Origin: Actinomycetota bacterium
GTDB lineage: Bacteria; Actinomycetota; Acidimicrobiia; Acidimicrobiales; JAJPHE01
NCBI GenBank assembly: GCA_027315345.1
Contig: DAHUYE010000098.1
Coordinates: 1,775-65,774 of the forward strand
Reading direction: 5' to 3'
DNA: 64,000 nucleotides
The first letter of the stretch is position 1; the number at the start of each line of letters is the position of its first letter. Made by a program: the position numbers and the translations under genes. The notes beneath the pieces were generated by a model that did no database searches, was not told where the DNA came from, and saw only the letters and a list, made by a program, of their open reading frames with translations. Shown here piece after piece: positions 1 to 64,000 of the stretch.

Positions 1-12
1 TGACCGCGGCGG

Positions 13-1806
13 CTAGGCGGGGATGCGCCCCGCCTTATGGGCGACCGACTCCGCTTCTTCCAGCTGTTCCTCGATGATGGCCAGACCGCCGTCCCAGAAG
101 CCGGGGTCGGCCAGGTCACACCCGACGATCTTGGCCAGCGCCTCGGGCCGATCCGAGCCGCCCGACTCCAGGAGGTGGAGGTAGCGGGGGACGAAGTCCG
201 ACCCCTGCTCGGCGTACTGGCGGTAGACCGACAGGGCCAGCAGCTGACCGTAGGAGTAGGCGTAGACGTAACCGGGGGTGCCGATGAAGTGGGGGATGTA
301 GGACCACCAGGTCCGGTAGCCCTCGGTGATGGTGACGGCGTCGCCCAGGAGCTCGGCCTGGGTCTCGGCCCAGATCTCCCCGATCCGATCGACCGACAGT
401 TCCCCCTCTGAGCGGCGGGCTCGGTGGGCCCGGTCCTCGAACTGGTTCATGGCCGTCTGGCGGAAGACGGTGGCCACCTGTCCGTCCAGATTGGCGGCCA
501 GCAGGGAGAGTCGGGCCGCCGGGTCCGGTGCCTCGCCCAAGAGCCGTCCGAAGACCACCGTCTCCCCGAACACCGAGGCCGTCTCGGCCAGGGTAAGGGG
601 GGTGGACTGATGGAAGGGCCCCTGTCGGCGGGCCAGGTAGGCGTGCAATCCGTGACCGAGCTCGTGGGCCAGGGTCAGGACGTCGGTGGGACGGGACGTG
701 TAGTTGAGCATCACGTAGGGATGCACGGACGGGACGGTGTAGGAGCAGAAGGCTCCTCCCCGTTTGCCGGGCCGGACCGGTGCGTCGATCCACTGCTCAT
801 CGAAGAAGCGCTCGGCTATCTCGGCCATCGATGGCGAGAAGGAGGCGTAGGAGTCGATCACGATGGTCCTGGCCTCCTCCCAGGACACCTGGGTGTCCTC
901 CTGGGCCACCGAAGCCAGCCGGTCGTAGTCGGCCAGCCGCTCGACCCCGAGGAGCTTGGCCTTGAGGGGATACCAGCGCTGAGGAATGTCGTAGCGGTTG
1001 CGGACGGCCTGAACCAGGGCCTGGACGGAGTCATCGCTGGCCTCGTTGGCCAGGTTGCGGCTGGCCAGCCAGTGGTCGTAGTGGCGCAGCCGGTCATCGA
1101 CGGACTTGTCCAGCAGGAGGGTGTTGAAGATGAAGGCCCGGGTGGTCAGGCCGGGGGCCAGGCCGGCCGTGACGGCTTCGGCGGCGGCCCGGCGCTGTTC
1201 CCGGTCGGGGTTCCCCAACTCGGAGAGGGCCTCCTCCAGGCTGGTGGTGCGCCCGGACAACTCCACTTCGATGGCCGAGGTGAGCTGGCTGAAGAGGCGG
1301 TTCCAGGCGCCGCGGCCGGTTACCGACTTCTCGGTGAGGATTTTCTCCTCGGCTTCGGACAGAACGTGCTGGCGGTAGCGCCGGGCGCTGCGGAGATGGT
1401 GCCGGCAGAAGTCGATCCCGTCGGCGCCGAGCAGCTCGTCCACTCGCTCATCGCTCAGCCCCGCCCACTCAACCTCGAAGAAGACCAGCTTGGTGCTGAC
1501 GGCCGTGATCCGCTCCTGCACCTTCTGGAGGAGGGCACCCCGAGCCGGGTCGGCGGTGGCGGTGGCGAAGCGGAGCGAGGCGTAGGCCTGGGCCCGGCCG
1601 ACCACATCCTCCAGTTCGGCCATCTCCTCCATGAAGGCCCGCAGCTGGTCCGGGTCGAAGTCGTCCACTTGACCCCTCCGGGCCGCCAGCCGATCGGCCA
1701 TCTGGTCGGCCCGGTCGAGGTATCCGTTCAGGGCTTCTTCGCCGTGCCCGTCCAGCAGGTGGGACAGGTCCCAGGCCACCTGGGTGACATCGGTCGTGGT
1801 CGTCAT
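13..1806 (-). CDS. pepF: M3B family oligoendopeptidase F
   Basis: N-terminal WDL motif, GKRGGAFC, zinc motif HELGH, LAETAS, YVYAYSYG. Start taken at ATG 1806; GTG 1830 is the alternative. Confidence 0.9.
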   Translation of the reverse strand: MTTTTDVTQVAWDLSHLLDGHGEEALNGYLDRADQMADRLAARRGQVDDFDPDQLRAFMEEMAELEDVVGRAQAYASLRFATATADPARGALLQKVQERITAVSTKLVFFEVEWAGLSDERVDELLGADGIDFCRHHLRSARRYRQHVLSEAEEKILTEKSVTGRGAWNRLFSQLTSAIEVELSGRTTSLEEALSELGNPDREQRRAAAEAVTAGLAPGLTTRAFIFNTLLLDKSVDDRLRHYDHWLASRNLANEASDDSVQALVQAVRNRYDIPQRWYPLKAKLLGVERLADYDRLASVAQEDTQVSWEEARTIVIDSYASFSPSMAEIAERFFDEQWIDAPVRPGKRGGAFCSYTVPSVHPYVMLNYTSRPTDVLTLAHELGHGLHAYLARRQGPFHQSTPLTLAETASVFGETVVFGRLLGEAPDPAARLSLLAANLDGQVATVFRQTAMNQFEDRAHRARRSEGELSVDRIGEIWAETQAELLGDAVTITEGYRTWWSYIPHFIGTPGYVYAYSYGQLLALSVYRQYAEQGSDFVPRYLHLLESGGSDRPEALAKIVGCDLADPGFWDGGLAIIEEQLEEAESVAHKAGRIPA

Positions 1807-1914
1807 TGGACCCGGGAGCCTATTGGCCACAAAGCCGGCCCTTGGGCCCGGTCAGAAAGATCACCAGAAGCCTCGTAAGGCGAGAAGGAGGTAGGCCGCG
1901 GGCGTCGAATTACA

Positions 1915-1928
1915 AGAACGTCGGTTCG
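1915..1928. promoter_or_regulatory. Putative LexA (SOS) box AGAACGTCGGTTCG
   Basis: Matches GAAC-N4-GTTC with 1 mismatch to CGAAC-N4-GTTCG. Lies in the divergent pepF/spoVS intergenic region. Confidence 0.55.
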
Positions 1929-2023
1929 AACCGGTCAGGCCGACGCGATTCGGCAGTCGGCCGGGGAGATCGACCGGCCGCCAGCCCGCATCCCGGCTGG
2001 TAAGGCGCTGGAGAAGAGGACAG

Positions 2024-2419
2024 ATGGACGCACTCAAGGTATCGAGCAAGTCCAGTCCCAGCTCGGTGGCCGGCGCCATGGCCGGAGTGGTACGCCAGCA
2101 CGGCTCGGCCGAGGTCCAGGTGGTCGGGGCCGGGGCTCTCAACCAGGCCATCAAGGCCGTGGCCATCGCCCGCGGCTATCTGACCCCCTCCGGGATCGAC
2201 CTGGTCTGTGTTCCGACCTTCGTGGACGTGGACATCGACGGGGAGAGCAGAACCGGCATCCGGCTCCTGATCGAGGACCGCAACGCCGCTCCCCACGCCC
2301 ACCTGACGGTGGACCTGCGGGACCAGACCGGGATCGGATCGCCTGCCGACCACCGGACCGGTGCCGACCACCGGACCGGCGCCGACCATCAGAGCCCGGT
2401 GGACCACCCCGTCGCCTGA
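2024..2419 (+). CDS. spoVS: Stage V sporulation protein S family (SpoVS) with repetitive C-terminal extension
   Basis: LKVSSKSSPSSVAGAMAG...GAGALNQAIKAVAIARGYL is the SpoVS signature. RBS GAGGA upstream. Confidence 0.9.
   Translation: MDALKVSSKSSPSSVAGAMAGVVRQHGSAEVQVVGAGALNQAIKAVAIARGYLTPSGIDLVCVPTFVDVDIDGESRTGIRLLIEDRNAAPHAHLTVDLRDQTGIGSPADHRTGADHRTGADHQSPVDHPVA
2345..2398 (+). repeat. 18-bp in-frame tandem repeat (ADHRTG x2 plus a degenerate copy)
   Basis: gccgaccaccggaccggt / gccgaccaccggaccggc / gccgaccatcagagcccg. Confidence 0.8.
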
Positions 2420-2527
2420 GTTCCGCCGTCTCCGGCCCTATCGTGGGGCGGTGGGCATCAACAACCAGCGCCGACCCCGGGGTGAGGGCGCAGACCGGGG
2501 CGACGGGCCGGGCCGCGGGCTGTCGGG

Positions 2528-4015
2528 ATGACCCGTCGCTTCATAGTCCGCACGTTCGGGTGCCAGATGAACGAGCACGACTCCGAGCGCATAGCCGGCT
2601 TGCTGGAGGCCGACGGGCTGGAGGCGACCGATGACCTCGAGTCCGCCGACGTGGTGGTGCTCAACACGTGCTGCATCCGGGAGAACGCCGATGAGAAGCT
2701 GTACGGGACACTCGGACACCTGAAGTCCCTGTCCGACCGCCGCCCCGACCTCAAGATCATGGTGGGGGGTTGCCTGGCCCAGAAGGACCGGGATCTGGTC
2801 CGGCGGAAGGCCCCCCACGTCGATGTTGTCTTCGGCACCCATAACGTCGGCTCGGCGGCCGAGCTTCTCCGACGAGCGGATAGCACCGGGCCCCTAGTGG
2901 AAATCCTCGATGCCGCCGAGGAGCTCCCCTCTGCTCTCCCGAGCAAGCGGCGCCAGTCGCACTCGGCCTGGTTGACCATCCAGGTCGGCTGCGACAACAA
3001 CTGCGCTTTCTGCGTCGTGCCTTCGGTACGGGGCCGGGAGGTCAGCCGTCCCTTCGGGGAGATCGTGGCCGAGGCCCGTTCCCTGGCGGCCGCCGGCGTC
3101 CTGGAGGTCACCCTCCTGGGGCAGAACGTGAACTCCTACGGCCGGGACCTGACCCTGGCCCGGCGCAGGGCCGGCCCCGAGGCGCCGGCGGGGCCCAACC
3201 CCGAGGCGACGCCGAACCTGGAGGCAGCCGTCTTCGACGCCGGCTCGGCCTGGGTGAAGGAGGGGGCCCGGCGGGCGAGGCCGTTGTTCGCCGATCTTCT
3301 GCGGGCCGTCGGGGCGGTGGAGGGGATCCGCCGGGTCCGGTACACCAGCCCGCATCCCAAGGACCTGCGCCAGGACGTCATGCAGGCCATGGCCGAGACA
3401 CCCGAGGTGTGTGAGCACCTCCACCTTCCGCTCCAGTCCGGCAGCGACGACGTCCTGGCCGCCATGCACCGCGGCTACACGGCCGAGCGGTACCTGGAGC
3501 GACTGGAGCAGGCTCGGCGCATCATCCCCGACCTGGCCGTCACCACCGACATCATCGTGGGTTTCCCGGGGGAAACCGACGCCGACTTCGACGCCACGCT
3601 CGAGCTGGCCGCCACCGCCGCCTATGACAGCGCCTACACCTTCATCTTCTCACCCCGGCCCGGGACGGAGGCAGCCAACCGGCCCGAGCTGTTCATCTCC
3701 CCGGAGGTGATAGCCGAGCGCTTCCGCCGCCTGGAAGTGGTCGTGCAGCGCTCTGCCCTGGCTCGGCACCGGGACCGCATCGGCCGGCAGGAGGAGGTGG
3801 TGGTGGAGGGGCCGAGCAAGAGGGACCCGTCCCGGCTGACCGGGCGCACCCGGCAGAACAAGCTGGTCCACTTTGACCCTCCCGCCACGGGTGTGCCCGC
3901 CCCCGGCGCCCTGGCCACCGTGCTGGTCACCGGGGCGGCCCCGCACCACCTGAGTGGCGAGCTCACCGAGGTCCTGACCCGGGGCCGGAACCGGATTCCG
4001 GTCAACGTCTCCTGA
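2528..4015 (+). CDS. miaB: tRNA ms2i6A37 methylthiotransferase MiaB
   Basis: TFGCQMNEHDSE, NTCCIRENA, radical SAM GCDNNCAFC, C-terminal TRAM domain. Confidence 0.95.
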   Translation: MTRRFIVRTFGCQMNEHDSERIAGLLEADGLEATDDLESADVVVLNTCCIRENADEKLYGTLGHLKSLSDRRPDLKIMVGGCLAQKDRDLVRRKAPHVDVVFGTHNVGSAAELLRRADSTGPLVEILDAAEELPSALPSKRRQSHSAWLTIQVGCDNNCAFCVVPSVRGREVSRPFGEIVAEARSLAAAGVLEVTLLGQNVNSYGRDLTLARRRAGPEAPAGPNPEATPNLEAAVFDAGSAWVKEGARRARPLFADLLRAVGAVEGIRRVRYTSPHPKDLRQDVMQAMAETPEVCEHLHLPLQSGSDDVLAAMHRGYTAERYLERLEQARRIIPDLAVTTDIIVGFPGETDADFDATLELAATAAYDSAYTFIFSPRPGTEAANRPELFISPEVIAERFRRLEVVVQRSALARHRDRIGRQEEVVVEGPSKRDPSRLTGRTRQNKLVHFDPPATGVPAPGALATVLVTGAAPHHLSGELTEVLTRGRNRIPVNVS

Positions 4016-4929
4016 GCGAACCTCGTCCGATCGCTCTGGTCGGGCCCACCGCCTCGGGAAAGTCGGGACTGGCCCAGGAGCTGGCCGAGCGCTTCGACGC
4101 CGACATCGTCTCGGTGGACTCCATGCAGGTCTACCGGGGCATGGACATCGGGACAGCCAAGGCCACCCCGGAGGAACGCCGGCGGGTCCCCCATCACCTG
4201 ATCGATCTGGCCGATCCGGACGAGGACTACTCGGTGGCCCGATTCCGGGCCGACGCCGCCGCCGTGCTCTCGGAGCTGACGGAGCGGGGCCGGCGGGTGC
4301 TCATGGTGGGCGGCACCGGGCTGTATCTGCGAGCCGTCATCGACCAGCTCGACCTCCCCGGTCAGTGGCCGGAGGTCCGGGCCCACCTGGAGGCGGAGGC
4401 CGACGCCCTCGGGGTAGCGGCCTTGCACGCCCGCCTGGCCGCCATGGATCCCGTGGCCGCCGCTCGGGCCGAGCCATCCAACCGCCGCCGGGTGGTGCGA
4501 GCCCTGGAGGTCTGCGTCGGGGCGGGCCGGCCCTTCTCATCCTTTGGGCCGGGCCTGTCGGTCTACCCACCCACCAGCTTCGGGCTGCTCGGTCTCAACC
4601 GTTCCCGAGCGGAACTGGGCGAGCGCATCGCCCGGCGCTACCGGGAGCAGATGGCGGCCGGCTTTCTGGATGAGGTGGCCGGCCTGGCCGGCCGGCCGGC
4701 CGGCCTGTCCCGGACCGCCCGCCAGGCCTTGGGTTACCGGGAGCTCCTGGCCCACCTGGAGGGCGACATGGGCCTGGACCAGGCCTTGGATGAGGCCATC
4801 CGGCGGACCCGCGCCTTCGCCCGCCGCCAGCAGGCCTGGTTCGGCCGGGACCCCCGCATCCGCTGGCTGGACCCGGAGGGGAATCTCGTTTCCGTCGCCA
4901 CCGAGGCCCTGGGAGAATGGTGGGGATGA
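4012..4929 (+). CDS. miaA: tRNA dimethylallyltransferase MiaA (probable CTG start)
   Basis: P-loop VGPTASGKS lies upstream of the track start at 4114. DSMQVYRGMDIGTAK and GGTGLYL present. In-frame CTG at 4012 overlaps the miaB stop (CTGA). Confidence 0.9.
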   Translation: MSEPRPIALVGPTASGKSGLAQELAERFDADIVSVDSMQVYRGMDIGTAKATPEERRRVPHHLIDLADPDEDYSVARFRADAAAVLSELTERGRRVLMVGGTGLYLRAVIDQLDLPGQWPEVRAHLEAEADALGVAALHARLAAMDPVAAARAEPSNRRRVVRALEVCVGAGRPFSSFGPGLSVYPPTSFGLLGLNRSRAELGERIARRYREQMAAGFLDEVAGLAGRPAGLSRTARQALGYRELLAHLEGDMGLDQALDEAIRRTRAFARRQQAWFGRDPRIRWLDPEGNLVSVATEALGEWWG

Positions 4930-5798
4930 CCCGGGCCGAATCCCTCCACCTCCTCAAGCTCCACGGCCTGGGCAACGACTTCCTGGTTCTGGTCGACCCG
5001 GAGGCGGCCCGGCCCATCGACGCCGGCCTGGCCCGTCGCCTGTGTGACCGGCACACCGGCGTCGGGGCCGACGGCCTCATCCGGGTGACCCCAGCCGCCG
5101 ATGGCGGCGCGGAGGGTGGGGCCGATTACGTCATGGAGCTGCTCAACGCCGACGGGAGCCGGGCCGAGACCAGCGGTAACGGATTGCGCTGCCTGGTCCT
5201 CGCCCTGGAGGTGTCCGGCCGGCTCAACGGGCCGGAGCTGGTCGTCTCAACCGACGCCGGTAACCGCTTGGCCCGGATCGGCCCGGTGACCCGGGACGGC
5301 TCGGCCGTGGTCAGCGTGGGGATGGGCGAAGTGCACCTGGGGGCCGAGTCCGAGGTGCTGGGCCACCGGTCCCGGCTGGTGGATGTGGGCAATCCCCACG
5401 TGGTGGTCCGGCTGGACCATCTGGACGAGGTGGAGGTGGAGGTCCACGGCCCGGCCGAGGAGGCGAGGCATCCTGGGGGGATCAACGTCAACTTCGCCGT
5501 GGTGGGTGATGGCGGGTCGGTCCGTTTGAGGACGTGGGAGCGGGGGGCGGGCGCCACTCTGGCCTGTGGCAGCGGCTCGTGCGCCACCGCCGCCGCCCTG
5601 CGGGACTGGGGCCTGGTCGGTGACGTGGTCGAGGTGGCCAACCCGGGGGGGACGGTAACGGTCTCCTTCGAGGAGGGGGGCACGATCCTCACCGGTCCGG
5701 CCCAGTTGATCGCCAGTGTTGATGTCCCCGCCGTCGCCGGCGCGGTCAAGGGCCCGGCGCCGGTCGAGGTGGGCGCCGGAGCGCGGGGGGCCGAATGA
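4926..5798 (+). CDS. dapF: Diaminopimelate epimerase
   Basis: KLHGLGNDF, DRHTGVGADG, NADGS, GNPH, ERGAGATLACGSG. ATGA overlap with miaA. Confidence 0.93.
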   Translation: MTRAESLHLLKLHGLGNDFLVLVDPEAARPIDAGLARRLCDRHTGVGADGLIRVTPAADGGAEGGADYVMELLNADGSRAETSGNGLRCLVLALEVSGRLNGPELVVSTDAGNRLARIGPVTRDGSAVVSVGMGEVHLGAESEVLGHRSRLVDVGNPHVVVRLDHLDEVEVEVHGPAEEARHPGGINVNFAVVGDGGSVRLRTWERGAGATLACGSGSCATAAALRDWGLVGDVVEVANPGGTVTVSFEEGGTILTGPAQLIASVDVPAVAGAVKGPAPVEVGAGARGAE

Positions 5799-7060
5799 CC
5801 CTCATCGAACGCTCCTTCCGGGAACGCATCGTGCTGGTGGGAGTGGCGGTCCCCCCGGTGGTCTCCGAGGAGGTCGAAGCCAGCCTGGACGAACTGTCCC
5901 AGCTGGTCGACACCGCCGGCGCCGATGAGGCCGCCCGGGTCGTGCAGCGCCGGGATCGCCCCGACCCCGCCACCTACGTCGGGCGGGGCAAGGCGGCCGA
6001 GTTGCACGAACTGTCCGAGGCCGTCGACGCCGACACGGTCGTCTTCGACGACGAATTGACCCCCGCTCAGCAGCGCAACCTGGAGAAGATCCTCGGTCGT
6101 ACGGCCATCGACCGCACCGCCGTCATCCTCGACATCTTCGCTCAGAACGCCCGGACCGAGGAGGGCCGGGCCCAGGTCGAACTGGCCCTGCTGCGCTATC
6201 GCCTCCCCCGATTGCGGGGCCGGGGCAAGGACCTCTCCCAGCAGGGCGGTGGCATCGGGACCCGGGGCCCGGGTGAGACCCAGATGGAGGTGGACCGCCG
6301 CCGCCTGGTCCGGCGCATGACCAAGCTGGAGTCCGAGCTCAAGCAGCTGAGTCGGACCCGGCGGGTGCAGCGGCGGGGCCGTCAGCGGGGCCGGCTCTTC
6401 AATGTCTCCCTGGTCGGTTACACCAACGCCGGCAAGTCGACCCTGCTCAACACCCTGACCGACGCCGGCGTCCTGGTGGAGGACCGGCTGTTCGCCACCC
6501 TCGATCCCCGCACCCGGCGCCTGGATCTGCCCGGGGGCGAGTCGGTGCTGCTGTCCGACACGGTCGGCTTCGTGCGCAAACTGCCCCACCAGCTGGTGGA
6601 GGCGTTCCGTTCCACCCTGGAAGTGGTGGCCGAGGCCGACCTGCTCGTCCACATCGTGGACGCCTCCGCCGCCGATCCGATGGCCCAGGTGGCGGCGGTG
6701 CGGGAGGTCCTCAACGAGATCGGGGCTGCCGATGTGCCGGAGTTACTGGTCTTCAACAAGGCCGACATCACCCCCGAGGCGGCCCGGTTGTCCGGCCTGC
6801 ACTCCGGATCGGTGGCCATATCCGCGGCCGCCCGCTCGGGCATGGAGGACCTGATGGAGGTGCTGGGGGAGCGGCTGCGGGCCCACTTCTCGGTGGTGGA
6901 ACTGGTCGTTCCCTACGACCGGGGGGATATCTTGGCCGCCGTGCACCGGGAGGGCGAGGTGCTCGAGGAGCTGCCCGGGGACACCTCCGTCCGGGTCCGG
7001 GTCCGGGTCGACCCGGTGGGCCGGGCCCGCTTCAGCCAGTTCCAGGAGGGCGGATCGTGA
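5795..7060 (+). CDS. hflX: Ribosome-splitting GTPase HflX
   Basis: GIGTRGPGET, GYTNAGKST, LFATLD, DTVGF, NKAD. Confidence 0.95.
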   Translation: MTLIERSFRERIVLVGVAVPPVVSEEVEASLDELSQLVDTAGADEAARVVQRRDRPDPATYVGRGKAAELHELSEAVDADTVVFDDELTPAQQRNLEKILGRTAIDRTAVILDIFAQNARTEEGRAQVELALLRYRLPRLRGRGKDLSQQGGGIGTRGPGETQMEVDRRRLVRRMTKLESELKQLSRTRRVQRRGRQRGRLFNVSLVGYTNAGKSTLLNTLTDAGVLVEDRLFATLDPRTRRLDLPGGESVLLSDTVGFVRKLPHQLVEAFRSTLEVVAEADLLVHIVDASAADPMAQVAAVREVLNEIGAADVPELLVFNKADITPEAARLSGLHSGSVAISAAARSGMEDLMEVLGERLRAHFSVVELVVPYDRGDILAAVHREGEVLEELPGDTSVRVRVRVDPVGRARFSQFQEGGS

Positions 7061-8181
7061 CGGCCGGATTCGTACCCCCCGCCTACCCGTATGACCGCCT
7101 GGACGGCGCCAAGGCCAAGGCGGCCCTGCACCCCGGGGGCGTGGTCGATCTGTCCATCGGCACCCCCTGTGACCCGCCCCCGGCTGAAGTCGTGGCGGCC
7201 CTGGCCGGTTCGGGGTCGGAGCGGGGCTATCCGGCATCCATCGGCTCGCCCGCCTACCGCCGGGCGGCGGGGGAGTGGCTGGCCAACCGGCTGGGCGCCG
7301 AGGGGGATCAGGTGGCGGCGTGCGTCGGTACCAAGGAATTCGTGGCCACCACGCCGCAGTGGATGAAGTTGCGCCGGCCCGACCGGGACACCGTGTTGTA
7401 TCCGGCCATCTCCTATCCCACCTACGAGATGGGCGCCATCCTGGCCGGCCTGCGGCCGGTGCCGGTGCCGACCGATGACCACTGGCGCATGCGCCTCGAC
7501 GCCATCGCCCCGGCCGACGCCGAGCGGGCCCTGATGTTGTGGGTGAACAGCCCGGGCAATCCGGCCGGCCAGCTCGATGACCTGACGGCCGCCGCCGCCT
7601 GGGGCCGGGAGCGGGGCGTGCCCGTGTTCAGCGACGAGTGCTACGCCGAGTTCACCTGGGACGGTCCGCCCCGCTCGATACTCCAAGCCGGGCCGGAAGG
7701 GGTGGTGGCGGTGCACTCCCTCTCCAAGCGATCCAACCTGGCCGGCGTCCGGGCCGGCTTCTACGCCGGGGACGGGGAGCTGGTGACCTATCTGTCCGAG
7801 GTGCGCAAGCACGTGGGGATGATGGTGCCCGGCCCGGTGCAGGCCGCGGCGGTGGTGGCTCTGAGCGATCAGACCCACGTCGAGGCTCAGCGGGAGTTGT
7901 ACCGGGCCCGGCTGGAGCGTTTCGCCAAGATCCTCGAAGCGGTGGGCGTCAGCGTGGAACTGCCGGCGGGCGGGTTCTACCTGTGGGCGGCGGCGGAGGG
8001 GGGGGACGGCGCGGATCCGGCCGCGGCGGCCTGGGCCCTGACCGACCGCCTGGCCGCCGACGGGGGCGTCCTGGTCAGTCCCGGGGAGTTCTACGGCCAG
8101 GCCGGGGCCGGCTACATCCGGGTGGCTCTGGTGGCGCCCATGGAGGCCCTGGAGTTGGTGGCGTCGCGCCTGGGCGTCTGA
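7057..8181 (+). CDS. dapC: N-succinyldiaminopimelate aminotransferase (class I/II PLP)
   Basis: DLSIGTPCDP, NSPGNP, SDECY, SLSKRSNLAGVRAG. Adjacent to dapD/dapE. Confidence 0.85.
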   Translation: MTAGFVPPAYPYDRLDGAKAKAALHPGGVVDLSIGTPCDPPPAEVVAALAGSGSERGYPASIGSPAYRRAAGEWLANRLGAEGDQVAACVGTKEFVATTPQWMKLRRPDRDTVLYPAISYPTYEMGAILAGLRPVPVPTDDHWRMRLDAIAPADAERALMLWVNSPGNPAGQLDDLTAAAAWGRERGVPVFSDECYAEFTWDGPPRSILQAGPEGVVAVHSLSKRSNLAGVRAGFYAGDGELVTYLSEVRKHVGMMVPGPVQAAAVVALSDQTHVEAQRELYRARLERFAKILEAVGVSVELPAGGFYLWAAAEGGDGADPAAAAWALTDRLAADGGVLVSPGEFYGQAGAGYIRVALVAPMEALELVASRLGV

Positions 8182-8202
8182 CGCGACCTTAGGCTGGACC
8201 GG

Positions 8203-9021
8203 ATGGCAGATCTCCAGGCCCAAATCGAAGAACTCTGGGAAAGCGGCGTTACCCCGGGTGACGCCGAAGCTTCGGCGGTGGTCACCGAGGCGGTGGACCT
8301 GCTCGACACCGGGCAGGCCCGGGTGGCCGAGATCGGCCCCGACGGCCGGGTGGTGGTGCACCAGTGGCTGAAGCAGGCCGTCCTGCTCTTGTTCCGCCTC
8401 CGTGAAATGGAGACCATCGAGGTGGGCCCCTTCGAGTTCGCCGACAAGATCCCCCTCAAGCACGGCTACGCCGAGGCCGGGGTGCGGGTGGTGCCGGGGG
8501 GCTCGGCCCGCTACGGATCCTTCCTGGAGCGTGGCGTCATCCTCATGCCCAGCTACGTCAACATCGGGGCCCGGGTCGGCGCCAACTCCATGGTCGACAC
8601 CTGGGCCACGGTGGGCTCCTGCGCCCAGATCGGCGCCAATGTCCATCTCTCCGGCGGGGTCGGCATCGGGGGAGTGCTCGAACCCCCCCAGGCGGCGCCG
8701 GTGGTGGTGGAGGACGACTGCATGATCGGGAGCCGGTGCATGGTGACAGAGGGGGCCCGGGTGGGACGGGGCTCGGTGCTGGGGGCCGGCACCATGCTCA
8801 ACCCGTCCATCCCGGTCTTCGACACCGAGACCGGGGAGGAGATCTCCCGCGGAGTCGTCCCGCCCTGGTCGGTGGCCGTGGCCGGCACCCGGATGAAGAC
8901 CTTCCCCGGAGGGGAGTTCGGGCTGGGCTGCGTACTGGTCATCAAGCGCCTCACCGAGGGCGAACGCCACGATAAGTCCAAGCTCAATGACATCCTGCGC
9001 GACCACGGCGTGACCGTCTGA
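8203..9021 (+). CDS. dapD: Tetrahydrodipicolinate N-succinyltransferase (short, E. coli-like type)
   Basis: VHQWLKQAVLL, DKIPLK, PSYVNIGA, DTWATVGSCAQIG, GGVGIGGVLEP. Confidence 0.93.
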   Translation: MADLQAQIEELWESGVTPGDAEASAVVTEAVDLLDTGQARVAEIGPDGRVVVHQWLKQAVLLLFRLREMETIEVGPFEFADKIPLKHGYAEAGVRVVPGGSARYGSFLERGVILMPSYVNIGARVGANSMVDTWATVGSCAQIGANVHLSGGVGIGGVLEPPQAAPVVVEDDCMIGSRCMVTEGARVGRGSVLGAGTMLNPSIPVFDTETGEEISRGVVPPWSVAVAGTRMKTFPGGEFGLGCVLVIKRLTEGERHDKSKLNDILRDHGVTV

Positions 9022-9023
9022 GC

Positions 9024-10100
9024 TTGAGCACCGATATCACCCGCGACCTTTTGGCCGACACGGCCGACCTGGTCGCCATCGCATCCCCCAGCCACCACGA
9101 AGCGGCGCTGGCTGACCATATGGCCGAACGCCTGGGGAGCGTGGGCCACCTGCGGGTCGAACGGGTCGGGGACAACGTCATCGCCCGGACCGAGGCCGGC
9201 CGTTCCCGTCGGCTGATCCTGGCCGGGCACCTCGACACCGTCCCAGCCCAGGACAACCAGACGCCCGAGATCGACGGCGACGTCTGCCGGGGCCTCGGCT
9301 CCGCCGACATGAAGGGCGGCCTGGCCGTCCTGGCCCTCCTGGCCGAACAACTCCGGGAGCCGGCCCTCGACCTGACCTTCCTCTTCTACACCTGCGAGGA
9401 GGTCGACATGCGCCACAGTGGCCTCCTGCAACTGCGGGAGCAGCGGCCGGAACTCCTACAAGCCGACGTGGCCATCCTGGCCGAGCCCACCAACTGCCTG
9501 GTGGAGGCCGGCTGCCAGGGAAACCTCCGGGTCGAGCTGACCATGGGCGGGACGCGGGCCCACACCGCCCGGCCCTGGATGGGGATCAATGCCATCCACC
9601 GGTTGGGCGGCGTGCTCCAGCGGATCGACGCCTACGAAGGCCGCCGGCCGATCATCGACGGTTGCCAGTACCGCGAAGCCCTCCAGGCCGTGGCCATCGA
9701 AGGCGGGGTGGCCAACAACGTGGTGCCCGACCGGGCCAGCGTGACCATCAACCACCGCTACGCCCCCGACCGCGACGCCCAATCGGCCCGAGCGGCGGTA
9801 GAAGAACTGTTCAGCCCGTTGCTCGACCCCGCCGCCGGGGACCGGATCGAGCTGGTGGCGGCGTCGGAGGCGGCCGCCCCCGGCCTGACCGATCCGTTGC
9901 TGGAGCGCCTCGTGGCCATGACCGGCCCGCCGGTGGCCAAGTTGGGCTGGACCGACGTGTCCTTCTTCAGCTCTCTGGGTCTGGCCGCCACCAACTTCGG
10001 CCCCGGGGATCCCACCTTGGCCCACACCCGCCACGAGTGGGTCAGCCGCGCCGATCTGGAGAACGCCTACCTGACCCTGGCCCGGCTGCTCAGCTCCTGA
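9024..10100 (+). CDS. dapE: Succinyl-diaminopimelate desuccinylase
   Basis: GHLDTVP, DMKGG, CEE, HTARPW, GWTDV, GPGDP..AH. Confidence 0.9.
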   Translation: MSTDITRDLLADTADLVAIASPSHHEAALADHMAERLGSVGHLRVERVGDNVIARTEAGRSRRLILAGHLDTVPAQDNQTPEIDGDVCRGLGSADMKGGLAVLALLAEQLREPALDLTFLFYTCEEVDMRHSGLLQLREQRPELLQADVAILAEPTNCLVEAGCQGNLRVELTMGGTRAHTARPWMGINAIHRLGGVLQRIDAYEGRRPIIDGCQYREALQAVAIEGGVANNVVPDRASVTINHRYAPDRDAQSARAAVEELFSPLLDPAAGDRIELVAASEAAAPGLTDPLLERLVAMTGPPVAKLGWTDVSFFSSLGLAATNFGPGDPTLAHTRHEWVSRADLENAYLTLARLLSS

Positions 10101-10152
10101 CCGGCGGCGCCGAGGTGCGCAGGAAAGTCGGTGCGGGCATGAGAACATCAAG

Positions 10153-11619
10153 GTGATGAAGCACTGGAGGAAGCCGCCGTCGTATCGGGACTCCCAGAGT
10201 CCCCGTTCGGCCCGCCGCCGGGCGACGGCGGCGGTAGCCGGGCTGGCTGCCGTCCTGGTGGCCGGATTGCCTCTGGCCGCTTCCGCCGTGGGTAGCGCCC
10301 CCAACGATCCGTTCTTTCCCCAGCAGTGGAACATGACCCAGGTGGGGGCGCCGGCGGCGTGGACCCGTTCCACCGGGGCCGGGGTCATCATCGGCGTGGT
10401 TGACACCGGGGTGGACCTGACCCACCAGGATCTGGCCGGAAAGATCGTGGCCACCACCGACTGCGTCGGCTCGGGCGGGACGGAGTCGGCCTGCTCCGGC
10501 TCCGGCCAGGACGACAACGGTCACGGGACCCACGTGTCGGGGATAGCCGCCGCCGATACGAACAACGGTCTGGGCGTGGCCGGTATGGCTCCGGCGGCCA
10601 AGCTGGTGGTGGCCAAGGCCCTGGACAGCAGCGGATCGGGCAACTTCAACGACGTCAATGCCGGGATCGAGTGGGTGGTGGACCACGGCGCCCGGGTGGT
10701 CAACCTGAGCCTGGGCAGCGACCTGCCCGGGCTGGGGGGCCTGGTCGGAGGCAGCCTGACCAGCGGGGTCGACTACGCCTGGTCTCACGGCGCCATCCCG
10801 GTGATTGCCGCCGGCAACCAGAACTTCTTCGGCCTGGGCAGTTCCAACTACGGGAACGTCAACGCCGTCATAGTCGGCGCCACCGGACCGAAGAAGGAGG
10901 TGGCCCCGTACTCCAGCCCGCTGGGCAACGCCAAGTGGGCCCTGGTGGCCCCGGGTGGTGACGGGACCGATGCCGAGGGCAACCCGGTCTGCACCGGGAC
11001 CGCCCAGGCGGCCTGCATCGTCTCCACCTACTGGTCCGCTAGCAATGCCACCTCCGAGTACGCCTACGACCAGGGCACGTCCATGGCCACCCCGATGGTG
11101 TCGGGGGCACTGGCCCTGCTCCTGGCCATGGGCATGACCCCGACCCAGGCCGTCAACCGCATGCTCTCCACCGCCGATAAGTCCGTCAGCTGCGGTTCGG
11201 ACTGCGCCGGCCTGCTGGACGCGGCCGCGGCCGTGGGCGCCACTGCTGCCGGCGGGCCGCCCGCCACGACCGTCACCAGCGCTGCGCACCCTGGGCCCGC
11301 GCCGGCCGGCACCACCGCCACCACCGGTCCGTCCTCCTCACCGGACCTGGTGCCCGGCACCGGCTTGCCGACCCAGACCGCCCCGAGCGTGCCCAAGCCT
11401 CCGGTCACCTCGACCATCGCTCCCGGCCCGGCCGTGCCGTTGGAGCAGGCCGGGCGCTCCCCGGCCGTGGCCGCTCCCGGCCCGGTGGCCGCCGATCATC
11501 AGAGGAACTCCTCGGCCACCTACACCCTCGGGGGCCTGGCCGCCCTGCTGTTGCTGGGGCTGGTAGGCGCCCTGGACCACCAGCGGCGATCCGGGATCAG
11601 AGCCGGCGCAGGACGGTGA
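10153..11619 (+). CDS. Secreted, C-terminally membrane-anchored S8 subtilase
   Basis: Signal peptide; catalytic VVDTG, HGTHVSG, GTSMATP; P/T-rich linker; C-terminal TM followed by a basic tail. Confidence 0.88.
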   Translation: MMKHWRKPPSYRDSQSPRSARRRATAAVAGLAAVLVAGLPLAASAVGSAPNDPFFPQQWNMTQVGAPAAWTRSTGAGVIIGVVDTGVDLTHQDLAGKIVATTDCVGSGGTESACSGSGQDDNGHGTHVSGIAAADTNNGLGVAGMAPAAKLVVAKALDSSGSGNFNDVNAGIEWVVDHGARVVNLSLGSDLPGLGGLVGGSLTSGVDYAWSHGAIPVIAAGNQNFFGLGSSNYGNVNAVIVGATGPKKEVAPYSSPLGNAKWALVAPGGDGTDAEGNPVCTGTAQAACIVSTYWSASNATSEYAYDQGTSMATPMVSGALALLLAMGMTPTQAVNRMLSTADKSVSCGSDCAGLLDAAAAVGATAAGGPPATTVTSAAHPGPAPAGTTATTGPSSSPDLVPGTGLPTQTAPSVPKPPVTSTIAPGPAVPLEQAGRSPAVAAPGPVAADHQRNSSATYTLGGLAALLLLGLVGALDHQRRSGIRAGAGR

Positions 11620-12238
11620 CGACCTTTCCGTAGAGGGTCACGTCACCGGCGGGAAACTCCATGGGGGAGAGTCGGGGATTGGCCGGGGTCAGCACCACCG
11701 TGTTGCCGCGCTTGGAGTAGCGCTTGACGGTGGCCTCCTCCCCGGGGATGCCGGCCACGACGGTGTCGTTCTTGTTGGCCTCGGCCTGCTGCCTGACCAC
11801 CACGAAGTCCCCGTCGAAGATGCCGTCATCGATCATCGAGTCACCTCTCACCCTGAGCATGAAGAGTGTCCCGGTGCCGGTGAAGTCCTCCGGCAGCGGC
11901 ATCAGCTCCTCGACGTTCTCCTGGGCCAGGACATCGGTGCCCGCCGCCACGTCACCCACCAGGGGCACATGGCGCACCGGCCGGCTCTCGACGGCGGCGC
12001 CGCTGGAGGGGTCGTAGCGGACCTCGATGGCCCGGGGCTTGCTGGGGTCCCGGCGCAGATAGCCCTGGCGCTGCAGGGTCGCCAGGTGGGCATGCACGGT
12101 GGACGAGGAGGTGAGACCGACCGCCTCACCGATCTCCCGCACCGACGGCGGGTAGCCCCGCTCCCGCAACTCGGCGGCGATGAAGTCCAGGATCTGACGG
12201 CGCTTACCGGTGAGGATGGGGCTTTCGACAGGAGTCAC
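11597..12238 (-). CDS. lexA: SOS repressor LexA
   Basis: RGYPPSVREIG, VAAG cleavage site, GDSM, ATVKR. Start reassigned to GTG 12238, with TATTCT -10 seven nt upstream. Confidence 0.95.
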   Translation of the reverse strand: MTPVESPILTGKRRQILDFIAAELRERGYPPSVREIGEAVGLTSSSTVHAHLATLQRQGYLRRDPSKPRAIEVRYDPSSGAAVESRPVRHVPLVGDVAAGTDVLAQENVEELMPLPEDFTGTGTLFMLRVRGDSMIDDGIFDGDFVVVRQQAEANKNDTVVAGIPGEEATVKRYSKRGNTVVLTPANPRLSPMEFPAGDVTLYGKVVTVLRRL

Positions 12239-12271
12239 GCCGCCCAGAATACGCCCGCCGGGTCGATTTGG

Positions 12272-12343
12272 CAAACATCTGTTCGACTCCGCCTTGACGG
12301 GAACAGGCGTTCGTGGTTGGCTGTCCTTCGAACAGAGGTTCGA
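12272..12343. promoter_or_regulatory. Three LexA boxes in the lexA/lysM divergent promoter
   Basis: CAAACATCTGTTCG 12272-12285, GGAACAGGCGTTCG 12300-12313, perfect TCGAACAGAGGTTCGA 12328-12343. -35-like TTGACG at 12294-12299. Confidence 0.9.
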
Positions 12344-12357
12344 TAGGAGGACGGTCG

Positions 12358-12810
12358 ATGGTCGCAGTGGTCTGGCCCAGCGGAACCGAGTCCCCCGGCC
12401 CCTTCCAGGGCGGGGCGGCCCGGCTGCGGGTCCTGCCCGGGCCCGGCTCCCGGCCCGCCCCGGTTCGGCCACTGGCCCCGGCCCGGCGGCGCCGGCCCTC
12501 GCCTGCCGTCTACCGCCGCCGGCGTCTGGCCGCCGCCCTGCTGTTCGGCCTGGTTCTGGGTCTGGCCCATTTCAGCCTGGCCCACCTGGGCGCGGTGTTC
12601 CCCGGAAGCGGTCCCCTCGCCGCCTCCGGGGGACCCGGCTCAGCCCTGCCGGTGGCCGATCAGTTGTACGTGGTCAAGCCGGGGGACACGGTCTGGTCCA
12701 TCGCCTACCGGTTCCAGCCCACCGGGGATGAGCGGCCCCTGGTAGCCGGCATCCTCCATGAACTCCACGGCGCCCAGCTCCAGCCCGGTCAAGCCATCCG
12801 CATCCCCTGA
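12358..12810 (+). CDS. TM + LysM protein, SOS-induced division inhibitor (YneA/ChiZ/DivS-like)
   Basis: AGGAGG RBS at 12345, YRRRR followed by a TM helix, LysM YVVKPGDTVWSIA...LQPGQAIRIP. Divergent from lexA. Confidence 0.85.
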   Translation: MVAVVWPSGTESPGPFQGGAARLRVLPGPGSRPAPVRPLAPARRRRPSPAVYRRRRLAAALLFGLVLGLAHFSLAHLGAVFPGSGPLAASGGPGSALPVADQLYVVKPGDTVWSIAYRFQPTGDERPLVAGILHELHGAQLQPGQAIRIP

Positions 12811-12914
12811 CGGCCGCCGTGCCGCCGGCCGGTCCGGGCCTGCCCCCCAGCCTCAGTCTTTAGGCGGTTGAGGGTGGCCGGTCGCAGCGCCCGCCAGCCC
12901 TTAGCCTGGTCGGG

Positions 12915-13394
12915 GTGCGCTGCCCCTCGTGTTCGGAGGTTGAGGACAAGGTCATCGACTCCCGCACGGCCGAGGAAGGCGCTGCCATCCGCCGGCGCCG
13001 GGAGTGCCTGGCCTGCGGGCGGCGCTTCACCACCTTCGAGCGCATCGAAGGCGTGGAGGAGGGCACTGTCATGGTGCTCAAGCGATCCGGAACCAGAGAG
13101 GTTTTCGATCCGGCCAAGGTGGTGGCCGGAGTCCGGGCCGCCACCAAGAACCGTCCCGTGTCCGAGGCAGCCATGGTGGAGCTGGCCGGACAGGTCGAGG
13201 AGGCCATGCGGGCCATCGGGTCCGAGGTGACCACCCAGCAGATCGGCCTGGCCGTGCTGGACCGTCTGGCCTCGGTGGACGAGGTGGCCTACCTCCGCTT
13301 CGCCAGCGTCTACAAGGGCTTCGAGGAGGCGGGCGACTTCCAGCGGGAGCTGGGCCTGCTCACCAAGTCCACCGAACCCAAGCGCCGGGACTGA
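12915..13394 (+). CDS. nrdR: Ribonucleotide reductase repressor NrdR
   Basis: MRCPSC...DSR...IRRRRECLACGRRFTTFE, ATP cone, VAYLRFASVY. Confidence 0.95.
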   Translation: MRCPSCSEVEDKVIDSRTAEEGAAIRRRRECLACGRRFTTFERIEGVEEGTVMVLKRSGTREVFDPAKVVAGVRAATKNRPVSEAAMVELAGQVEEAMRAIGSEVTTQQIGLAVLDRLASVDEVAYLRFASVYKGFEEAGDFQRELGLLTKSTEPKRRD

Positions 13395-13401
13395 CCTCCC
13401 T

Positions 13402-14622
13402 TCAGTCCACTATGGCCGGATAGACGATGGCCTTGAGTTGGCCCCGGAAGTTGAACGCGCCCGAGGGCATCAGCTGGGTCATGAACACCACGGCCAGGTC
13501 CTCGGCCGGGTCGACCCAGAAGATGGTGGAGGCAGCTCCTCCCCACATGTACTCACCGGCCGAACCGATGGTGGCGGTGCGGGCCGGGCCCAGTCCGACG
13601 GCCACGGTGAGGCCGAAGCCGTTGCCATCGAAGCCAACTTCGCCGTAGCCGCCGCGGACGGCGAAGTCCTTGAGCTCGCCTCCGCCCGGCAGGTGGTTGG
13701 TGCTCATCAACTCGATGGTCTTGCGGCCCAGGATCCGATGGCCGTCGAGCTCGCCCCCGTTGAGCAGCATCTGCACGAAGCGCAAGTAGTCCGGGGTGGT
13801 CGAGACCAGCCCACCGCCACCGGAGAGGAAGGACCGCTCTCTCAGATAGGAGCTCTGCCCGGCGTCCTCCATCAACGTCACCCGCTTGTCATCCCCCCGC
13901 CGGTACAGGCCGGACAGCCGATCGGCCGAGCCCTCCGGGACGCTGAAGCCGGTGTCGACCATGCCTAGGGGAGCGAAGATGGTCTGGCGTAGGTAGTCGT
14001 CGAAGCGCCGGCCGGAGAGGACCTCGACCAGCCGGGCGCAGATGTCGGTCTGCAGCCCGTACACCCACCGGGTGCCGGGTTGATGGGTCAGGGGCGCCTC
14101 GCCCACCCGATCGGCCAGGGTCTCCAGGGTCGTGCCGCTTTCGTTGCGGATGCTGGGCCCGGCTATCCCCCCGGATTCGGCCGGTCCGGCCCGGAGGGCG
14201 AAACCCAGCCCGCCCATGTGCATCATCACGTCCTTGACCGAGACGGGCCGGACCGGGTCGACCAGGCGGGTGGTTCCGTCGGCGGCCCGCTCCTCGACCT
14301 TCATGTTCTTCCAGGACGGGATGAAGCGGTCGACCGGATCGTTCAGCTGGAACAGGCCCTTTTCGTACAACGAGAGCAGGGCCACACCGGTGATCGGCTT
14401 GGTCATGGAGTAGATACGCCAGATGGTGTCCTCTTCCACCGGCTTGGCCCGCTCGACGTCCATCTGGCCGAAGGAGCGGAAATATCCGACCGCGCCGTGA
14501 CGGACCACGGCCACCTGGGCCCCGGCAATCTTGCCCGGCGTTATGTAGCGGGCCTCGAGATGCTCATCGATGCGCTGCAGGCGCCCCGCATCCAGGCCGG
14601 CGGCATCCGGATCGATCTTCAC
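13402..14622 (-). CDS. Beta-lactamase-fold serine hydrolase (family VIII esterase-like)
   Basis: IYSMTK (SxxK), WVYG, GGGGLVST, WGGAAST. Start reassigned to GTG 14622. Confidence 0.85.
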   Translation of the reverse strand: MKIDPDAAGLDAGRLQRIDEHLEARYITPGKIAGAQVAVVRHGAVGYFRSFGQMDVERAKPVEEDTIWRIYSMTKPITGVALLSLYEKGLFQLNDPVDRFIPSWKNMKVEERAADGTTRLVDPVRPVSVKDVMMHMGGLGFALRAGPAESGGIAGPSIRNESGTTLETLADRVGEAPLTHQPGTRWVYGLQTDICARLVEVLSGRRFDDYLRQTIFAPLGMVDTGFSVPEGSADRLSGLYRRGDDKRVTLMEDAGQSSYLRERSFLSGGGGLVSTTPDYLRFVQMLLNGGELDGHRILGRKTIELMSTNHLPGGGELKDFAVRGGYGEVGFDGNGFGLTVAVGLGPARTATIGSAGEYMWGGAASTIFWVDPAEDLAVVFMTQLMPSGAFNFRGQLKAIVYPAIVD

Positions 14623-14723
14623 TTGATTCCCCCGTTCCCTGGGACGACCCAGGAGTTTCGTACCTCCAGAACCTAGTGCGGGCGCCTCCACCGGGCCACG
14701 GGCGCCGGCTTAGCGTGGATGCC

Positions 14724-15542
14724 GTGAGCGACGCCGTGGATCCGGTCCAGGCCAACCGTCGGATGTGGGACGAGCGGGCGCCGCTCCACGCCGCCTCGCG
14801 CTTTTATGACCTGGAGGGCTTCCGGGCCGGCCGGTCCAGTCTCCAGCCCTTCGAACTGGAGGAGCTCGGTTCCGTGCAGGGGCTGGACCTCGTGCACCTT
14901 CAGTGCCACATCGGCCTCGACACCCTGTCCTGGGCCCGATTGGGAGCGCGGGTGACCGGCCTGGACTTTTCCCCCGCGGCCATCGGAATCGCCCGGGGTC
15001 TGGCCGCCGACACAGGACTCCCGGCCCGTTTCGAGGTGGCGGAGGTGACCCGGGCTCCCGAGGTCCTGGGCCGGGCCGGCTTCGACATCGTCTACACCGG
15101 TCACGGCGCTTTGATCTGGCTGCCCGACCTCGACCAATGGGCCGACGCCGCCGTCGCCCTCCTCCGTCCCGGGGGCCGCCTCTATCTGGCCGAGTTCCAC
15201 CCGCTGTCCCAGATGCTCGGTGATGACGCCGCCACCGTGGTGGCCTCCGGGTTTCCGGATGAGCCCATGGTCTTCGACCTGCCCGGCAGCTACGCCGAGC
15301 CCGAGGCTCCGACCGAGGAGAACCTCAGCTACGAATGGACCCACAACCTGGGTGAGGTGGTCAGCGTCCTGGCCGCCCGGGGAATGCGCATCGAATTCCT
15401 GCGGGAGCGGGACGTCATCGCCTGGCCCCGGTGGCACTTCCTGGAGAAGTACGGCACCACCTGGCCCGACGGCTGGTGGCGCACACCGCCGGGCCGGCCC
15501 CGGATTCCCTTGTCCTACACACTGATGGCCCGGTTGGACTGA
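14724..15542 (+). CDS. Class I SAM-dependent methyltransferase
   Basis: HLQCHIGLDTLS, GLDFS, FDIVYT, LRPGG..EFHP. GTG 14724 lies 7 nt after TAGCGT. Confidence 0.85.
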   Translation: MSDAVDPVQANRRMWDERAPLHAASRFYDLEGFRAGRSSLQPFELEELGSVQGLDLVHLQCHIGLDTLSWARLGARVTGLDFSPAAIGIARGLAADTGLPARFEVAEVTRAPEVLGRAGFDIVYTGHGALIWLPDLDQWADAAVALLRPGGRLYLAEFHPLSQMLGDDAATVVASGFPDEPMVFDLPGSYAEPEAPTEENLSYEWTHNLGEVVSVLAARGMRIEFLRERDVIAWPRWHFLEKYGTTWPDGWWRTPPGRPRIPLSYTLMARLD

Positions 15543-15599
15543 TGTCCCCCGGGGCCCGCCGCCCCGAGGTAATCCCGGCGGGCCGGGCGGCCCCAGCGC

Positions 15600-17234
15600 T
15601 CAGGAGGAGACCAGCCGGAAGCGGATCACCGAGCCGGGCCGGCACTGGGCCAGGCGGTCGAGGCCGGCGGCGTCCACCGTGGCCACGGCCGGGTACCCAC
15701 CGGTGGTGCCGTGATTGGCGAGAAGGACGATCGGCAGACCGGCCGGGGGAACCTGCACGGCCCCGGCCACCATGCCCTCGGAGTCGGGCTCATCCGGGCG
15801 GATCCAGGCGATCTCCGGCCCGGTGAGGCGCAAGCCGGTCCGGTCGCTGTCGGTCGAGACCGTCCAGGCGGCGCCGGCCAGGCGGGCCAGCCCCCCGGGG
15901 CCGATCCAGCCCAGCCGCGGTCCTGGCGCCAGTCCGACCTCGACCTCGTCCTCCAAGCCAGCCGTGGCGTCGAGCCGGCGTCGGTCCGTGGCAGAACCGG
16001 GTTGGACTTTGGGCCGGGCCGGGGACCATCCGGTCGGCAGCCCGGCGCCGCCGAGTTGCAAGCCGCCGCCCGCCGCCATGGGCGCCGGCCCCAGCCCGGA
16101 GAGGGTGTCGGTGCTGCGGCTGCCCAGGACCATGCCGGCGTCCACCCCTCCGGCCAGGGCCAGATAGGCCCGCCAACCCCGCTCGAAGCCGGCCAGCCTG
16201 ACCTCGGCGCCGGCCGGCACCGCCAGCGCCGTTCCGTGTGGCACGGGCCGGCCGTCCAGGGTGATCGGGCCCACCGCCCCGGTCACCGCCAGGGTGGCGG
16301 GGACCCGGAAGCGCAGGTGCGGACCGGCGGCGGTGGCCTCCAGGCCGGCGGCTCCGTCCGGGTTGCCCACCAGCCGGTTGGCGCGAACCAGTGCTCCCCG
16401 GTCCAGCGCTCCGGACCGGGGGACCCCGAGGTGGGCCCAGCCGATCCGGCCCAGATCCTGAACGGTGGTCAACGGGCCCGGGTCCACCACCTCCACATCC
16501 GGGATGTCCTGTGCGCCGCCCCGGAGTGGCGGTTCCGGGACCGGCTCCGGTCCGGTCCCGGCCTCCCCCACCCCGGCTCCGATCCCGGCCGGCGCCACCC
16601 CGGGTCCAGCGCCTTCCCCCACCGCCTCGAAGCGCACCCGGTCCCCGGGCTCGAGCAGAGACGGGGGCCGCCGGTCCGGATCGAAGAGGACGGCGTCGGT
16701 GCGGCCGATGATCTGCCAACCCCCGGGCGTGGCCTGGGGGTAAACGGCGCACATCCCCCCGGCCAGGGCCACGGCCCCGGCCGGCACCCGGGCCCGGGGT
16801 ACGGAGCGGCGCGGGACGCCGAGGCTGGGGTCGCCCCCTTCCAGGTAGGCGAAGCCGGGGGAGAAGCCCAGGAAGCGGACCGACCAGTCCGAAGCGGTGT
16901 GCCTTCTCACCACCTCGTCGACGCCCAGGCCGATCAGGGCGGCCACCTCGGCCAGGTCCTGCCCGTCGTAGACGACCGGCACCACCACCCGCCGGCCTCT
17001 GGACGGATCAACGGCTCCGTCCAGAGCGTCGCCCAGAGCCTGGATGCGAGCCGGCAGACCCCGTTCCTCCGGGACCGGTTCGGGCCCGAGCCGGACCAGG
17101 ACGGACCGGGCCGCCGGCACCAGCTCTTCCACTCCGGGCAGGTCGGCCTGGCGCAGCGCCGTCCACAGAGGGCGCACGTGGCCCGGCGCCACCTCGATGA
17201 GAAAGGCGCGGTCACCGAAGGGGGCGAAGTTCAC
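15600..17234 (-). CDS. 5-oxoprolinase PxpB-PxpC fusion
   Basis: PFGDRA, VVYDGQDL, GFSPGFAYL, YPQATPGGWQIIG (PxpB) followed by TTVQDLGR, SRSTD, SDRTGLRL, TTGGYP (PxpC). GTGA overlap with pxpA. Confidence 0.88.
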   Translation of the reverse strand: MNFAPFGDRAFLIEVAPGHVRPLWTALRQADLPGVEELVPAARSVLVRLGPEPVPEERGLPARIQALGDALDGAVDPSRGRRVVVPVVYDGQDLAEVAALIGLGVDEVVRRHTASDWSVRFLGFSPGFAYLEGGDPSLGVPRRSVPRARVPAGAVALAGGMCAVYPQATPGGWQIIGRTDAVLFDPDRRPPSLLEPGDRVRFEAVGEGAGPGVAPAGIGAGVGEAGTGPEPVPEPPLRGGAQDIPDVEVVDPGPLTTVQDLGRIGWAHLGVPRSGALDRGALVRANRLVGNPDGAAGLEATAAGPHLRFRVPATLAVTGAVGPITLDGRPVPHGTALAVPAGAEVRLAGFERGWRAYLALAGGVDAGMVLGSRSTDTLSGLGPAPMAAGGGLQLGGAGLPTGWSPARPKVQPGSATDRRRLDATAGLEDEVEVGLAPGPRLGWIGPGGLARLAGAAWTVSTDSDRTGLRLTGPEIAWIRPDEPDSEGMVAGAVQVPPAGLPIVLLANHGTTGGYPAVATVDAAGLDRLAQCRPGSVIRFRLVSS

Positions 17235-18028
17235 CCGAAGGCCCGGATGTCCACCCCGGCGCCGGTCAGTGCCTCCCTGACGGCCCGGGCCGTTTCCAGC
17301 GCCCGGGCCGAGTCCCCGTGGATGCAGATGGAATCGGCCCGGACGGCCACGACGCTGCCGTCGACGGCCAGGGCCGTTCCGGTGGTGGCGATCCGGACGG
17401 CCTGGGCGGCGGCCACCTCGGGATCTTCGATGACGGACCCGGCTTCCAGCCTCGGCACCAGCGCCCCGCCGGCCGTGTAGACCCGATCGGCAAAGGCCTC
17501 TCCGAAGCACGGCGCGCCGACCTGCGCCGCCCAGCCCTGAAGGTCGGAGTTGGCCAGCACCAGCAGGGGCAGGCCGACTCGGGCGGCGGCGTCGAGAACA
17601 GCCGTGGCCACCGGCCGGTCCCAGGCGGCCCGGTTGTAGAGGGCGCCGTGGGGTTTGATGAAAGTGACGGCGGCGCTGGCGGAGGCGGCCACCGCCTGCA
17701 GGGCGCCGACCTGATAGGCGACGTCGGCGGCCAGGCTGACGGGATCACGTTCGATGTCCCTCCGACCGAATCCCTCCCGGTCGGCGTAGGAGGGGTGGGC
17801 ACCCACCCGCACCCCCAGCCGGGCGGCCTCGGCGCAGGTATCGCGCATCAGGCGGGGGCCGCCGGCGTGGAACCCGCAGGCCACGCTGGCGCTGGATACC
17901 AGCCTCAGGATCTCGGCGTCGGAGGGTCCTTCCTCACCCAGGTCGGCGTTGAGGTCGATGGCCGCCCGCCCCGAGCCCCCGAGATCCCCCGCCCGGCCGG
18001 GCTCTTCCACGCCGCCGGGCTGTCCCAT
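17231..18028 (-). CDS. pxpA: 5-oxoprolinase subunit A (LamB/YcsF)
   Basis: IDLNADLGE, ACGFHAG, GAHPSYAD, KPHGALYN, EAFADR, CIHGD. Confidence 0.92.
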   Translation of the reverse strand: MGQPGGVEEPGRAGDLGGSGRAAIDLNADLGEEGPSDAEILRLVSSASVACGFHAGGPRLMRDTCAEAARLGVRVGAHPSYADREGFGRRDIERDPVSLAADVAYQVGALQAVAASASAAVTFIKPHGALYNRAAWDRPVATAVLDAAARVGLPLLVLANSDLQGWAAQVGAPCFGEAFADRVYTAGGALVPRLEAGSVIEDPEVAAAQAVRIATTGTALAVDGSVVAVRADSICIHGDSARALETARAVREALTGAGVDIRAFG

Positions 18029-18040
18029 GCCGCCAGGCTG

Positions 18041-19045
18041 TCACGGCTGGGACGTGGGGGCCACCACCGCAGCGGTCACGTCGACCAGTCCGCTGCTGCC
18101 GAGGGCGACGGCGGCGGCGTGGCTCAGATCCAGGATCCGCCCCGGCACGTACGGACCCCGGTCGTTGACCAGCAGCAGCACGGAACTGGAGCCTCGGCTG
18201 ACCAGGAGGAAGGTTCCGAGGGGAAGGTCGGGGCTGGCCACCGTCCAGCCGTCCTCGTTGTAGACGGCGCCGGTGGCGGTGGCCCGGCCGTCGAAGCCGG
18301 GGCCGTACCAGGAGGCGACACCGGCCAGCACCGTCCCGGTGGGCTGCAGGCCGGCCCCCAGGCCGGCGGGGCCGACGGGGCCGAAGGCGTAGTGGGCCAT
18401 CAGGGACGCCTGGCTCCGGGTGGCGGCCAGGCTGATCGGGCCCAGGGCCGCCCCCGCCGTCCGGCGGGCCTGATCGGACCGGGCCAGGGCGGCGGCGTCG
18501 GCCGACTCCTGGCGGGCCAGCTCGGCCTGGTCGGCCCCCACGATGCTTTCGAGGTCCCGGCGCTCCCCGGCCAGTTGGTCGGCCAGTTCCGTCAGCGTCC
18601 CCAGGTACCGGCGGGCCGCCACCTGATCGGCCCGGACCGCACTCAGGTCGACGTGGTAGGCGGACAGGATCCGGTCGGTCACCGCCTGGGCGGCGTCCAG
18701 GTAGGGCCCGGGGACGGTCTGGTCGCTGTCGGGGGCGTCATCCACGTAGGCCTCGGCCATCAGGGCTCCGGCCCGGGCCTGGGCCTCGGCCTCGGCCGAC
18801 TCCAGGCGGGTCTCGGCCAGGTCGGCGCCCAGGGCGGCCGCCTGGGCGGCCTGGGTCCGGTTCGCCAGGGCGGCTATCTGCAGGTCCACCGCTCCGGCCC
18901 GGGCCTGAGCCTGGGCCAGCGACGTGGTCGCGGCCCCAGGGGCGGGAACGGATGCGCCGGCCGGGGCTGGCATCACCACTGCCCCGGTGGCCGCCACCGT
19001 CAGTCCGGCCAGGGTGAGCGCCAAGCGAAGGGGCACGGCGCGCAT
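18041..19045 (-). CDS. Secreted coiled-coil + RlpA-like DPBB lytic transglycosylase
   Basis: Signal peptide, Ala-rich helical region, GVASWYGPGFDGRATATG, VNDRGPY, ILDLSHAAA. Confidence 0.82.
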   Translation of the reverse strand: MRAVPLRLALTLAGLTVAATGAVVMPAPAGASVPAPGAATTSLAQAQARAGAVDLQIAALANRTQAAQAAALGADLAETRLESAEAEAQARAGALMAEAYVDDAPDSDQTVPGPYLDAAQAVTDRILSAYHVDLSAVRADQVAARRYLGTLTELADQLAGERRDLESIVGADQAELARQESADAAALARSDQARRTAGAALGPISLAATRSQASLMAHYAFGPVGPAGLGAGLQPTGTVLAGVASWYGPGFDGRATATGAVYNEDGWTVASPDLPLGTFLLVSRGSSSVLLLVNDRGPYVPGRILDLSHAAAVALGSSGLVDVTAAVVAPTSQP

Positions 19046-19096
19046 AGGTAGGTTTATCGGCGCCGGAGGTCGGCAGCTGTAGGCGAGGAGGCCAGC

Positions 19097-20125
19097 GTGC
19101 GGGTCGGGGTCCTGACCGGCGGGGGAGATTGCCCGGGGCTCAATGCCGTCATCCGGGCCGTGGTGCGCAAGGGCGAGACGCGTTTCGGAGACGAGCTGGT
19201 CGGCTTTGCCGACGGTTGGCGGGGAGTGGTCGAGGACCGGGTGCTACCCCTCGACGTGGAGAGATGTCGGGGCATCCTGCCCCGGGGGGGCACCATCCTG
19301 GGCACCTCCCGCACCAATCCGTACAAGATCGACGGCGGGGCGGAGGCGGCCCGGGCCACCCTGGAGCGCCGGCAGATCGACGCCCTGGTCACCATCGGCG
19401 GGGAGGACACCCTGGGGGTGGCCAACCGTCTTGGCGCCGAAGGCGTCAACGTGGTCGGGGTTCCCAAGACCATCGACAACGACCTGTCCGCCACCGAGGT
19501 GACCTTCGGATTCCACACCGCCGTCCAGATTGCCACCGACGCCATCGACCGCCTGCACACCACGGCCGAGTCCCATGATCGGGTCATCGTCTGTGAGGTC
19601 ATGGGCCGCCACGCCGGCTGGATCGCCACCTACGCCGGCATAGCCGGGGGAGCGGCCGAGATCATCGTCCCGGAGGAGCCCTTCGACATCGAGACCGTCT
19701 GCCGCAAGCTGCAGGAACGCCACGCCAAGGGCCGCTACGCCTCCATCGTGGTGGTGGCCGAGGGAGCCCGACCCCGGGAGGGCACCATGTCGGTCACCTC
19801 CGGGGAGGTGGACCAGTTCGGCCACCAGCGACTGGGCGGGATCGGGAACCAGCTGGCCGAGGAGATCGAACGCCGGACCGGCTTCGAGTCCCGGGTCACC
19901 ATCCTCGGCCATGTGCAACGGGGCGGCACCCCCACCGCCTTCGACCGGGTCCTGGCCACCCGCTTCGGGATAGCCGCCATCGACGCCGTGCACGACGGGG
20001 ACTTCGGGAAGATGGTGGCGCTGCGGGCGGGCGAGATCGTCCGGGTTCCCTTGGCGGAGGCGGTCACCGAGCTCAAGACCGTCGATCCGGCCCTGTTTCA
20101 TGAGGTGGCGGAGATTTTCTTCTGA
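19097..20125 (+). CDS. pfkA: 6-phosphofructokinase
   Basis: LTGGGDCPGLNA, GGTILGTSR, PKTIDND, MGRHAGW, LGHVQRGG. Confidence 0.95.
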   Translation: MRVGVLTGGGDCPGLNAVIRAVVRKGETRFGDELVGFADGWRGVVEDRVLPLDVERCRGILPRGGTILGTSRTNPYKIDGGAEAARATLERRQIDALVTIGGEDTLGVANRLGAEGVNVVGVPKTIDNDLSATEVTFGFHTAVQIATDAIDRLHTTAESHDRVIVCEVMGRHAGWIATYAGIAGGAAEIIVPEEPFDIETVCRKLQERHAKGRYASIVVVAEGARPREGTMSVTSGEVDQFGHQRLGGIGNQLAEEIERRTGFESRVTILGHVQRGGTPTAFDRVLATRFGIAAIDAVHDGDFGKMVALRAGEIVRVPLAEAVTELKTVDPALFHEVAEIFF

Positions 20126-20161
20126 TCCGCCGTCAGGGGCCCTCAGGAGAGCCGCCCCGGC

Positions 20162-21199
20162 TCACGGCTCGTTGTCCTGGGGGGCGTGCGGGCCCAGTAG
20201 GGGACCGTCAGTGGCGATGAAGCTGGGAATGTGGCCGGTGCGGGCCTGCCACTCCGCCGCCCAGCCGGAGTCGGCCCCGACGATGTCCGGATCCCGTCGG
20301 TCGGCGCGATGTTGCTCCCGTTCATCCGAGCGCAACCACTGCCGGTAGATGGGGAGCATGGCGGCGGCTATGGACAACTCACCGACGGCCCACAACACAC
20401 CCCCCCCGGCATGGGTACCGGACAGCGAGTAGATGGAGGCGGCCGGGGAGGTCTCGCTCATCAGGGCGATGCCGAGGAACGACTCGAAGGGCACGCCGAT
20501 CAACAGGTTGACGAACTTGGCCCCGTAACCCATGCGCCAGTTGGGGATGGGATCAGGGCTGATCATCGGCCACCAGAAGAGAGTGCCGCCGGCCAGGAAG
20601 ACCACATTGAGGAAATCCATCAGGTCCATGTGGGCCATGGCGAATCCGAGCAGCGGGCTCAGGAAAAACACGAACATGATCCCGTAGTAGAGGAACCAGA
20701 CCGTTATGGGATGACTGAGGATGCGGAAGACGGGGCTGTGAAGAGCTTGCAGAAAGCGGGTCTTGGTCCGCGGCGAGGACGTCTGCAGAATAAGCGTGCT
20801 GGGCGCCCCCATGGCCAGAAGCGGCGGCGCCAGGATCATCAGGAGCATGTGCTGGATCACGTGGGATGAGAAGTTCGACATGGCGAAGGTGGCCACCGAT
20901 GACTGGAAGGCCAGCTCCACGGAGATCAGGCCGCCCAGGAAGGCGGCCGTCCGACTCCGCGGCCAGTGGCGACCCCGTCCCTCCAGCTGGGTGGTGGCCC
21001 GCACGTACCAGGCGGCGCTGAGTAGAAGGCAGGCCAGGACCACGAAGGCGAACGGTCCCGTTGACCACTGGGTCAGGGCGTTGTGCACATCCACCGGTTG
21101 AGCGCCCCCCATGCCCGACGTGACGGCGCCCGGGCCGCTGGTTCCGCCGGAGCCGCTCATGCCGCTCATGCCGCTCATGCCGCTCATGGCACCGGCCAT
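20162..21199 (-). CDS. ctaG: Cytochrome c oxidase assembly factor CtaG (Caa3_CtaG) with Met-rich N-terminus
   Basis: WPRSRTAAF..G, FSSHVIQHMLLMILAPPLLAMGAP, multiple TM helices, LFWWP. GGAGG RBS. Confidence 0.85.
   Translation of the reverse strand: MAGAMSGMSGMSGMSGSGGTSGPGAVTSGMGGAQPVDVHNALTQWSTGPFAFVVLACLLLSAAWYVRATTQLEGRGRHWPRSRTAAFLGGLISVELAFQSSVATFAMSNFSSHVIQHMLLMILAPPLLAMGAPSTLILQTSSPRTKTRFLQALHSPVFRILSHPITVWFLYYGIMFVFFLSPLLGFAMAHMDLMDFLNVVFLAGGTLFWWPMISPDPIPNWRMGYGAKFVNLLIGVPFESFLGIALMSETSPAASIYSLSGTHAGGGVLWAVGELSIAAAMLPIYRQWLRSDEREQHRADRRDPDIVGADSGWAAEWQARTGHIPSFIATDGPLLGPHAPQDNEP
21152..21187 (-). repeat. 9-bp tandem repeat x4 encoding (Met-Ser-Gly)4
   Basis: gccgctcat x4 on the + strand. 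Confidence 0.95.
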
Positions 21200-21212
21200 C
21201 CCACCTCCCGCA

Positions 21213-22136
21213 TCACGCCGCCGCCTGGAAACCCTGTCGGGCCAGTTTCGCCAGAGCGGCGGCCACCTCAGAGGGACGGGCCGTGCTCTCGTAGAACAGG
21301 TGGGCCTTTCCGTCCGGCGTGAAGATCAAGGTGTAGCCGGCGTGCACCACCTGGTAGCCCCCGGAATTGGCGTTGTTTCCGGAATTGTCGCGCTTCAGAT
21401 AGGACAACGGCATGTCCAGCTCGGACTCGGCCTGGTGGATCACGCTGACCGGCCCGGTGAGGCCGATGAACGATGAGTTGAAGTGGTCGAGCCACTGGCG
21501 GATGACGGACGGACTGTCCCGGTTGGGGTCGGTGGTGACGAATACCACCTGCACCTGCCTGGCCACGGAAGCGGGCAGCTCACTCAGGGCGGCGGCGTTG
21601 AGGGCCATGTCGGTGGGGCACACGTCCGGGCAGTGGGTGTAGCCGAAATAGACGAGGGTTATCCGGTTCCGGGAGATAGCCGGAAGGTTGAGGGCCTGGC
21701 CCGAAGTGTCGGTCAGGGTCACGTCCGGCTCAGGGTAGGCGGCTGGGCTCTGCACCAGACCCGGGTAGTTGGGGTTCTGCCCGCTGGGGCCGGCCACCTG
21801 GCTGACCTGGGCGGGCGGGCCGGCGTGGTGGCCGGCCAGCACGGTGGCCCCGCCCACCAGCACGGCGGCCACCACGGCCGCGGCCGCGGCGGCGGTGACC
21901 GTGGTGCGCCAGCTCCTCGGGCGGCCCGGAGGCCCTGAGGCGGTGATGGCTCCCAGCAGCCGGTCGGTGAGATCGGGAGCGGGCCGGCCGGCCAGGGCTG
22001 TAACCCCTTGGTGGAGGGAGCGGGCCCGTTCCGCCCAGTCGGCGCACTCGGTGCAGTGGGGCGGCCCTGGGTCGGGCCCTTCCTCATCCAAGCAGGCGGA
22101 CCAGGACTCCCGGTAGGCGTCACACGTTCCGGTCAT
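21213..22136 (-). CDS. Fusion protein: zf-HC2/ZAS-like anti-sigma domain, TM helix, SCO1/SenC copper-binding domain
   Basis: N-term CDAYRESWSACLDEE...HCTECADW...PAPDLTDRLL; hydrophobic AAAAAAVVAAVLVGGATVLAG; SCO YFGYTHCPDVCPTD, VFVTTDPNRD, YQVVH. ATG 22136 overlaps the upstream stop (ATGA). Confidence 0.8.
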   Translation of the reverse strand: MTGTCDAYRESWSACLDEEGPDPGPPHCTECADWAERARSLHQGVTALAGRPAPDLTDRLLGAITASGPPGRPRSWRTTVTAAAAAAVVAAVLVGGATVLAGHHAGPPAQVSQVAGPSGQNPNYPGLVQSPAAYPEPDVTLTDTSGQALNLPAISRNRITLVYFGYTHCPDVCPTDMALNAAALSELPASVARQVQVVFVTTDPNRDSPSVIRQWLDHFNSSFIGLTGPVSVIHQAESELDMPLSYLKRDNSGNNANSGGYQVVHAGYTLIFTPDGKAHLFYESTARPSEVAAALAKLARQGFQAAA

Positions 22137-22714
22137 GGCGTACCTCCTACCAGAGCGCTCAGCGGCACCACCGGGACGCTTACCTCGACCGTGCCGGCCC
22201 GCTGGAAGTGAAGGGTCATGACGATGGTCTGTCCGCTGACCAGGGCGGAGCGGAGGTTTTCCAGCATGACGTGGTCGTGGGCCGGTCGTAGGACGGCTGT
22301 CCCGTGGGCGGGTATGACGAGGCGGGCCAGCGGCATCATCATCCCGCCGTTGCCGTCCTCCATCTCCTGGTGGAGGCCGGCCGACGCCGCCACCGGGGTG
22401 GACGCTCCCACCAGGGCGTCGGGCTCTGCGCCCAGGTTCCTGAAGGTGGCGTAGAAGGCGGCCACGGCCGGGCTGGCCGGGACCGGCACGAACGGATCGA
22501 TGACCTCGATGTCGCCCACCCGGGCCGCCACCGTGGCGCCGGCGGCCGCTTCGGAGGTGTCGGCCACGGCCGCGAATGGATGGTCGACGGGACCGGCTCC
22601 GGCCCGGTGGCCGGCGGGCCAGACCCACTCCAGGACCACCACCGCCGTCAGGATGGCCGGCAGCGCCCCCAGGGCGACCCAGCGCCGGTGGCGCCGCAAC
22701 GGTTCAAGGCTCAC
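22133..22714 (-). CDS. Copper chaperone PCu(A)C
   Basis: N-terminal TM; AAFYATFRN, LHQEM...MMM...VIPAHGTAVLRPAHDHVML (H..M..HxM Cu site); LHFQRAG. Confidence 0.88.
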   Translation of the reverse strand: MSLEPLRRHRRWVALGALPAILTAVVVLEWVWPAGHRAGAGPVDHPFAAVADTSEAAAGATVAARVGDIEVIDPFVPVPASPAVAAFYATFRNLGAEPDALVGASTPVAASAGLHQEMEDGNGGMMMPLARLVIPAHGTAVLRPAHDHVMLENLRSALVSGQTIVMTLHFQRAGTVEVSVPVVPLSALVGGTP

Positions 22715-23316
22715 GAACCGTTAGTGGGCCCAGCCGGCGTTCCGGTTCCCGGGGTCGGCGGAATTTCCCGGCCGGGCCCGTCGGCGGCGGTCAGCCACTC
22801 GAGCAGCTGGGCTCGGGCCCGGGCCACCCGGGAGCGGACCGTGCCCAGCTCGGTCTCGGCCACCGCCGCCGTCTCCGCGTAGCTCAAGCCGATGATCTGG
22901 GTCAGCACGAACGCTTCGCGGCGGTCGGGGTCCAGGCGGTTGACGAGATCGCCCAGGTCGTGGGCGGGGGCCGGATCGGGCAGGTCCGGGAGGGCGGATC
23001 GGCCCCGGGACTCCTCGGCCCGGCGCCGGCGGACGGCTCGGCCCACCGCCTCGATGCACACCCGCCGGGCGATGGTGAGCAGCCAGGTGGTCACGGCGGA
23101 ATCTCCCCGGAACCCCCCCAGTGACCGCCAGGCCCGCAGGAATGTCTCCTGAGTCAGGTCATCGGCATCCTCACCGGGGACCATGTGGGCACAGAACCGG
23201 CGCACCGGGGCCTGGGTCTCACTGAGGAGGATCCGCAGCGCCCTCTGATCACCGGAACGGGCGGCCAGAGCTGCGGCGGTGAGCTCAGCCGGGCTGAGGC
23301 GCTGGGGAGCGGTCAA
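22711..23316 (-). CDS. ECF sigma factor, SigC-like
   Basis: AARSGD, TQAPVRRFCAH, ADDLTQETFLRAW, TWLLTIARR, REAFVLTQIIGLSYAE, GTVRSRVARAR. TTG start overlapping the suhB stop. Confidence 0.85.
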   Translation of the reverse strand: MTAPQRLSPAELTAAALAARSGDQRALRILLSETQAPVRRFCAHMVPGEDADDLTQETFLRAWRSLGGFRGDSAVTTWLLTIARRVCIEAVGRAVRRRRAEESRGRSALPDLPDPAPAHDLGDLVNRLDPDRREAFVLTQIIGLSYAETAAVAETELGTVRSRVARARAQLLEWLTAADGPGREIPPTPGTGTPAGPTNGS

Positions 23317-24122
23317 TCCTGGGCGCCGACGTCGGACAGCAGCCGGCGGAAGGCGTCGGCCACGGAGGGGGCGACGGCCAGGACCAGCTGGTCGGTGGGC
23401 TCGGGTCCGTGCAGGTCACCCACCACCGCCCCGGCCTCCCGGGCGATGAGGCCGCCGGCGGCCCGGTCCCAGTGGTGGGTGCCGCGTTCGAAATAGGCGT
23501 CCAGGCGCCCGGCTCCCACCGCGCAGAGGTCGAGGGCGGCCGAGCCGGTCCGGCGGATGTCGCGCACCCGTCCCAGGATTTCCGACATGGCTGAGCCCTG
23601 CACCCGCCGTACGGACGAGTCATAGGCGAAGCCGGTCCCGACCAGGCTCATGCTGAGGTCAGCGGGTGAATTGACCGACAGGGGACTGGCGTTCAGCCAC
23701 GAACCCGAACCCAGAAGGCCGGTGAAGGTCTCGTCCCGGGACGGGTCGTGGACGACGCCCGCCACCACCGTCCCGTCGATCTCGGCTGCGATGGAGACGG
23801 CGAAGACCGGTATCCCGTAGACATAATTGACCGTCCCGTCCAGGGGGTCGATGACCCATCGGACCCGGCTGGGCCCGGTGCGGTCGCTGCCCTCCTCGGC
23901 CAGGATCGAGTCGTCCGGCCGGGACGCCGTGAGCACCTCCAGGATGAGCTTTTCGCTGGCCCGGTCCAGGTCGGACACCAGGTCGGTCCGGGTGGTCTTG
24001 GACTCGACCACGGTCGGACCGGAGCCCAGCCCGGCGAGGAGCAGTTGCCCGGCCTGCCGGGCCGCCGAGAGCGCCAGGTCGAGCAGCGCCGCCGGGGAAG
24101 GTTGGAGGGCGGCGTCGGTCAC
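23313..24122 (-). CDS. suhB: Inositol monophosphatase family (SuhB-like)
   Basis: [36 protein letters not shown]. Confidence 0.88.
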
Positions 24123-24205
24123 CGGGACGGTTTAGCCGGTGGGGAGACCGGGGCCGGAATCGGCCCGGACCGGGCCCTCCTCGGAGGTGGCTAGGTTCCT
24201 GGCCC

Positions 24206-25231
24206 ATGCCCGACCGCCCCGTCGATCTGCGCTCGGACACCGTGACCCGTCCGACGCCGGCCATGCGCCGGGCCATGGCCGAGGCCGAAGTCGGCGACGA
24301 CGTCTACGGGGAGGACCCCACCGTCAGGCGGCTGGAGGAGGTCTTCGCCCAGCGGCTGTCCAAGGACGCCGCCCTCTTCGTCCCGTCGGGGACCATGGCC
24401 AACCAGATCGCCCTGCGGTTGCTGGCCCCGCCCGCATCGGTGGTCATAGCCGGGCGTCGCCAGCACGTGGTGGCCTACGAGAACGGCGCCGGCGCCCGCA
24501 ACGCCGGGGTGCAGTTCCACCCCCTTCCGGACGATGACGGCCGCCTGCGGGCGGCCGACGTGGCGTGGGTGGTGGCCGCCGCCGCCCATCACATGCCCCG
24601 GCCCAGCCTGGTCTGCGTGGAGAACACCCACATGCCCGCCGACGGAGCGCCGTGGTCCCTGGAAGCTTTGGATGAGGTGGTGGAGGCGGCGGAGGGTCTG
24701 GCCGTCCACATGGATGGCGCCCGTCTCTTCAACGCCTCGGTGGCCACCGGGATCGCCCCCGGCGCCTATGCCGATCGGGCCACCACCGTCATGTGCTGTC
24801 TGTCCAAGGGCCTGTGTGCCCCGGTGGGATCCTTGCTGGCCGGACCCTCCGATCTCATGGCCGAGGCCCGGTCGCTGCGCTCCGGACTGGGCGGGGGCAT
24901 GCGCCAGGCCGGGATCCTGGCCGCCGCCGGCCTGGTCGCCCTGGAGTCGATGGTGGATCGCCTGGCCGAGGATCATGACCGGGCCCGGCGCCTGGCCGAG
25001 GCGGTGGGGGAGCGCTGGCCCGATTCCGGCTGCCGCCCGGAGCGGATCCTCACCAACGTGGTCACCTTCCGCCACAACGCGCCAGGCTCGGTGATCGACC
25101 ACCTGGCCCGGGACGGGGTCCTGGCCGGGACCATCGCCCCCGGGGTGGTCCGCCTGGTCACCCACCACGATGTCGATGACCAGGACGTAGCCCGAGCCAT
25201 GAAGGCGCTAGCGCTAGCCGGCGCCCCCTGA
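24206..25231 (+). CDS. ltaE: Low-specificity L-threonine aldolase
   Basis: [48 protein letters not shown]. Confidence 0.92.
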
Positions 25232-25279
25232 AGCGCTGGTTCACAGAGCGCCGGCCGGCGCCGCCGTACGCTTCGGACC

Positions 25280-25984
25280 GTGGCTGACTTGGTGGAGGAG
25301 ACGCCGGGATGCGTGCTGGCCGTCTACGCCCATCCCGATGACGCCGACGTGGCCTGCGGGGGGACGCTGGCCCGCTGGGCCGCCGCCGGCGCCGCCGTCC
25401 ACGTCCTGGTCTGCACCACCGGGGACAAAGGCAGCTCCGACCCGTCAACCGATCCGGCCGCCCTGGCCGAGCAGCGGGCCGGTGAGATGCGCGAGGCGGC
25501 CGGGGTGCTCGGCGTGGAGGGGCACCGCCTGGGCCATGCCGACGGGGAGCTCTACGACCAGAGGCTGCTGACCGGCCAGATAGTCGGCGCCATCCGCTCC
25601 GTGCGACCCGACACGGTGATCTGCCCGGACCCCACCGCGGTGTTCTTCGGCGAGCACTACTTCAACCACCGGGACCACCGGGCCGTGGGCTGGGCCACTC
25701 TCGACGCCGTGGCCCCGGCCGCGTCCCAGCCCCATTACTTCCCCGAGGCTGGTCCGCCCCACCTGGTCTCGACCGTGCTCATGACCGGCACCATCGCTCC
25801 CGAGGTCTGGGTCGACGTCTCCTCCAGCCTGGAGCTCAAGACCAAAGCCATCCTCTGTCACAAGAGCCAGCTGGGGGAGGGCACGGAGTGGTTCCGCAAC
25901 GTCGTCAGGCAGCGGGCCGAGGAGGGTGGGCGCCAGGCCGGCGTCAAACACGCCGAGGGGTTCCGACGGCTCCGCCTGGCGTGA
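25280..25984 (+). CDS. PIG-L/LmbE family deacetylase
   Basis: AHPDD, TGDKG, NHRDH, HKSQ. Confidence 0.88.
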   Translation: MADLVEETPGCVLAVYAHPDDADVACGGTLARWAAAGAAVHVLVCTTGDKGSSDPSTDPAALAEQRAGEMREAAGVLGVEGHRLGHADGELYDQRLLTGQIVGAIRSVRPDTVICPDPTAVFFGEHYFNHRDHRAVGWATLDAVAPAASQPHYFPEAGPPHLVSTVLMTGTIAPEVWVDVSSSLELKTKAILCHKSQLGEGTEWFRNVVRQRAEEGGRQAGVKHAEGFRRLRLA

Positions 25985-26478
25985 GGAAGTGGCTGGTGGC
26001 CGGCGGTCTGCTGGAGGGGCCGGAGGGAATCCTGCTGGTGCAGAACCGGCGCCGGGATGGCTCCCTGGACTGGTCCCCGCCGGGTGGCGTCATCGAGGTG
26101 GACGAAGGAGAGTCGCTCACCGACGGTCTCACTCGCGAGGTCCTGGAGGAGACCGGTCTTTACGTAACCGCCTGGTCCGGGCCCGTCTACCGGGTGGAGG
26201 CGGTGGCGCCCGAGGCCGGCTGGCACCTGCGGGCCGAGGTCCACCTGGCCACCTCCTTCAGCGGCCAACTGAGTCCGGGTGATCCGGACGGGATCGTGGT
26301 CGACGCCCGCTTCGTCGATCCGTCGGGCTGCGCCGAGCATCTGGAGTCCAACCACGCCTGGGTGCGCGAGCCGCTGGGGGCCTGGCTGACGGAACGTTGG
26401 GTCGATGTGCGCAGCTACCGGTACACGGTCAGCGGCCCGGGGGCCGGCGCCTACAAGGTCATTCTCGAAACGTCATGA
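25981..26478 (+). CDS. NUDIX hydrolase
   Basis: PGGVIE..GESLTDGLTREVLEETGL Nudix box. GTGA overlap with the upstream gene. Confidence 0.85.
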   Translation: MRKWLVAGGLLEGPEGILLVQNRRRDGSLDWSPPGGVIEVDEGESLTDGLTREVLEETGLYVTAWSGPVYRVEAVAPEAGWHLRAEVHLATSFSGQLSPGDPDGIVVDARFVDPSGCAEHLESNHAWVREPLGAWLTERWVDVRSYRYTVSGPGAGAYKVILETS

Positions 26479-27755
26479 CCGACTCGGCGCCGACCCTTCC
26501 GGCCCAGCCGACCATCCTGCACGTGGACATGGACGCCTTCTATGTCTCGGTGGAGATCAAGAAGGATCCGACCCTGGCCGGCCGGCCGGTCATCGTGGGC
26601 GGAACCGGAAACCGCGGCGTAGTGGCGTCGTGTTCCTATGAGGCCCGCGCCTTCGGGATCCACTCGGCCATGCCCACGGCCCGGGCCCGGCGGCTCTGCC
26701 CTCAGGCGGTGTTCCTGCCCGGGCATTTCGATGACTACCAGGAGGCCAGTTCCGCCATCCACCGCATCTTTCTTTCCTTCACCCCTCTGGTGGAGGGCAT
26801 CGCCCTGGACGAGGCCTTCCTCGATGTGTCCGGGGCCCGGCGTCTGTTCGGTACCGGGCCCGAGGTGGCGGCCCGGATCCGCCAGGACGTGCGCCAGACG
26901 GTAGGCATCGAGTGCTCGGTGGGAGTGGCCCGCACCAAGCTGATGGCCAAGCTGGCCTCCAAGGAGGCCAAGCCGAGGCCGTCCCCGTCCGGGCCCCAGC
27001 CTGGTCCGGGGGTGTTCGTGGTCCTCCCCGAGGAGGAGCTGGGCTTCCTCCACCCCAAGCCGGTGCGGGCCCTGTGGGGAGTGGGCCCGGCCACCGCCGC
27101 CCGCCTGACCCGCATGGGGATCTCCACCGTGGGCGATCTGGCCCGGGCGCCCCTGGAGTCGCTGGTCGGCTCACTCGGCCAGGCGGCCGGCCGCCATCTC
27201 CACGAGCTGGCCTGGGGCCGGGACCCCCGGCGGGTGGAACCGAGCCGGCCGACCAAGTCCATCGGTCACGAGGAGACCTACGCCAAGGACCACTACCGGG
27301 CCGAGACCCTGGCCGTGGAGGTGATCCGCATGGCCGACGCCGTGGCCGGCCGGCTCCGCCATGCGTCTCTCGAAGCCAGGACAGTGACGCTGAAGGTCCG
27401 CTTCGGGGACTTCTCCACCATCACCCGGTCGCGCACCGAAACGGCCGGCTTCTCCACCGCCCAGGTGATCAGCCGGATCGCCCTCGCTCTGCTCGAGGAG
27501 GTCGATGTGTCGGCCGGCGTCCGCCTCCTGGGGGTGAGCGCGTCGGGTCTGGCTGACGCCGGCGCCGAGCAGCTGTCCCTGGACGACCTGACCGGGCCGG
27601 GCTCGGACGACGCCGGATGGAAGGCGGCCACCGGGGCCATCGATGACATCCGCCGCCGGTTCGGGGACCGGGCCGTCGGCCCGGCCGCACTGGCCGGCGC
27701 TGACGGCGTCCGGGTCAAGCGGATCGGCGACACCCAATGGGGCCCTGGCACGTGA
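26475..27755 (+). CDS. dinB: DNA polymerase IV
   Basis: HVDMDAFY, SYEARAFGIHSAMP, LDEAFLD, LWGVGP, KSIGHEET. ATGA overlap. Confidence 0.94.
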   Translation: MTDSAPTLPAQPTILHVDMDAFYVSVEIKKDPTLAGRPVIVGGTGNRGVVASCSYEARAFGIHSAMPTARARRLCPQAVFLPGHFDDYQEASSAIHRIFLSFTPLVEGIALDEAFLDVSGARRLFGTGPEVAARIRQDVRQTVGIECSVGVARTKLMAKLASKEAKPRPSPSGPQPGPGVFVVLPEEELGFLHPKPVRALWGVGPATAARLTRMGISTVGDLARAPLESLVGSLGQAAGRHLHELAWGRDPRRVEPSRPTKSIGHEETYAKDHYRAETLAVEVIRMADAVAGRLRHASLEARTVTLKVRFGDFSTITRSRTETAGFSTAQVISRIALALLEEVDVSAGVRLLGVSASGLADAGAEQLSLDDLTGPGSDDAGWKAATGAIDDIRRRFGDRAVGPAALAGADGVRVKRIGDTQWGPGT

Positions 27756-28804
27756 ACCTCTCCATCATCGGGTGCGGGTTCATCGGGGCGACCCACTCGC
27801 ATGCCCTGCGGGCGTTACGCCGGGCCGGGCACACCGACGCGGTGGTGGCCACCACCTGGGATCTGGATCCGGCCCGGGCCCGCCGCTTCGCCTCCGCCCA
27901 TGTGGGGTGCCGGCCGGCCGCCGATCTGGACGAGGCCCTCGACGGGGTCGACGCGGTGTGGGTCTGCACGCCGACCAGTTCCCACCTGGAGGTGGTGGAG
28001 GCGGCGGCGGCCCGCCGGCTGGCCGTGTTCTGTGAAAAGCCCCTGGCCACCGACCTGGCCGGAGCGGAACGCCTGGCCGGCGTCCTGGAGGCGACCGGGG
28101 TGCCGAGCCAGGTGGGCCTGGTCCTGCGCCATGCCCCCGTCTTCCTCCGGCTCAAGGAGGCGCTGGGCGAGCCCGGCTTCGGCCGGCCTATGGCCGCCGT
28201 GCTGCGGGACGACCAGTTCTTCCCCATCCAGGGCCAGTACGCCTCCACCTGGCGGGCCGACGTGGAGGTGGCCGGGGGCGGGGCGCTCATCGAGCACTCC
28301 ATCCACGATCTGGACGTGCTGGCCTGGTTGCTGGGCGAGGTGGTGGAGGTGGAGGCGGGGACGGCCAACTTTGCCGGCCACCCCGGCATCGAGGATGTGG
28401 CCTCCGCCCGCCTCACCCACCGTTCCGGGGCCGTATCCACCTTGATCAGCCTGTGGCACCGAATCCTGTCCCGGCCGTCGGGGCGGCGGCTGGAGGTGTT
28501 CTGTGAGGACCGCCTGCTCTGGCTGGAAGAGGACCAGGTCGGTCCTCTTCACGTGGAGTGGTCGGACGGGTCGGAACGCCGGGGGCCGGTGCCCGCCTTC
28601 GGCCAGCTGGCTGCCTCCCTGCCAGTGCGGGCCGATTGGCAGGAGTCCCTGGCCGTCTACGCCTCCGCCGACCTGGCCTTCCTGCGGGCGGTGGAGGAGG
28701 GACGCCCTCCGAGCCCGGCCGTGTCCGAGGCCCTGGTGGCCCACCGGCTGGTAGACGCCATCTACCGCTCATCCTCGACGGGTCGAAAGGTCGCGTTGAG
28801 GTGA
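27752..28804 (+). CDS. Gfo/Idh/MocA family oxidoreductase
   Basis: IGCGFIG, CTPT..H, CEKP, GGGALIEHSIHDLD. Confidence 0.88.
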   Translation: MNLSIIGCGFIGATHSHALRALRRAGHTDAVVATTWDLDPARARRFASAHVGCRPAADLDEALDGVDAVWVCTPTSSHLEVVEAAAARRLAVFCEKPLATDLAGAERLAGVLEATGVPSQVGLVLRHAPVFLRLKEALGEPGFGRPMAAVLRDDQFFPIQGQYASTWRADVEVAGGGALIEHSIHDLDVLAWLLGEVVEVEAGTANFAGHPGIEDVASARLTHRSGAVSTLISLWHRILSRPSGRRLEVFCEDRLLWLEEDQVGPLHVEWSDGSERRGPVPAFGQLAASLPVRADWQESLAVYASADLAFLRAVEEGRPPSPAVSEALVAHRLVDAIYRSSSTGRKVALR

Positions 28805-28882
28805 TCCCTCAGGTGCGCGAAGATGATGTCCGGGCGGTGAGGCCGTCCGGTTGTACAGGTCCGGCCCGAGAGGGTGGGGAAG

Positions 28883-29254
28883 ATGCCGCTTTCTGAAGAC
28901 GAAGAACGCATCATCCACGAGATCGAGCAGAGTTTCTATGAGAACGACCCGGACTTCTACAAGCGCGCGTCGGAGGAGACCCTCTACCGCCACGCCGGGC
29001 GTAACTGCAAGTGGGCCCTGGCCGGCTTCGTGGCCGGGCTGGCCGTGCTGGTCGTCTCCTTCGCCTCCTCGGTCTGGTTGGGCTTTCTCGGCTTTCTGAT
29101 CATGCTGAGTTGTGCGGTGGTGTTCGAGTCGAACGCCAGGAAGATGGGACGCGCCGGCTGGCAGGAGGTCTCCGACTCGGTGCGGGCCAAGGGCATCCGG
29201 GACTCGCTGAACGAGACCAAGCGCAAGATGAACGAGCGCTTCAAGCGCAACTGA
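28883..29254 (+). CDS. DUF3040 membrane protein
   Basis: MPLSEDEERIIHEIEQSFYENDPDF followed by two TM helices; typical neighbour of dinB and tgpA. Confidence 0.8.
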   Translation: MPLSEDEERIIHEIEQSFYENDPDFYKRASEETLYRHAGRNCKWALAGFVAGLAVLVVSFASSVWLGFLGFLIMLSCAVVFESNARKMGRAGWQEVSDSVRAKGIRDSLNETKRKMNERFKRN

Positions 29255-29269
29255 GCCCCGACCCGGGAC

Positions 29270-31540
29270 TCACACCCGGCTGAGGCGGCGGGGGTCGAGC
29301 TCCCGGCCCAGGACCCGGAGCCGGCCGGTGCTCCCGACCACGGCCCGTTCCACCTCCGCAGCCCGGCGCTGGGCGGTGGCCGCCCCCCCGGTGTCGGCCT
29401 CCGGACCTCCGTAGGCGGCGGCGGAGGCCTGATCGGCCAGTTGGGCCAGGGCTGTGGCGGCCGAGGGGTCGAGGCCGGCCCCGGCGCCGGCCCGCCCGGC
29501 GTGTTCGGCCAGGGTCTCCTCGGGCCGGCGGGGGTAGCCGGCCAGGTCCAGCCATCCGTTGGCCTCCCGCCAGGCCACCAGGATGCGATCGGAGTCGTCG
29601 GCCGCCTCCCGGCGCCGGGCCAGACGCCGGTAGCGGCGCACGGCGGGCACGCCCACCACCCACAACAGGGTCAGGGCCAGGATCACCAGGGAAGTGATCA
29701 GAACGGGCCCGGGGTGCCCGGACCGGCTCGGACCGGGCGGGGGACCGCTCGACTCCCTCAGGTTCAGGCGGTGACGGGCCGGAGGCGGGGCTGCCGCCGC
29801 CGGCGAAGGTACCGTCCCCGGGACAGCCTCCGTTCCCCCACCCGCCGGCTGGGCCTGGGCCGGCGCCACCCCGGTGTAGGAGGTGGCGGAGGGATTTCCC
29901 CGGCCCGGGGTGGGCTCGAACGGCACCCAGCCGTACCGGCCGAGCAGAACCTCGGGCCAGGCGTGGGCGTCGGCCCCCAGCACGTGCCAGACCCCGTTCT
30001 CCATCTGGCCCGGGGTGAAGCCGACGGCCACCCGGGTCGGCAGGCCGACCGCCCGGGCCATTACCGCGTAGGCGCCGGCGAACTGCTCGCAATAGCCCGT
30101 CCTGGTCTGGAAAAGGAACGTCTGGATGGCGCTGTCGGAGTGACCGGCCTGGACGTCGAGGCTGTAGTGGTAGTTGTCCCGCAGGTAGTTCTGCAGATCG
30201 AGGGCGGCATCGAACGGGCTGGCCGCCCCGGCCGTGACCCTCCGGGCCAGGGCGATCACGTCGGCGGGAACGCCGGCGGGCAGGGCGGTGTAGCGGCTGT
30301 CGGCGGCGGGGTCATTCCGGGCCGAGCGCAGTTCGGCCGGGCTGAAGCTGGGGGTCTCCGACACCACCGAGTAGGTCTCCCCGTCGCTGGTGGCCGATCG
30401 ACTGATGAGGCTCTGGGAGAGGGGGTCCCAACTGGCCCCGGTACCCCCGCTGATACGGGTCGGTATGTAGGCGGCCGGCAGCCAGATGCTCCCCAGGTTC
30501 TCGATGCCGTAGGTCTGGGCCACCGACTTCCCGCCGGTGGCGGGCAGGCTGCCGGGCAGGGATCCGGAGGCCGGGCTGTAGGACTCGTTCGAGGACCAGA
30601 TGTTGCCGTCGAAATGATCCAGTGACGTGAGGCGCCAGTAGGCGGCGGTATTCGAGCGCACCGTGAACAGTTCGGTGTCGGATTGGTTGACCAGGCGCGA
30701 CCGGATGTCGACCAGAGGCGAGATGGTGGTGCGCTCCGAGGCCGCCGAGCCGACGCGGTGACGGAAGCTGACCAGTCCGGCCGACCCGGCTCCGGGCAGA
30801 CGGGGCCCGATGAGGGCGCTTCCCACTGCTACCGAGACGACCAAGGCGGCCCCGGCCCGGGAGACCACCGGCCGCCGGCCGTCCCCGCCGCTGAACCACG
30901 CTCCGCCCATGGACTTCCGGCTGGCTTCATGGACGGCCACGTAGGCGGCCAGCAGGGCCACGAAGATCCCGCTCCAGGCCGGCCCGGGCGGTTTGTCCGC
31001 CAGCACCGAGACGAAAACGAGGATGGCCAGGCCGGGAACCACCGCCTCGAGCAGCGTCTGGAGCCGAAAGGCGGCCCAATCGGCCAGCACACCGATGACG
31101 CCGGCGCCGGCTCCTGCCACCAGCAGGAAGCCGGGCAGGGCCGGCACCGGCGCGCTCAGAACGGAAAAGGCGGCCCGGGCCCCGGCCAGGTCATGGCCCA
31201 GCCGCCCGAAGGTGTGCAGGGAGGGCAGGCCGTACCAGGTGCTGGCCCCCAGCACCGACCAGATCAGCACCAGCAGGACGGCCACTCCGGCCAGGGGACC
31301 CGCCATCCAGAGGGACAGCCGGGCTCGGCGGCCGGCCCAGCTGACGGCGTGGGCGGCGGCGGCGCTGCCCAGGACGGGTATGACCCAGCCCGAACCCTGG
31401 AAGAGCCGGCCCATTCCGGCCGCGGCCATGAGGTCGAAGGCGACCAGGGCGGCCGCCGCCGGCGCCGAGGCCCACGCCGCCGGGCCCACGTCGGGCGGGC
31501 GGCCGCTCCGTCCCAGTGCCCGGGGGCGTTCCGGACTCAA
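29270..31540 (-). CDS. Membrane transglutaminase-like protein (TgpA/DUF3488-DUF4129 type)
   Basis: Multi-TM N-terminus; GYCEQFA, PTRVAVGFTPG, HAWPEV, FEPTP. Confidence 0.88.
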   Translation of the reverse strand: MSPERPRALGRSGRPPDVGPAAWASAPAAAALVAFDLMAAAGMGRLFQGSGWVIPVLGSAAAAHAVSWAGRRARLSLWMAGPLAGVAVLLVLIWSVLGASTWYGLPSLHTFGRLGHDLAGARAAFSVLSAPVPALPGFLLVAGAGAGVIGVLADWAAFRLQTLLEAVVPGLAILVFVSVLADKPPGPAWSGIFVALLAAYVAVHEASRKSMGGAWFSGGDGRRPVVSRAGAALVVSVAVGSALIGPRLPGAGSAGLVSFRHRVGSAASERTTISPLVDIRSRLVNQSDTELFTVRSNTAAYWRLTSLDHFDGNIWSSNESYSPASGSLPGSLPATGGKSVAQTYGIENLGSIWLPAAYIPTRISGGTGASWDPLSQSLISRSATSDGETYSVVSETPSFSPAELRSARNDPAADSRYTALPAGVPADVIALARRVTAGAASPFDAALDLQNYLRDNYHYSLDVQAGHSDSAIQTFLFQTRTGYCEQFAGAYAVMARAVGLPTRVAVGFTPGQMENGVWHVLGADAHAWPEVLLGRYGWVPFEPTPGRGNPSATSYTGVAPAQAQPAGGGTEAVPGTVPSPAAAAPPPARHRLNLRESSGPPPGPSRSGHPGPVLITSLVILALTLLWVVGVPAVRRYRRLARRREAADDSDRILVAWREANGWLDLAGYPRRPEETLAEHAGRAGAGAGLDPSAATALAQLADQASAAAYGGPEADTGGAATAQRRAAEVERAVVGSTGRLRVLGRELDPRRLSRV

Positions 31541-32829
31541 TCCACCGGCTCCAGCCGGCTCAGGGACCGCCGGCCCGACCGCGGCCGGCTGGAGGTCAGG
31601 ACCGGATCGGCGGCCCAGGCGTCGGCCAGGGACCGCGAGTGGGAGACGGTCAGCACCCGGAACACCCCGGCCGGGCCGGGGGCGCCCCCGCCCGGGCCGG
31701 CGGCGGGTCCCGGCCGGGGCGCCCGTCCGGCCGGGTCATCGGCCGCGGTGCCGTCTCCGGCTTCGGCCCGGCGTTCGATGACGACCAGCACCACCAGCCC
31801 GGCCCGGGCCCGCAGGCGCGCCACGGCGGCCCGCTCGGCCGGGCTGGTGGCTGAGGTGGTGATGACGGCCACGCTGGCCCCGGCCCCGTGGGGCCGCCGG
31901 GTGGACAGCAGGGCGGCCAGGCTGGCCGGCCCGCTCGGCTCCACCGCGGCCAGAGACGCCAGCGCGGCCTCCCGGTGGTCGGCGCCGGTGGCGAAGCCGG
32001 AGTCGAGGCCAGACGGGGTCACCAGCCTGGTGATGGCCCCGGCCCGCTGTGACCCGGACAGGATGCTGGCTGCGGCCGACACGGCCAGCTCGAAGGATTT
32101 CGCGTCGTGGACCTGGCGGCGGGTGTCGAGGACGACCGTGGTGCGGTGCTGCCAGGGCAGCTCGACTTGGCGGATCATCAGCTCATCGCTGCGGGCGGTG
32201 CTGGGCCAGTGCACCCGGCGCAGGTCGTCACCCACTTCATAGGGGCGCAGGGCGAAGAAGTCCTCGCCCTGGCTGCGGGCCGTCCGGGTGACAGTCCCGT
32301 CGTGGGGATCATGGCCCTGGGCCGGGGGCATGCCGGGGATGACCTCGATGCGGGGATAGACCAGGACCGACCCGGCCGCCCCGCCCTGGCGCTGGGCCCG
32401 GGCCAGGCCGAAGGGATCTTCCAGACGCAGCGTCAGCGGACCCAACGTGTACCGGCCCCGGCGCCCGGTGGGGACCTGGTAGGCGGCCCGACCCGACTGG
32501 CCGGGGCCCAGTTCCGGCACGGCAAACTCCGCCATCGCTCCGGATGCTCCGAACGGCTCCTCCGCCCTCAGTGACGGAACGCGCCGTTCGCTGGTGTTGG
32601 TCAGCTCCAGATCGACCCGGCACGAGGCGTCCAGGTTCACCCGGGAAGGGCTGACCCGCCGGCGGGCGGTCAGGGGGAACGGGACGACGCGGACGTAGGC
32701 GAAGGCCCCTCCCACCGCCAGCCCGCCGGCGGCGGCCAGCACGTAGAGGTCGGCCAGGCCCAGTATCCGGCCCACCAGGGCCAGGGCGAGGGCGCCGACC
32801 AGCAGGAGGACCCCCCTCCGGGTCAGCAT
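31537..32829 (-). CDS. DUF58 protein
   Basis: RRGRYTLGP, DPFGL, LRPYEVGDDLRRVHWPSTAR, FELAVSAAAS. Confidence 0.88.
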   Translation of the reverse strand: MLTRRGVLLLVGALALALVGRILGLADLYVLAAAGGLAVGGAFAYVRVVPFPLTARRRVSPSRVNLDASCRVDLELTNTSERRVPSLRAEEPFGASGAMAEFAVPELGPGQSGRAAYQVPTGRRGRYTLGPLTLRLEDPFGLARAQRQGGAAGSVLVYPRIEVIPGMPPAQGHDPHDGTVTRTARSQGEDFFALRPYEVGDDLRRVHWPSTARSDELMIRQVELPWQHRTTVVLDTRRQVHDAKSFELAVSAAASILSGSQRAGAITRLVTPSGLDSGFATGADHREAALASLAAVEPSGPASLAALLSTRRPHGAGASVAVITTSATSPAERAAVARLRARAGLVVLVVIERRAEAGDGTAADDPAGRAPRPGPAAGPGGGAPGPAGVFRVLTVSHSRSLADAWAADPVLTSSRPRSGRRSLSRLEPVD

Positions 32830-32835
32830 CTTCTT

Positions 32836-33819
32836 TTACCGCGTGCCGGCCCGGCCGGCGGGCACGGGCACGGCCGCCACCACCGCGGCCAGGACCTCGG
32901 AGACGGCGGTGCCGGACATCTCGGCCTCGGCCGAGAGGCTGATGCGATGGGACAGGACCGGCCCGGCCAGCGCTTTCACGTCATCGGGGACGACGTAGTC
33001 ACGCCCCAGCGATGCGGCTCGGGCCCGGGCCGCCCGTTGCAGGGCGAGGGAGGCCCTCGGTGACATGCCCAGCGCCACCAACGGATGGCGCCGGCTGGCC
33101 GTGGCCAGGTCGACTATGTAGCCCTTGATCACCGATGCCACATGCACCTCGCGGGCCACCGCCATCATCTCCTCGACATCGCGGGCGCTGGCCACCGGGC
33201 CGATCTCGTGGACCGGGTCAACCTTGGCATGGGTCTCCAGGATGGAGATCTCCGCCGCCCGGGCGGGATAGCCCATGTCGATACGCATCAGGAAGCGGTC
33301 CAGCTGGCTGTCGGGCAGCGGGTAGGTCCCCTGGTGCTCGATCGGATTCTGGGTGGCGATGACCATGAACGGCGCCGGCAGCTCATAGGTGGTGGTGTCC
33401 ACCGTCACCTGCCGCTCCTCCATGGCCTCCAGCAGGGCTGATTGAGTGCGCGGCGACGCCCGGTTGATCTCATCGGCCAGGACGATCTCGGCGAAGACCC
33501 CCCCGGGTCGGAACTCGAAGGCCCCGGTGGCCCGGTTGAACACGTTGACCCCGGTCACGTCGGAGGGGAGCAGATCGGGCGTGAACTGAATCCGGTGCCA
33601 CTCACACTCCAGGGAGGCGGCCAGGGCCTTGGCCAGGCTGGTCTTGCCCACGCCGGGGACGTCCTCGATGAGCAGATGGCCTTCGGCCAGCAGGCACAGC
33701 AGGGCCAGCTGGACGACGTCATCCTTGCCTTGCACCACCTGGGCGATGTTGGCGGCCACCGTTTCGAAAAGCTCGGCGAAGCCCGAGATGTCACTGCTGA
33801 AGGCGGGCTGTCGGGCCAC
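32836..33819 (-). CDS. moxR: MoxR family AAA+ ATPase
   Basis: EDVPGVGKT, RIQFTPDLLPSD, DEINRASPRTQSALLEAMEE, TQNPIE, QLDRF. Confidence 0.93.
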   Translation of the reverse strand: MARQPAFSSDISGFAELFETVAANIAQVVQGKDDVVQLALLCLLAEGHLLIEDVPGVGKTSLAKALAASLECEWHRIQFTPDLLPSDVTGVNVFNRATGAFEFRPGGVFAEIVLADEINRASPRTQSALLEAMEERQVTVDTTTYELPAPFMVIATQNPIEHQGTYPLPDSQLDRFLMRIDMGYPARAAEISILETHAKVDPVHEIGPVASARDVEEMMAVAREVHVASVIKGYIVDLATASRRHPLVALGMSPRASLALQRAARARAASLGRDYVVPDDVKALAGPVLSHRISLSAEAEMSGTAVSEVLAAVVAAVPVPAGRAGTR

Positions 33820-33887
33820 CGGCTCTCCCTGGGGAACGCGAACGCGCCCGGCGGGGTTGGACGCGCCACAGTTATAGCGTCCCGCCG

Positions 33888-34745
33888 GTGACCGACCTCC
33901 CTGTCTGCCTGGCCGTGGATGTGGGCGGAACCAAGCTGGCGGCCGGTCTGGTTGACGCCGGAGGCCGGGTGCTGGATTGGGACCGGGTCCCCACCCCCGC
34001 CGGCGGGCAGGACGAGGTCTTCTCGGCGCTGACGGGGCTGATCGACGCCGTGCGACAGCGGGCCCCGGGGCGGGTCGACCGCTGTGGGGTCGGCTCGGGG
34101 GGCCCGATGACCAGGGGCGGGGAGACCGTGTCGCCCATCAACATCCCCGGTTGGAGGGACTTTCCACTGCGTGCCCGCCTGGCCGAGTGGACCGGCCTGC
34201 CGGTGGTGGTGGACAACGACGCCAAGGCCCTGGCCCTGGCCGAGGGCTGGCAGGGAGCGGCGGCGGGGGAGACGGACTTCCTTGCCATGGTGGTGTCGAC
34301 CGGGGTGGGGGGTGGCATCGTCTCCGAGGGCCGGCTCATCGACGGGGCTACCGGCAATGCCGGCCACATCGGGCATCTCATCGTCGAGCCCGAGGGCCGG
34401 TCGTGCGGCTGCGGGGGGCGGGGCTGTCTGGAGGCCGAGGCGTCGGGCACGGCCATCGCCGAGGTGACCGGGGCTGCGCCCGCCGAGGCCGGGCCGGCCG
34501 TGGTCGAACGTACCGGCCGCCTGGTCGGCCGGGCGGTGGCCTCGGTGGCCAACCTCCTTGACCTCCGCCTGGCCGTGATCGGGGGCTCGGTGGCCCTCGG
34601 CTTCGGCGCCCCCTTCTTCACCGCCGCCCAGGCCGAACTGGACGAGCGGGCCCGCCTGGACTACTCGGCTGGAGCCCGGGTGGTCCCCACCGGCCTCGGC
34701 CCCACCGGGGGCCTGATCGGGGCGGCCGCCCTGGCCTTCCGTTGA
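33888..34745 (+). CDS. ROK family sugar kinase
   Basis: DVGGTK, DNDAKA, STGVGGG, GHIGH, CGCGGRGCLE. Confidence 0.9.
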   Translation: MTDLPVCLAVDVGGTKLAAGLVDAGGRVLDWDRVPTPAGGQDEVFSALTGLIDAVRQRAPGRVDRCGVGSGGPMTRGGETVSPINIPGWRDFPLRARLAEWTGLPVVVDNDAKALALAEGWQGAAAGETDFLAMVVSTGVGGGIVSEGRLIDGATGNAGHIGHLIVEPEGRSCGCGGRGCLEAEASGTAIAEVTGAAPAEAGPAVVERTGRLVGRAVASVANLLDLRLAVIGGSVALGFGAPFFTAAQAELDERARLDYSAGARVVPTGLGPTGGLIGAAALAFR

Positions 34746-35032
34746 GCGCCCCCCGGATCCGTCGCCTGGCCCACCTGGCCGCGGCGGCGGCGGCGGTGGG
34801 GCCCCGCCCCCGGCTGTGGGCGGCTGGTCTGGCCGCCCTGGCGCGGCTGGCCCCCCGGGGGTGGTGGCGGCGGTGGCCGCCGTTGCCGCTTCCCGACGCC
34901 GATTACCTGGCCTTCCGGATGGAGACGGCCTACGGGGACCCCTCCGCCCTGCCTCCCCCCGCCGACGTGGTCGCCTACCTGGAATGGTGCCGCGCCCAGG
35001 GGGGTCCCGGGCGATACCGTGGGGTCCGATGA
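34742..35032 (+). CDS. Small conserved hypothetical protein
   Basis: TTGA-coupled to the ROK gene; WWRRWPPLPLP..YLAFRMETAYG..DVVAYLEWC looks like a real folded protein. Confidence 0.65.
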   Translation: MSAPRIRRLAHLAAAAAAVGPRPRLWAAGLAALARLAPRGWWRRWPPLPLPDADYLAFRMETAYGDPSALPPPADVVAYLEWCRAQGGPGRYRGVR

Positions 35033-35056
35033 AGCTCCCACCAGGAGATTGATCCG

Positions 35057-35575
35057 GTGTCGCGCTCGTTGGTCCTCAACGCCACCTATGAGCCGCTGTG
35101 CGTAGTCGCCTCACGGCGCGCCCTGGTCCTGGTGCTGGCCGAGCGGGCCGAGATGCTCCACCCGGGGGAAGGTCTGTACCGCTCCGAGCGGTCCATGTTC
35201 CCCGAGCCGTCGGTGGTCCGTCTGTGCCGATACGTGAAGGTGCCGTATCAGACCCGGGTGGCCCTCAACCGGGGCGCCGTCTTCGCCCGCGACGGCCACC
35301 GTTGCCAGTACTGCGGGGCGGCGGCGGAGAACATCGACCATGTGGTGCCCCGCAGCCGGGGCGGTCCACACACCTGGGAGAACGTGGTGGCCGCCTGTCG
35401 CTCGTGCAATTCGCGCAAGGAGGACCGCACTCCCCACGAGGCCGGTTTCGTGCTGCGCAGCACCCCTTCCCAGCCGCGCCAGCGGATGTGGGCTCTGATG
35501 GCCGGCGGGTCGGTCCGGCCCGACTGGGAGCAGTATCTCGGCTCCGCCCCGGTGGCGGCTGCCCTCTCGGCCTAG
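35057..35575 (+). CDS. HNH endonuclease family protein
   Basis: LVLNATYEPL, RDGHRCQYCG, IDHVVPRSRGG, WENVVAACRSCNSRK. Confidence 0.9.
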   Translation: MSRSLVLNATYEPLCVVASRRALVLVLAERAEMLHPGEGLYRSERSMFPEPSVVRLCRYVKVPYQTRVALNRGAVFARDGHRCQYCGAAAENIDHVVPRSRGGPHTWENVVAACRSCNSRKEDRTPHEAGFVLRSTPSQPRQRMWALMAGGSVRPDWEQYLGSAPVAAALSA

Positions 35576-35594
35576 CCCTTCTGCTGGCTCCGGG

Positions 35595-36266
35595 TTGAGC
35601 ACCCCCTGGGAGTTCCTCGAGTTGTCCGGCACCGCCGGTGAGATCCACCAGTGGCAGCCGGACGGCTTCGCCCGGCGGGTGAATCTGTGCCGGCCCGCGG
35701 CTCCGGCCCTGGTGCTGGGCAGCACCCAGCCCGAGTCGTCCATCGATGCCGGCCGGGCCGCCGACCTGGGCCTGGAGGTGGTGCGACGCCGCAGCGGCGG
35801 GGGGGCGGTGCTGGTGCGGCCCCGGGCCGTGCTGTGGGTGACCGTCGAGGTGCCCGCCGGGGACGCCCTCTGGCAAAACGACCTGGGCCGGTCCTTCGCC
35901 TGGCTGGGCCAGGCCTGGGTCCGGGCCCTGAGCGCGGCCGGCGCCGAGGACCCGGTTGCCCACTCCGGCCCACCGGTGCGCACCGAGTGGTCCTCGACCC
36001 TGTGCTTCGCGGGGATGGGGGCGGGGGAGGTCACGGTGGCCGGGCGCAAGGCCGTGGGCCTGGCCCAGCGGCGGAGCCGGGAGGGGGCCACCTTCCACTG
36101 CGCCGCCCTGCTGGAGTGGGACCCGGAGGAGATGGCCTCGTTGGCCGTGGGGGCCCCGGATTGGCTGGCCGAGGCGCTGGCCAACTTCGCCGGGCCGTGT
36201 GGAGTGGCCGGAGGGGCCCTCCTGGGGGAGTTCCGCCAGGTGCTGGCTACGCTGCGCCCGGACTGA
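35595..36266 (+). CDS. Lipoate-protein ligase/octanoyltransferase catalytic-domain protein
   Basis: LVLGSTQ, VVRRRSGGGAVL, LCF, GRKAVGLAQRR. Confidence 0.8.
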   Translation: MSTPWEFLELSGTAGEIHQWQPDGFARRVNLCRPAAPALVLGSTQPESSIDAGRAADLGLEVVRRRSGGGAVLVRPRAVLWVTVEVPAGDALWQNDLGRSFAWLGQAWVRALSAAGAEDPVAHSGPPVRTEWSSTLCFAGMGAGEVTVAGRKAVGLAQRRSREGATFHCAALLEWDPEEMASLAVGAPDWLAEALANFAGPCGVAGGALLGEFRQVLATLRPD

Positions 36267-36280
36267 GCCAGGGGGGCGTC

Positions 36281-37669
36281 ATGAAGTTCGGCATCTTCTA
36301 CGAGCACCAGCTGCCCCGGCCGTGGGAGGAGGACTCCGAGTACCGGCTCCTCCAGAACGCTCTCGAGCAGTGCGAGCTGGCCGACCGGCTGGGCATCGAA
36401 TACGTCTGGGAGGTCGAGCACCACTTCCTGGAGGAGTACAGCCACTCTTCCGCCCCCGAGGTCTTCCTGGGGGCGGTCTCCCAGCGGACCAAGCGGATGA
36501 AGCTCGGCCACGGGATCGTCCAGACCCCGCCCCCGTTCAACCACCCGGCCCGCATAGCCGAGCGGGTCTCGACCCTGGATCTCATCTCCGATGGCCGGGC
36601 CCAGTTCGGCACCGGGGAGGCGGGCTCCGAGGCGGAGCTGGGCGGCTTCCTCATCGACCCGGCCGAGAAGCGCGCCATGTGGGAGGAGGGCCTGCGGGTG
36701 GCCGTGCGCTGCATGACCGAGGCCCCCTTTACCGGCCACGACGGGCGCTACGTCACCATGCCGCCCCGCAACGTGGTGCCCAAGCCCCGCCAGAAGCCCC
36801 ATCCGCCCATCTGGGTGGCCTGCAGCCGGCGCGACACCATCCACCTGGCCGCCCAGAAGGGGATCGGGGCCCTCACCTTCTCCTTCATCGACCCTGAAGA
36901 GGCCGTTCACTGGGTCACCGACTACTACCAGACCCTCGAGAGCGAGGGCGTGCCCATCGGTGACGCCGTCAACCCCAATCTGGCCTGCGTGTCGACGTTC
37001 ATGTGCGCGCCGACGGAGGAGGAGGCCATCGCCCGGGGCGTCGAGGGGGCCAACTTCTTCGGCTACTCGCTGGCCCACTACTACCTCTTCGGCCAGCACC
37101 ACCCCGGGACCACCGACGTGTGGTCCGAGTTCCAGGCCCGCCGGGGGGAGCGGGGCTATGACCCCGATGCCATCCGTCAGGCCTCGGCCCATCCCGAGCG
37201 ATTGGGGGCCAAGGTGGTGGAGCGAGGTAGCACCGGGCTACGCGGGACCATCGGGACGCCGGAGCAGATCCGCAGCTTTCTCCTGCGTTTCGAGGAGGCC
37301 GGCGTGGACCAGGTCATCTTCGTGTCCCAGGCCGGACGCAACCGCCACGAGCACATCATGGAGAGCCTGGAACTCTTCGGCCGGGACGTCCTGCCCGAGT
37401 TCATGGAACGCGACGAGGCCGCCCAGAAGGCCAAGGCGGCCCGGCTGGCCCCGGTCATCGACAAGGTCATGGCCCGCAAGCCGGCCTCGGACCATCCGCC
37501 CCTTCCCTCCGAGGGCTACAGCTTTCCGGCCCTGCCCCGGGCGGCGGCGGAGCGGGCCGGGGCCGATGAGTTCCTCTCGGCCATCGATGACATAGCCACC
37601 CAGCGGGCCCAGGGCCGCCCGGCCCAGCCGGGAGGCCGGTTCGGAGGCATCCTGAGCGGGGGCAACTGA
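36281..37669 (+). CDS. LLM class flavin-dependent oxidoreductase
   Basis: MKFGIFYEHQLPRPW, WEVEHHF, ERVSTLDLISDGR, PKPRQKPHPPIW. True start ATG 36281. Confidence 0.9.
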   Translation: MKFGIFYEHQLPRPWEEDSEYRLLQNALEQCELADRLGIEYVWEVEHHFLEEYSHSSAPEVFLGAVSQRTKRMKLGHGIVQTPPPFNHPARIAERVSTLDLISDGRAQFGTGEAGSEAELGGFLIDPAEKRAMWEEGLRVAVRCMTEAPFTGHDGRYVTMPPRNVVPKPRQKPHPPIWVACSRRDTIHLAAQKGIGALTFSFIDPEEAVHWVTDYYQTLESEGVPIGDAVNPNLACVSTFMCAPTEEEAIARGVEGANFFGYSLAHYYLFGQHHPGTTDVWSEFQARRGERGYDPDAIRQASAHPERLGAKVVERGSTGLRGTIGTPEQIRSFLLRFEEAGVDQVIFVSQAGRNRHEHIMESLELFGRDVLPEFMERDEAAQKAKAARLAPVIDKVMARKPASDHPPLPSEGYSFPALPRAAAERAGADEFLSAIDDIATQRAQGRPAQPGGRFGGILSGGN

Positions 37670-37718
37670 GCCGGGGGCAATCAACCAGTCAAGGGTCGCG
37701 TCACTTAATCTCTTGGGC

Positions 37719-38843
37719 ATGACCACCGTGGGGGAAGAGGTGCCGGTCGAGTACACCGCCGACGAGTTGCTGGCGTCGCACCCGGGGACGGAGCCCCTGA
37801 TCGTCGGGGGGGTCCGGTGTCACGGCGGATTCGATCAGGACGGCGCCTACGTTCCGCCCCGGACGCTCAACCGGGTCCCGGCCATCCGGGCCTGGCAGGC
37901 CAAGCGCCTGGCCGAGACCGGCACCCCCATCCTCGACGTTCCCTTGGAGACCTGGCCCGAGCACTACCCCAATCTGGGCCAGGCCCGCTTCCTGCTCGAG
38001 CAGGGGGTCAGCCAGCCCCTGGTCTCCACCCTGACCCGGATCGGCACCGTGGAGGGCTTCGGCGCCGCCATCCGCCACGTCCCTCTGCCCGACCTGCCGC
38101 GCTGCTTCGATGAGGACATCGAGGGCACGGCCCTGGCCCACCTCGGCCAGGGCCTGTACGAGGCCCACGCCCGGGACGAAGCCGGGTTCGAGGCGGCCGC
38201 CGGCCATCAGCAGATGTGGTTCGCGGCCCGGGACATCGCCTTCGAGGGACCCGTGGATGAGGTGGCCGTCCAGGGCATCCTGGCCCGCATGGGCTTCGGA
38301 AACCGCGGCTCGGCCGACCCGGCCGAAGCCCGTCGCCAGGCCATAGCCGCCCGGATCCTGCCCGCCGACGTCCCCTACGACCTCGAGGCCGTCATCAACT
38401 TCATGGCCCGGGTCCTGCTCATCGAGATATCGGCCTTCCACACCTTCGCCTGGGCCGAGTCACTGCTGAGCGACACCGCCCTGGTGGCCGGGGAGGGTGA
38501 CGCCGCCCGCATCGTCTCCTACATCCGCCAGGACGAGACCCCCCATGTCGAGTACCTCAAGACGGCGCTGTCCGAGATGCGGGACCGGACCTTCGTGGGG
38601 GAGTCGGGCCGGCGCTATCCCGGCACCGAGATGGTGGGGCCCCTGTGGGAGGCCGCCCTGGCCCAGTCACTGGGCGCCGGGCGCCAGCAGAGCCTGGCGG
38701 CGCTGCTCAACGAGGTCACCTTGGCCCTGTCCGAGCGGTCCGACGGGGCTGACATCCTCGAGCAGTTCCACGCCCTGGGGTCGGTACGGCCCGCCCCGGA
38801 TGGCAGCTGGGCCAAGACCACGGGTGAACCACTGACCTATTGA
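37719..38843 (+). CDS. Uncharacterised ferritin-like (diiron carboxylate) protein
   Basis: TVEG, HARDE(x8)H, IEISAF, IRQDETPH. TAATCT -10 seven nt before the ATG. Confidence 0.6.
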   Translation: MTTVGEEVPVEYTADELLASHPGTEPLIVGGVRCHGGFDQDGAYVPPRTLNRVPAIRAWQAKRLAETGTPILDVPLETWPEHYPNLGQARFLLEQGVSQPLVSTLTRIGTVEGFGAAIRHVPLPDLPRCFDEDIEGTALAHLGQGLYEAHARDEAGFEAAAGHQQMWFAARDIAFEGPVDEVAVQGILARMGFGNRGSADPAEARRQAIAARILPADVPYDLEAVINFMARVLLIEISAFHTFAWAESLLSDTALVAGEGDAARIVSYIRQDETPHVEYLKTALSEMRDRTFVGESGRRYPGTEMVGPLWEAALAQSLGAGRQQSLAALLNEVTLALSERSDGADILEQFHALGSVRPAPDGSWAKTTGEPLTY

Positions 38844-39018
38844 GCACCCGCCCCCGGGCGGATGCGAAGTGGATCCGAACCCCGCCGCCGGGGCGGGTCG
38901 GGCCTCCCTACGGGGGCCGGATTCGGCGCGCCCGGCCTGTAGCCGGCGTCTCCGCCTGTCCCGGTTTGGGGGCTTGGTCCTCTTCTGAGAGTGAAAAGAC
39001 GGCCGCCGCGGGCCTTCA

Positions 39019-39075
39019 GTGGTTGACCGGTGGGGGGATGGGGCGTAGGGTGGATCAAGGTGGTGCGAAAGGGAG
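39019..39075 (+). promoter_or_regulatory. MraZ-binding direct repeats (GTGG with ~10-bp period)
   Basis: GTGG at 39019, 39030, 39050, 39060; ATGG at 39038; GGGAG at 39071; directly upstream of mraZ. Confidence 0.7.
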
Positions 39076-39114
39076 GGGCCCAGAGCACCGCTGGGAGCAG
39101 GGTGGTTTTGTCAG

Positions 39115-39552
39115 GTGGCGAGCTTCTTCGGCCAGTACGAGCATTCGATCGACCCCAAGGGCCGGTTGATCCTGCCGGCCAAGTTCCGGTCCCAGTTCGA
39201 CGTCGACGGCTCGGTGGGCTTTCTCAGCCAGCACACCGAGGGCTGCCTGGCGCTCTACACCCCGGACGAGTTCGACATCCGCATGGCCCAGATGCGGGAG
39301 CTGGCCCAGCGGGGTCCGGCCGAGCGCAACATGGTCCGTTTCTGGTCCTCGGGAACGGCCCAGGTCGAGATCGACAAGCAGGGTCGCATGGCCCTGCCCA
39401 ACAACCTGCGGGAGTACGCCCAGCTGATTCCCGAAGGGCCTGTCCTGGTGGTCGGCGCCATCGAGCGGGTCGAACTGTGGAATCCGGACCGGTGGGAGGA
39501 GAAGGTCGGCCCGGAGGAGGAGCGTCTGATTCAAGGAGGGGTGACCGCCTAG
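39115..39552 (+). CDS. mraZ: dcw cluster transcriptional regulator MraZ
   Basis: FFGQYEHSIDPKGRLILPAKFR, IDKQGR..LP, ERVELW. Confidence 0.93.
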   Translation: MASFFGQYEHSIDPKGRLILPAKFRSQFDVDGSVGFLSQHTEGCLALYTPDEFDIRMAQMRELAQRGPAERNMVRFWSSGTAQVEIDKQGRMALPNNLREYAQLIPEGPVLVVGAIERVELWNPDRWEEKVGPEEERLIQGGVTA

Positions 39553-39572
39553 GGGTATCGACCTGGTCCCTG

Positions 39573-39676
39573 TGCAGCCTCTCGACCGGCAAGGTGGGAG
39601 TTCCCTACTCCGCCCGCTTCCATCTTGGCCAGCCGGGGAGACATCCGGCTGGCTCCGTGCCGGTCGAGAGGCTGCA
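39573..39676 (+). ncRNA. mraW RNA motif-like three-way junction
   Basis: Perfect 19-bp outer stem (39573-39591 with 39658-39676). Inner stems AAGGTGGGAG/CTTCCATCTT with a pyrimidine-rich loop and GCCAGCCGG/CCGGCTGGC. Located between mraZ and rsmH. Confidence 0.75.
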
Positions 39677-39677
39677 G

Positions 39678-40643
39678 ATGGACCAGGACTTCAGGCATGA
39701 ACCTGTCATGGTCACGGAGGTCCTGGACCTCCTCGGCCCCCTGCCTCCGGGCTGGGTGATCGATGCCACCGTGGGCGGGGGCGGACACGCCGCCGCCGTG
39801 CTGGAGGCCCATCCTCACCTGTCCGTGCTGGGTCTGGACCGGGACGGCGCCGCCGTGGCCGCCGCCTCCCGGCGACTGGCGCCCTACGGCCCCCGGGCCC
39901 AGGTGGTCGGGGCCCGCTTCGATCGCCTGGCCCTCGAAGCGGAGAAGCTCCGCCGGCAGACCGGCTCCGATGTGGTCGGCGTGCTCTTCGACCTGGGCGT
40001 CAGCTCGGTCCAGATCGACCGCCCGGAGCGGGGCTTCTCCTACCGGAGCGCCGGTCCGCTCGATATGCGGATGGACCCGTCCTCGGGGATGACGGCCGCC
40101 GACGTGGTCAACGGCTACGAGGAGGCCGAACTGGCCCGGATCTTCCGGGACAACGGTGAGACCCGTTGGGCGGGCCGGATGGCGCGGGCCATCGTGGCCG
40201 CCCGGCCCCTGTCCGACACCGCTGCCCTGGCCGAGGCCGTGGCCGGCTCCGTGCCCGCCCCGGCCCGGCGCCGGGGACATCCCGCCGCCCGGGTCTTCCA
40301 GGCCCTGCGCATCGAGGTAAACGCCGAGCTCGAGGTGCTCTCGGCCACCCTGGACCAGGTCCCCGGCGTTCTGCCTCGGGCGGGCCGTGCCCTGGTGCTG
40401 GCCTACCACTCGGGTGAGGACCGCATGGTCAAAGACCGCTTCCGCAGCTGGTCCGGGGGGGCTTGTACCTGTCCTCCCGGCCTGCCCTGCGCCTGTGGGG
40501 CGCCGCGGTTCGCCCGGCTCCTAGGCCGGGGCGCCCGCCAGGCCGGCGCCGAGGAGTTGGCCGCCAACCCCCGGGCGTCGGCGGCCCGCCTCCGGGCCGT
40601 TGAGATGGTGGAGATGGTTCCCGACCCTGAGGATCAATCGTGA
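39678..40643 (+). CDS. rsmH: 16S rRNA m4C1402 methyltransferase RsmH
   Basis: HEPVM, DATVGGGGH, DLGVSS.Q.D.PERGFSY, PLDMRMD, FQALRIEVN, YHSGED, NPRA. Confidence 0.95.
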   Translation: MDQDFRHEPVMVTEVLDLLGPLPPGWVIDATVGGGGHAAAVLEAHPHLSVLGLDRDGAAVAAASRRLAPYGPRAQVVGARFDRLALEAEKLRRQTGSDVVGVLFDLGVSSVQIDRPERGFSYRSAGPLDMRMDPSSGMTAADVVNGYEEAELARIFRDNGETRWAGRMARAIVAARPLSDTAALAEAVAGSVPAPARRRGHPAARVFQALRIEVNAELEVLSATLDQVPGVLPRAGRALVLAYHSGEDRMVKDRFRSWSGGACTCPPGLPCACGAPRFARLLGRGARQAGAEELAANPRASAARLRAVEMVEMVPDPEDQS

Positions 40644-41176
40644 CGGCCACCCAGCGGCCCACCCGGGCCAGCCTCCAGTCGGCGGCCTTGGCCGCCCCCC
40701 GCCCCGCCCCTCGGCAGTCGCCCCGGCCCACGCCCCTGCGGGTGGTGGCGCCGGGGGAGCGGACCCCCCAGGCCCGCCTCCGCCGCCGCCGGCTCACCGT
40801 CTTCGGGCTGGCCGCCCTGGCCGTTCTCGGGCTCTTCGGCCTGGTAGCCGAGCACACCGTGCTGGCCCAGCAGCAGTTCCGGCTGGCCAGCCTGCAGAGC
40901 CAGGCCGCCGCCGAGCAGGCCCAGAACCAGGCCCTGCAGCTCCAGGTGGCCCAACTCCAGTCACCGTCCCGCATCGTCTCCGAGGCCCGCACCAAGCTCG
41001 GCATGGTTCCGCCCGCCGGCATCACCTACCTGGTCCCGGGACAGAAGGGCGCCAAGGTCAAAGGGCAGCCGACCCCGGCGCCGCCGCCCTCACATACCTC
41101 CTCCTCCTCCTCCTCCTCCTCCTCCTCCTCGTCCTCCTCGTCCTCGTCCTCCTCGTCGGCCTCAGCGGCCCCGTGA
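40640..41176 (+). CDS. ftsL: Cell division protein FtsL-like with poly-Ser tail
   Basis: Position between rsmH and ftsI; TM, coiled coil, SPSRI..EA..KLGMV. Confidence 0.75.
   Translation: MTATQRPTRASLQSAALAAPRPAPRQSPRPTPLRVVAPGERTPQARLRRRRLTVFGLAALAVLGLFGLVAEHTVLAQQQFRLASLQSQAAAEQAQNQALQLQVAQLQSPSRIVSEARTKLGMVPPAGITYLVPGQKGAKVKGQPTPAPPPSHTSSSSSSSSSSSSSSSSSSSSASAAP
41099..41158 (+). repeat. (TCC)10 + TCC/TCG microsatellite encoding Ser20
   Basis: Read directly from the sequence. Confidence 0.95.
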
Positions 41177-43047
41177 CGCCGCCGCCCGTCGCCCCCCGGC
41201 CCCGCGTCCGGTGGGCTCCCGGGCCGGCTCTGACCGGCGTCCCGGTGCGGCGGCTGGGGGTCATGACCCTGGCCATCTGCGTCATGTTCGTGGCCGTGGT
41301 GGCCCGGCTGGTGATGATCCAGCAGGTCCACGGGGCCGGATACGCCGCCTACGGTGTGTCCGAGCGCACCCGGGCCGTGAGCATCACGGCCGAACGGGGC
41401 TCGATAGTCGACCGGAGCGGAAACGTGCTGGCCATGTCGGTCACCCTCACGACCATCTACGCAGACCCCCACCAGGTGACCGACCCCCGTCTGGAGGCAT
41501 CCGAGCTGGCCCCCGTCCTTCAGCTGCCTGAGGCTCGGATCGAGGCTGAGCTCAGCGCCGACTCCGGCTTCGAGTATCTGGCTCACTCCGTTTCCGATGC
41601 CGAAGCCGCCGCGGTGGAGAAGCTGAACCTGCCCGGTATCGCCACCGAGCCCGAGTCCAAGCGTTTCGATCCGGATGGCGGCCTGGCTGCTTCGGTGCTG
41701 GGGGGAGTCGACTACGCCGGCCTCGGTTCTTCCGGGATCGAGTACCAGTACAACGCCAAGCTGGCGGGCAAGCCCGGCCTGCAGCGCCTGCAGGAGGGCC
41801 TGGGGGGCCAGGCCATCCCCGGCACCTCCCGGGCCATCATCCCGGCCGTGCCCGGCCAGAGCCTGGAGCTGACCCTCGACAGCGCCATCCAGTACGAGGC
41901 CGAGTCCGTGCTGGGTCAGGAAATCGTCTCCTCCCACGCCCTGGGCGGCACCGCGGTGATCATGCAGTCCAAGACCGGACAGATCCTGGCCATGGCCAAC
42001 CTGGTGGCCGACGCCAAGAGCCCGAACGGGGTGGACCCGGCCCCTTCCAACACCGCCGTCACCCAGGTCTACGAGCCCGGATCGGTGATGAAGGGCATCA
42101 CCATGTCCGCTGCCCTGCAGAGCGGGGTGGTGGTTCCCTCCACCCGCTTCGTGGTGCCCTACAGCGTCAACCTGGATGGTTCGGTCATCCATGATGCCGA
42201 CATGCACCCGGTCGAGTACTGGTCGATCCCCGACATCCTCGCCTACTCGTCCAACGTGGGAACCCTGCATGTGTCCCAGTTGCTCGGGTCGGCCCGTATC
42301 TATCAGTACATGCGGGCCTTCGGGCTGGGGTCGAGGACGGCTCTGAACTGGCCGGGCGAATCCGAGGGCATCCTGCCTCCCCCCAGCATCTGGTCGGGTA
42401 CCTCCATCGGGACCATTCCGATCGGCCAGGGCGTGGCCGCCACACCCATGCAGATCCTCGACGTCTACAACACCATCGCCAATGGGGGGCTCTACGTTTC
42501 CCCTTCCTTGGTCAATGGCTGGCTCAACTCGGCCGGGGTCCTCAGTCCCAGCCCCGGATTGCCCGGCCACCGGGTGGTGTCGGCTCAGACGGCCAGGCAG
42601 ATGACGGCAATGTTGGAAGGAGTGGTCAAATCCGGAACGGGCACCGCCGCCGCCATCAACGGTTATGACGTGGCCGGAAAGACGGGAACGGCCCAGAAGC
42701 CGAACCCCACCAGCGGGGGCTACCTGTCCGGGCAATACATGGCTTCCTTCGTCGGCTTCGCTCCGGCCGAGGATCCCCAACTCACCGCCATCGTGGTGCT
42801 CGACCGGCCGACTCCGGTCTTCTATGGCGGCAGCGTGGCCGCACCGGTGTTCTCCCGGATCATGGCCTACGCCATGCGCAGCCTTCAGATCCCCCCGCCC
42901 GCCCACGAGGATCTGGGCTGGGACGTGCCCCAGGTGGATGCCAGCGCGGCGGCGGCGGGCAGTGACAACGGCCCAGCCCAGAAGGTCCTGCCGGTCACCC
43001 CGCCGCCGGCTTCGGCCCGCTCCAGCGCCGGCTCCCGCCGGCCCTGA
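41173..43047 (+). CDS. ftsI: Class B penicillin-binding protein FtsI
   Basis: RGSIVDRSG, YEPGSVMK (SxxK), SSN, KTGTAQK. GTGA-coupled start. Confidence 0.92.
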   Translation: MTPPPVAPRPRVRWAPGPALTGVPVRRLGVMTLAICVMFVAVVARLVMIQQVHGAGYAAYGVSERTRAVSITAERGSIVDRSGNVLAMSVTLTTIYADPHQVTDPRLEASELAPVLQLPEARIEAELSADSGFEYLAHSVSDAEAAAVEKLNLPGIATEPESKRFDPDGGLAASVLGGVDYAGLGSSGIEYQYNAKLAGKPGLQRLQEGLGGQAIPGTSRAIIPAVPGQSLELTLDSAIQYEAESVLGQEIVSSHALGGTAVIMQSKTGQILAMANLVADAKSPNGVDPAPSNTAVTQVYEPGSVMKGITMSAALQSGVVVPSTRFVVPYSVNLDGSVIHDADMHPVEYWSIPDILAYSSNVGTLHVSQLLGSARIYQYMRAFGLGSRTALNWPGESEGILPPPSIWSGTSIGTIPIGQGVAATPMQILDVYNTIANGGLYVSPSLVNGWLNSAGVLSPSPGLPGHRVVSAQTARQMTAMLEGVVKSGTGTAAAINGYDVAGKTGTAQKPNPTSGGYLSGQYMASFVGFAPAEDPQLTAIVVLDRPTPVFYGGSVAAPVFSRIMAYAMRSLQIPPPAHEDLGWDVPQVDASAAAAGSDNGPAQKVLPVTPPPASARSSAGSRRP

Positions 43048-43062
43048 CCAGGCGGCCCCCCG

Positions 43063-44475
43063 GTGCGCATGGACCGCCTGCTCGTGGGCCTCGAGGTCAT
43101 CGAGGCCGTGGGCGACCCCAGTTCGGCGGAAGTTCTGGCTGTCACCGAGGATTCCCGGAAGGTGCAAAGCGGATCGCTCTACTGCTGTGTCACCGGCCTG
43201 GTCAGTGACGGCCACGACTACGCCGACCAGGCCATCCGCTCCGGGGCCGTGGGCCTGCTGTGTGAGAAGAAGCTGCCCGTCTCCGTTCCCCAGGCGGTGG
43301 TGGCCGAGGTCCGCCCGGCCATGGCCGAGGTGGCCGCCACCTTCCATGGGCGGCCTTCCGAGCATCTGGCCGTTATAGGGGTGACCGGGACCAACGGTAA
43401 GACCACCGTCACCCATATGCTGCGCGCCGTGTTGGAAGCCCACGGATGGCCGACCGGGCTGTTCGGGACCCTGAGTGGGACGCGCACCACCGCCTCCGCC
43501 CCCGACTTGCAGGAGGCACTGGCCACCTCCCTGCGGGACGGTTGTCAGGCCGTGGCCATGGAGGTTTCATCCCACGCCCTGACCCAGCACCGGGTGGACG
43601 CCGTGCGCTTCGCCGCCGCCGTGTTCACCAACCTGAGTCAGGATCATCTCGACTACCACGGGACCATGGAGGCCTACTTCCAGGCCAAGGCCGGCCTGTT
43701 CCAGTCCGGTCAGGCCGCCGTGTCCGTCATCAACATCTCCGGGCCCTGGGGCCGCCGGCTGGCCGCCATGGCCTCCGGTGCGGTCCTCACTTATTCCGTC
43801 GAGGATGCCCGAAACGTGGAGTCGGGCCTGGACGGCAGCCGGTTCACATGGCGCTCCCAGCCGGTCTCGCTTCCTCTGGGAGGGTCGTTCAACATCGAGA
43901 ACGCCCTGGCCGCCGCCACCACCGCCTCGGCCCTGGGGGTGGCCGATGAGACGATCGCGGCCGGTCTGTCGGCGCTGGCTCCGGTCCGGGGCCGCATGGA
44001 ACACATCCGGGCCGGCCAGGACTTCGAGGTGGTGGTCGACTTCGCCCACACCCCGGAGGGGCTGGAGCGCATCCTGGCCTCCGCCCGCTCGGGGTCGGGC
44101 CGGGTGGTGGTGGTCTTCGGCTGCGGCGGAAACCGGGACCGCTCCAAGCGGCCGCTGATGGGCGCCGTCGCCTCCAAACTGGCCGATCTGGCCGTGCTCA
44201 CCAGTGACAACCCCCGGGACGAGGATGCGCTGGAGATAATCCAACAGATACGCGCCGGCATGGACGGCCCGGCCGAGGTGGCGGTGGACCCCGACCGGGC
44301 TTCGGCCATCGCCCTCGCCTTGAACCGGGCCGGGCCGGGAGACGTCGTCATCGTGGCCGGAAAGGGCCATGAGACCGGTCAGGAGACAGCCGGGGTGGTG
44401 CGGGCCTTCGATGACGCCGCCGTGGTGAGGGAGTGGCTGGAGCAGGGCGGGGAGCACCGAGGGGAAAGCCGGTGA
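43063..44475 (+). CDS. murE: MurE (meso-DAP ligase)
   Basis: GVTGTNGKTT, MEVSSH, DHLDYH, DFAHTP, DNPR (DAP specificity), GKGHE. Confidence 0.95.
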   Translation: MRMDRLLVGLEVIEAVGDPSSAEVLAVTEDSRKVQSGSLYCCVTGLVSDGHDYADQAIRSGAVGLLCEKKLPVSVPQAVVAEVRPAMAEVAATFHGRPSEHLAVIGVTGTNGKTTVTHMLRAVLEAHGWPTGLFGTLSGTRTTASAPDLQEALATSLRDGCQAVAMEVSSHALTQHRVDAVRFAAAVFTNLSQDHLDYHGTMEAYFQAKAGLFQSGQAAVSVINISGPWGRRLAAMASGAVLTYSVEDARNVESGLDGSRFTWRSQPVSLPLGGSFNIENALAAATTASALGVADETIAAGLSALAPVRGRMEHIRAGQDFEVVVDFAHTPEGLERILASARSGSGRVVVVFGCGGNRDRSKRPLMGAVASKLADLAVLTSDNPRDEDALEIIQQIRAGMDGPAEVAVDPDRASAIALALNRAGPGDVVIVAGKGHETGQETAGVVRAFDDAAVVREWLEQGGEHRGESR

Positions 44476-45527
44476 TCGCCATTCTCCTGGCCGGAGGCAT
44501 TTCCCTGCTGGTCTCGCTCCTGGGTGCGCCCATCCTGATCCGTTGGCAGCACGTGCATGGGATCGGACAGCAGATCCGGGAGGACGGCCCCCAAGGCCAC
44601 ATCACCCGGGCCGGGACGCCGACCATGGGCGGCATCGGGATCGTGGCGGCGGTGGTGGTCGGTTACCTGACGGCCCACCTGGGCCTGCACGGCGTTCGAC
44701 TCAGCATCGGCACGGTGGTTACGCGCTCGGGCATCCTGGCCGTGGCGGCGGTGGTGGGCGCCGCCGCCATCGGACTGCTCGATGACTGGATCAGTGTCAG
44801 CCGGAAGCGCAACCTGGGCCTCAACAAGAGATGGAAGTTCGGGCTCCTGCTGGTTTTGGCCCTCTGTTTTGGTATGGCCGCCCTGCACTGGTCGGGCATC
44901 AATACCCACCTCTCCTTCACCCGTTACAACTACCCCGGAGTCCAACTGGGCCAGTGGGGCTGGCTGCTCCTGGCCGCCCTGGTCATGACCGGCACCACCA
45001 ACGCTGTCAACTTCACCGACGGCCTCGACGGCCTGGCCTCGGGGGCGGCCACCTTCGCCTTCTCCACCTTCGTGATAATCGGCTACTGGCAGTTCCGGCA
45101 CCTTTCCATCTACGGCGTGCACCACAGCCTGGACCTGGCTCTGGTGGCGGCGGCGCTGGCCGGGTCCTGCACCGGCTTTTTGTGGTGGAACGCCTCCCCG
45201 GCCCGGATCTTCATGGGCGATACCGGGGCCCTGGCCATCGGCGGCGGAATGGCCGCCCTGTCGCTGGAGATGAACCTGCAGCTGCTTCTGCCCGTGGTGG
45301 CCGGGTTGTTCGTCCTGGTCGGGCTGTCGGTGGTCGTCCAGATCCTCAGCTTCCGCCTGTTCCACCGGCGGGTCTTTCGCATGGCTCCGCTGCATCACCA
45401 CTTCGAACTGGGGGGATGGCCGGAGACGACGGTCATCGTGCGGTTCTGGATCCTGGCCGGGATATGCACCGCGCTGTCGCTGGGGATCTTCTACGCCGAC
45501 TTCCTCCGCTTCGGCCAGGCCGGATGA
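44472..45527 (+). CDS. mraY: Phospho-MurNAc-pentapeptide translocase
   Basis: GTPTMGG, DD, NAVNFTDGLDGLA, FMGDTG, MAPLHHHFE. Confidence 0.95.
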   Translation: MIAILLAGGISLLVSLLGAPILIRWQHVHGIGQQIREDGPQGHITRAGTPTMGGIGIVAAVVVGYLTAHLGLHGVRLSIGTVVTRSGILAVAAVVGAAAIGLLDDWISVSRKRNLGLNKRWKFGLLLVLALCFGMAALHWSGINTHLSFTRYNYPGVQLGQWGWLLLAALVMTGTTNAVNFTDGLDGLASGAATFAFSTFVIIGYWQFRHLSIYGVHHSLDLALVAAALAGSCTGFLWWNASPARIFMGDTGALAIGGGMAALSLEMNLQLLLPVVAGLFVLVGLSVVVQILSFRLFHRRVFRMAPLHHHFELGGWPETTVIVRFWILAGICTALSLGIFYADFLRFGQAG

Positions 45528-46834
45528 AGTCGGCTCTCGTCCTCGGCCTGGGCGTGAGCGGGCGTTCCGTGGTTTCCACCCTCCAGCAACGCGGCTGGAG
45601 GGTGGATGTTGTCGATGACCGCCCGTCGGATGCGACGCGTGAGTTCGCCACCCGGGCCGGGGTCACCATGTACGAGGCCCCCGGTGGGGCTGAGTTGGCC
45701 GAGCTGGCGGCCCGCTCGGGACTGGTGGTGGTCAGCCCCGGTCTTCCGCCCACACACCCGGTCTTCGCCCTGCCGGGCGTAGAGCCGATCAGCGAGATCG
45801 AGCTCGGCTCCCGTTGGGTCACCGTCCCGATGGTCGCCGTGACCGGGACCAACGGAAAGACCACGGTGGCGACCATGGTGGCGGCCATGCTGGAGGCATC
45901 CCACCGGCGGTCGCTGGCCGCGGGCAATATCGGCCTACCTCTGGTAGAGGCGGCCGGCCAGGAGGCGGATGTACTGGTGGTGGAGGTTTCTTCTTTTCAA
46001 CTGGCGCTCAGCTTCAGCTTCCACCCGGCGGTGGCGGTGTGGCTCAACTTCGCCCCCGACCATCTGGACTGGCATCCGGACCTCGATCATTACGCCGCCA
46101 GCAAGGCCCGCATCTGGGCCCGCCAGGGGCCTGGGGACACGGCGGTGCTGAATGCGACCGACCCCGTCGTCATGGCCGCCGCCTCGGGCATCCCGGCCGG
46201 CGTGAGGCGGGTCACCTTCGGCGGAGCGGACTCCGACTATCGCTGCCGGTCGGGCCAGCTCATCGGACCCGACGGCCCGATCCTGGCCGTCAGCGAGATG
46301 CCCAGGTCGCTGCCCCACGACATAGATAACGCCCTGGCGGCCACCGCCGCCGCCGTGAGCGCCGGCGCCGAGCTCGACGCCTGCCGGACCGTGCTGGCCC
46401 AGTTCGACTCGCTGCCCCACCGGGTCGAGTTCGTGGCCGAGATCGGCGGGGTCGGCTTCTACGACGACTCCAAGGCCACCACCCCCGCCTCGGTGCTGGC
46501 GGCCCTGGCCGGGTTCGATTCGGTGGTACTCCTGGCCGGGGGGCAGAACAAGGGCCTCGACCTGGGTGCCCTCCGGGCCGGAGCCGGCCGCCTCCGGGCC
46601 GTGGTGGCCATCGGGGCTGCCGGCGCCGAGGTGGAGGAGGCCCTGGGCGATCTCACCACCGTCAGGCGGGCGTCGTCCATGGCCGAGGCGGTCGACACCG
46701 CCGCCGCCGCGGCTCATCCCGGTGACGTGGTCCTGCTTTCCCCCGGGTGTGCTTCTTTCGACTGGTACCGCTCCTACGCCGAGCGCGGCGATGATTTCGC
46801 CCGGTGCGTGAAGCAGCTGGGGGAACGCCGGTGA
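45524..46834 (+). CDS. murD: MurD
   Basis: LGLGVSG, VSPG, TGTNGKTT, EVSSFQL, DHLDWH, DDSKAT, LSPGCASFD. Confidence 0.95.
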   Translation: MKSALVLGLGVSGRSVVSTLQQRGWRVDVVDDRPSDATREFATRAGVTMYEAPGGAELAELAARSGLVVVSPGLPPTHPVFALPGVEPISEIELGSRWVTVPMVAVTGTNGKTTVATMVAAMLEASHRRSLAAGNIGLPLVEAAGQEADVLVVEVSSFQLALSFSFHPAVAVWLNFAPDHLDWHPDLDHYAASKARIWARQGPGDTAVLNATDPVVMAAASGIPAGVRRVTFGGADSDYRCRSGQLIGPDGPILAVSEMPRSLPHDIDNALAATAAAVSAGAELDACRTVLAQFDSLPHRVEFVAEIGGVGFYDDSKATTPASVLAALAGFDSVVLLAGGQNKGLDLGALRAGAGRLRAVVAIGAAGAEVEEALGDLTTVRRASSMAEAVDTAAAAAHPGDVVLLSPGCASFDWYRSYAERGDDFARCVKQLGERR

Positions 46835-48060
46835 CGGCCACCACCGGGGTCCGCCCCCGGCTCGGCCAGGTCCGGGACCTGATCGCCCGGCGTTCCCCGG
46901 CTCCGGCCCGGCCGGCTCCCCGGATGGCCCGGCCGCCGCTGTTTCTGGCCGTGCTTGGCCTCACCGCCACCCTGGATCTCATCGGGTTGGTGATGGTGCT
47001 GTCGGCTTCCTCGGTGGAGGCACTCAGCCAGCACCTGTCGTCCTGGTATTACTTCGAGCGCCAGGCCATGTGGGTCATCCTCGGCGCCGGCGTGATGGCC
47101 ATCACCCTCCGGGTGGACTACCACCGTTGGCGCCGCTACGCCGGAGTGGCCATGGCATTCTCGATGCTGTTGCTGCTGGCCGTGCTTGTCCCCCATGTCG
47201 GGGTCAACGTCGGCGGTTCCAGCCGCTGGCTCGGCTTCGGTCAGTTCCGCCTCCAACCCTCCGAGTTGGTCAAGCTGACCTTCGTCTTCTACGTGGCCGA
47301 CGTGCTGGCCCGCCGCCGGGAGCGCACCGGTGAGGTGCGCAGCGTCCTGCCGGCGGTGGGACTGGTGTTCGGCCCGGCCGCCCTGCTCATCTTCATCCAA
47401 CCCGACATGGGCACGACCATGGTGCTCACCGCCATCGCCTTCGGGGTCCTCTGGGCCGCCGGCCTGAGGCTGCGGACGCTGGCGAAGATGACCGCCCTGG
47501 GTATCAGCCTCGCCTTCCTGGCCGGCATGGCCGAGCCCTATCGCAAAGCCAGGCTCCTGTCCTTCCTCCATCCCTGGGCGGACCGGGCCACCAGTGGGTA
47601 CCAGGTGGTGCAGTCCATGGTCGGGCTGGCCTCCGGGGGCCTGATCGGCGTCGGCCTGGGCGCCAGCAAGGCCAAGTGGGGCTTCCTGCCCAACGCCTAC
47701 ACCGACTTCATCTTCTCGGTCATCGGTGAGGAGTTGGGCCTGTTGGGCAGTGTCACAGTGGTGCTCCTGTTCACCGCCTTCGCCGTGGTCGGCTTGCGCT
47801 GTTCCCGCCGGGCGCCGGACACCTTCGGGGGTCTGCTGGCCGTCGGGATCGTGGCCTGGATCACGGTGCAGGCCGTTCTCAACATCGGGGCCGTCATAGG
47901 TCTGCTGCCTGTCACCGGCGTGCCCCTGCCGTTGGTTTCCTTCGGCGGCTCCTCCCTGGTCATCCTCATGGCCGCCATCGGCGTGCTGCTCAACGTGGCC
48001 GCCCAGGGCCGTGCGTTCCCCGACGCCGGAAGTCCGGAGGCGTCGGGCCGCACCCGGTGA
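46831..48060 (+). CDS. ftsW: FtsW SEDS peptidoglycan polymerase
   Basis: GLVMVLSAS, QPSELVK, QPDMGT, TDFIFSVIGEELG, TGVPLPLVSFGGSS. Confidence 0.95.
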   Translation: MTATTGVRPRLGQVRDLIARRSPAPARPAPRMARPPLFLAVLGLTATLDLIGLVMVLSASSVEALSQHLSSWYYFERQAMWVILGAGVMAITLRVDYHRWRRYAGVAMAFSMLLLLAVLVPHVGVNVGGSSRWLGFGQFRLQPSELVKLTFVFYVADVLARRRERTGEVRSVLPAVGLVFGPAALLIFIQPDMGTTMVLTAIAFGVLWAAGLRLRTLAKMTALGISLAFLAGMAEPYRKARLLSFLHPWADRATSGYQVVQSMVGLASGGLIGVGLGASKAKWGFLPNAYTDFIFSVIGEELGLLGSVTVVLLFTAFAVVGLRCSRRAPDTFGGLLAVGIVAWITVQAVLNIGAVIGLLPVTGVPLPLVSFGGSSLVILMAAIGVLLNVAAQGRAFPDAGSPEASGRTR

Positions 48061-49178
48061 GTCGCCCCTTCGCGGTGGTGGCCGGCGGGGGGACGGCCGG
48101 ACACGCCGTGCCGGCCCTGGCTGTCGCCCAGGCCCTGGTGGAACGGGGCCACCGTCCCGAGTCCATCCACTTCGTGGGCTCGGCCCGGGGCATGGAGGCC
48201 AGGCTGGTGCCCGCCGCCGGCTTCCCCATCACCCTCCTGCCGGGCCGGGGTATCCCCCGGCGGCTCAGCCTCACCGCCGCGGCCGCCGCCGTGGGCCTGC
48301 TGGTGGCCGTGGTCCGGGCCATCGCCCTCCTGGGGGCTCACCGGCCCCGGGTGGTCCTGGCCGTCGGGGGCTATGCCAGCCTCCCCTGCGCCCTGGCCGC
48401 CGTGCTGCTTCGGGTGCCCCTGGTCCTCCAGGAGCAGAACTCCACCCCCGGCTCGTCCAACCGGTTGGTGGGCCGGTTCGCCCGGGCGGCGGCGGTGGCC
48501 TTCCCCGGGACCGATCTGCCCCGGGCGGTGGTCACCGGCCGGCCGGTCCCGGCCGAGATCGAGGCCGTCGACCGGGGGCCGGCCGCCCGTAGGGCGGCCC
48601 GGAGTGAACTCGGGCTGCCCCAGACCGGGATGGTCATCGGTGTCACCGGCGGCTCGCTGGGCGCCCTCAGCGTCAACCGGGCCGTGGTGGAACTGGCCGA
48701 TCGGTGGGCGGATCGCTCCGGACTGGCCGTGTACCACGTCATCGGCTCCAGGGACTTCGCAGACCTGCCCCGGCCCCGCCCGGGCCGGTTGGTCTACCGG
48801 CCGGTGGAGTACGAATCGAGGATGCCGCTTCTCCTTACCGCCGCCGACATCATGATCGGCCGTGCCGGGGGTTGGGTGGCCGAACTGGCCGCCGCCGGGG
48901 TGCCCTCCGTGTTGGTTCCGCTCCCCAACGCCCCCGGGGACCACCAGACGGGCAACGCCCGGGCCATGGAGACGGCCGGGGCGGCGGTGATGTTGGCCGA
49001 TGCCGAGTGCAGCGGTGCCACCCTGGACGCCACCCTGGAGCCGCTCCTCTCCGACCCGGCCCGCCTGGAGGCCATGGCCGCCGCCGCCCGCCACCTGGGT
49101 CGCCCCGGAGCGGCCGGCCGGGTGGCCGACCTGATGGTGGCCCAAGCCACCGGCGTCCCGGGTCGGGCTCAACCTTGA
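48057..49178 (+). CDS. murG: MurG
   Basis: GGGTAGH, GGYAS, EQN, GGSLGA, HQTGNA. Confidence 0.95.
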   Translation: MSRPFAVVAGGGTAGHAVPALAVAQALVERGHRPESIHFVGSARGMEARLVPAAGFPITLLPGRGIPRRLSLTAAAAAVGLLVAVVRAIALLGAHRPRVVLAVGGYASLPCALAAVLLRVPLVLQEQNSTPGSSNRLVGRFARAAAVAFPGTDLPRAVVTGRPVPAEIEAVDRGPAARRAARSELGLPQTGMVIGVTGGSLGALSVNRAVVELADRWADRSGLAVYHVIGSRDFADLPRPRPGRLVYRPVEYESRMPLLLTAADIMIGRAGGWVAELAAAGVPSVLVPLPNAPGDHQTGNARAMETAGAAVMLADAECSGATLDATLEPLLSDPARLEAMAAAARHLGRPGAAGRVADLMVAQATGVPGRAQP

Positions 49179-50560
49179 ACGGCCCGGACCACTCCGGCGT
49201 CGATCTGTCCCGGTCCCGCCGGGTCCACATCGTCGGCGTCGGCGGGGGGGCCATGGGCGCCATCGCCTCCGTGCTCCTGGCCGAAGGCCACCACGTTTCC
49301 GGCAGCGATCAGCAGGCCTCGGCCGGGACGGAGCGACTGGTCGGGTCGGGGGCCCGGATCGAGATCGGTCACCGGCCGGCCAACGTCGGTGATGCCGAGT
49401 TCCTGGCCATCTCCACGGCGGTGGCGGCCACCAACCCGGAGGTGGAGGAGGCCCGGCGCCGGGGTCTGCCGGTCTATTCCCGGGCCGAGATTCTCAGTGC
49501 CATCACCCGCCTGCGCCGGACGGTGGCGGTGGCGGGGACGCATGGCAAGACGACCACGTCCTCCATGCTGGCGGTCGTGCTGCGCCAGGCCGGATGGGAT
49601 CCGTCCTTCATCATCGGAGGCGACATCGCCGGCATCGGGTCCGGAGCCGCCTGGCGTCCGGGCGAATGGCTGGTGGTCGAGGCCGATGAGAGTGACGGCA
49701 CCTTCCTCGACCTGGAGGCCGAGGCGGTGGTGGTGACCAGCATCGAGGCGGACCACCTGGACCACTACGGGGACCTCGGCCATTTGCAGGCCGCCTTCGA
49801 CCGCTTCCTGGCCCGCGCCCCCGGCCCGCGGATCGTCTGCGAGGACGGGCCCCTGTCCGCCGCCGCCGCCGGGCGGGCCGGCGCCGTCACCTACGGGCTG
49901 GCCCCCTCGGCCCGGTACCGGGTGGAGGGCCTGACTCTGGGGCGATTCGATTCGTCCTCCCGGCTGGTCCGGGACGGCACCACCGTGGCCGAGCTGCGCC
50001 TGGCCGTCCCGGGGGCCCACAACGCCGCCAACGCCGCCGCTACCGCCGCCATGGCCGCCGAGTTGGGGATCGGCCGGGAGGCCATCGAAGCCGGTCTGGC
50101 CGGCTTCGTCGGGGTGGCCCGGCGGTTCCAGCGCCACGGGGAGCGGGACGGGGTCACCTACATCGATGACTACGCCCACAATCCGGGCAAGGTCCGCTCG
50201 GTGCTGGAGGCGGCTGCCGCCGGCGGGTGGGACCGGATCGTGTGCGTGTTCCAGCCCCACCGCTACAGCCGGACCTCGAGTCTGTGGGCCGACTTCGCCG
50301 ACGTGTTCGAACCGGCCGACGTGGTGGTCGTCACCGACGTCTATCCGGCGGGAGAGGCCCCCATCGAGGGCGTGACCGGCCGACTGGTGGCCGATGCCGT
50401 TCTGTCCGCCCACCCGTCCACCCGCCTGGACTACGTGAAGGACCGGGTCGAGCTGGCCGCCCATGTCCGCCGGCTCCTCCGCCCCGGGGATTTGTGCCTG
50501 ACCCTGGGGGCCGGGGACCTCAATCTGCTGGCCGCCGAGTTGGCGCAGGGCGGATCTTGA
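49175..50560 (+). CDS. murC: MurC
   Basis: HIVGVGG, GTHGKTTT, EADESDG, DHLDHY, DDYAHNP, FQPHRYSRT. TTGA-coupled start. Confidence 0.95.
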   Translation: MNGPDHSGVDLSRSRRVHIVGVGGGAMGAIASVLLAEGHHVSGSDQQASAGTERLVGSGARIEIGHRPANVGDAEFLAISTAVAATNPEVEEARRRGLPVYSRAEILSAITRLRRTVAVAGTHGKTTTSSMLAVVLRQAGWDPSFIIGGDIAGIGSGAAWRPGEWLVVEADESDGTFLDLEAEAVVVTSIEADHLDHYGDLGHLQAAFDRFLARAPGPRIVCEDGPLSAAAAGRAGAVTYGLAPSARYRVEGLTLGRFDSSSRLVRDGTTVAELRLAVPGAHNAANAAATAAMAAELGIGREAIEAGLAGFVGVARRFQRHGERDGVTYIDDYAHNPGKVRSVLEAAAAGGWDRIVCVFQPHRYSRTSSLWADFADVFEPADVVVVTDVYPAGEAPIEGVTGRLVADAVLSAHPSTRLDYVKDRVELAAHVRRLLRPGDLCLTLGAGDLNLLAAELAQGGS

Positions 50561-51525
50561 GCACGCCCGACCTGGACGCCGCCGCCGCTGTCCTGGGCGA
50601 CCGGGCCGAACGGGGCCATCCTTTGGGCGCCCTCACCACCTACCGGGTGGGAGGACCGGCCGCCCTCTATCTGGAGGCCCACAGCCGGGAGGATTTGGGG
50701 TTGGCCGCCGCGGCCGTGCGGGCCGGTTCGGTCCCGGTCCTGGTCCTGGGAAAGGGGTCGAACCTGTTGGTGGCCGACGCCGGCTTCCCCGGCCTGGTGG
50801 TGGTGCTGGGGGAGGAGTTCAGCGGGCTGGAGATAGCCGGGGGGACGGTGCGGGCCGGGGCGGGGGTGGCCCTGCCGGTTCTGGCCCGGCGCTCGGCCGC
50901 GGCCGGGCTGACCGGCCTGGAGTGGTGCGTCGGCGTGCCCGGCTCGGTCGGGGGCGGGGTGAGGATGAACGCCGGCGGCCACGGTTCGGACATGGCCCAC
51001 TGCCTCGCCGGCTGGGAGATGGTCGACCTGAGCGGCGGCCCGGACGGGCTCCGGAGCCCCGCCGACCTGGCCTACGGCTACCGCAGTTCGAGTGTCCTCG
51101 CCCATCAGGTGGTCGTCTCGGCTCACTTCGAGTTGACCCGGGGCGACCGGGCCCGATCCGAAGCGACCATCGCCGAGATCGTGCGGTGGCGCCGGGAGCA
51201 TCAGCCCGGGGGCCAGAACGCCGGCTCGGTCTTCGCCAACCCCGAGGGTGACTCGGCCGGCCGGCTCATCGAGGCGGCCGGGCTCAAGGGCCACCGCCTG
51301 GGTAGCGCGGCCGTGTCCGACAAGCACGCCAACTTCATCCAGGCCGACCCCGGGGGCTCGGCCGATGACGTCTGGAGCCTGATGCAGGAGGTGCGCCGGG
51401 AGGTCCGGCGCCTGACCGGTGTGGAGTTGCGCACCGAGGTCCGCCCCATCGGGTTCGGGACCGGTCAGCATGGGGGGTCGGACCAGGCGTCCTCGAGCAC
51501 CCAGGAGGGGGGAGCGTCCCGTTGA
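50557..51525 (+). CDS. murB: MurB
   Basis: TTYRVGGPA, GKGSNLL, PGSVGGGVRMNAG, YRSS, AGSVFANP, KHANF. Confidence 0.95.
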   Translation: MSTPDLDAAAAVLGDRAERGHPLGALTTYRVGGPAALYLEAHSREDLGLAAAAVRAGSVPVLVLGKGSNLLVADAGFPGLVVVLGEEFSGLEIAGGTVRAGAGVALPVLARRSAAAGLTGLEWCVGVPGSVGGGVRMNAGGHGSDMAHCLAGWEMVDLSGGPDGLRSPADLAYGYRSSSVLAHQVVVSAHFELTRGDRARSEATIAEIVRWRREHQPGGQNAGSVFANPEGDSAGRLIEAAGLKGHRLGSAAVSDKHANFIQADPGGSADDVWSLMQEVRREVRRLTGVELRTEVRPIGFGTGQHGGSDQASSSTQEGGASR

Positions 51526-52355
51526 CCACGACCATCAGCCGACCCCCTCGCTCCACCCGGCCCCCGACCGGCCCCAAGGCAGGAACCCCCCGCCCTCCCC
51601 GGATGGATCCGCGCATCCGCCAGCGGCGCACCGAAGTCCTCCGCCGGCAGGGCCGCCGCCGTCTCCGGGTGCTGATGAGCCTGGGGGCCGTGCTGGCCGC
51701 CGGTCTGCTGACGATGTTGGGGTTGCGCTCCCCCTGGCTGTCGGTGAGCACCATCCGGGTCACGGGTGAGTCGGGGGCCCGGGCCGCTCAGGTCGAGGGA
51801 GTGGCTTCGGTGGCCCTCCACCACCCCATGGTCAGCATCAATCTGGCCCTGGTGGTCTCCCGGGTCGAGGGCCTGCCGTGGGTGGCGGCGGTCCGGGCGG
51901 CGCGTTCGTGGCCCGCCACCTTGGACCTGGCCGTGACCGAGCGCGTGCCCGTGGCCCAGGTCCAAGGCAGCGGTGGGTGGGCCCAGATCGATCTCAGCGC
52001 CCGGGTGGTTTCGGTGCAGCCGGTCCAGGCGGCCGGTGAGCCGGTCATCCTCGGCTTCGGCTCGGTCGGGACTCTGCGGCCCGGGTCCAGGCTGGCTCCC
52101 GGGGCTGCCGCCGACCTGGCTGTGGCCGCCTCGGTGCCGTCCGACCTGCGGGCCCAGGTGGTCTCCATCGGCCCCGACTCAACGGGGGGGGTGGCCCTGG
52201 TCCTGACCGACGGGGCCAGGGCGGATCTGGGCCAGTCCACCGACCTGGCCGCCAAGATGTCGGCCCTGGAGACGGTGCTGGGAGAGGTCGACATGACCGG
52301 TGTCCGGTTGGTCGATCTCCGGGTCCCTGAGCAACCGGCCTTGACCAGGTCATGA
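51522..52355 (+). CDS. ftsQ: FtsQ/DivIB
   Basis: Basic N-terminus, TM, POTRA LPWV...WP..L.LAVTER.P, DLRVP..P. Confidence 0.88.
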   Translation: MTTTISRPPRSTRPPTGPKAGTPRPPRMDPRIRQRRTEVLRRQGRRRLRVLMSLGAVLAAGLLTMLGLRSPWLSVSTIRVTGESGARAAQVEGVASVALHHPMVSINLALVVSRVEGLPWVAAVRAARSWPATLDLAVTERVPVAQVQGSGGWAQIDLSARVVSVQPVQAAGEPVILGFGSVGTLRPGSRLAPGAAADLAVAASVPSDLRAQVVSIGPDSTGGVALVLTDGARADLGQSTDLAAKMSALETVLGEVDMTGVRLVDLRVPEQPALTRS

Positions 52356-52383
52356 CCACGTCCTACCGTTCTCGACGACTTCA

Positions 52384-52419
52384 TGAGGTTTACATAACTA
52401 TGAACCTCAGCTGGAGGTC
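52384..52419 (+). promoter_or_regulatory. ftsZ promoter dyad (FtsR/MerR-type site-like)
   Basis: AT-rich island TGAGGTTTACATAACTATGAACCTCAGCTGGAGGTC containing ACCTC-N5-GAGGT. Confidence 0.55.
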
Positions 52420-52451
52420 GAGAGTTTCCGCCCGATCGAAGGACCTTTGAC

Positions 52452-53528
52452 ATGCCGTCTGGATCGCAGAACTACATAGCCGTTATCAAGGTCGTCGGTA
52501 TCGGCGGGGGCGGCGTCAACGCCGTCAACCGCATGATCGATGCCGGCCTCAAGGGCGTGGAGTTCATCGCCGTCAACACCGACGCCCAGGCTCTGCTCAT
52601 GAGCGATGCCGACGTCAAACTCGACATCGGCCGGGCTCTGACCCGTGGCCTCGGAGCTGGCAGTGACCCCGAGATCGGCCGCCAGGCGGCCGAGGAGCAT
52701 CGGGATGAGATCGAGGAGGTCCTCAAGGGGGCCGACATGGTCTTCATCACCGCCGGTAAGGGCGGTGGCACCGGCACCGGCGGGGCGCCGGTGGTGGCCG
52801 AGATCGCCAAGGGTCTAGGGGCCCTCACCATCGGTGTGGTCACCCGGCCTTTCGCCTTCGAGGGCCGCCGGCGGGCCGTACAGGCCGACGCCGGGATTCA
52901 GCGCTTGAAGGAGAAGGTTGACACCCTCATCATCATCCCCAACGATCGGCTCCTGACCGTCTCCAATGACAAGACGTCGATGGTCAACGCCTTCAAGATG
53001 GCCGATGAGATACTGCTCCAGGGCGTCCAGGGCATAACCGATCTGATCACGACGCCTGGTCTCATCAACACCGACTTCGCCGACGTCAAGATGATCATGA
53101 GCAACGCCGGCACGGCCATCATGGGCATCGGCACCGCTTCGGGCGAGGGCCGGGCTGTCAACGCCGCCCGGGCCGCCATCACCAGCCCGCTGCTGGAGGC
53201 CTCCATCGAAGGGGCCCGGGGCATCCTGCTCAACATCGCCGGCGGCACCGATCTGGGTCTGTTCGAGGTCAACGAGGCGGCCGAGATCATCCACGGCGTC
53301 TCCCACCCGGATGCCAACATCATCTTCGGCAGCGTCATCGATGACGCCATGGGCGATGAGGTCCGGGTCACTGTCATTGCCGCCGGCTTCGAACGCTGGG
53401 AGGAGCGCCCCGACGGTCGCCGCCAGACGGCGGCGGGCGCATCGCTGGGTCTGGGAGGGTCCGGCTCCGAGGACGACGGCGAGGATCTCGGGGACGACGA
53501 CTTCGACGTTCCCTCCTTCCTCAAATAG
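52452..53528 (+). CDS. ftsZ: FtsZ
   Basis: [26 protein letters not shown]-terminal DVPSFLK. Confidence 0.98.
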
Positions 53529-54229
53529 CCCCGGGCCCCAACGGGTCCACCCCGGTACGGGGCGGGCCCGGCCTTCCTCTCAGCCTCCCCGGCGGGGCCC
53601 TGGCGTGCTGGACGGGCCGACCTCAGGGGGATCTGGGCCCGGGCGCGCCCGATGACCCCGGCCATCGGCGCCGGGCCGTCCTGGACCGGCCCTGGGCCTG
53701 GGTCCGCCAGGTCCACGGGGCGGATGTGGTGGTGGTCGGGACCGACGCGCTGGACGGTCCTCCCGCCGACGCCCTGGTGACCGCCTCGGGTGACTGCGCC
53801 CTGGCCGTCTTCACCGCCGACTGCGCACCGGTGGCCCTGGCCAGCCCGGAGGGACCCATCGGCGCTGTGCACGCCGGCTGGAAGGGCCTGCAGGCCGGGG
53901 TGGTGGGGGCGGCGGTGCGGGCCATGCGGCGCCTGGGCGCGGTTCAGATCAGCGCCGCCCTGGGACCCTGCATCCACCCCGAGTGCTACCAGTTCTCCCC
54001 GGCTGACCTGGCCGGGCTGGTCGACCTCCTGGGCGGGTCGGTGGCGGGTCGCACCTCACGGGGCGACCCGGCCCTGGATGTCCCGGCGGCGGTGAGGTCG
54101 GCCCTGGGCCAAGCCGGGGTCGAACTCGCCTATGACATGGACGTCTGCACGGCCTGCTCGCAACAGCACTGGTCCCACCGGCGCTCAGGCGACCGGTCGC
54201 GCCAGGCGATGCTGGTGTGGCGGACGTAG
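53525..54229 (+). CDS. pgeF: PgeF/YfiH (YlmD) peptidoglycan editing factor; start uncertain
   Basis: QVHG, ADAL, TADCAP, HAGWKG, GPCI..ECY, CT, SHR. Homology extends upstream of GTG 53726 without a canonical start. Confidence 0.82.
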
Positions 54230-54239
54230 GCGGTCGCAG

Positions 54240-54959
54240 ATGGAGACGCCCGGGGTGAACCCGGCCTCGGTGACGGCAGCGCTGGCGGTGGTGCGGGAGC
54301 GCATCCGCCGGGCCGGTGGGGATCCGCACGGCGTGACGGTGGTGGCCGTTACCAAGGGACACGGCCCGCAGGCGGTGGAGGCGGCCCGGGCCGCCGGGCT
54401 AAACGACATCGGGGAGAACTACGCCGCCGAGTTGCTGGCCAAGTCGGCGGCCCTCGAGGCGGCAGCACCGGCGGCTTCAGAACGGAGCCGTCCCGATCCC
54501 CGCTGGCACTTCATCGGCGCTATCCAGCGCAACAAGGTGGGGCGCCTGGCCCCGTTGGTGTCCCTGTGGCAGACGGTGGACCGGGTGGAGGAGGCCGACG
54601 CCCTGGCCCGGGCGGCGTCGGCCTCCGGGGGTCGGGCCCAGGTCCTGATCGAGGTCTGCCTGGAGCCGGGGGGCGACCGGGCCGGGTGCGCCCAGGGGGA
54701 TCTGGACGCCCTGGTCGAGCGGATCCGCGACACGGTCGACGTCCGGGGTCTCATGGGGGTCGGGCCGTCCGGTCCGCCCGAGGCGGCCCGGGCCGGATTC
54801 CGCTGGATGGGCGCGGCCGCCCGGCGGCTGGGGCTGGCCGAGTTGTCCATGGGGATGAGCCACGACCTGGAGGTGGCCGTCCAGGAGGGCTCCACCATGG
54901 TTCGCATCGGCACGGCGTTGTTCGGTCCGCGCTCCGGGGCTCCCGGCCTGGGACGATAG
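54240..54959 (+). CDS. yggS: PLP homeostasis protein YggS/YlmE
   Basis: VAVTK, GENYAAEL, WHFIGAIQRNK, LSMGMSHD, STMVRIGTALFG. Confidence 0.93.
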   Translation: METPGVNPASVTAALAVVRERIRRAGGDPHGVTVVAVTKGHGPQAVEAARAAGLNDIGENYAAELLAKSAALEAAAPAASERSRPDPRWHFIGAIQRNKVGRLAPLVSLWQTVDRVEEADALARAASASGGRAQVLIEVCLEPGGDRAGCAQGDLDALVERIRDTVDVRGLMGVGPSGPPEAARAGFRWMGAAARRLGLAELSMGMSHDLEVAVQEGSTMVRIGTALFGPRSGAPGLGR

Positions 54960-54980
54960 GCTCAACAGAGAAGGAGGAAC

Positions 54981-55520
54981 ATGGCTTCGTGGGCTCGTAA
55001 GACGATGGTCTACCTCGGCCTCGTCGATGACGACTACGAGGAGTACGACACCTATGAGGAGCCGGCGCCGGCTCCTCAGATGAGCGCGCCTCCGGTCGCC
55101 CCGACGCGCCCGGCTCCTCGCGTGTACGCCGCCGCACCCAATCAGGAGGGCGGCAGCATCCGCACCCTGCACGGCACCGAGGAGGCCTTGGCCATGCCGG
55201 CCCAGCCCCGTCCGTCGGTGGTGCGGCCCCTGGCCGTTCAACAGAGCGCCAAGGTCCACGTGGTCGTGCCGGGGCAGTTCTCCGACGCCACCGAGATCGG
55301 TGACCGCATGAAGGCCAGCCAGCCGGTGATCGTCAACCTCCAGGCGGCCGAGCGGGACCTGGCCCGCCGCATGATCGATTTCTGCAGCGGCGCCACCTAC
55401 GCCCTGGGCGGTTCGATGGACAAGGTGGCCGATCAGGTCTTCCTGCTCACGCCCTCCAACGTCGAGGTATCGGCGGAGGAGAAGCGCCGGCTACAGGAGC
55501 GGGGTCTCTACCGGGCCTGA
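54981..55520 (+). CDS. sepF: Cell division protein SepF
   Basis: KTMVYLGL, PVIVNL, RRMIDFCSG, VFLLTP. AAGGAGG RBS. Confidence 0.93.
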   Translation: MASWARKTMVYLGLVDDDYEEYDTYEEPAPAPQMSAPPVAPTRPAPRVYAAAPNQEGGSIRTLHGTEEALAMPAQPRPSVVRPLAVQQSAKVHVVVPGQFSDATEIGDRMKASQPVIVNLQAAERDLARRMIDFCSGATYALGGSMDKVADQVFLLTPSNVEVSAEEKRRLQERGLYRA

Positions 55521-55546
55521 CCCGGCGGAGCCCGCATGGTGCCAGC

Positions 55547-55798
55547 GTGCTGACCCTCGTCCACGACGCCCTGTGGCTTTACTTCATCGTCATGTTCGCC
55601 CGGGTCATCCTGTCGTGGTTCCCCATCACGCCCGGGACCACCATGGCCACCGTCAGCGGCTTCATCTACTCGGTGACCGAGCCGGTGCTGGGGCCGGTGC
55701 GAAAGGCCCTGCCCCCGCTCTCGGTGGGGAGCATGGGTTTCGATCTGTCACCCATCCTGGTCCTGGTGGCCATTCAGATCCTGGTCAGCCTGACCTAG
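55547..55798 (+). CDS. yggT: YggT/YlmG membrane protein
   Basis: ARVILSWFP, TEPVLGPVRK, FDLSP. Confidence 0.9.
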   Translation: MLTLVHDALWLYFIVMFARVILSWFPITPGTTMATVSGFIYSVTEPVLGPVRKALPPLSVGSMGFDLSPILVLVAIQILVSLT

Positions 55799-55897
55799 GG
55801 TCCGGAGGGGCCCGGCGCGGACCCGTACCCCGGTCCTGACCCTTCCGTGGCGCCTCGCCTACTATGCCCGGGTCCTCGGACCTCCTAGACCGGATGG

Positions 55898-56692
55898 GTG
55901 ATCCTGTTGCTCCTGCTTCTGACGATTGCGCTGGTTCTGGTCGGCGCTGTCGCCCTCATCATCGGATTCATCCAGGACTCCCTGGTTCCGATCTACATCT
56001 CCATCGGCTGCAGCCTGGTGGCGGCCGTGGTCCTGGTCGTGTTCTCCCGGGTCTCGCGCCGCCCGTCGGATCGTCTGGTCCAGCTGCCGGCCGAGGAGTC
56101 CGAGGCGGCCGAGCCCGTCTCGGCGCCCGCCACCGAGGCCATCACCATCCTCTCGGCTGAGGAGGTGGCCGCCGCCTCGGGCCAGACCGCCCAGGACGAG
56201 GACGCCTACGAAGAAGAAGAAGAGGAGGAGGAGGAGGAGGCCGTCCCGCTGAGGGCGGCCTCGACCCGGCGGGCGGCGCCTCGCAAGGCTGCCGCGAAGA
56301 GGGCTCCGGCCCGGACGGCGGCCAAGGCTTCCTCCACCCGCAAGTCGGCCCCGGCCAAGCGCACCGCTGCCCGTACCGCCCCCAAGGCCACAGGCCGGAC
56401 CGCCACCAAGGCCACAGGCCGGACCGCCACCAAGGCCGTCAGTCGGGCCGCCGCCGCCCCCAGGAAGGCGGCTGCCAAAGCGGCTCCGGCCAAGGCGGCC
56501 GGCGCCCGGAAGTCCGCCACCAAGGCCGGCGCCTCCCGGGTCGGCGCCGTCAAGAAGGCCGCCTCCCGGACTACGGTCAGCCGGGCCACCACCAAGCGGG
56601 CGGCCGCTCCCAAGAAGGCCGCCGCCACCAGGAAGGCGGCCACCAAGGCCACCGGCGCCCGCAAGGCCGCCGGCCGCACCGCCCGGCGCTAG
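55898..56692 (+). CDS. Two-TM protein with acidic linker and histone H1-like K/R/A/T-rich tail
   Basis: Two hydrophobic helices, E10 tract (56210-56239), ~150 aa of AAK/ATK/RKA repeats. Confidence 0.7.
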   Translation: MILLLLLLTIALVLVGAVALIIGFIQDSLVPIYISIGCSLVAAVVLVVFSRVSRRPSDRLVQLPAEESEAAEPVSAPATEAITILSAEEVAAASGQTAQDEDAYEEEEEEEEEEAVPLRAASTRRAAPRKAAAKRAPARTAAKASSTRKSAPAKRTAARTAPKATGRTATKATGRTATKAVSRAAAAPRKAAAKAAPAKAAGARKSATKAGASRVGAVKKAASRTTVSRATTKRAAAPKKAAATRKAATKATGARKAAGRTARR

Positions 56693-56744
56693 CCGGGCCA
56701 CCGCCACCGGCCCACCGCCCCGGACGGCGAGGGCGGTCTCGGCC

Positions 56745-59700
56745 TCAGCCCGCCGGCGGGACCGGGCTGAGCCAGGCCCGGGCCAGGCGGCCGTCATCGG
56801 TCTCGATGTCGGCCGGCTCACCTGCACCGACGGCGAAGTCGATCCGCTCCGCCAATACCTCGCGGGCCATGGTGGCCGCTTCCGGCTCCAGTTCGTCCAG
56901 GCCGGCCAAGCTGAGGTGGATGCGGTCGGACATAGCCAGGCCGCGGTCCCGGCGCAGGGATTGCACCTGGCGGATCACATCCCGGAGCAGGCCCCGGCGC
57001 CTGAGGCTCTCGTCCACGGTGAGGTCGAGGGCCACCGCCGCTGTGCCTTCCCGCGATACGGCGAAGCCCTCCCGGGCCTTGACCCGGATCTCCACCTCCT
57101 CGGCGGTCAACTCGACGGCGGTGCCGTCCAGATCGAGGCGGAGGGGTTCCCCCCGCTCCAGAGCCTCGGCGGCGGCGGTGGCGTCGACCCGGGCCAGGGC
57201 GGGGCGGAGGTTCTTGACCGACTTGCCCAGCCGCGGTCCGAGCAGGCGGAAGTTGGGAACCAGTTCGAAGGCCAGCAATTCCCCCATGCGGTCGGCGGTC
57301 GTCACCTCGTCCACATTGAGCTCATCGGCCACCACCGCCTCGATGAGGGGCGGGCTGTCGGGCGGCAGAGCGATCAGGGCCCTCCGGAGCGGCTGGCGGA
57401 CCTTGACCCCGGCCTGGGACCGGGAGGCCCGGCCCAGCGAGACCAGGTGGCGGGTCAGGTCCATGCTCCGCTCCAGCTCGGGATCGATGGCCTCCCGGTC
57501 GGCATCGGGCCAGGCGGCCAGGTGGACCGAGTCGGACTCGGCCGCCCCGGTCAGTTCAGTCCACATCCGCTCGGCCAGGAAGGGGCAGAACGGGGCCAGC
57601 AACAGGGCGACCGTAACCAGGGCCTCGTGCAGGGTCGACTGGGCGGCCAGACCGTCGTCGTTGCCGAGGGAGGGATCCGTCCGCCAGAACCGGCGCCGGT
57701 TGGCCCGGACGTACCAGTTGGACAGATCATCGACCAGGGCGGCTATGGAATTGGTGGCGGCCAGGGGCTGGTAAGCCTCCAGCGCCTCGGTCACCTCGGC
57801 CACGGTGGCGTGCAGCCGGGAACGCAGCCAGCGGTCGAACACCGGGCGCTCGTCCGGCGGGGGCACGGACGGATCGGCAGGGTCGAAGCCGTTGAGCGAG
57901 GCGTAGGTGGCGAAGAAGCTCCAGGTGTTCCACAAGGTCATGAGAACATCGGCGGTCGAGGCGTCGATGAGTTCCAGACTGGTGCGGGTGGCGGTCCAGG
58001 GGGAGCCCTGATGGAACATCCACCACCTCATGGGCTCGGCGCCGCGGCTGTCCAGGAGCGTCCAGGGATCGATGACGTTGCCCAGGCTCTTGGACATCTT
58101 GCGGCCCTCGGCGTCCACTATGTGTCCGAGGCAGAGCACCGTCCGGTAGGGGGTGGTCCCGAACACCACGGTGTTGACGGCCAGCAGTGAGTAGAACCAG
58201 CCCCGGGTCTGATCCACCGCCTCGCAGATGTAATCGGCGGTGGGCCGGAACCGATCCGCCGAGCCCGGCACATGCGGGTAACCCCATTGGGCCGCCGGCA
58301 TGGAGCCGGAGTCGAACCAGGCGTCGATGACCGGCTCGACCCGGTGCATCGGACCGCCGCAGTCGGTGCAGGTGAGAACGATGGCGTCGATGGCCGGCCG
58401 GTGCGGATCCAGGTCCGACAGATCCCGCCCCAGGCGCTGGCCCAGGTCGGCCCGGGAGCTGACGCACACGGCGTGGCCCTCCTCACAGCGCCAGATGGGC
58501 AGGGGCGTGCCCCAGTACCGGTCCCGGGACAGGGCCCAGTCCACGTTGTTGGAGAGCCACTCCCCGAAGCGCCCGTATTTCACCGTCTCCGGCCGCCAGG
58601 TGACCGTTTCGTTGCCGGCCAGCAATTCGTCCTTGTGGCGGGACGTGGCCACGTACCAGGAGGGCTTGCCCCAGTTGATGAGAGGCGTGCCACAGCGCCA
58701 GCAGTGGGGGTAGGCGTGGACATGGGGCTGGGCTTTGACGACCAGCCCCTCGCCTTCGAGGTGTTCGACTATGTCGGCGTTGGCCTCCCGGACCGCCCGC
58801 CCGGTGAGCCAGCCGGCGTCCACGAAGGTGCCCTCCGGGCCCACCGGATTGAGGGTGGGAAGATTCTCGGCCCGCCCCAGACGCCAGTCGTCAGCGCCGA
58901 AGGCGGGGGCGATGTGAACCAGGCCACTGCCCTCGTCGTCGGTGACGAAGTCGGCGCCCACCACCCGCCATCCGTCCGCCCCGCCGGGCACGGCCAGGAG
59001 CTCGAAGGGGCGCCGGTAGCGGACCCCGAGGAGCTCGGCGCCACCGAAGCGCCGGGTGATCCGGGCCTCGGCTCCCGCCCCCAGGACGGCCTCGACCCGC
59101 GACTCGGCCATCACCAGGCCGTCGGCCACCACGTAGGTCATGTCGGGGCTGACGGCCACGGCCGTGTTGGACACCAGGGTCCAGGGAGTGGTCGTCCAGA
59201 CCACCAGGGCCTCGGCTCCCTCCGGGCCCGCACCCTCGATCGGGAGGCGGACATAGGCGGTCAGGTCCTCGGTATCCCGGTAGACGTCGGGCTGACCGAG
59301 TTCGTGGCTCGACAAGGATGTGCCGCACCGCGGGCAGTAGGGGACGACCTTCACGTCCTCGTAGAGGTCGCCCTGGGCCCAGATGGTGGCCAAGTGCCAC
59401 CAGACCGAATCGACGTATTCGGGGCTGAGGGTCCAGTAGGCGTCGTCCAGGTCCACCCAGTACCCGATGCGCCGGGTGAGGGTCTGCCAGTCGCTGACGT
59501 ACTCGTAGACGGACTGACGGCAGGCCTCGATGAACTCGGTCACCCCGAAGGCCTCGATCTGGTCCTTGCCGGAGAATCCCAGGCGCTTTTCCACCTCCAC
59601 CTCGACCGGGAGGCCATGGGTGTCCCAGCCGGCCCGCCTGGCCACCCGGTGGCCCTGCATGGTCTTGAACCGGCACACCATGTCCTTGTAGGCCCGGGCC

Positions 59701-59918
59701 CAGACGTGGTGCATCCCGGGACGGCCGTTGGCGGTGGGCGGTCCCTCGAAGAAGACGAACTCGGGGCACCCATCCCGCTCGGACACCGAACGCTCGAAGA
59801 CGCCGTGGCTCTGCCAGCGCTCCAGGACCTCGGTCTCCAGGGCCGGGAAGTTGGGAACGGAGGGCACGGCCGGGAACCGCCCCTGGGATCCGGATCGGCC
59901 GGCTTCGGACTCGGTCAT
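56745..59918 (-). CDS. ileS: Isoleucyl-tRNA synthetase (IleRS2 type)
   Basis: EGPPTANGRPGMHH, GWDTHGLPVE, WTTTPWTL, SRDRYWGTP, DQTRGWFY, KMSKS, extended C-terminus with VKVRQPL. Confidence 0.96.
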   Translation of the reverse strand: MTESEAGRSGSQGRFPAVPSVPNFPALETEVLERWQSHGVFERSVSERDGCPEFVFFEGPPTANGRPGMHHVWARAYKDMVCRFKTMQGHRVARRAGWDTHGLPVEVEVEKRLGFSGKDQIEAFGVTEFIEACRQSVYEYVSDWQTLTRRIGYWVDLDDAYWTLSPEYVDSVWWHLATIWAQGDLYEDVKVVPYCPRCGTSLSSHELGQPDVYRDTEDLTAYVRLPIEGAGPEGAEALVVWTTTPWTLVSNTAVAVSPDMTYVVADGLVMAESRVEAVLGAGAEARITRRFGGAELLGVRYRRPFELLAVPGGADGWRVVGADFVTDDEGSGLVHIAPAFGADDWRLGRAENLPTLNPVGPEGTFVDAGWLTGRAVREANADIVEHLEGEGLVVKAQPHVHAYPHCWRCGTPLINWGKPSWYVATSRHKDELLAGNETVTWRPETVKYGRFGEWLSNNVDWALSRDRYWGTPLPIWRCEEGHAVCVSSRADLGQRLGRDLSDLDPHRPAIDAIVLTCTDCGGPMHRVEPVIDAWFDSGSMPAAQWGYPHVPGSADRFRPTADYICEAVDQTRGWFYSLLAVNTVVFGTTPYRTVLCLGHIVDAEGRKMSKSLGNVIDPWTLLDSRGAEPMRWWMFHQGSPWTATRTSLELIDASTADVLMTLWNTWSFFATYASLNGFDPADPSVPPPDERPVFDRWLRSRLHATVAEVTEALEAYQPLAATNSIAALVDDLSNWYVRANRRRFWRTDPSLGNDDGLAAQSTLHEALVTVALLLAPFCPFLAERMWTELTGAAESDSVHLAAWPDADREAIDPELERSMDLTRHLVSLGRASRSQAGVKVRQPLRRALIALPPDSPPLIEAVVADELNVDEVTTADRMGELLAFELVPNFRLLGPRLGKSVKNLRPALARVDATAAAEALERGEPLRLDLDGTAVELTAEEVEIRVKAREGFAVSREGTAAVALDLTVDESLRRRGLLRDVIRQVQSLRRDRGLAMSDRIHLSLAGLDELEPEAATMAREVLAERIDFAVGAGEPADIETDDGRLARAWLSPVPPAG

Positions 59919-60130
59919 GCTGGGGGTGCCTCCTGCGCCAAATGGTCTGTCCTGGCGCAGGGACGGGACCGGGGTCCCGCGGTACCACCCTGCTTGGCCG
60001 ACCGGTTCACGGTGCGACCCACTCCGTTGAGGGCGCTGACGGGCCCCACCCGTTCCGGTCTAATGAGGCAAGCGGCTTGCTTGCCCGTTCTTCGGAAGGC
60101 TCGGGGGTGATGGCCCCGTCGCTGCCGTTG
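59919..60130 (-). promoter_or_regulatory. Translational ileS T-box riboswitch (ultrashort stem I)
   Basis: Minus strand: GACGGGGCCATCACCCCCGAGCC with the AUC specifier, T-box AAGCAGGGTGGTACCGCGG, AGGAGG SD before the ATG, TAGAGT -10 at 60137-60142. Confidence 0.9.
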
Positions 60131-60192
60131 ACCCGAACTCTACGGGACAAATCCGCGCCGGCCGGGGGAATTTGGCCCGTACAGTGGTCAGG

Positions 60193-60567
60193 GTGTCCGC
60201 CGACCTCTTCGACGTCTCGGGAAACGAAGACGCCCCCGCCATCGTGCTGCGGGTGGTGGCCCACCCGGGGGCCGGGCGGACCTCGGTGGTGGGCATCCAC
60301 GGGGACGCCCTCAAGGTGAGAGTGGGGGCTCCGCCCGTGGGGGGCCGGGCCAATGCCGCCCTGATCGACCTGGTGGCGGAGATCTTCGGCGTCCAGGCGG
60401 CGGCCGTCTCCCTCTCCGCGGGTGAGGCCAGCCGTACCAAGCGGGTCAGGGTCGAAGGGGTGACCGGCCCGGACGCCCGGCGCCGGCTGGATGAAGCCAT
60501 GGCCCGCTCCGGTGGTGCGGGTCCCCGGGCCCGGCGCGGCCCCGCCCCGCTCCAGCGCCGAGTCTGA
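60193..60567 (+). CDS. DUF167/YggU family protein
   Basis: [42 protein letters not shown] seven nt after TACAGT. Confidence 0.85.
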
Positions 60568-60638
60568 AGGAGCGCCCGGCCGGGCCCTGACGGCGGCGTG
60601 GTATCTTTCCCGGCCTTTGAGCAGGGGGAGCACCTCTA

Positions 60639-61634
60639 ATGGCCCGTCCCACCCGGCCCGCGACGGCCAAGTCAGCGGCATCCACATCCAAAGCGACCAA
60701 AGCCAAGGCGGGGCCCAAGCCGGCTCCGGCCAAGACCCTGGCCGCCAAAACCGTAAAGGCGACGACGGCGACCCCCTCCAGGACCACCCCTTCCAAGGCC
60801 ACATCCGAGAAGACCACTGCGGCCAAGGCCCCTGCCAAGGCGGCCGGCCCGGCCCAGTCGGCCCCGGCCAAGGCCTCCCCCAAGGCGGCCCCGCCCGCCA
60901 AGTCTTCGGCCAAGTCGACTCCGGCCAAGACCGCGCCGGCCAAGACCGCAGTGGGCAAAGCCGGCCCCGCCAAGACGGCCCCGGCCAAGACGGCCCCGGC
61001 GGCCAAGGCGCCCGCCAAGACGGCTCCGGCCAAGACGGCCCCGGCGGCCAAGACGCCTGCCAAGACGGCCGCCAAGACGGCCCCGGCCAAGTCCTCCCCC
61101 AAGGCGGCCCCGCCGGCCAAGTCTTCGGCGAAGTCGACTCCGGCCCCGGTCGCAGCCACGGCGGCCCCGGCCTCTCCTGCCCCGGCCAGGGCCCCGTCCC
61201 GGCCGCCGGCCCGGGTGGTTGCTCCGCCCGCCGTCCCCAAGCCCCGGCCCAAGCCCACCGCCGCCGACCTCAAGTTCTTCGAGGAGCAGCGGGCCCTCCT
61301 GCTCTCGGAACGGGCCGTCTACACGGCCCAGGCTGACTCCCTTCGGGCCGAGGCGGAAGCCCTGGCCCGGGACATGGAACCGGGTGACATCCAGTTCGAT
61401 GACGAAGGCGGAGAGGGCGGGACCGTCAACGTCGACCGGGAACGGGACCTGGCCTTGTCGGCTCAGGCCCGGGCCGAGGTCGAGGAGATCGACGCCGCAC
61501 TGACTCGCATCGACCAGGGTTCGTACGGTTACTGCGAGCGCTGTGGGGAACCCATTCCCCGGGCGCGGCTCAAAGCCCTCCCGCAGGCCCGCCTGGGGGT
61601 GGACTGCAAAAGCGGCGGTCTGTCGCGACGCTGA
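60639..61634 (+). CDS. Histone-like PAK-repeat + DksA/TraR domain protein (DdbA-like)
   Basis: ~200 aa of PAKTA repeats, then coiled coil, [29 protein letters not shown]. Sits upstream of lspA. Confidence 0.85.
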
Positions 61635-61639
61635 AGGGC

Positions 61640-62101
61640 GTGTCCCGGGGCCGGGTCCTGGGTGCCCTGGCTGTGGTGGCAGCGGTGGTGGCCGCCGACC
61701 AGCTGTCCAAATCGCTGGCCCAGAGCGCCCTCGAGTCGGGCGACGTCCATATTCTTGGTCCCCTGGACCTGGAGCTGTCCTACAACCCGGGGGTGGCTTT
61801 CGGGCTGGGTCGGGGCCTGTCCCCAGCCCTGGTCGTGGCCGGGGTCATGATCGTGGTGGCCGTGCTGGCCATGACCACCTCCCTGCGCAGCCCGCCCTCG
61901 GCCGCCGCCGGTTTGGTGGCCGGCGGGGCGGTGTCCAACCTGGCCGATCGGCTCTTCCGCGGCCACGGTGGAGCCGTCATCGACTGGATCCACCTGAGCC
62001 ACTGGCCCACGTTCAACCTGGCCGACTCCTGCATCGTGGTCGGCGTCGGGCTGCTGGTGCTGAGCGGATACCGCCGTCAGGGCTCCCATGCCCCCGCCTG
62101 A
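61640..62101 (+). CDS. lspA: Lipoprotein signal peptidase
   Basis: DQLSK, NPGVAFG, GGAVSNLADR, VIDWI, FNLAD. Confidence 0.92.
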   Translation: MSRGRVLGALAVVAAVVAADQLSKSLAQSALESGDVHILGPLDLELSYNPGVAFGLGRGLSPALVVAGVMIVVAVLAMTTSLRSPPSAAAGLVAGGAVSNLADRLFRGHGGAVIDWIHLSHWPTFNLADSCIVVGVGLLVLSGYRRQGSHAPA

Positions 62102-63077
62102 GACGCCCGCCACCGAGTCGACCATCCGGGAAGAGGTTCCCGTCGCCCTGGACGGCCAGCGCCTGGACCGGGTTCTCTCCATGGCCACCGGCCTGGCCCG
62201 CTCCCAGGTCCATGACCTGGTGGTGGGCGGGGGCGTCACCGTCGACGGATCGGTGGAGGAGCGCCCCGGCCGCCGGCTCTCGGCCGGCCAGGTGCTGGTG
62301 GCCGCCCTGCCCGGAGCCGGCCCGGAAGGGCCCGAGGCCGACCGGGGTGTAACTGTCGATGTGGTCCATGAGGACGACTGGTTGCTGGTCGTCGATAAGG
62401 CCGCCGGCGTGGTGGTGCACCCCGGGGCCGGGTCCCGCCGCGGGACGCTGGTGAGCGGGCTCCTGGCCCGCTACCCGGAACTGGCCGGGGTGGGCCAGCC
62501 CGACCGGCCCGGGATCGTCCATCGCCTGGACAAGGGCACCTCCGGGCTCCTGCTGGTGGCCCGGACCCCGGCCGCCTACGAGGAACTGACGGCCCGACTG
62601 GCGGCTCGGCAGGTGTCGCGCCGGTATGTGGCCCTGGTCGAAGGGCTGGTGGTTTCGGACCGGGGGGTGGTGGACGCTCCGGTGGGCCGGTCCGCCCGCC
62701 AGCCGACCCGGATGGCCGTATCGGCGGCCGGCCGGGAAGCCCGCACCGCCTACACGGTCGTCCGGCGCTTCCCGCGGGCCGGGATGAGCCTGCTCCACTG
62801 CCAGCTCGAGACGGGGCGCACCCACCAGATCCGGGTTCATCTGACGTCCATCGGGCACCCGGTGGTGGGCGACCGGCAGTACCGACGTCCCCCCCGGCCC
62901 GGTTCGACGGGGCCGCCGTCCGGGGTGGTGCCGGGCCGCCCCTTCCTCCACGCCGCCGAGTTGCGACTCGAACACCCGGCCGGCACCGGGCTGCTGACGC
63001 TGCGGTCGCCCCTGCCCGCTGATCTCACCGCCTCCCTGGCCGTCCTGGAGGCTCTGGAGGCTCCCGGAGCGGATTAG
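62088..63077 (+). CDS. rluD: RluA/RluD family pseudouridine synthase
   Basis: S4 domain RLD, VHRLDKGTSG, TGRTHQIRVH, GDRQY, LHA. Confidence 0.92.
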   Translation: MPPPETPATESTIREEVPVALDGQRLDRVLSMATGLARSQVHDLVVGGGVTVDGSVEERPGRRLSAGQVLVAALPGAGPEGPEADRGVTVDVVHEDDWLLVVDKAAGVVVHPGAGSRRGTLVSGLLARYPELAGVGQPDRPGIVHRLDKGTSGLLLVARTPAAYEELTARLAARQVSRRYVALVEGLVVSDRGVVDAPVGRSARQPTRMAVSAAGREARTAYTVVRRFPRAGMSLLHCQLETGRTHQIRVHLTSIGHPVVGDRQYRRPPRPGSTGPPSGVVPGRPFLHAAELRLEHPAGTGLLTLRSPLPADLTASLAVLEALEAPGAD

Positions 63078-63514
63078 GCGGTCGGGACGGCGGCGGTGCC
63101 CCGGGCCCGGGCCACCATGTCCTGGAGGGTGAAGGAGTCGAGGTGGCTGCGCATGTGCTCACCCACGCTGGCCCACACGGACAAGAGGATGCACTGACCC
63201 TCGTGGTCACAGGCGCCATCCTCGTGGGGACGGCCGAAGTCCCCGGCCACAATCGGGCCGTCCACGGCGCTGATGATCTGGCTGAGGGTGATCTCGGCCG
63301 GCTCCCGGGCCAGTACGTAGCCCCCGCCCACACCCCGCTTGGAACGGACCAGGCCCGCTCCCTTCAGGGCCAGGAGGATCTGCTCCAGGTACGGCTGGGG
63401 CAGGCCGGTGCGGTCGGCTATGTCCCTGACCGAGGTGGGCCCGTCCGCGTCGGAGTGCAGGGCCAGGGAAAGCAGCGCCCGGCTGGCGTAATCCCCCCTG
63501 GTGGAGACCCTCAC
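63074..63514 (-). CDS. Rrf2 family transcriptional regulator
   Basis: STRGDYASRAL, YLEQIL..LK.AGLVRSKRGVGGGYVL. GTG 63514 lies 7 nt after TACCAT. Confidence 0.9.
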   Translation of the reverse strand: MRVSTRGDYASRALLSLALHSDADGPTSVRDIADRTGLPQPYLEQILLALKGAGLVRSKRGVGGGYVLAREPAEITLSQIISAVDGPIVAGDFGRPHEDGACDHEGQCILLSVWASVGEHMRSHLDSFTLQDMVARARGTAAVPTA

Positions 63515-63579
63515 CCCCACCATGGTACGTGACCGCCTGACCGCCCGGTGGGTCCCGGGTGGTGTGGGAGGATCGGCGC

Positions 63580-64000
63580 ATGGAACAAGGAGCCATGGCC
63601 GAACCCGCCCACGACCAGTCCGGCGCCGGCGGACCGGACGCCCCGCCGGCCATCATCGAGGTGGCCAGCCAGGCCAGCGACGACCGCTCCGACGGGGCCG
63701 CCACCCCGGGGGCGGCGGTGCCGGCTGTCCCGACCCGGACTCCGTCGGAGACGGTGGAGCAGCCCGCCAAGGTCATGCGCATGGGGTCCATGATCAAACA
63801 GCTCCTCGAGGAGGTCCGGACCGCCCCACTGGATGAGGCCAGCCGGGCTCGGCTGCGGGAGATCTACGAGACCTCCATCCGGGAGCTGAGCGAGGGCCTG
63901 TCCCCGGATCTGGTGGCCGAGTTGGAGCGGGTGGCGACGCCCTTCACCGTCGACGCCCCGAGCCAGGCCGAGCTGCGGGTGGCCCAGGCCCAGCTGGTGG
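63580..64000 (+). CDS. bpa: Bacterial proteasome activator Bpa/PafE (runs off the window)
   Basis: Own translation: VEQPAKVMRMGSMIKQLLEEVRTAPLDEASRARLREIYE..SI.EL..LSPDL..EL..PSQAELRVAQAQLV. Confidence 0.9.
   Translation, partial: MEQGAMAEPAHDQSGAGGPDAPPAIIEVASQASDDRSDGAATPGAAVPAVPTRTPSETVEQPAKVMRMGSMIKQLLEEVRTAPLDEASRARLREIYETSIRELSEGLSPDLVAELERVATPFTVDAPSQAELRVAQAQLV

What the first reader, a model, noticed from the sequence alone, without database searches (positions are those of the whole stretch)
21213..22136. Anti-sigma zinc-finger fused through a membrane helix to a SCO copper-binding domain: candidate one-protein copper sensor
Seen: the ORF starting at ATG 22136 has an N-terminal C5...C15...H27-C28-x2-C31 segment with the CxxxRxxxSAxLD(G/E)E and PAPDLxxRxL hallmarks of zf-HC2 (ZAS) anti-sigma domains. 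One hydrophobic helix follows, then a complete SCO domain (CPDVC plus the distal His in YQVVH). It lies two genes downstream of an ECF sigma in a translationally coupled run. Established: ZAS domains bind ECF sigmas in the cytoplasm, and SCO domains bind Cu via CxxxC+His outside the membrane. Inference: the Cu or redox state of the external SCO domain controls sigma release, so a CuA assembly chaperone doubles as the signal receptor. I do not know of a characterised ZAS-TM-SCO anti-sigma, but cannot confirm novelty without a search.
Basis: partly seen in the sequence, partly recalled or inferred. Interest (0 to 1): 0.85.

Follow-up and report, generated by a model that had tools for sequence, protein, structure and literature searches.

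The report
Anti-sigma factor fused to copper chaperone
One membrane protein joins a sigma-factor-inhibiting domain inside the cell to a SCO copper-chaperone domain outside it, so the genes that deliver copper to the respiratory oxidase may be tuned to the state of the chaperone itself.

Summary
The ORF is real. It runs 22136..21213 on the minus strand and encodes 307 aa: a cytoplasmic anti-sigma domain, one membrane helix and a complete SCO domain (CPDVC plus His265).

The N-terminal domain is a shortened ZAS variant. Pfam zf-HC2 does not match it, and its motif is H-C-x2-C rather than H-x3-C-x2-C. It is nevertheless homologous to canonical ZAS-SCO relatives (hhalign 98.4%, E 8.9e-15), and 25 of 36 family members match zf-HC2.

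- All 12 full-length fusion loci with flanks have the same ECF sigma next door. None of 7 unfused SCO loci does.
- A complex model places the domain between sigma regions 2 and 4 (0.81, best control 0.13).
- A promoter, GGGAAC-N18-CACTA, lies 7 nt before the PCuAC start at 22750..22722. It is the only match in the window and recurs in all 12 loci.
- In relatives the same promoter also drives YcnI-like and second PCuAC-SCO genes.
- It resembles the published Corynebacterium sigma-C consensus (GGGAACT / CGACTA).
- One relative has a ZAS-membrane helix-PCuAC fusion instead.

Anti-sigma function is well supported. Sensing of copper state by the SCO domain is inferred, not shown. I found no paper describing this fusion. 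The family is rare: 1 of 401 sampled genomes of the class.

The parts
22711..23316 (-). ECF sigma factor, 201 aa, the presumed partner; closest named models are PRK12535 and SigC
   Evidence: Pfam Sigma70_r2 57 bits and Sigma70_r4_2 47.3 bits. NCBIfam PRK12535 131.7 bits and PRK09649 SigC 116 bits, both below their cut-offs. Among solved structures, the M. tuberculosis SigC fragments 2o7g (59.9 bits) and 2o8x (45.8 bits) match, against 75.8 bits for full-length E. coli RpoE.
22745..22750 (-). -35 element GGGAAC of the predicted sigma-dependent promoter, inside the 3' end of the sigma gene
   Evidence: It is the only match in the window to GGGAAC-N17-20-CWCTA; 0.04 are expected by chance. The same composite motif occurs in all 12 fusion loci.
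22721..22726 (-). -10 element CACTAA, 18 nt after the -35 element and 6 nt before the GTG at 22714; this predicts a leaderless mRNA
   Evidence: The C. glutamicum sigma-C consensus is -35 GGGAACT and -10 CGACTA (PMC5483222, passage read).
22133..22714 (-). PCu(A)C copper chaperone, 193 aa, first gene behind the promoter; the only PCuAC found in this genome
   Evidence: Pfam PCuAC 91.8 bits. One PF04314 match in G000.
21213..22136 (-). The fusion gene (307 aa): anti-sigma domain, membrane helix, SCO domain
21939..22136 (-). Residues 1-66: shortened ZAS-type anti-sigma domain with helices 3-16, 29-50 and 57-65; candidate metal ligands are C5, H27, C28 and C31
   Evidence: hhalign 98.4% against canonical relatives. 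AlphaFold2 helices. The complex model contacts both sigma region 2 and region 4.
21834..21911 (-). Residues 76-101: single membrane helix; the N-terminus is predicted to face the cytoplasm
   Evidence: AlphaFold2 helix 76-101. Arg-rich stretch RPRSWR before it.
21234..21776 (-). Residues 121-301: SCO1/SenC domain; C169 (21632..21630), C173 (21620..21618), H265 (21344..21342)
   Evidence: Pfam 97.2 bits. The family profile hits the SCO structure 4bpy_A at E 3.8e-42. CxxxC is present in 36 of 36 relatives and the distal His in 35 of 36: 34 by the script, and P0080 by eye from the alignment.
20162..21199 (-). Caa3-type CtaG cytochrome oxidase assembly factor, the last gene of the operon
   Evidence: Pfam Caa3_CtaG 194.3 bits. 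It follows the fusion gene in L113, L116, L194, L196, L198 and L201.

Best explanation
The gene encodes a single-pass membrane anti-sigma factor. Its cytoplasmic N-terminal domain, a shortened three-helix ZAS variant, holds the ECF sigma factor encoded two genes upstream. Its extracytoplasmic part is a complete SCO copper chaperone.

When free, the sigma factor starts transcription at GGGAAC-N18-CACTAA (22750..22721). The predicted mRNA is leaderless and covers PCuAC, the anti-sigma-SCO protein and CtaG. This is the set that supplies copper to cytochrome oxidase.

The anti-sigma gene lies behind the promoter but the sigma gene does not. The circuit is therefore a negative-feedback loop.

Inferred mechanism: the loading or thiol state of the outer SCO domain decides whether the protein stays intact and keeps the sigma factor bound. 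Unloaded or oxidised SCO (copper shortage, stalled CuA assembly) would favour release, probably through proteolysis. Copper-loaded SCO would favour sequestration.

In this genome the fusion is the only classical SCO and stands beside the only PCuAC. It probably also works as the CuA chaperone.

Status of each step:
- Shown by sequence: architecture, homology, gene linkage and the conserved promoter.
- Supported by a model only: sigma binding.
- Inferred: copper sensing, the direction of the response and the release mechanism.

My odds are about 0.8 for an anti-sigma role with this sigma and about 0.45 for sensing through the SCO domain.
For: Architecture and homology.

Linkage. A sigma 47-79% identical to the window's is adjacent in 12 of 12 full-length fusion loci. 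These are the window, L113, L116, L003/L193, L195, L198, L199, L206 and L201, plus L194, L196 and L197 from the unpublished genomes G402, G404 and G405. The sigma sits in two different orientations. None of 7 unfused SCO loci from the same scan has it.

Seven further pairs of sigma and fusion proteins share the same longest-contig length, down to 2,573 bases. That they share a contig is an inference.

Complex model. The score is 0.81 and the best of 3 controls is 0.13. The mark was reached by 58 of 80 solved complexes and 2 of 110 mismatched pairs, roughly, because my own alignments were used. The runs share at least 98% of contacts and the partner's pLDDT is at least 86. Contacts fall on sigma residues 19-67 and 121-176.

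Promoter.
- One match in the window, 0.04 expected.
- The composite motif with a start codon 5-7 nt later is present in all 12 loci.
- In G416, 6 of 7 genome-wide matches lie in its two fusion loci, against a control of 2+2.
- It resembles the C. glutamicum sigma-C consensus (PMC5483222, passage read).

Targets are copper genes only:
- PCuAC, fusion gene and CtaG in the window.
- DUF1775/YcnI (151.9 bits) and PCuAC in G416.
- A second PCuAC-SCO operon in G425.
- DUF1775 behind GGGAAC-N16-CGACTAC beside sigma orthologues in G152 and G009.

Other support.
- G123 has a zf-HC2 (26.2 bits) plus PCuAC (94.1 bits) fusion directly upstream of the orthologous sigma.
- The anti-sigma domain is as conserved within the window clade (mean 55% identity) as within the canonical clade (53%).
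- Sigma-C and SigC are tied to copper deprivation or aa3 oxidase defects (PMC7337898, PMC7924339, PMC8999054; passages read).
Against: - No experiment and no RNA data bear on this.
- Pfam zf-HC2 does not match this copy.
- The canonical H-x3-C-x2-C motif and the second helix are missing, so zinc binding is uncertain.
- The complex pass may come from likeness to solved sigma/anti-sigma complexes.
- The isolated domain model gave no significant fold match.
- The promoter was assigned to this sigma by position and by likeness to a published consensus, not by a test.
- Nothing here shows how a copper-dependent change outside would cross a single membrane helix.
- A retained CxxxC-His site is equally expected for a plain chaperone.
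- NCBIfam's SigC model scores 116 bits, below its 219-bit cut-off, so sigma-C orthology is not established.
Confidence: 0.55

Rival explanations
1. Feedback tether without copper sensing. The protein is a working SCO chaperone whose N-terminal domain binds the sigma factor, so that sigma activity follows the amount of the protein. Release is triggered by something else, such as general envelope proteolysis or turnover, and not by the copper or thiol state of the SCO domain.
For: - The anti-sigma gene lies behind the sigma-type promoter and the sigma gene does not. That gives feedback without any sensing.
- The intact CxxxC-His site (36 of 36 and 35 of 36) fits a plain chaperone.
- It is the only classical SCO in G000.
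Against: - The sensory module has been exchanged between two different copper chaperones in the same sigma family: SCO in this family and PCuAC in G123. That is hard to explain if the outer domain carried no signal.
- The common partner of this sigma family is a dedicated membrane anti-sigma.
Confidence: 0.2
2. Cytoplasmic sensing, as in RsrA. The Cys/His cluster of the N-terminal domain (C5, H27, C28, C31) responds to thiol oxidation or to cytoplasmic Cu(I)/Zn and releases the sigma factor. The SCO domain is a co-regulated working part only.
For: - C28 and C31 are invariant in 36 of 36 relatives.
- A His lies within 3 residues upstream in 36 of 36, and the first Cys is present in about 31 of 36.
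- Thiol-switch ZAS anti-sigmas are established. RsrA is weakly hit by the family profile (5frf_A, E 0.35).
Against: - Many membrane-bound ZAS anti-sigmas use zinc structurally only (recalled, not tested).
- The motif spacing varies within the family: H-x0, H-x2 and H-x3.
- A cytoplasmic sensor does not explain why the outer domain is a copper chaperone in two independent fusions.
Confidence: 0.15
3. Vestigial domain. In the window's clade the shortened N-terminal domain no longer binds sigma, and the protein is just a SCO chaperone with a leftover cytoplasmic tail.
For: - No Pfam zf-HC2 match.
- About 8 residues, the second helix, are deleted and the His is displaced.
Against: - The domain is conserved at mean 55% identity within the clade, like the canonical clade at 53%.
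- Sigma adjacency and the promoter are kept in the window and in L113.
- The complex model uses this shortened copy and passes (0.81, best control 0.13; same caveats and counts as above).
Confidence: 0.07

Closest known systems
Membrane-bound ZAS (zf-HC2) class I anti-sigma factors, such as RsiW with SigW of Bacillus subtilis (5wuq)
   Same: - The N-terminal helical domain is followed by one membrane helix and an outer domain.
- The family profile hits RsiW at E 2.8e-5.
- The gene neighbours an ECF sigma.
- The domain is modelled between sigma regions 2 and 4.
   Different: - The outer domain is a copper chaperone.
- This copy lacks the second helix and the H-x3-C-x2-C spacing.
- Pfam zf-HC2 does not match it.
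Sigma-C of Corynebacterium glutamicum and SigC of Mycobacterium tuberculosis (ECF36)
   Same: - The promoter is nearly the same: GGGAAC(C/T) and (C/G)CACTA here, GGGAACT and CGACTA in C. glutamicum (PMC5483222, passage read). In other Acidimicrobiia the -10 element is exactly CGACTA.
- Both are tied to copper: copper deprivation and aa3 oxidase defects activate sigma-C (PMC7337898), and SigC prevents copper starvation (PMC7924339).
- SigC is the second-best NCBIfam model for the window's sigma.
   Different: - No anti-sigma factor is known for those two (PMC7826278 and PMC8999054, passages read). Here a fused anti-sigma-SCO is the partner.
- The reported targets differ: cydABCD in C. glutamicum; ctpB and the nrp operon in M. 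tuberculosis.
- Orthology is not established: 116 bits against a cut-off of 219.
SCO1/SenC/PrrC copper chaperones for CuA assembly
   Same: - Pfam match, the CxxxC-His site, an N-terminal membrane anchor and a neighbouring PCuAC.
- Sco proteins matter most when copper is scarce (PMC7558416, section 6.3 passages read).
- PrrC of Rhodobacter sphaeroides has been proposed to relay an oxidase signal to a two-component system (recalled, not checked in a paper).
   Different: Known SCO proteins have no cytoplasmic regulatory domain. The 195,000-character review PMC7558416 contains no occurrence of 'anti-sigma'.
CnrYXH of Cupriavidus metallidurans (periplasmic metal sensor, anti-sigma, ECF sigma)
   Same: An extracytoplasmic metal-binding module controls an ECF sigma through a membrane anti-sigma (recalled). 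CnrH appears among solved relatives of the window's sigma (4cxf_A, E 1.3e-13).
   Different: - There the sensor (CnrX) and the anti-sigma (CnrY) are separate proteins, and the response is to excess Ni/Co.
- Here the two are one chain, the module is an assembly chaperone, and the targets are copper-supply genes.

Membership tests
ZAS / zf-HC2 class I anti-sigma domain | H-x3-C-x2-C zinc motif plus an upstream Cys or His | tested here: not met
   The window has C5 and then H27-C28-x2-C31, that is H-x0-C. Among 36 relatives, 25 have H-x3-C, 9 have H-x0-C and 2 have H-x2-C.
ZAS / zf-HC2 class I anti-sigma domain | Match to Pfam PF13490 above the gathering score | tested here: not met
   No hit on the whole protein at E<=1, nor on residues 1-70 or 1-90 at E<=10. 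Of 36 relatives, 25 match at E<=0.01.
ZAS / zf-HC2 class I anti-sigma domain | Homology to bona fide ZAS domains | tested here: met
   - hhalign against canonical relatives: 98.4%, E 8.9e-15, 65 columns.
- The family profile hits RsiW 5wuq_C at E 2.8e-5.
- The N-terminal part of the profile hits stand-alone anti-sigma ORFs at E 1e-18 to 1e-24. Two of these were confirmed as zf-HC2 (36.2 and 25.6 bits).
ZAS / zf-HC2 class I anti-sigma domain | Anti-sigma domain fold (helical bundle plus a fourth helix) | tested here: inconclusive
   - The models show three helices, not four.
- Foldseek found nothing at E<=0.001.
- VIA-align wide gave no Z>=5 and a best row of Z 4.6 (unrelated). RsiW 5wuq_C scored Z 4.3 (rmsd 4.8, 63 aligned), RsbN 6dxo_D Z 3.9 (7.8, 57) and RskA 4nqw_B Z 3.9 (10.4, 65).
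ZAS / zf-HC2 class I anti-sigma domain | Gene adjacent to its cognate ECF sigma gene | tested here: met
   12 of 12 full-length fusion loci; 3 of them come from unpublished genomes.
ZAS / zf-HC2 class I anti-sigma domain | Binds the sigma factor between regions 2 and 4; binds zinc | not testable with these tools
   Only a model is available. The score is 0.81 and the best of 3 controls is 0.13. The mark was reached by 58 of 80 solved and 2 of 110 mismatched pairs, roughly. At least 98% of contacts are shared and the partner's pLDDT is at least 86. The pass may come from likeness to solved complexes. Zinc was not modelled.
SCO1/SenC | Pfam PF02630 match above the cut-off | tested here: met
   97.2 bits against 22.8, residues 140-277.
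SCO1/SenC | CxxxC plus a distal His as copper ligands | tested here: met
   C169-PDV-C173 and H265 in YQVVHAG.
SCO1/SenC | Sequence homology to solved SCO structures, and a confident model | tested here: met
   The profile hits 4bpy_A at E 3.8e-42 and 2k6v_A at E 2.2e-27. Block pLDDT is 88-97 over most of residues 121-301, with a dip to 51-66 at about 241-270. No fold search was run on this domain.
SCO1/SenC | Copper binding and CuA assembly activity | not testable with these tools
   A COX2 (CuA subunit) gene exists in the genome (41.1 bits, contig C4), so a client is present.
Sigma-C / SigC type ECF sigma (ECF36), for the partner sigma | Match to the NCBIfam SigC equivalog above its cut-off | tested here: not met
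   PRK09649 scores 116 bits against a cut-off of 219. PRK12535 scores 131.7 against 290.
Sigma-C / SigC type ECF sigma (ECF36), for the partner sigma | Promoter of the form -35 GGGAACT, -10 CGACTA | tested here: met
   The window has GGGAACC-N16-CCACTA. Sigma orthologue loci of the class have GGGAAC-N16-CGACTAC. The consensus comes from a passage of PMC5483222. Recognition by this sigma is inferred.
Sigma-C / SigC type ECF sigma (ECF36), for the partner sigma | Assignment by the ECF classification's own group models | not tested
   Those models are not available here, and the supplements of PMC7826278 are closed.

The most novel reading that the evidence does not exclude
The occupancy of the copper-chaperone pool is itself the signal. 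In this sigma family a SCO domain (this family) or a PCuAC domain (G123) is the direct receptor of an ECF pathway. Transcription of the copper-supply genes for cytochrome oxidase is then set by how much chaperone is unloaded. In this genome the same polypeptide is both the main CuA chaperone and the receptor. If so, it would also point to the kind of signal that sigma-C/SigC-type factors read in corynebacteria and mycobacteria, where no anti-sigma factor is known.
Probability: 0.4. Interest if true: 0.8.

Novelty: new variant of a known kind. Interest (0 to 1): 0.7.

Why it matters
ECF sigma/anti-sigma pairs are well known, and so are SCO chaperones. A metallochaperone domain acting as the sensory end of an anti-sigma factor has not been described in the papers I could search.

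It would be a compact way to couple gene expression to the demand for copper at the oxidase assembly line, rather than to free copper.

It also bears on an open question. Sigma-C of Corynebacterium and SigC of Mycobacterium respond to copper shortage or oxidase defects, yet have no known anti-sigma factor or sensor. Here a related sigma, with nearly the same promoter, is tied to anti-sigma factors that carry SCO or PCuAC domains.

Each step is directly testable. The pieces are small, the promoter is defined to the base, and the candidate ligand residues are known.

Tried and rejected
Searches and tests that led nowhere:
- Pfam on the N-terminal 70 and 90 residues alone gave nothing at E<=10.
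- NCBIfam gave only sub-threshold hints: NF052375 'antisigma' at 1e-6 and 28.9 bits against a cut-off of 100.
- The sigma-70-type promoter and terminator scan of 19900-24400 found no promoter-like site and one terminator-like site inside CtaG, within chance.
- My first promoter guesses were no better than chance: GGAAC-N14-19-CGAC gave 5 matches with 5.46 expected, and GGGAAC-N15-18-CGHMT gave 2 with 1.08 expected. A genome scan with them gave 45 and 19 scattered hits with no pattern.
- The strict final motif has 5 matches in G000. Only the operon's own site is convincing.
  - The C86 site precedes or lies within a Peripla_BP_6 gene and is unexplained.
  - The relaxed motif (82 hits) is noise.
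  - In G416 the one match outside the fusion loci sits at an MreC gene, within the control rate.
- Fold searches with the isolated 72-residue model: Foldseek gave no match at E<=0.001, and VIA-align wide gave no Z>=5.
- The ZAS-PCuAC protein of G123 has only 2 database relatives at E<=1e-10, one of them 97% identical. It is a single case.
- Sequencing runs: no RNA holder is listed. Read laying was not used, because only contigs are kept and they cannot show transcript starts.

Literature. None of the papers listed by four searches dealt with an anti-sigma-SCO fusion, judging by titles and abstract starts; two searches listed only part of their matches. The searches were:
- 'anti-sigma' / 'SCO1' / 'zf-HC2' (most hits were Streptomyces gene numbers).
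- 'anti-sigma factor' / 'copper chaperone' / 'ECF' / 'PCuAC'.
- 'SenC' / 'anti-sigma' / 'extracytoplasmic function'.
- 'anti-sigma' / 'YcnI' / 'PCuAC' / 'Sco' / 'copper limitation'.

Supplementary tables of the ECF classification (PMC7826278) are closed. They may list this architecture or the genomic context of ECF36.

Rows left out:
- Alignment A1 holds 36 of the 120 proteins listed.
  - I dropped P0002 (identical to the window), P0012 (partial), P0049, and P0019, P0021, P0026, P0029, P0030, P0033 and P0069. The last seven cover 83-97% and have no precomputed zf-HC2.
  - I also dropped all SCO-only hits.
- P0014 was left out of both hhalign groups because it is intermediate.
- L200 (G403) is cut by its contig end and was not counted.
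- L114 was not analysed.
Full report
THE OBJECT

On the minus strand, ATG 22136 to the stop at 21213 encodes 307 residues. The gene sits in a tight run of four genes:
- an ECF sigma factor (23316..22711);
- a PCu(A)C copper chaperone (22714..22133);
- this gene;
- a Caa3-type CtaG oxidase assembly factor (21199..20162).

Their Pfam scores are: Sigma70_r2 57 bits and Sigma70_r4_2 47.3; PCuAC 91.8; SCO1-SenC 97.2 at residues 140-277; Caa3_CtaG 194.3. The first two junctions are 4-nt overlaps, GTGA and ATGA. An inositol monophosphatase gene lies upstream and a phosphofructokinase gene on the other strand lies downstream.

The AlphaFold2 model (mean pLDDT 80.3) shows helices 3-16, 29-50 and 57-65, a long helix at 76-101, a low-confidence linker and a confident SCO domain from 121 to 301. 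C169-x3-C173 and H265 are in place.

IS THE N-TERMINUS AN ANTI-SIGMA DOMAIN?

Not by direct Pfam matching. zf-HC2 gives nothing on the protein or on its first 70 or 90 residues. The motif is H27-C28-x2-C31, not H-x3-C-x2-C.

The family settles the question.
- The protein search found 722 relatives. Of the 120 listed, 24 carry precomputed zf-HC2 plus SCO1-SenC over their full length.
- I aligned 36 full-length members. All 36 match SCO and 25 match zf-HC2.
- The window belongs to a clade of 11 sequences (62-82% identical). This clade has lost about 8 residues, five before the His and three between the His and the Cys. That removes the canonical second helix.
- hhalign of this clade against the 24 canonical members gives 98.4% probability and E 8.9e-15 over 65 columns.
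- Motif spacing across the 36 is H-x3-C in 25, H-x0-C in 9 and H-x2-C in 2. The CxxC pair is invariant.
- The domain is no less conserved in the window's clade (mean 55% identity) than in the canonical clade (53%).
- The family profile also hits the ZAS anti-sigma RsiW among solved structures (E 2.8e-5), and the SCO structure 4bpy at E 3.8e-42.

Fold searches with the isolated domain model were inconclusive.

PARTNER SIGMA

Every full-length fusion locus for which I had flanking DNA has a sigma 47-79% identical to the window's next to it. There are 12 such loci:
- the window and L113, where the sigma lies on the same strand upstream;
- L116, L003/L193, L195, L198, L199, L206 and L201, where it is divergent;
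- three loci from unpublished genomes (L194, L196, L197), also divergent.

Seven unfused SCO loci from the same scan have no such sigma within their 1.5-kb flanks. Seven more sigma/fusion protein pairs share identical longest-contig lengths, which suggests but does not prove that they share a contig.

The complex model of sigma residues 8-182 with fusion residues 1-72 passed.
- The score is 0.81 and the best of 3 controls is 0.13.
- The mark was reached by 58 of 80 solved complexes and 2 of 110 mismatched pairs. These counts hold only roughly because my own alignments were used.
- The three runs share at least 98% of contacts, and the partner's pLDDT is at least 86.
- Contacts fall on both sigma region 2 (residues 19-67) and region 4 (121-176).

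Complexes of this kind are solved, so the pass may show likeness rather than binding.

PROMOTER AND REGULON

The divergent intergenic regions all carry GGGAAC, then 18-19 nt, then CACTA(C) or a close variant, on the strand of the fusion gene. A start codon follows 5-7 nt later.

The window has exactly one match to GGGAAC-N17-20-CWCTA, with 0.04 expected by chance. It lies at 22750..22722, inside the last codons of the sigma gene. Its -10 element ends 6-7 nt before the GTG of PCuAC at 22714. This predicts a leaderless PCuAC-fusion-CtaG transcript.

It also means that the anti-sigma gene, but not the sigma gene, lies behind the promoter.

Across about 2.65 Mb of stored loci (both strands), the composite motif occurs in all 12 fusion loci and in related copper loci. 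The only other hit is a single stray in L148.

Genome-wide results for GGGAAC-N18-19-CACTA:
- G416: 7 matches, 6 of them in its two fusion loci; the reversed-pattern control gives 2+2.
- G425: 3 matches.
- G426: 2 matches.
- G430: 1 match.
- G401: none; its own -10 element reads GTCTA.

Genes behind these promoters:
- PCuAC and a DUF1775/YcnI protein (151.9 bits) in both G416 loci.
- A second PCuAC followed by an unfused SCO in G425.

In G000 itself only the operon's own site is convincing.

THE WIDER SIGMA FAMILY

A profile of the sigma finds orthologues at E<=1e-45 in 100 of 401 sampled genomes of the class. I inspected 29 of their loci.
- In 14 (one from an unpublished genome) GGGAAC-N16-CGACTAC sits directly before a leaderless ZAS anti-sigma ORF of about 200 aa with a polytopic membrane C-terminus. 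I scanned two of them against Pfam, and both match zf-HC2 above the cut-off (36.2 and 25.6 bits).
- In G152 and G009 a second such promoter drives DUF1775/YcnI genes (130 and 58.2 bits).
- In G123 the gene before the sigma encodes zf-HC2 (26.2 bits), a membrane stretch and a PCuAC domain (94.1 bits). The promoter after the sigma drives PCuAC (102.4 bits), followed by SCO (105 bits).

So the anti-sigma of this family has acquired a copper-chaperone ectodomain at least twice.

The published C. glutamicum sigma-C consensus is -35 GGGAACT and -10 CGACTA (PMC5483222, discussion passage). Sigma-C is activated under copper deprivation or aa3 oxidase defects (PMC7337898, introduction passage). M. tuberculosis SigC prevents copper starvation (PMC7924339, abstract and passages). 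ECF36 members of the SigC type lack a discernible anti-sigma factor (PMC7826278 and PMC8999054, passages). NCBIfam ranks SigC second for the window's sigma, but below its cut-off.

DISTRIBUTION

The fusion is rare.
- 1 of 401 sampled genomes of the class, G000 itself.
- 1 of the 80 best SCO loci among species-representative genomes, L003.
- 8 of 61 relatives of that genome, 3 of them unpublished.
- About 7 of the best 150 representatives at 50% identity, out of 1.84 billion proteins, cover both domains.

Record titles of relatives name Acidimicrobiales and Acidimicrobiaceae MAGs.

G000 holds one PCuAC, which is this operon's, and no DUF1775 (completeness 97.7%). It has a COX2 gene and a second CtaG. 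That CtaG lies on contig C100 next to CcdA and a weaker SCO-like domain (47.3 bits) fused to a TlpA-like thioredoxin. No sigma-type promoter was found on C100.

READING

Architecture, homology, linkage and the promoter are shown by sequence. Sigma binding is supported only by a model.

The following are inferred from three things: the copper-supply nature of every target, the SCO/PCuAC exchange, and the published biology of sigma-C and SigC.
- The SCO domain's copper or thiol state controls release.
- Shortage induces the response.
- Release goes through proteolysis.

The rivals are listed with their tests: feedback tether without sensing, cytoplasmic Cys-cluster sensing, and a vestigial domain.

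Noticed in passing
L255:655-1449 (+), genome G123: A 264-aa protein has zf-HC2 (26.2 bits), a membrane stretch and a PCuAC domain (94.1 bits). It lies directly upstream of the orthologous ECF sigma. After the sigma comes a GGGAAC-N16-CGACTAC promoter, then PCuAC and SCO genes. This is a second kind of copper-chaperone-tipped anti-sigma. It has only one near-identical database relative.
   Followed up: partly
L232:854-1447 (-), L237:2102-2737 (+) and 12 further loci: The usual partner of this sigma type in the class is a zf-HC2 anti-sigma of about 200 aa with a polytopic membrane C-terminus. That part carries a conserved 'DAGLPVHxARHxGSF' stretch and matches no Pfam family. The gene is leaderless behind GGGAAC-N16-CGACTAC. 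What it senses is unknown.
   Followed up: partly
L113:3912-4003: In the closest metagenome relative (76% identical fusion protein) the PCuAC gene is missing. The promoter and the GTG-AGC start remain, followed by an open frame of roughly 17-18 codons (read by eye, not translated). Its stop overlaps the ATG of the fusion gene. It looks like a deletion remnant.
   Followed up: no
L199 / L222-L224 and L206 / L212, L216, L219 (genome G416): One genome holds two paralogous sigma/fusion loci. Each has three copies of the promoter, driving the fusion gene, a PCuAC gene and a DUF1775/YcnI gene. One of the two PCuAC copies is only 108 aa, with a partial Pfam match (26.3 bits).
   Followed up: partly
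window 21187..21152 (-): Four tandem copies of ATGAGCGGC encode (Met-Ser-Gly)x4 at the N-terminus of CtaG (MAGAMSGMSGMSGMSG...). A Met-rich tail of this kind could bind Cu(I). It was not compared across relatives, and no tandem-repeat tool was run.
   Followed up: no
L002 (G000 contig C100:1641-5036): This is a second, probably constitutive, oxidase-biogenesis cluster. It holds CtaG, a CcdA-like membrane protein, and a protein that joins a SCO-like domain (CPNLC, 47.3 bits) to a TlpA-like thioredoxin domain (CAPC). The thioredoxin and CcdA assignments are by eye, not from a family scan.
   Followed up: partly
L210:3996-4024 (-) = G000 C86:22023..21995: This is the only other strict promoter match in G000 with a nearby start codon. 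It lies within or just before a Peripla_BP_6 binding-protein gene of an ABC transporter cluster. It could be chance or a second target.
   Followed up: partly
L261:3703-4785 (-), genome G359: A 361-aa membrane protein with a signal peptide ending '...ALAH' sits behind GGGAAC-N16-CGACTAT beside a sigma orthologue. It matches no Pfam family.
   Followed up: no
L114 (1,668-base metagenome contig): A SCO domain (585-1184) is followed on the same strand by the N-terminus of an anti-sigma domain (1284-1511). This suggests a tandem of an unfused and a fused copy.
   Followed up: no
window 20100-23400: DNA runs labelled mine drainage metagenome hold this stretch (X6, 0.66 of the sampled words, study P1). 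X1 and X2, at 0.98, may be the source sample. Three 2025 runs of study P3 hold 0.71-0.77 and carry no organism label. None was laid.
   Followed up: no
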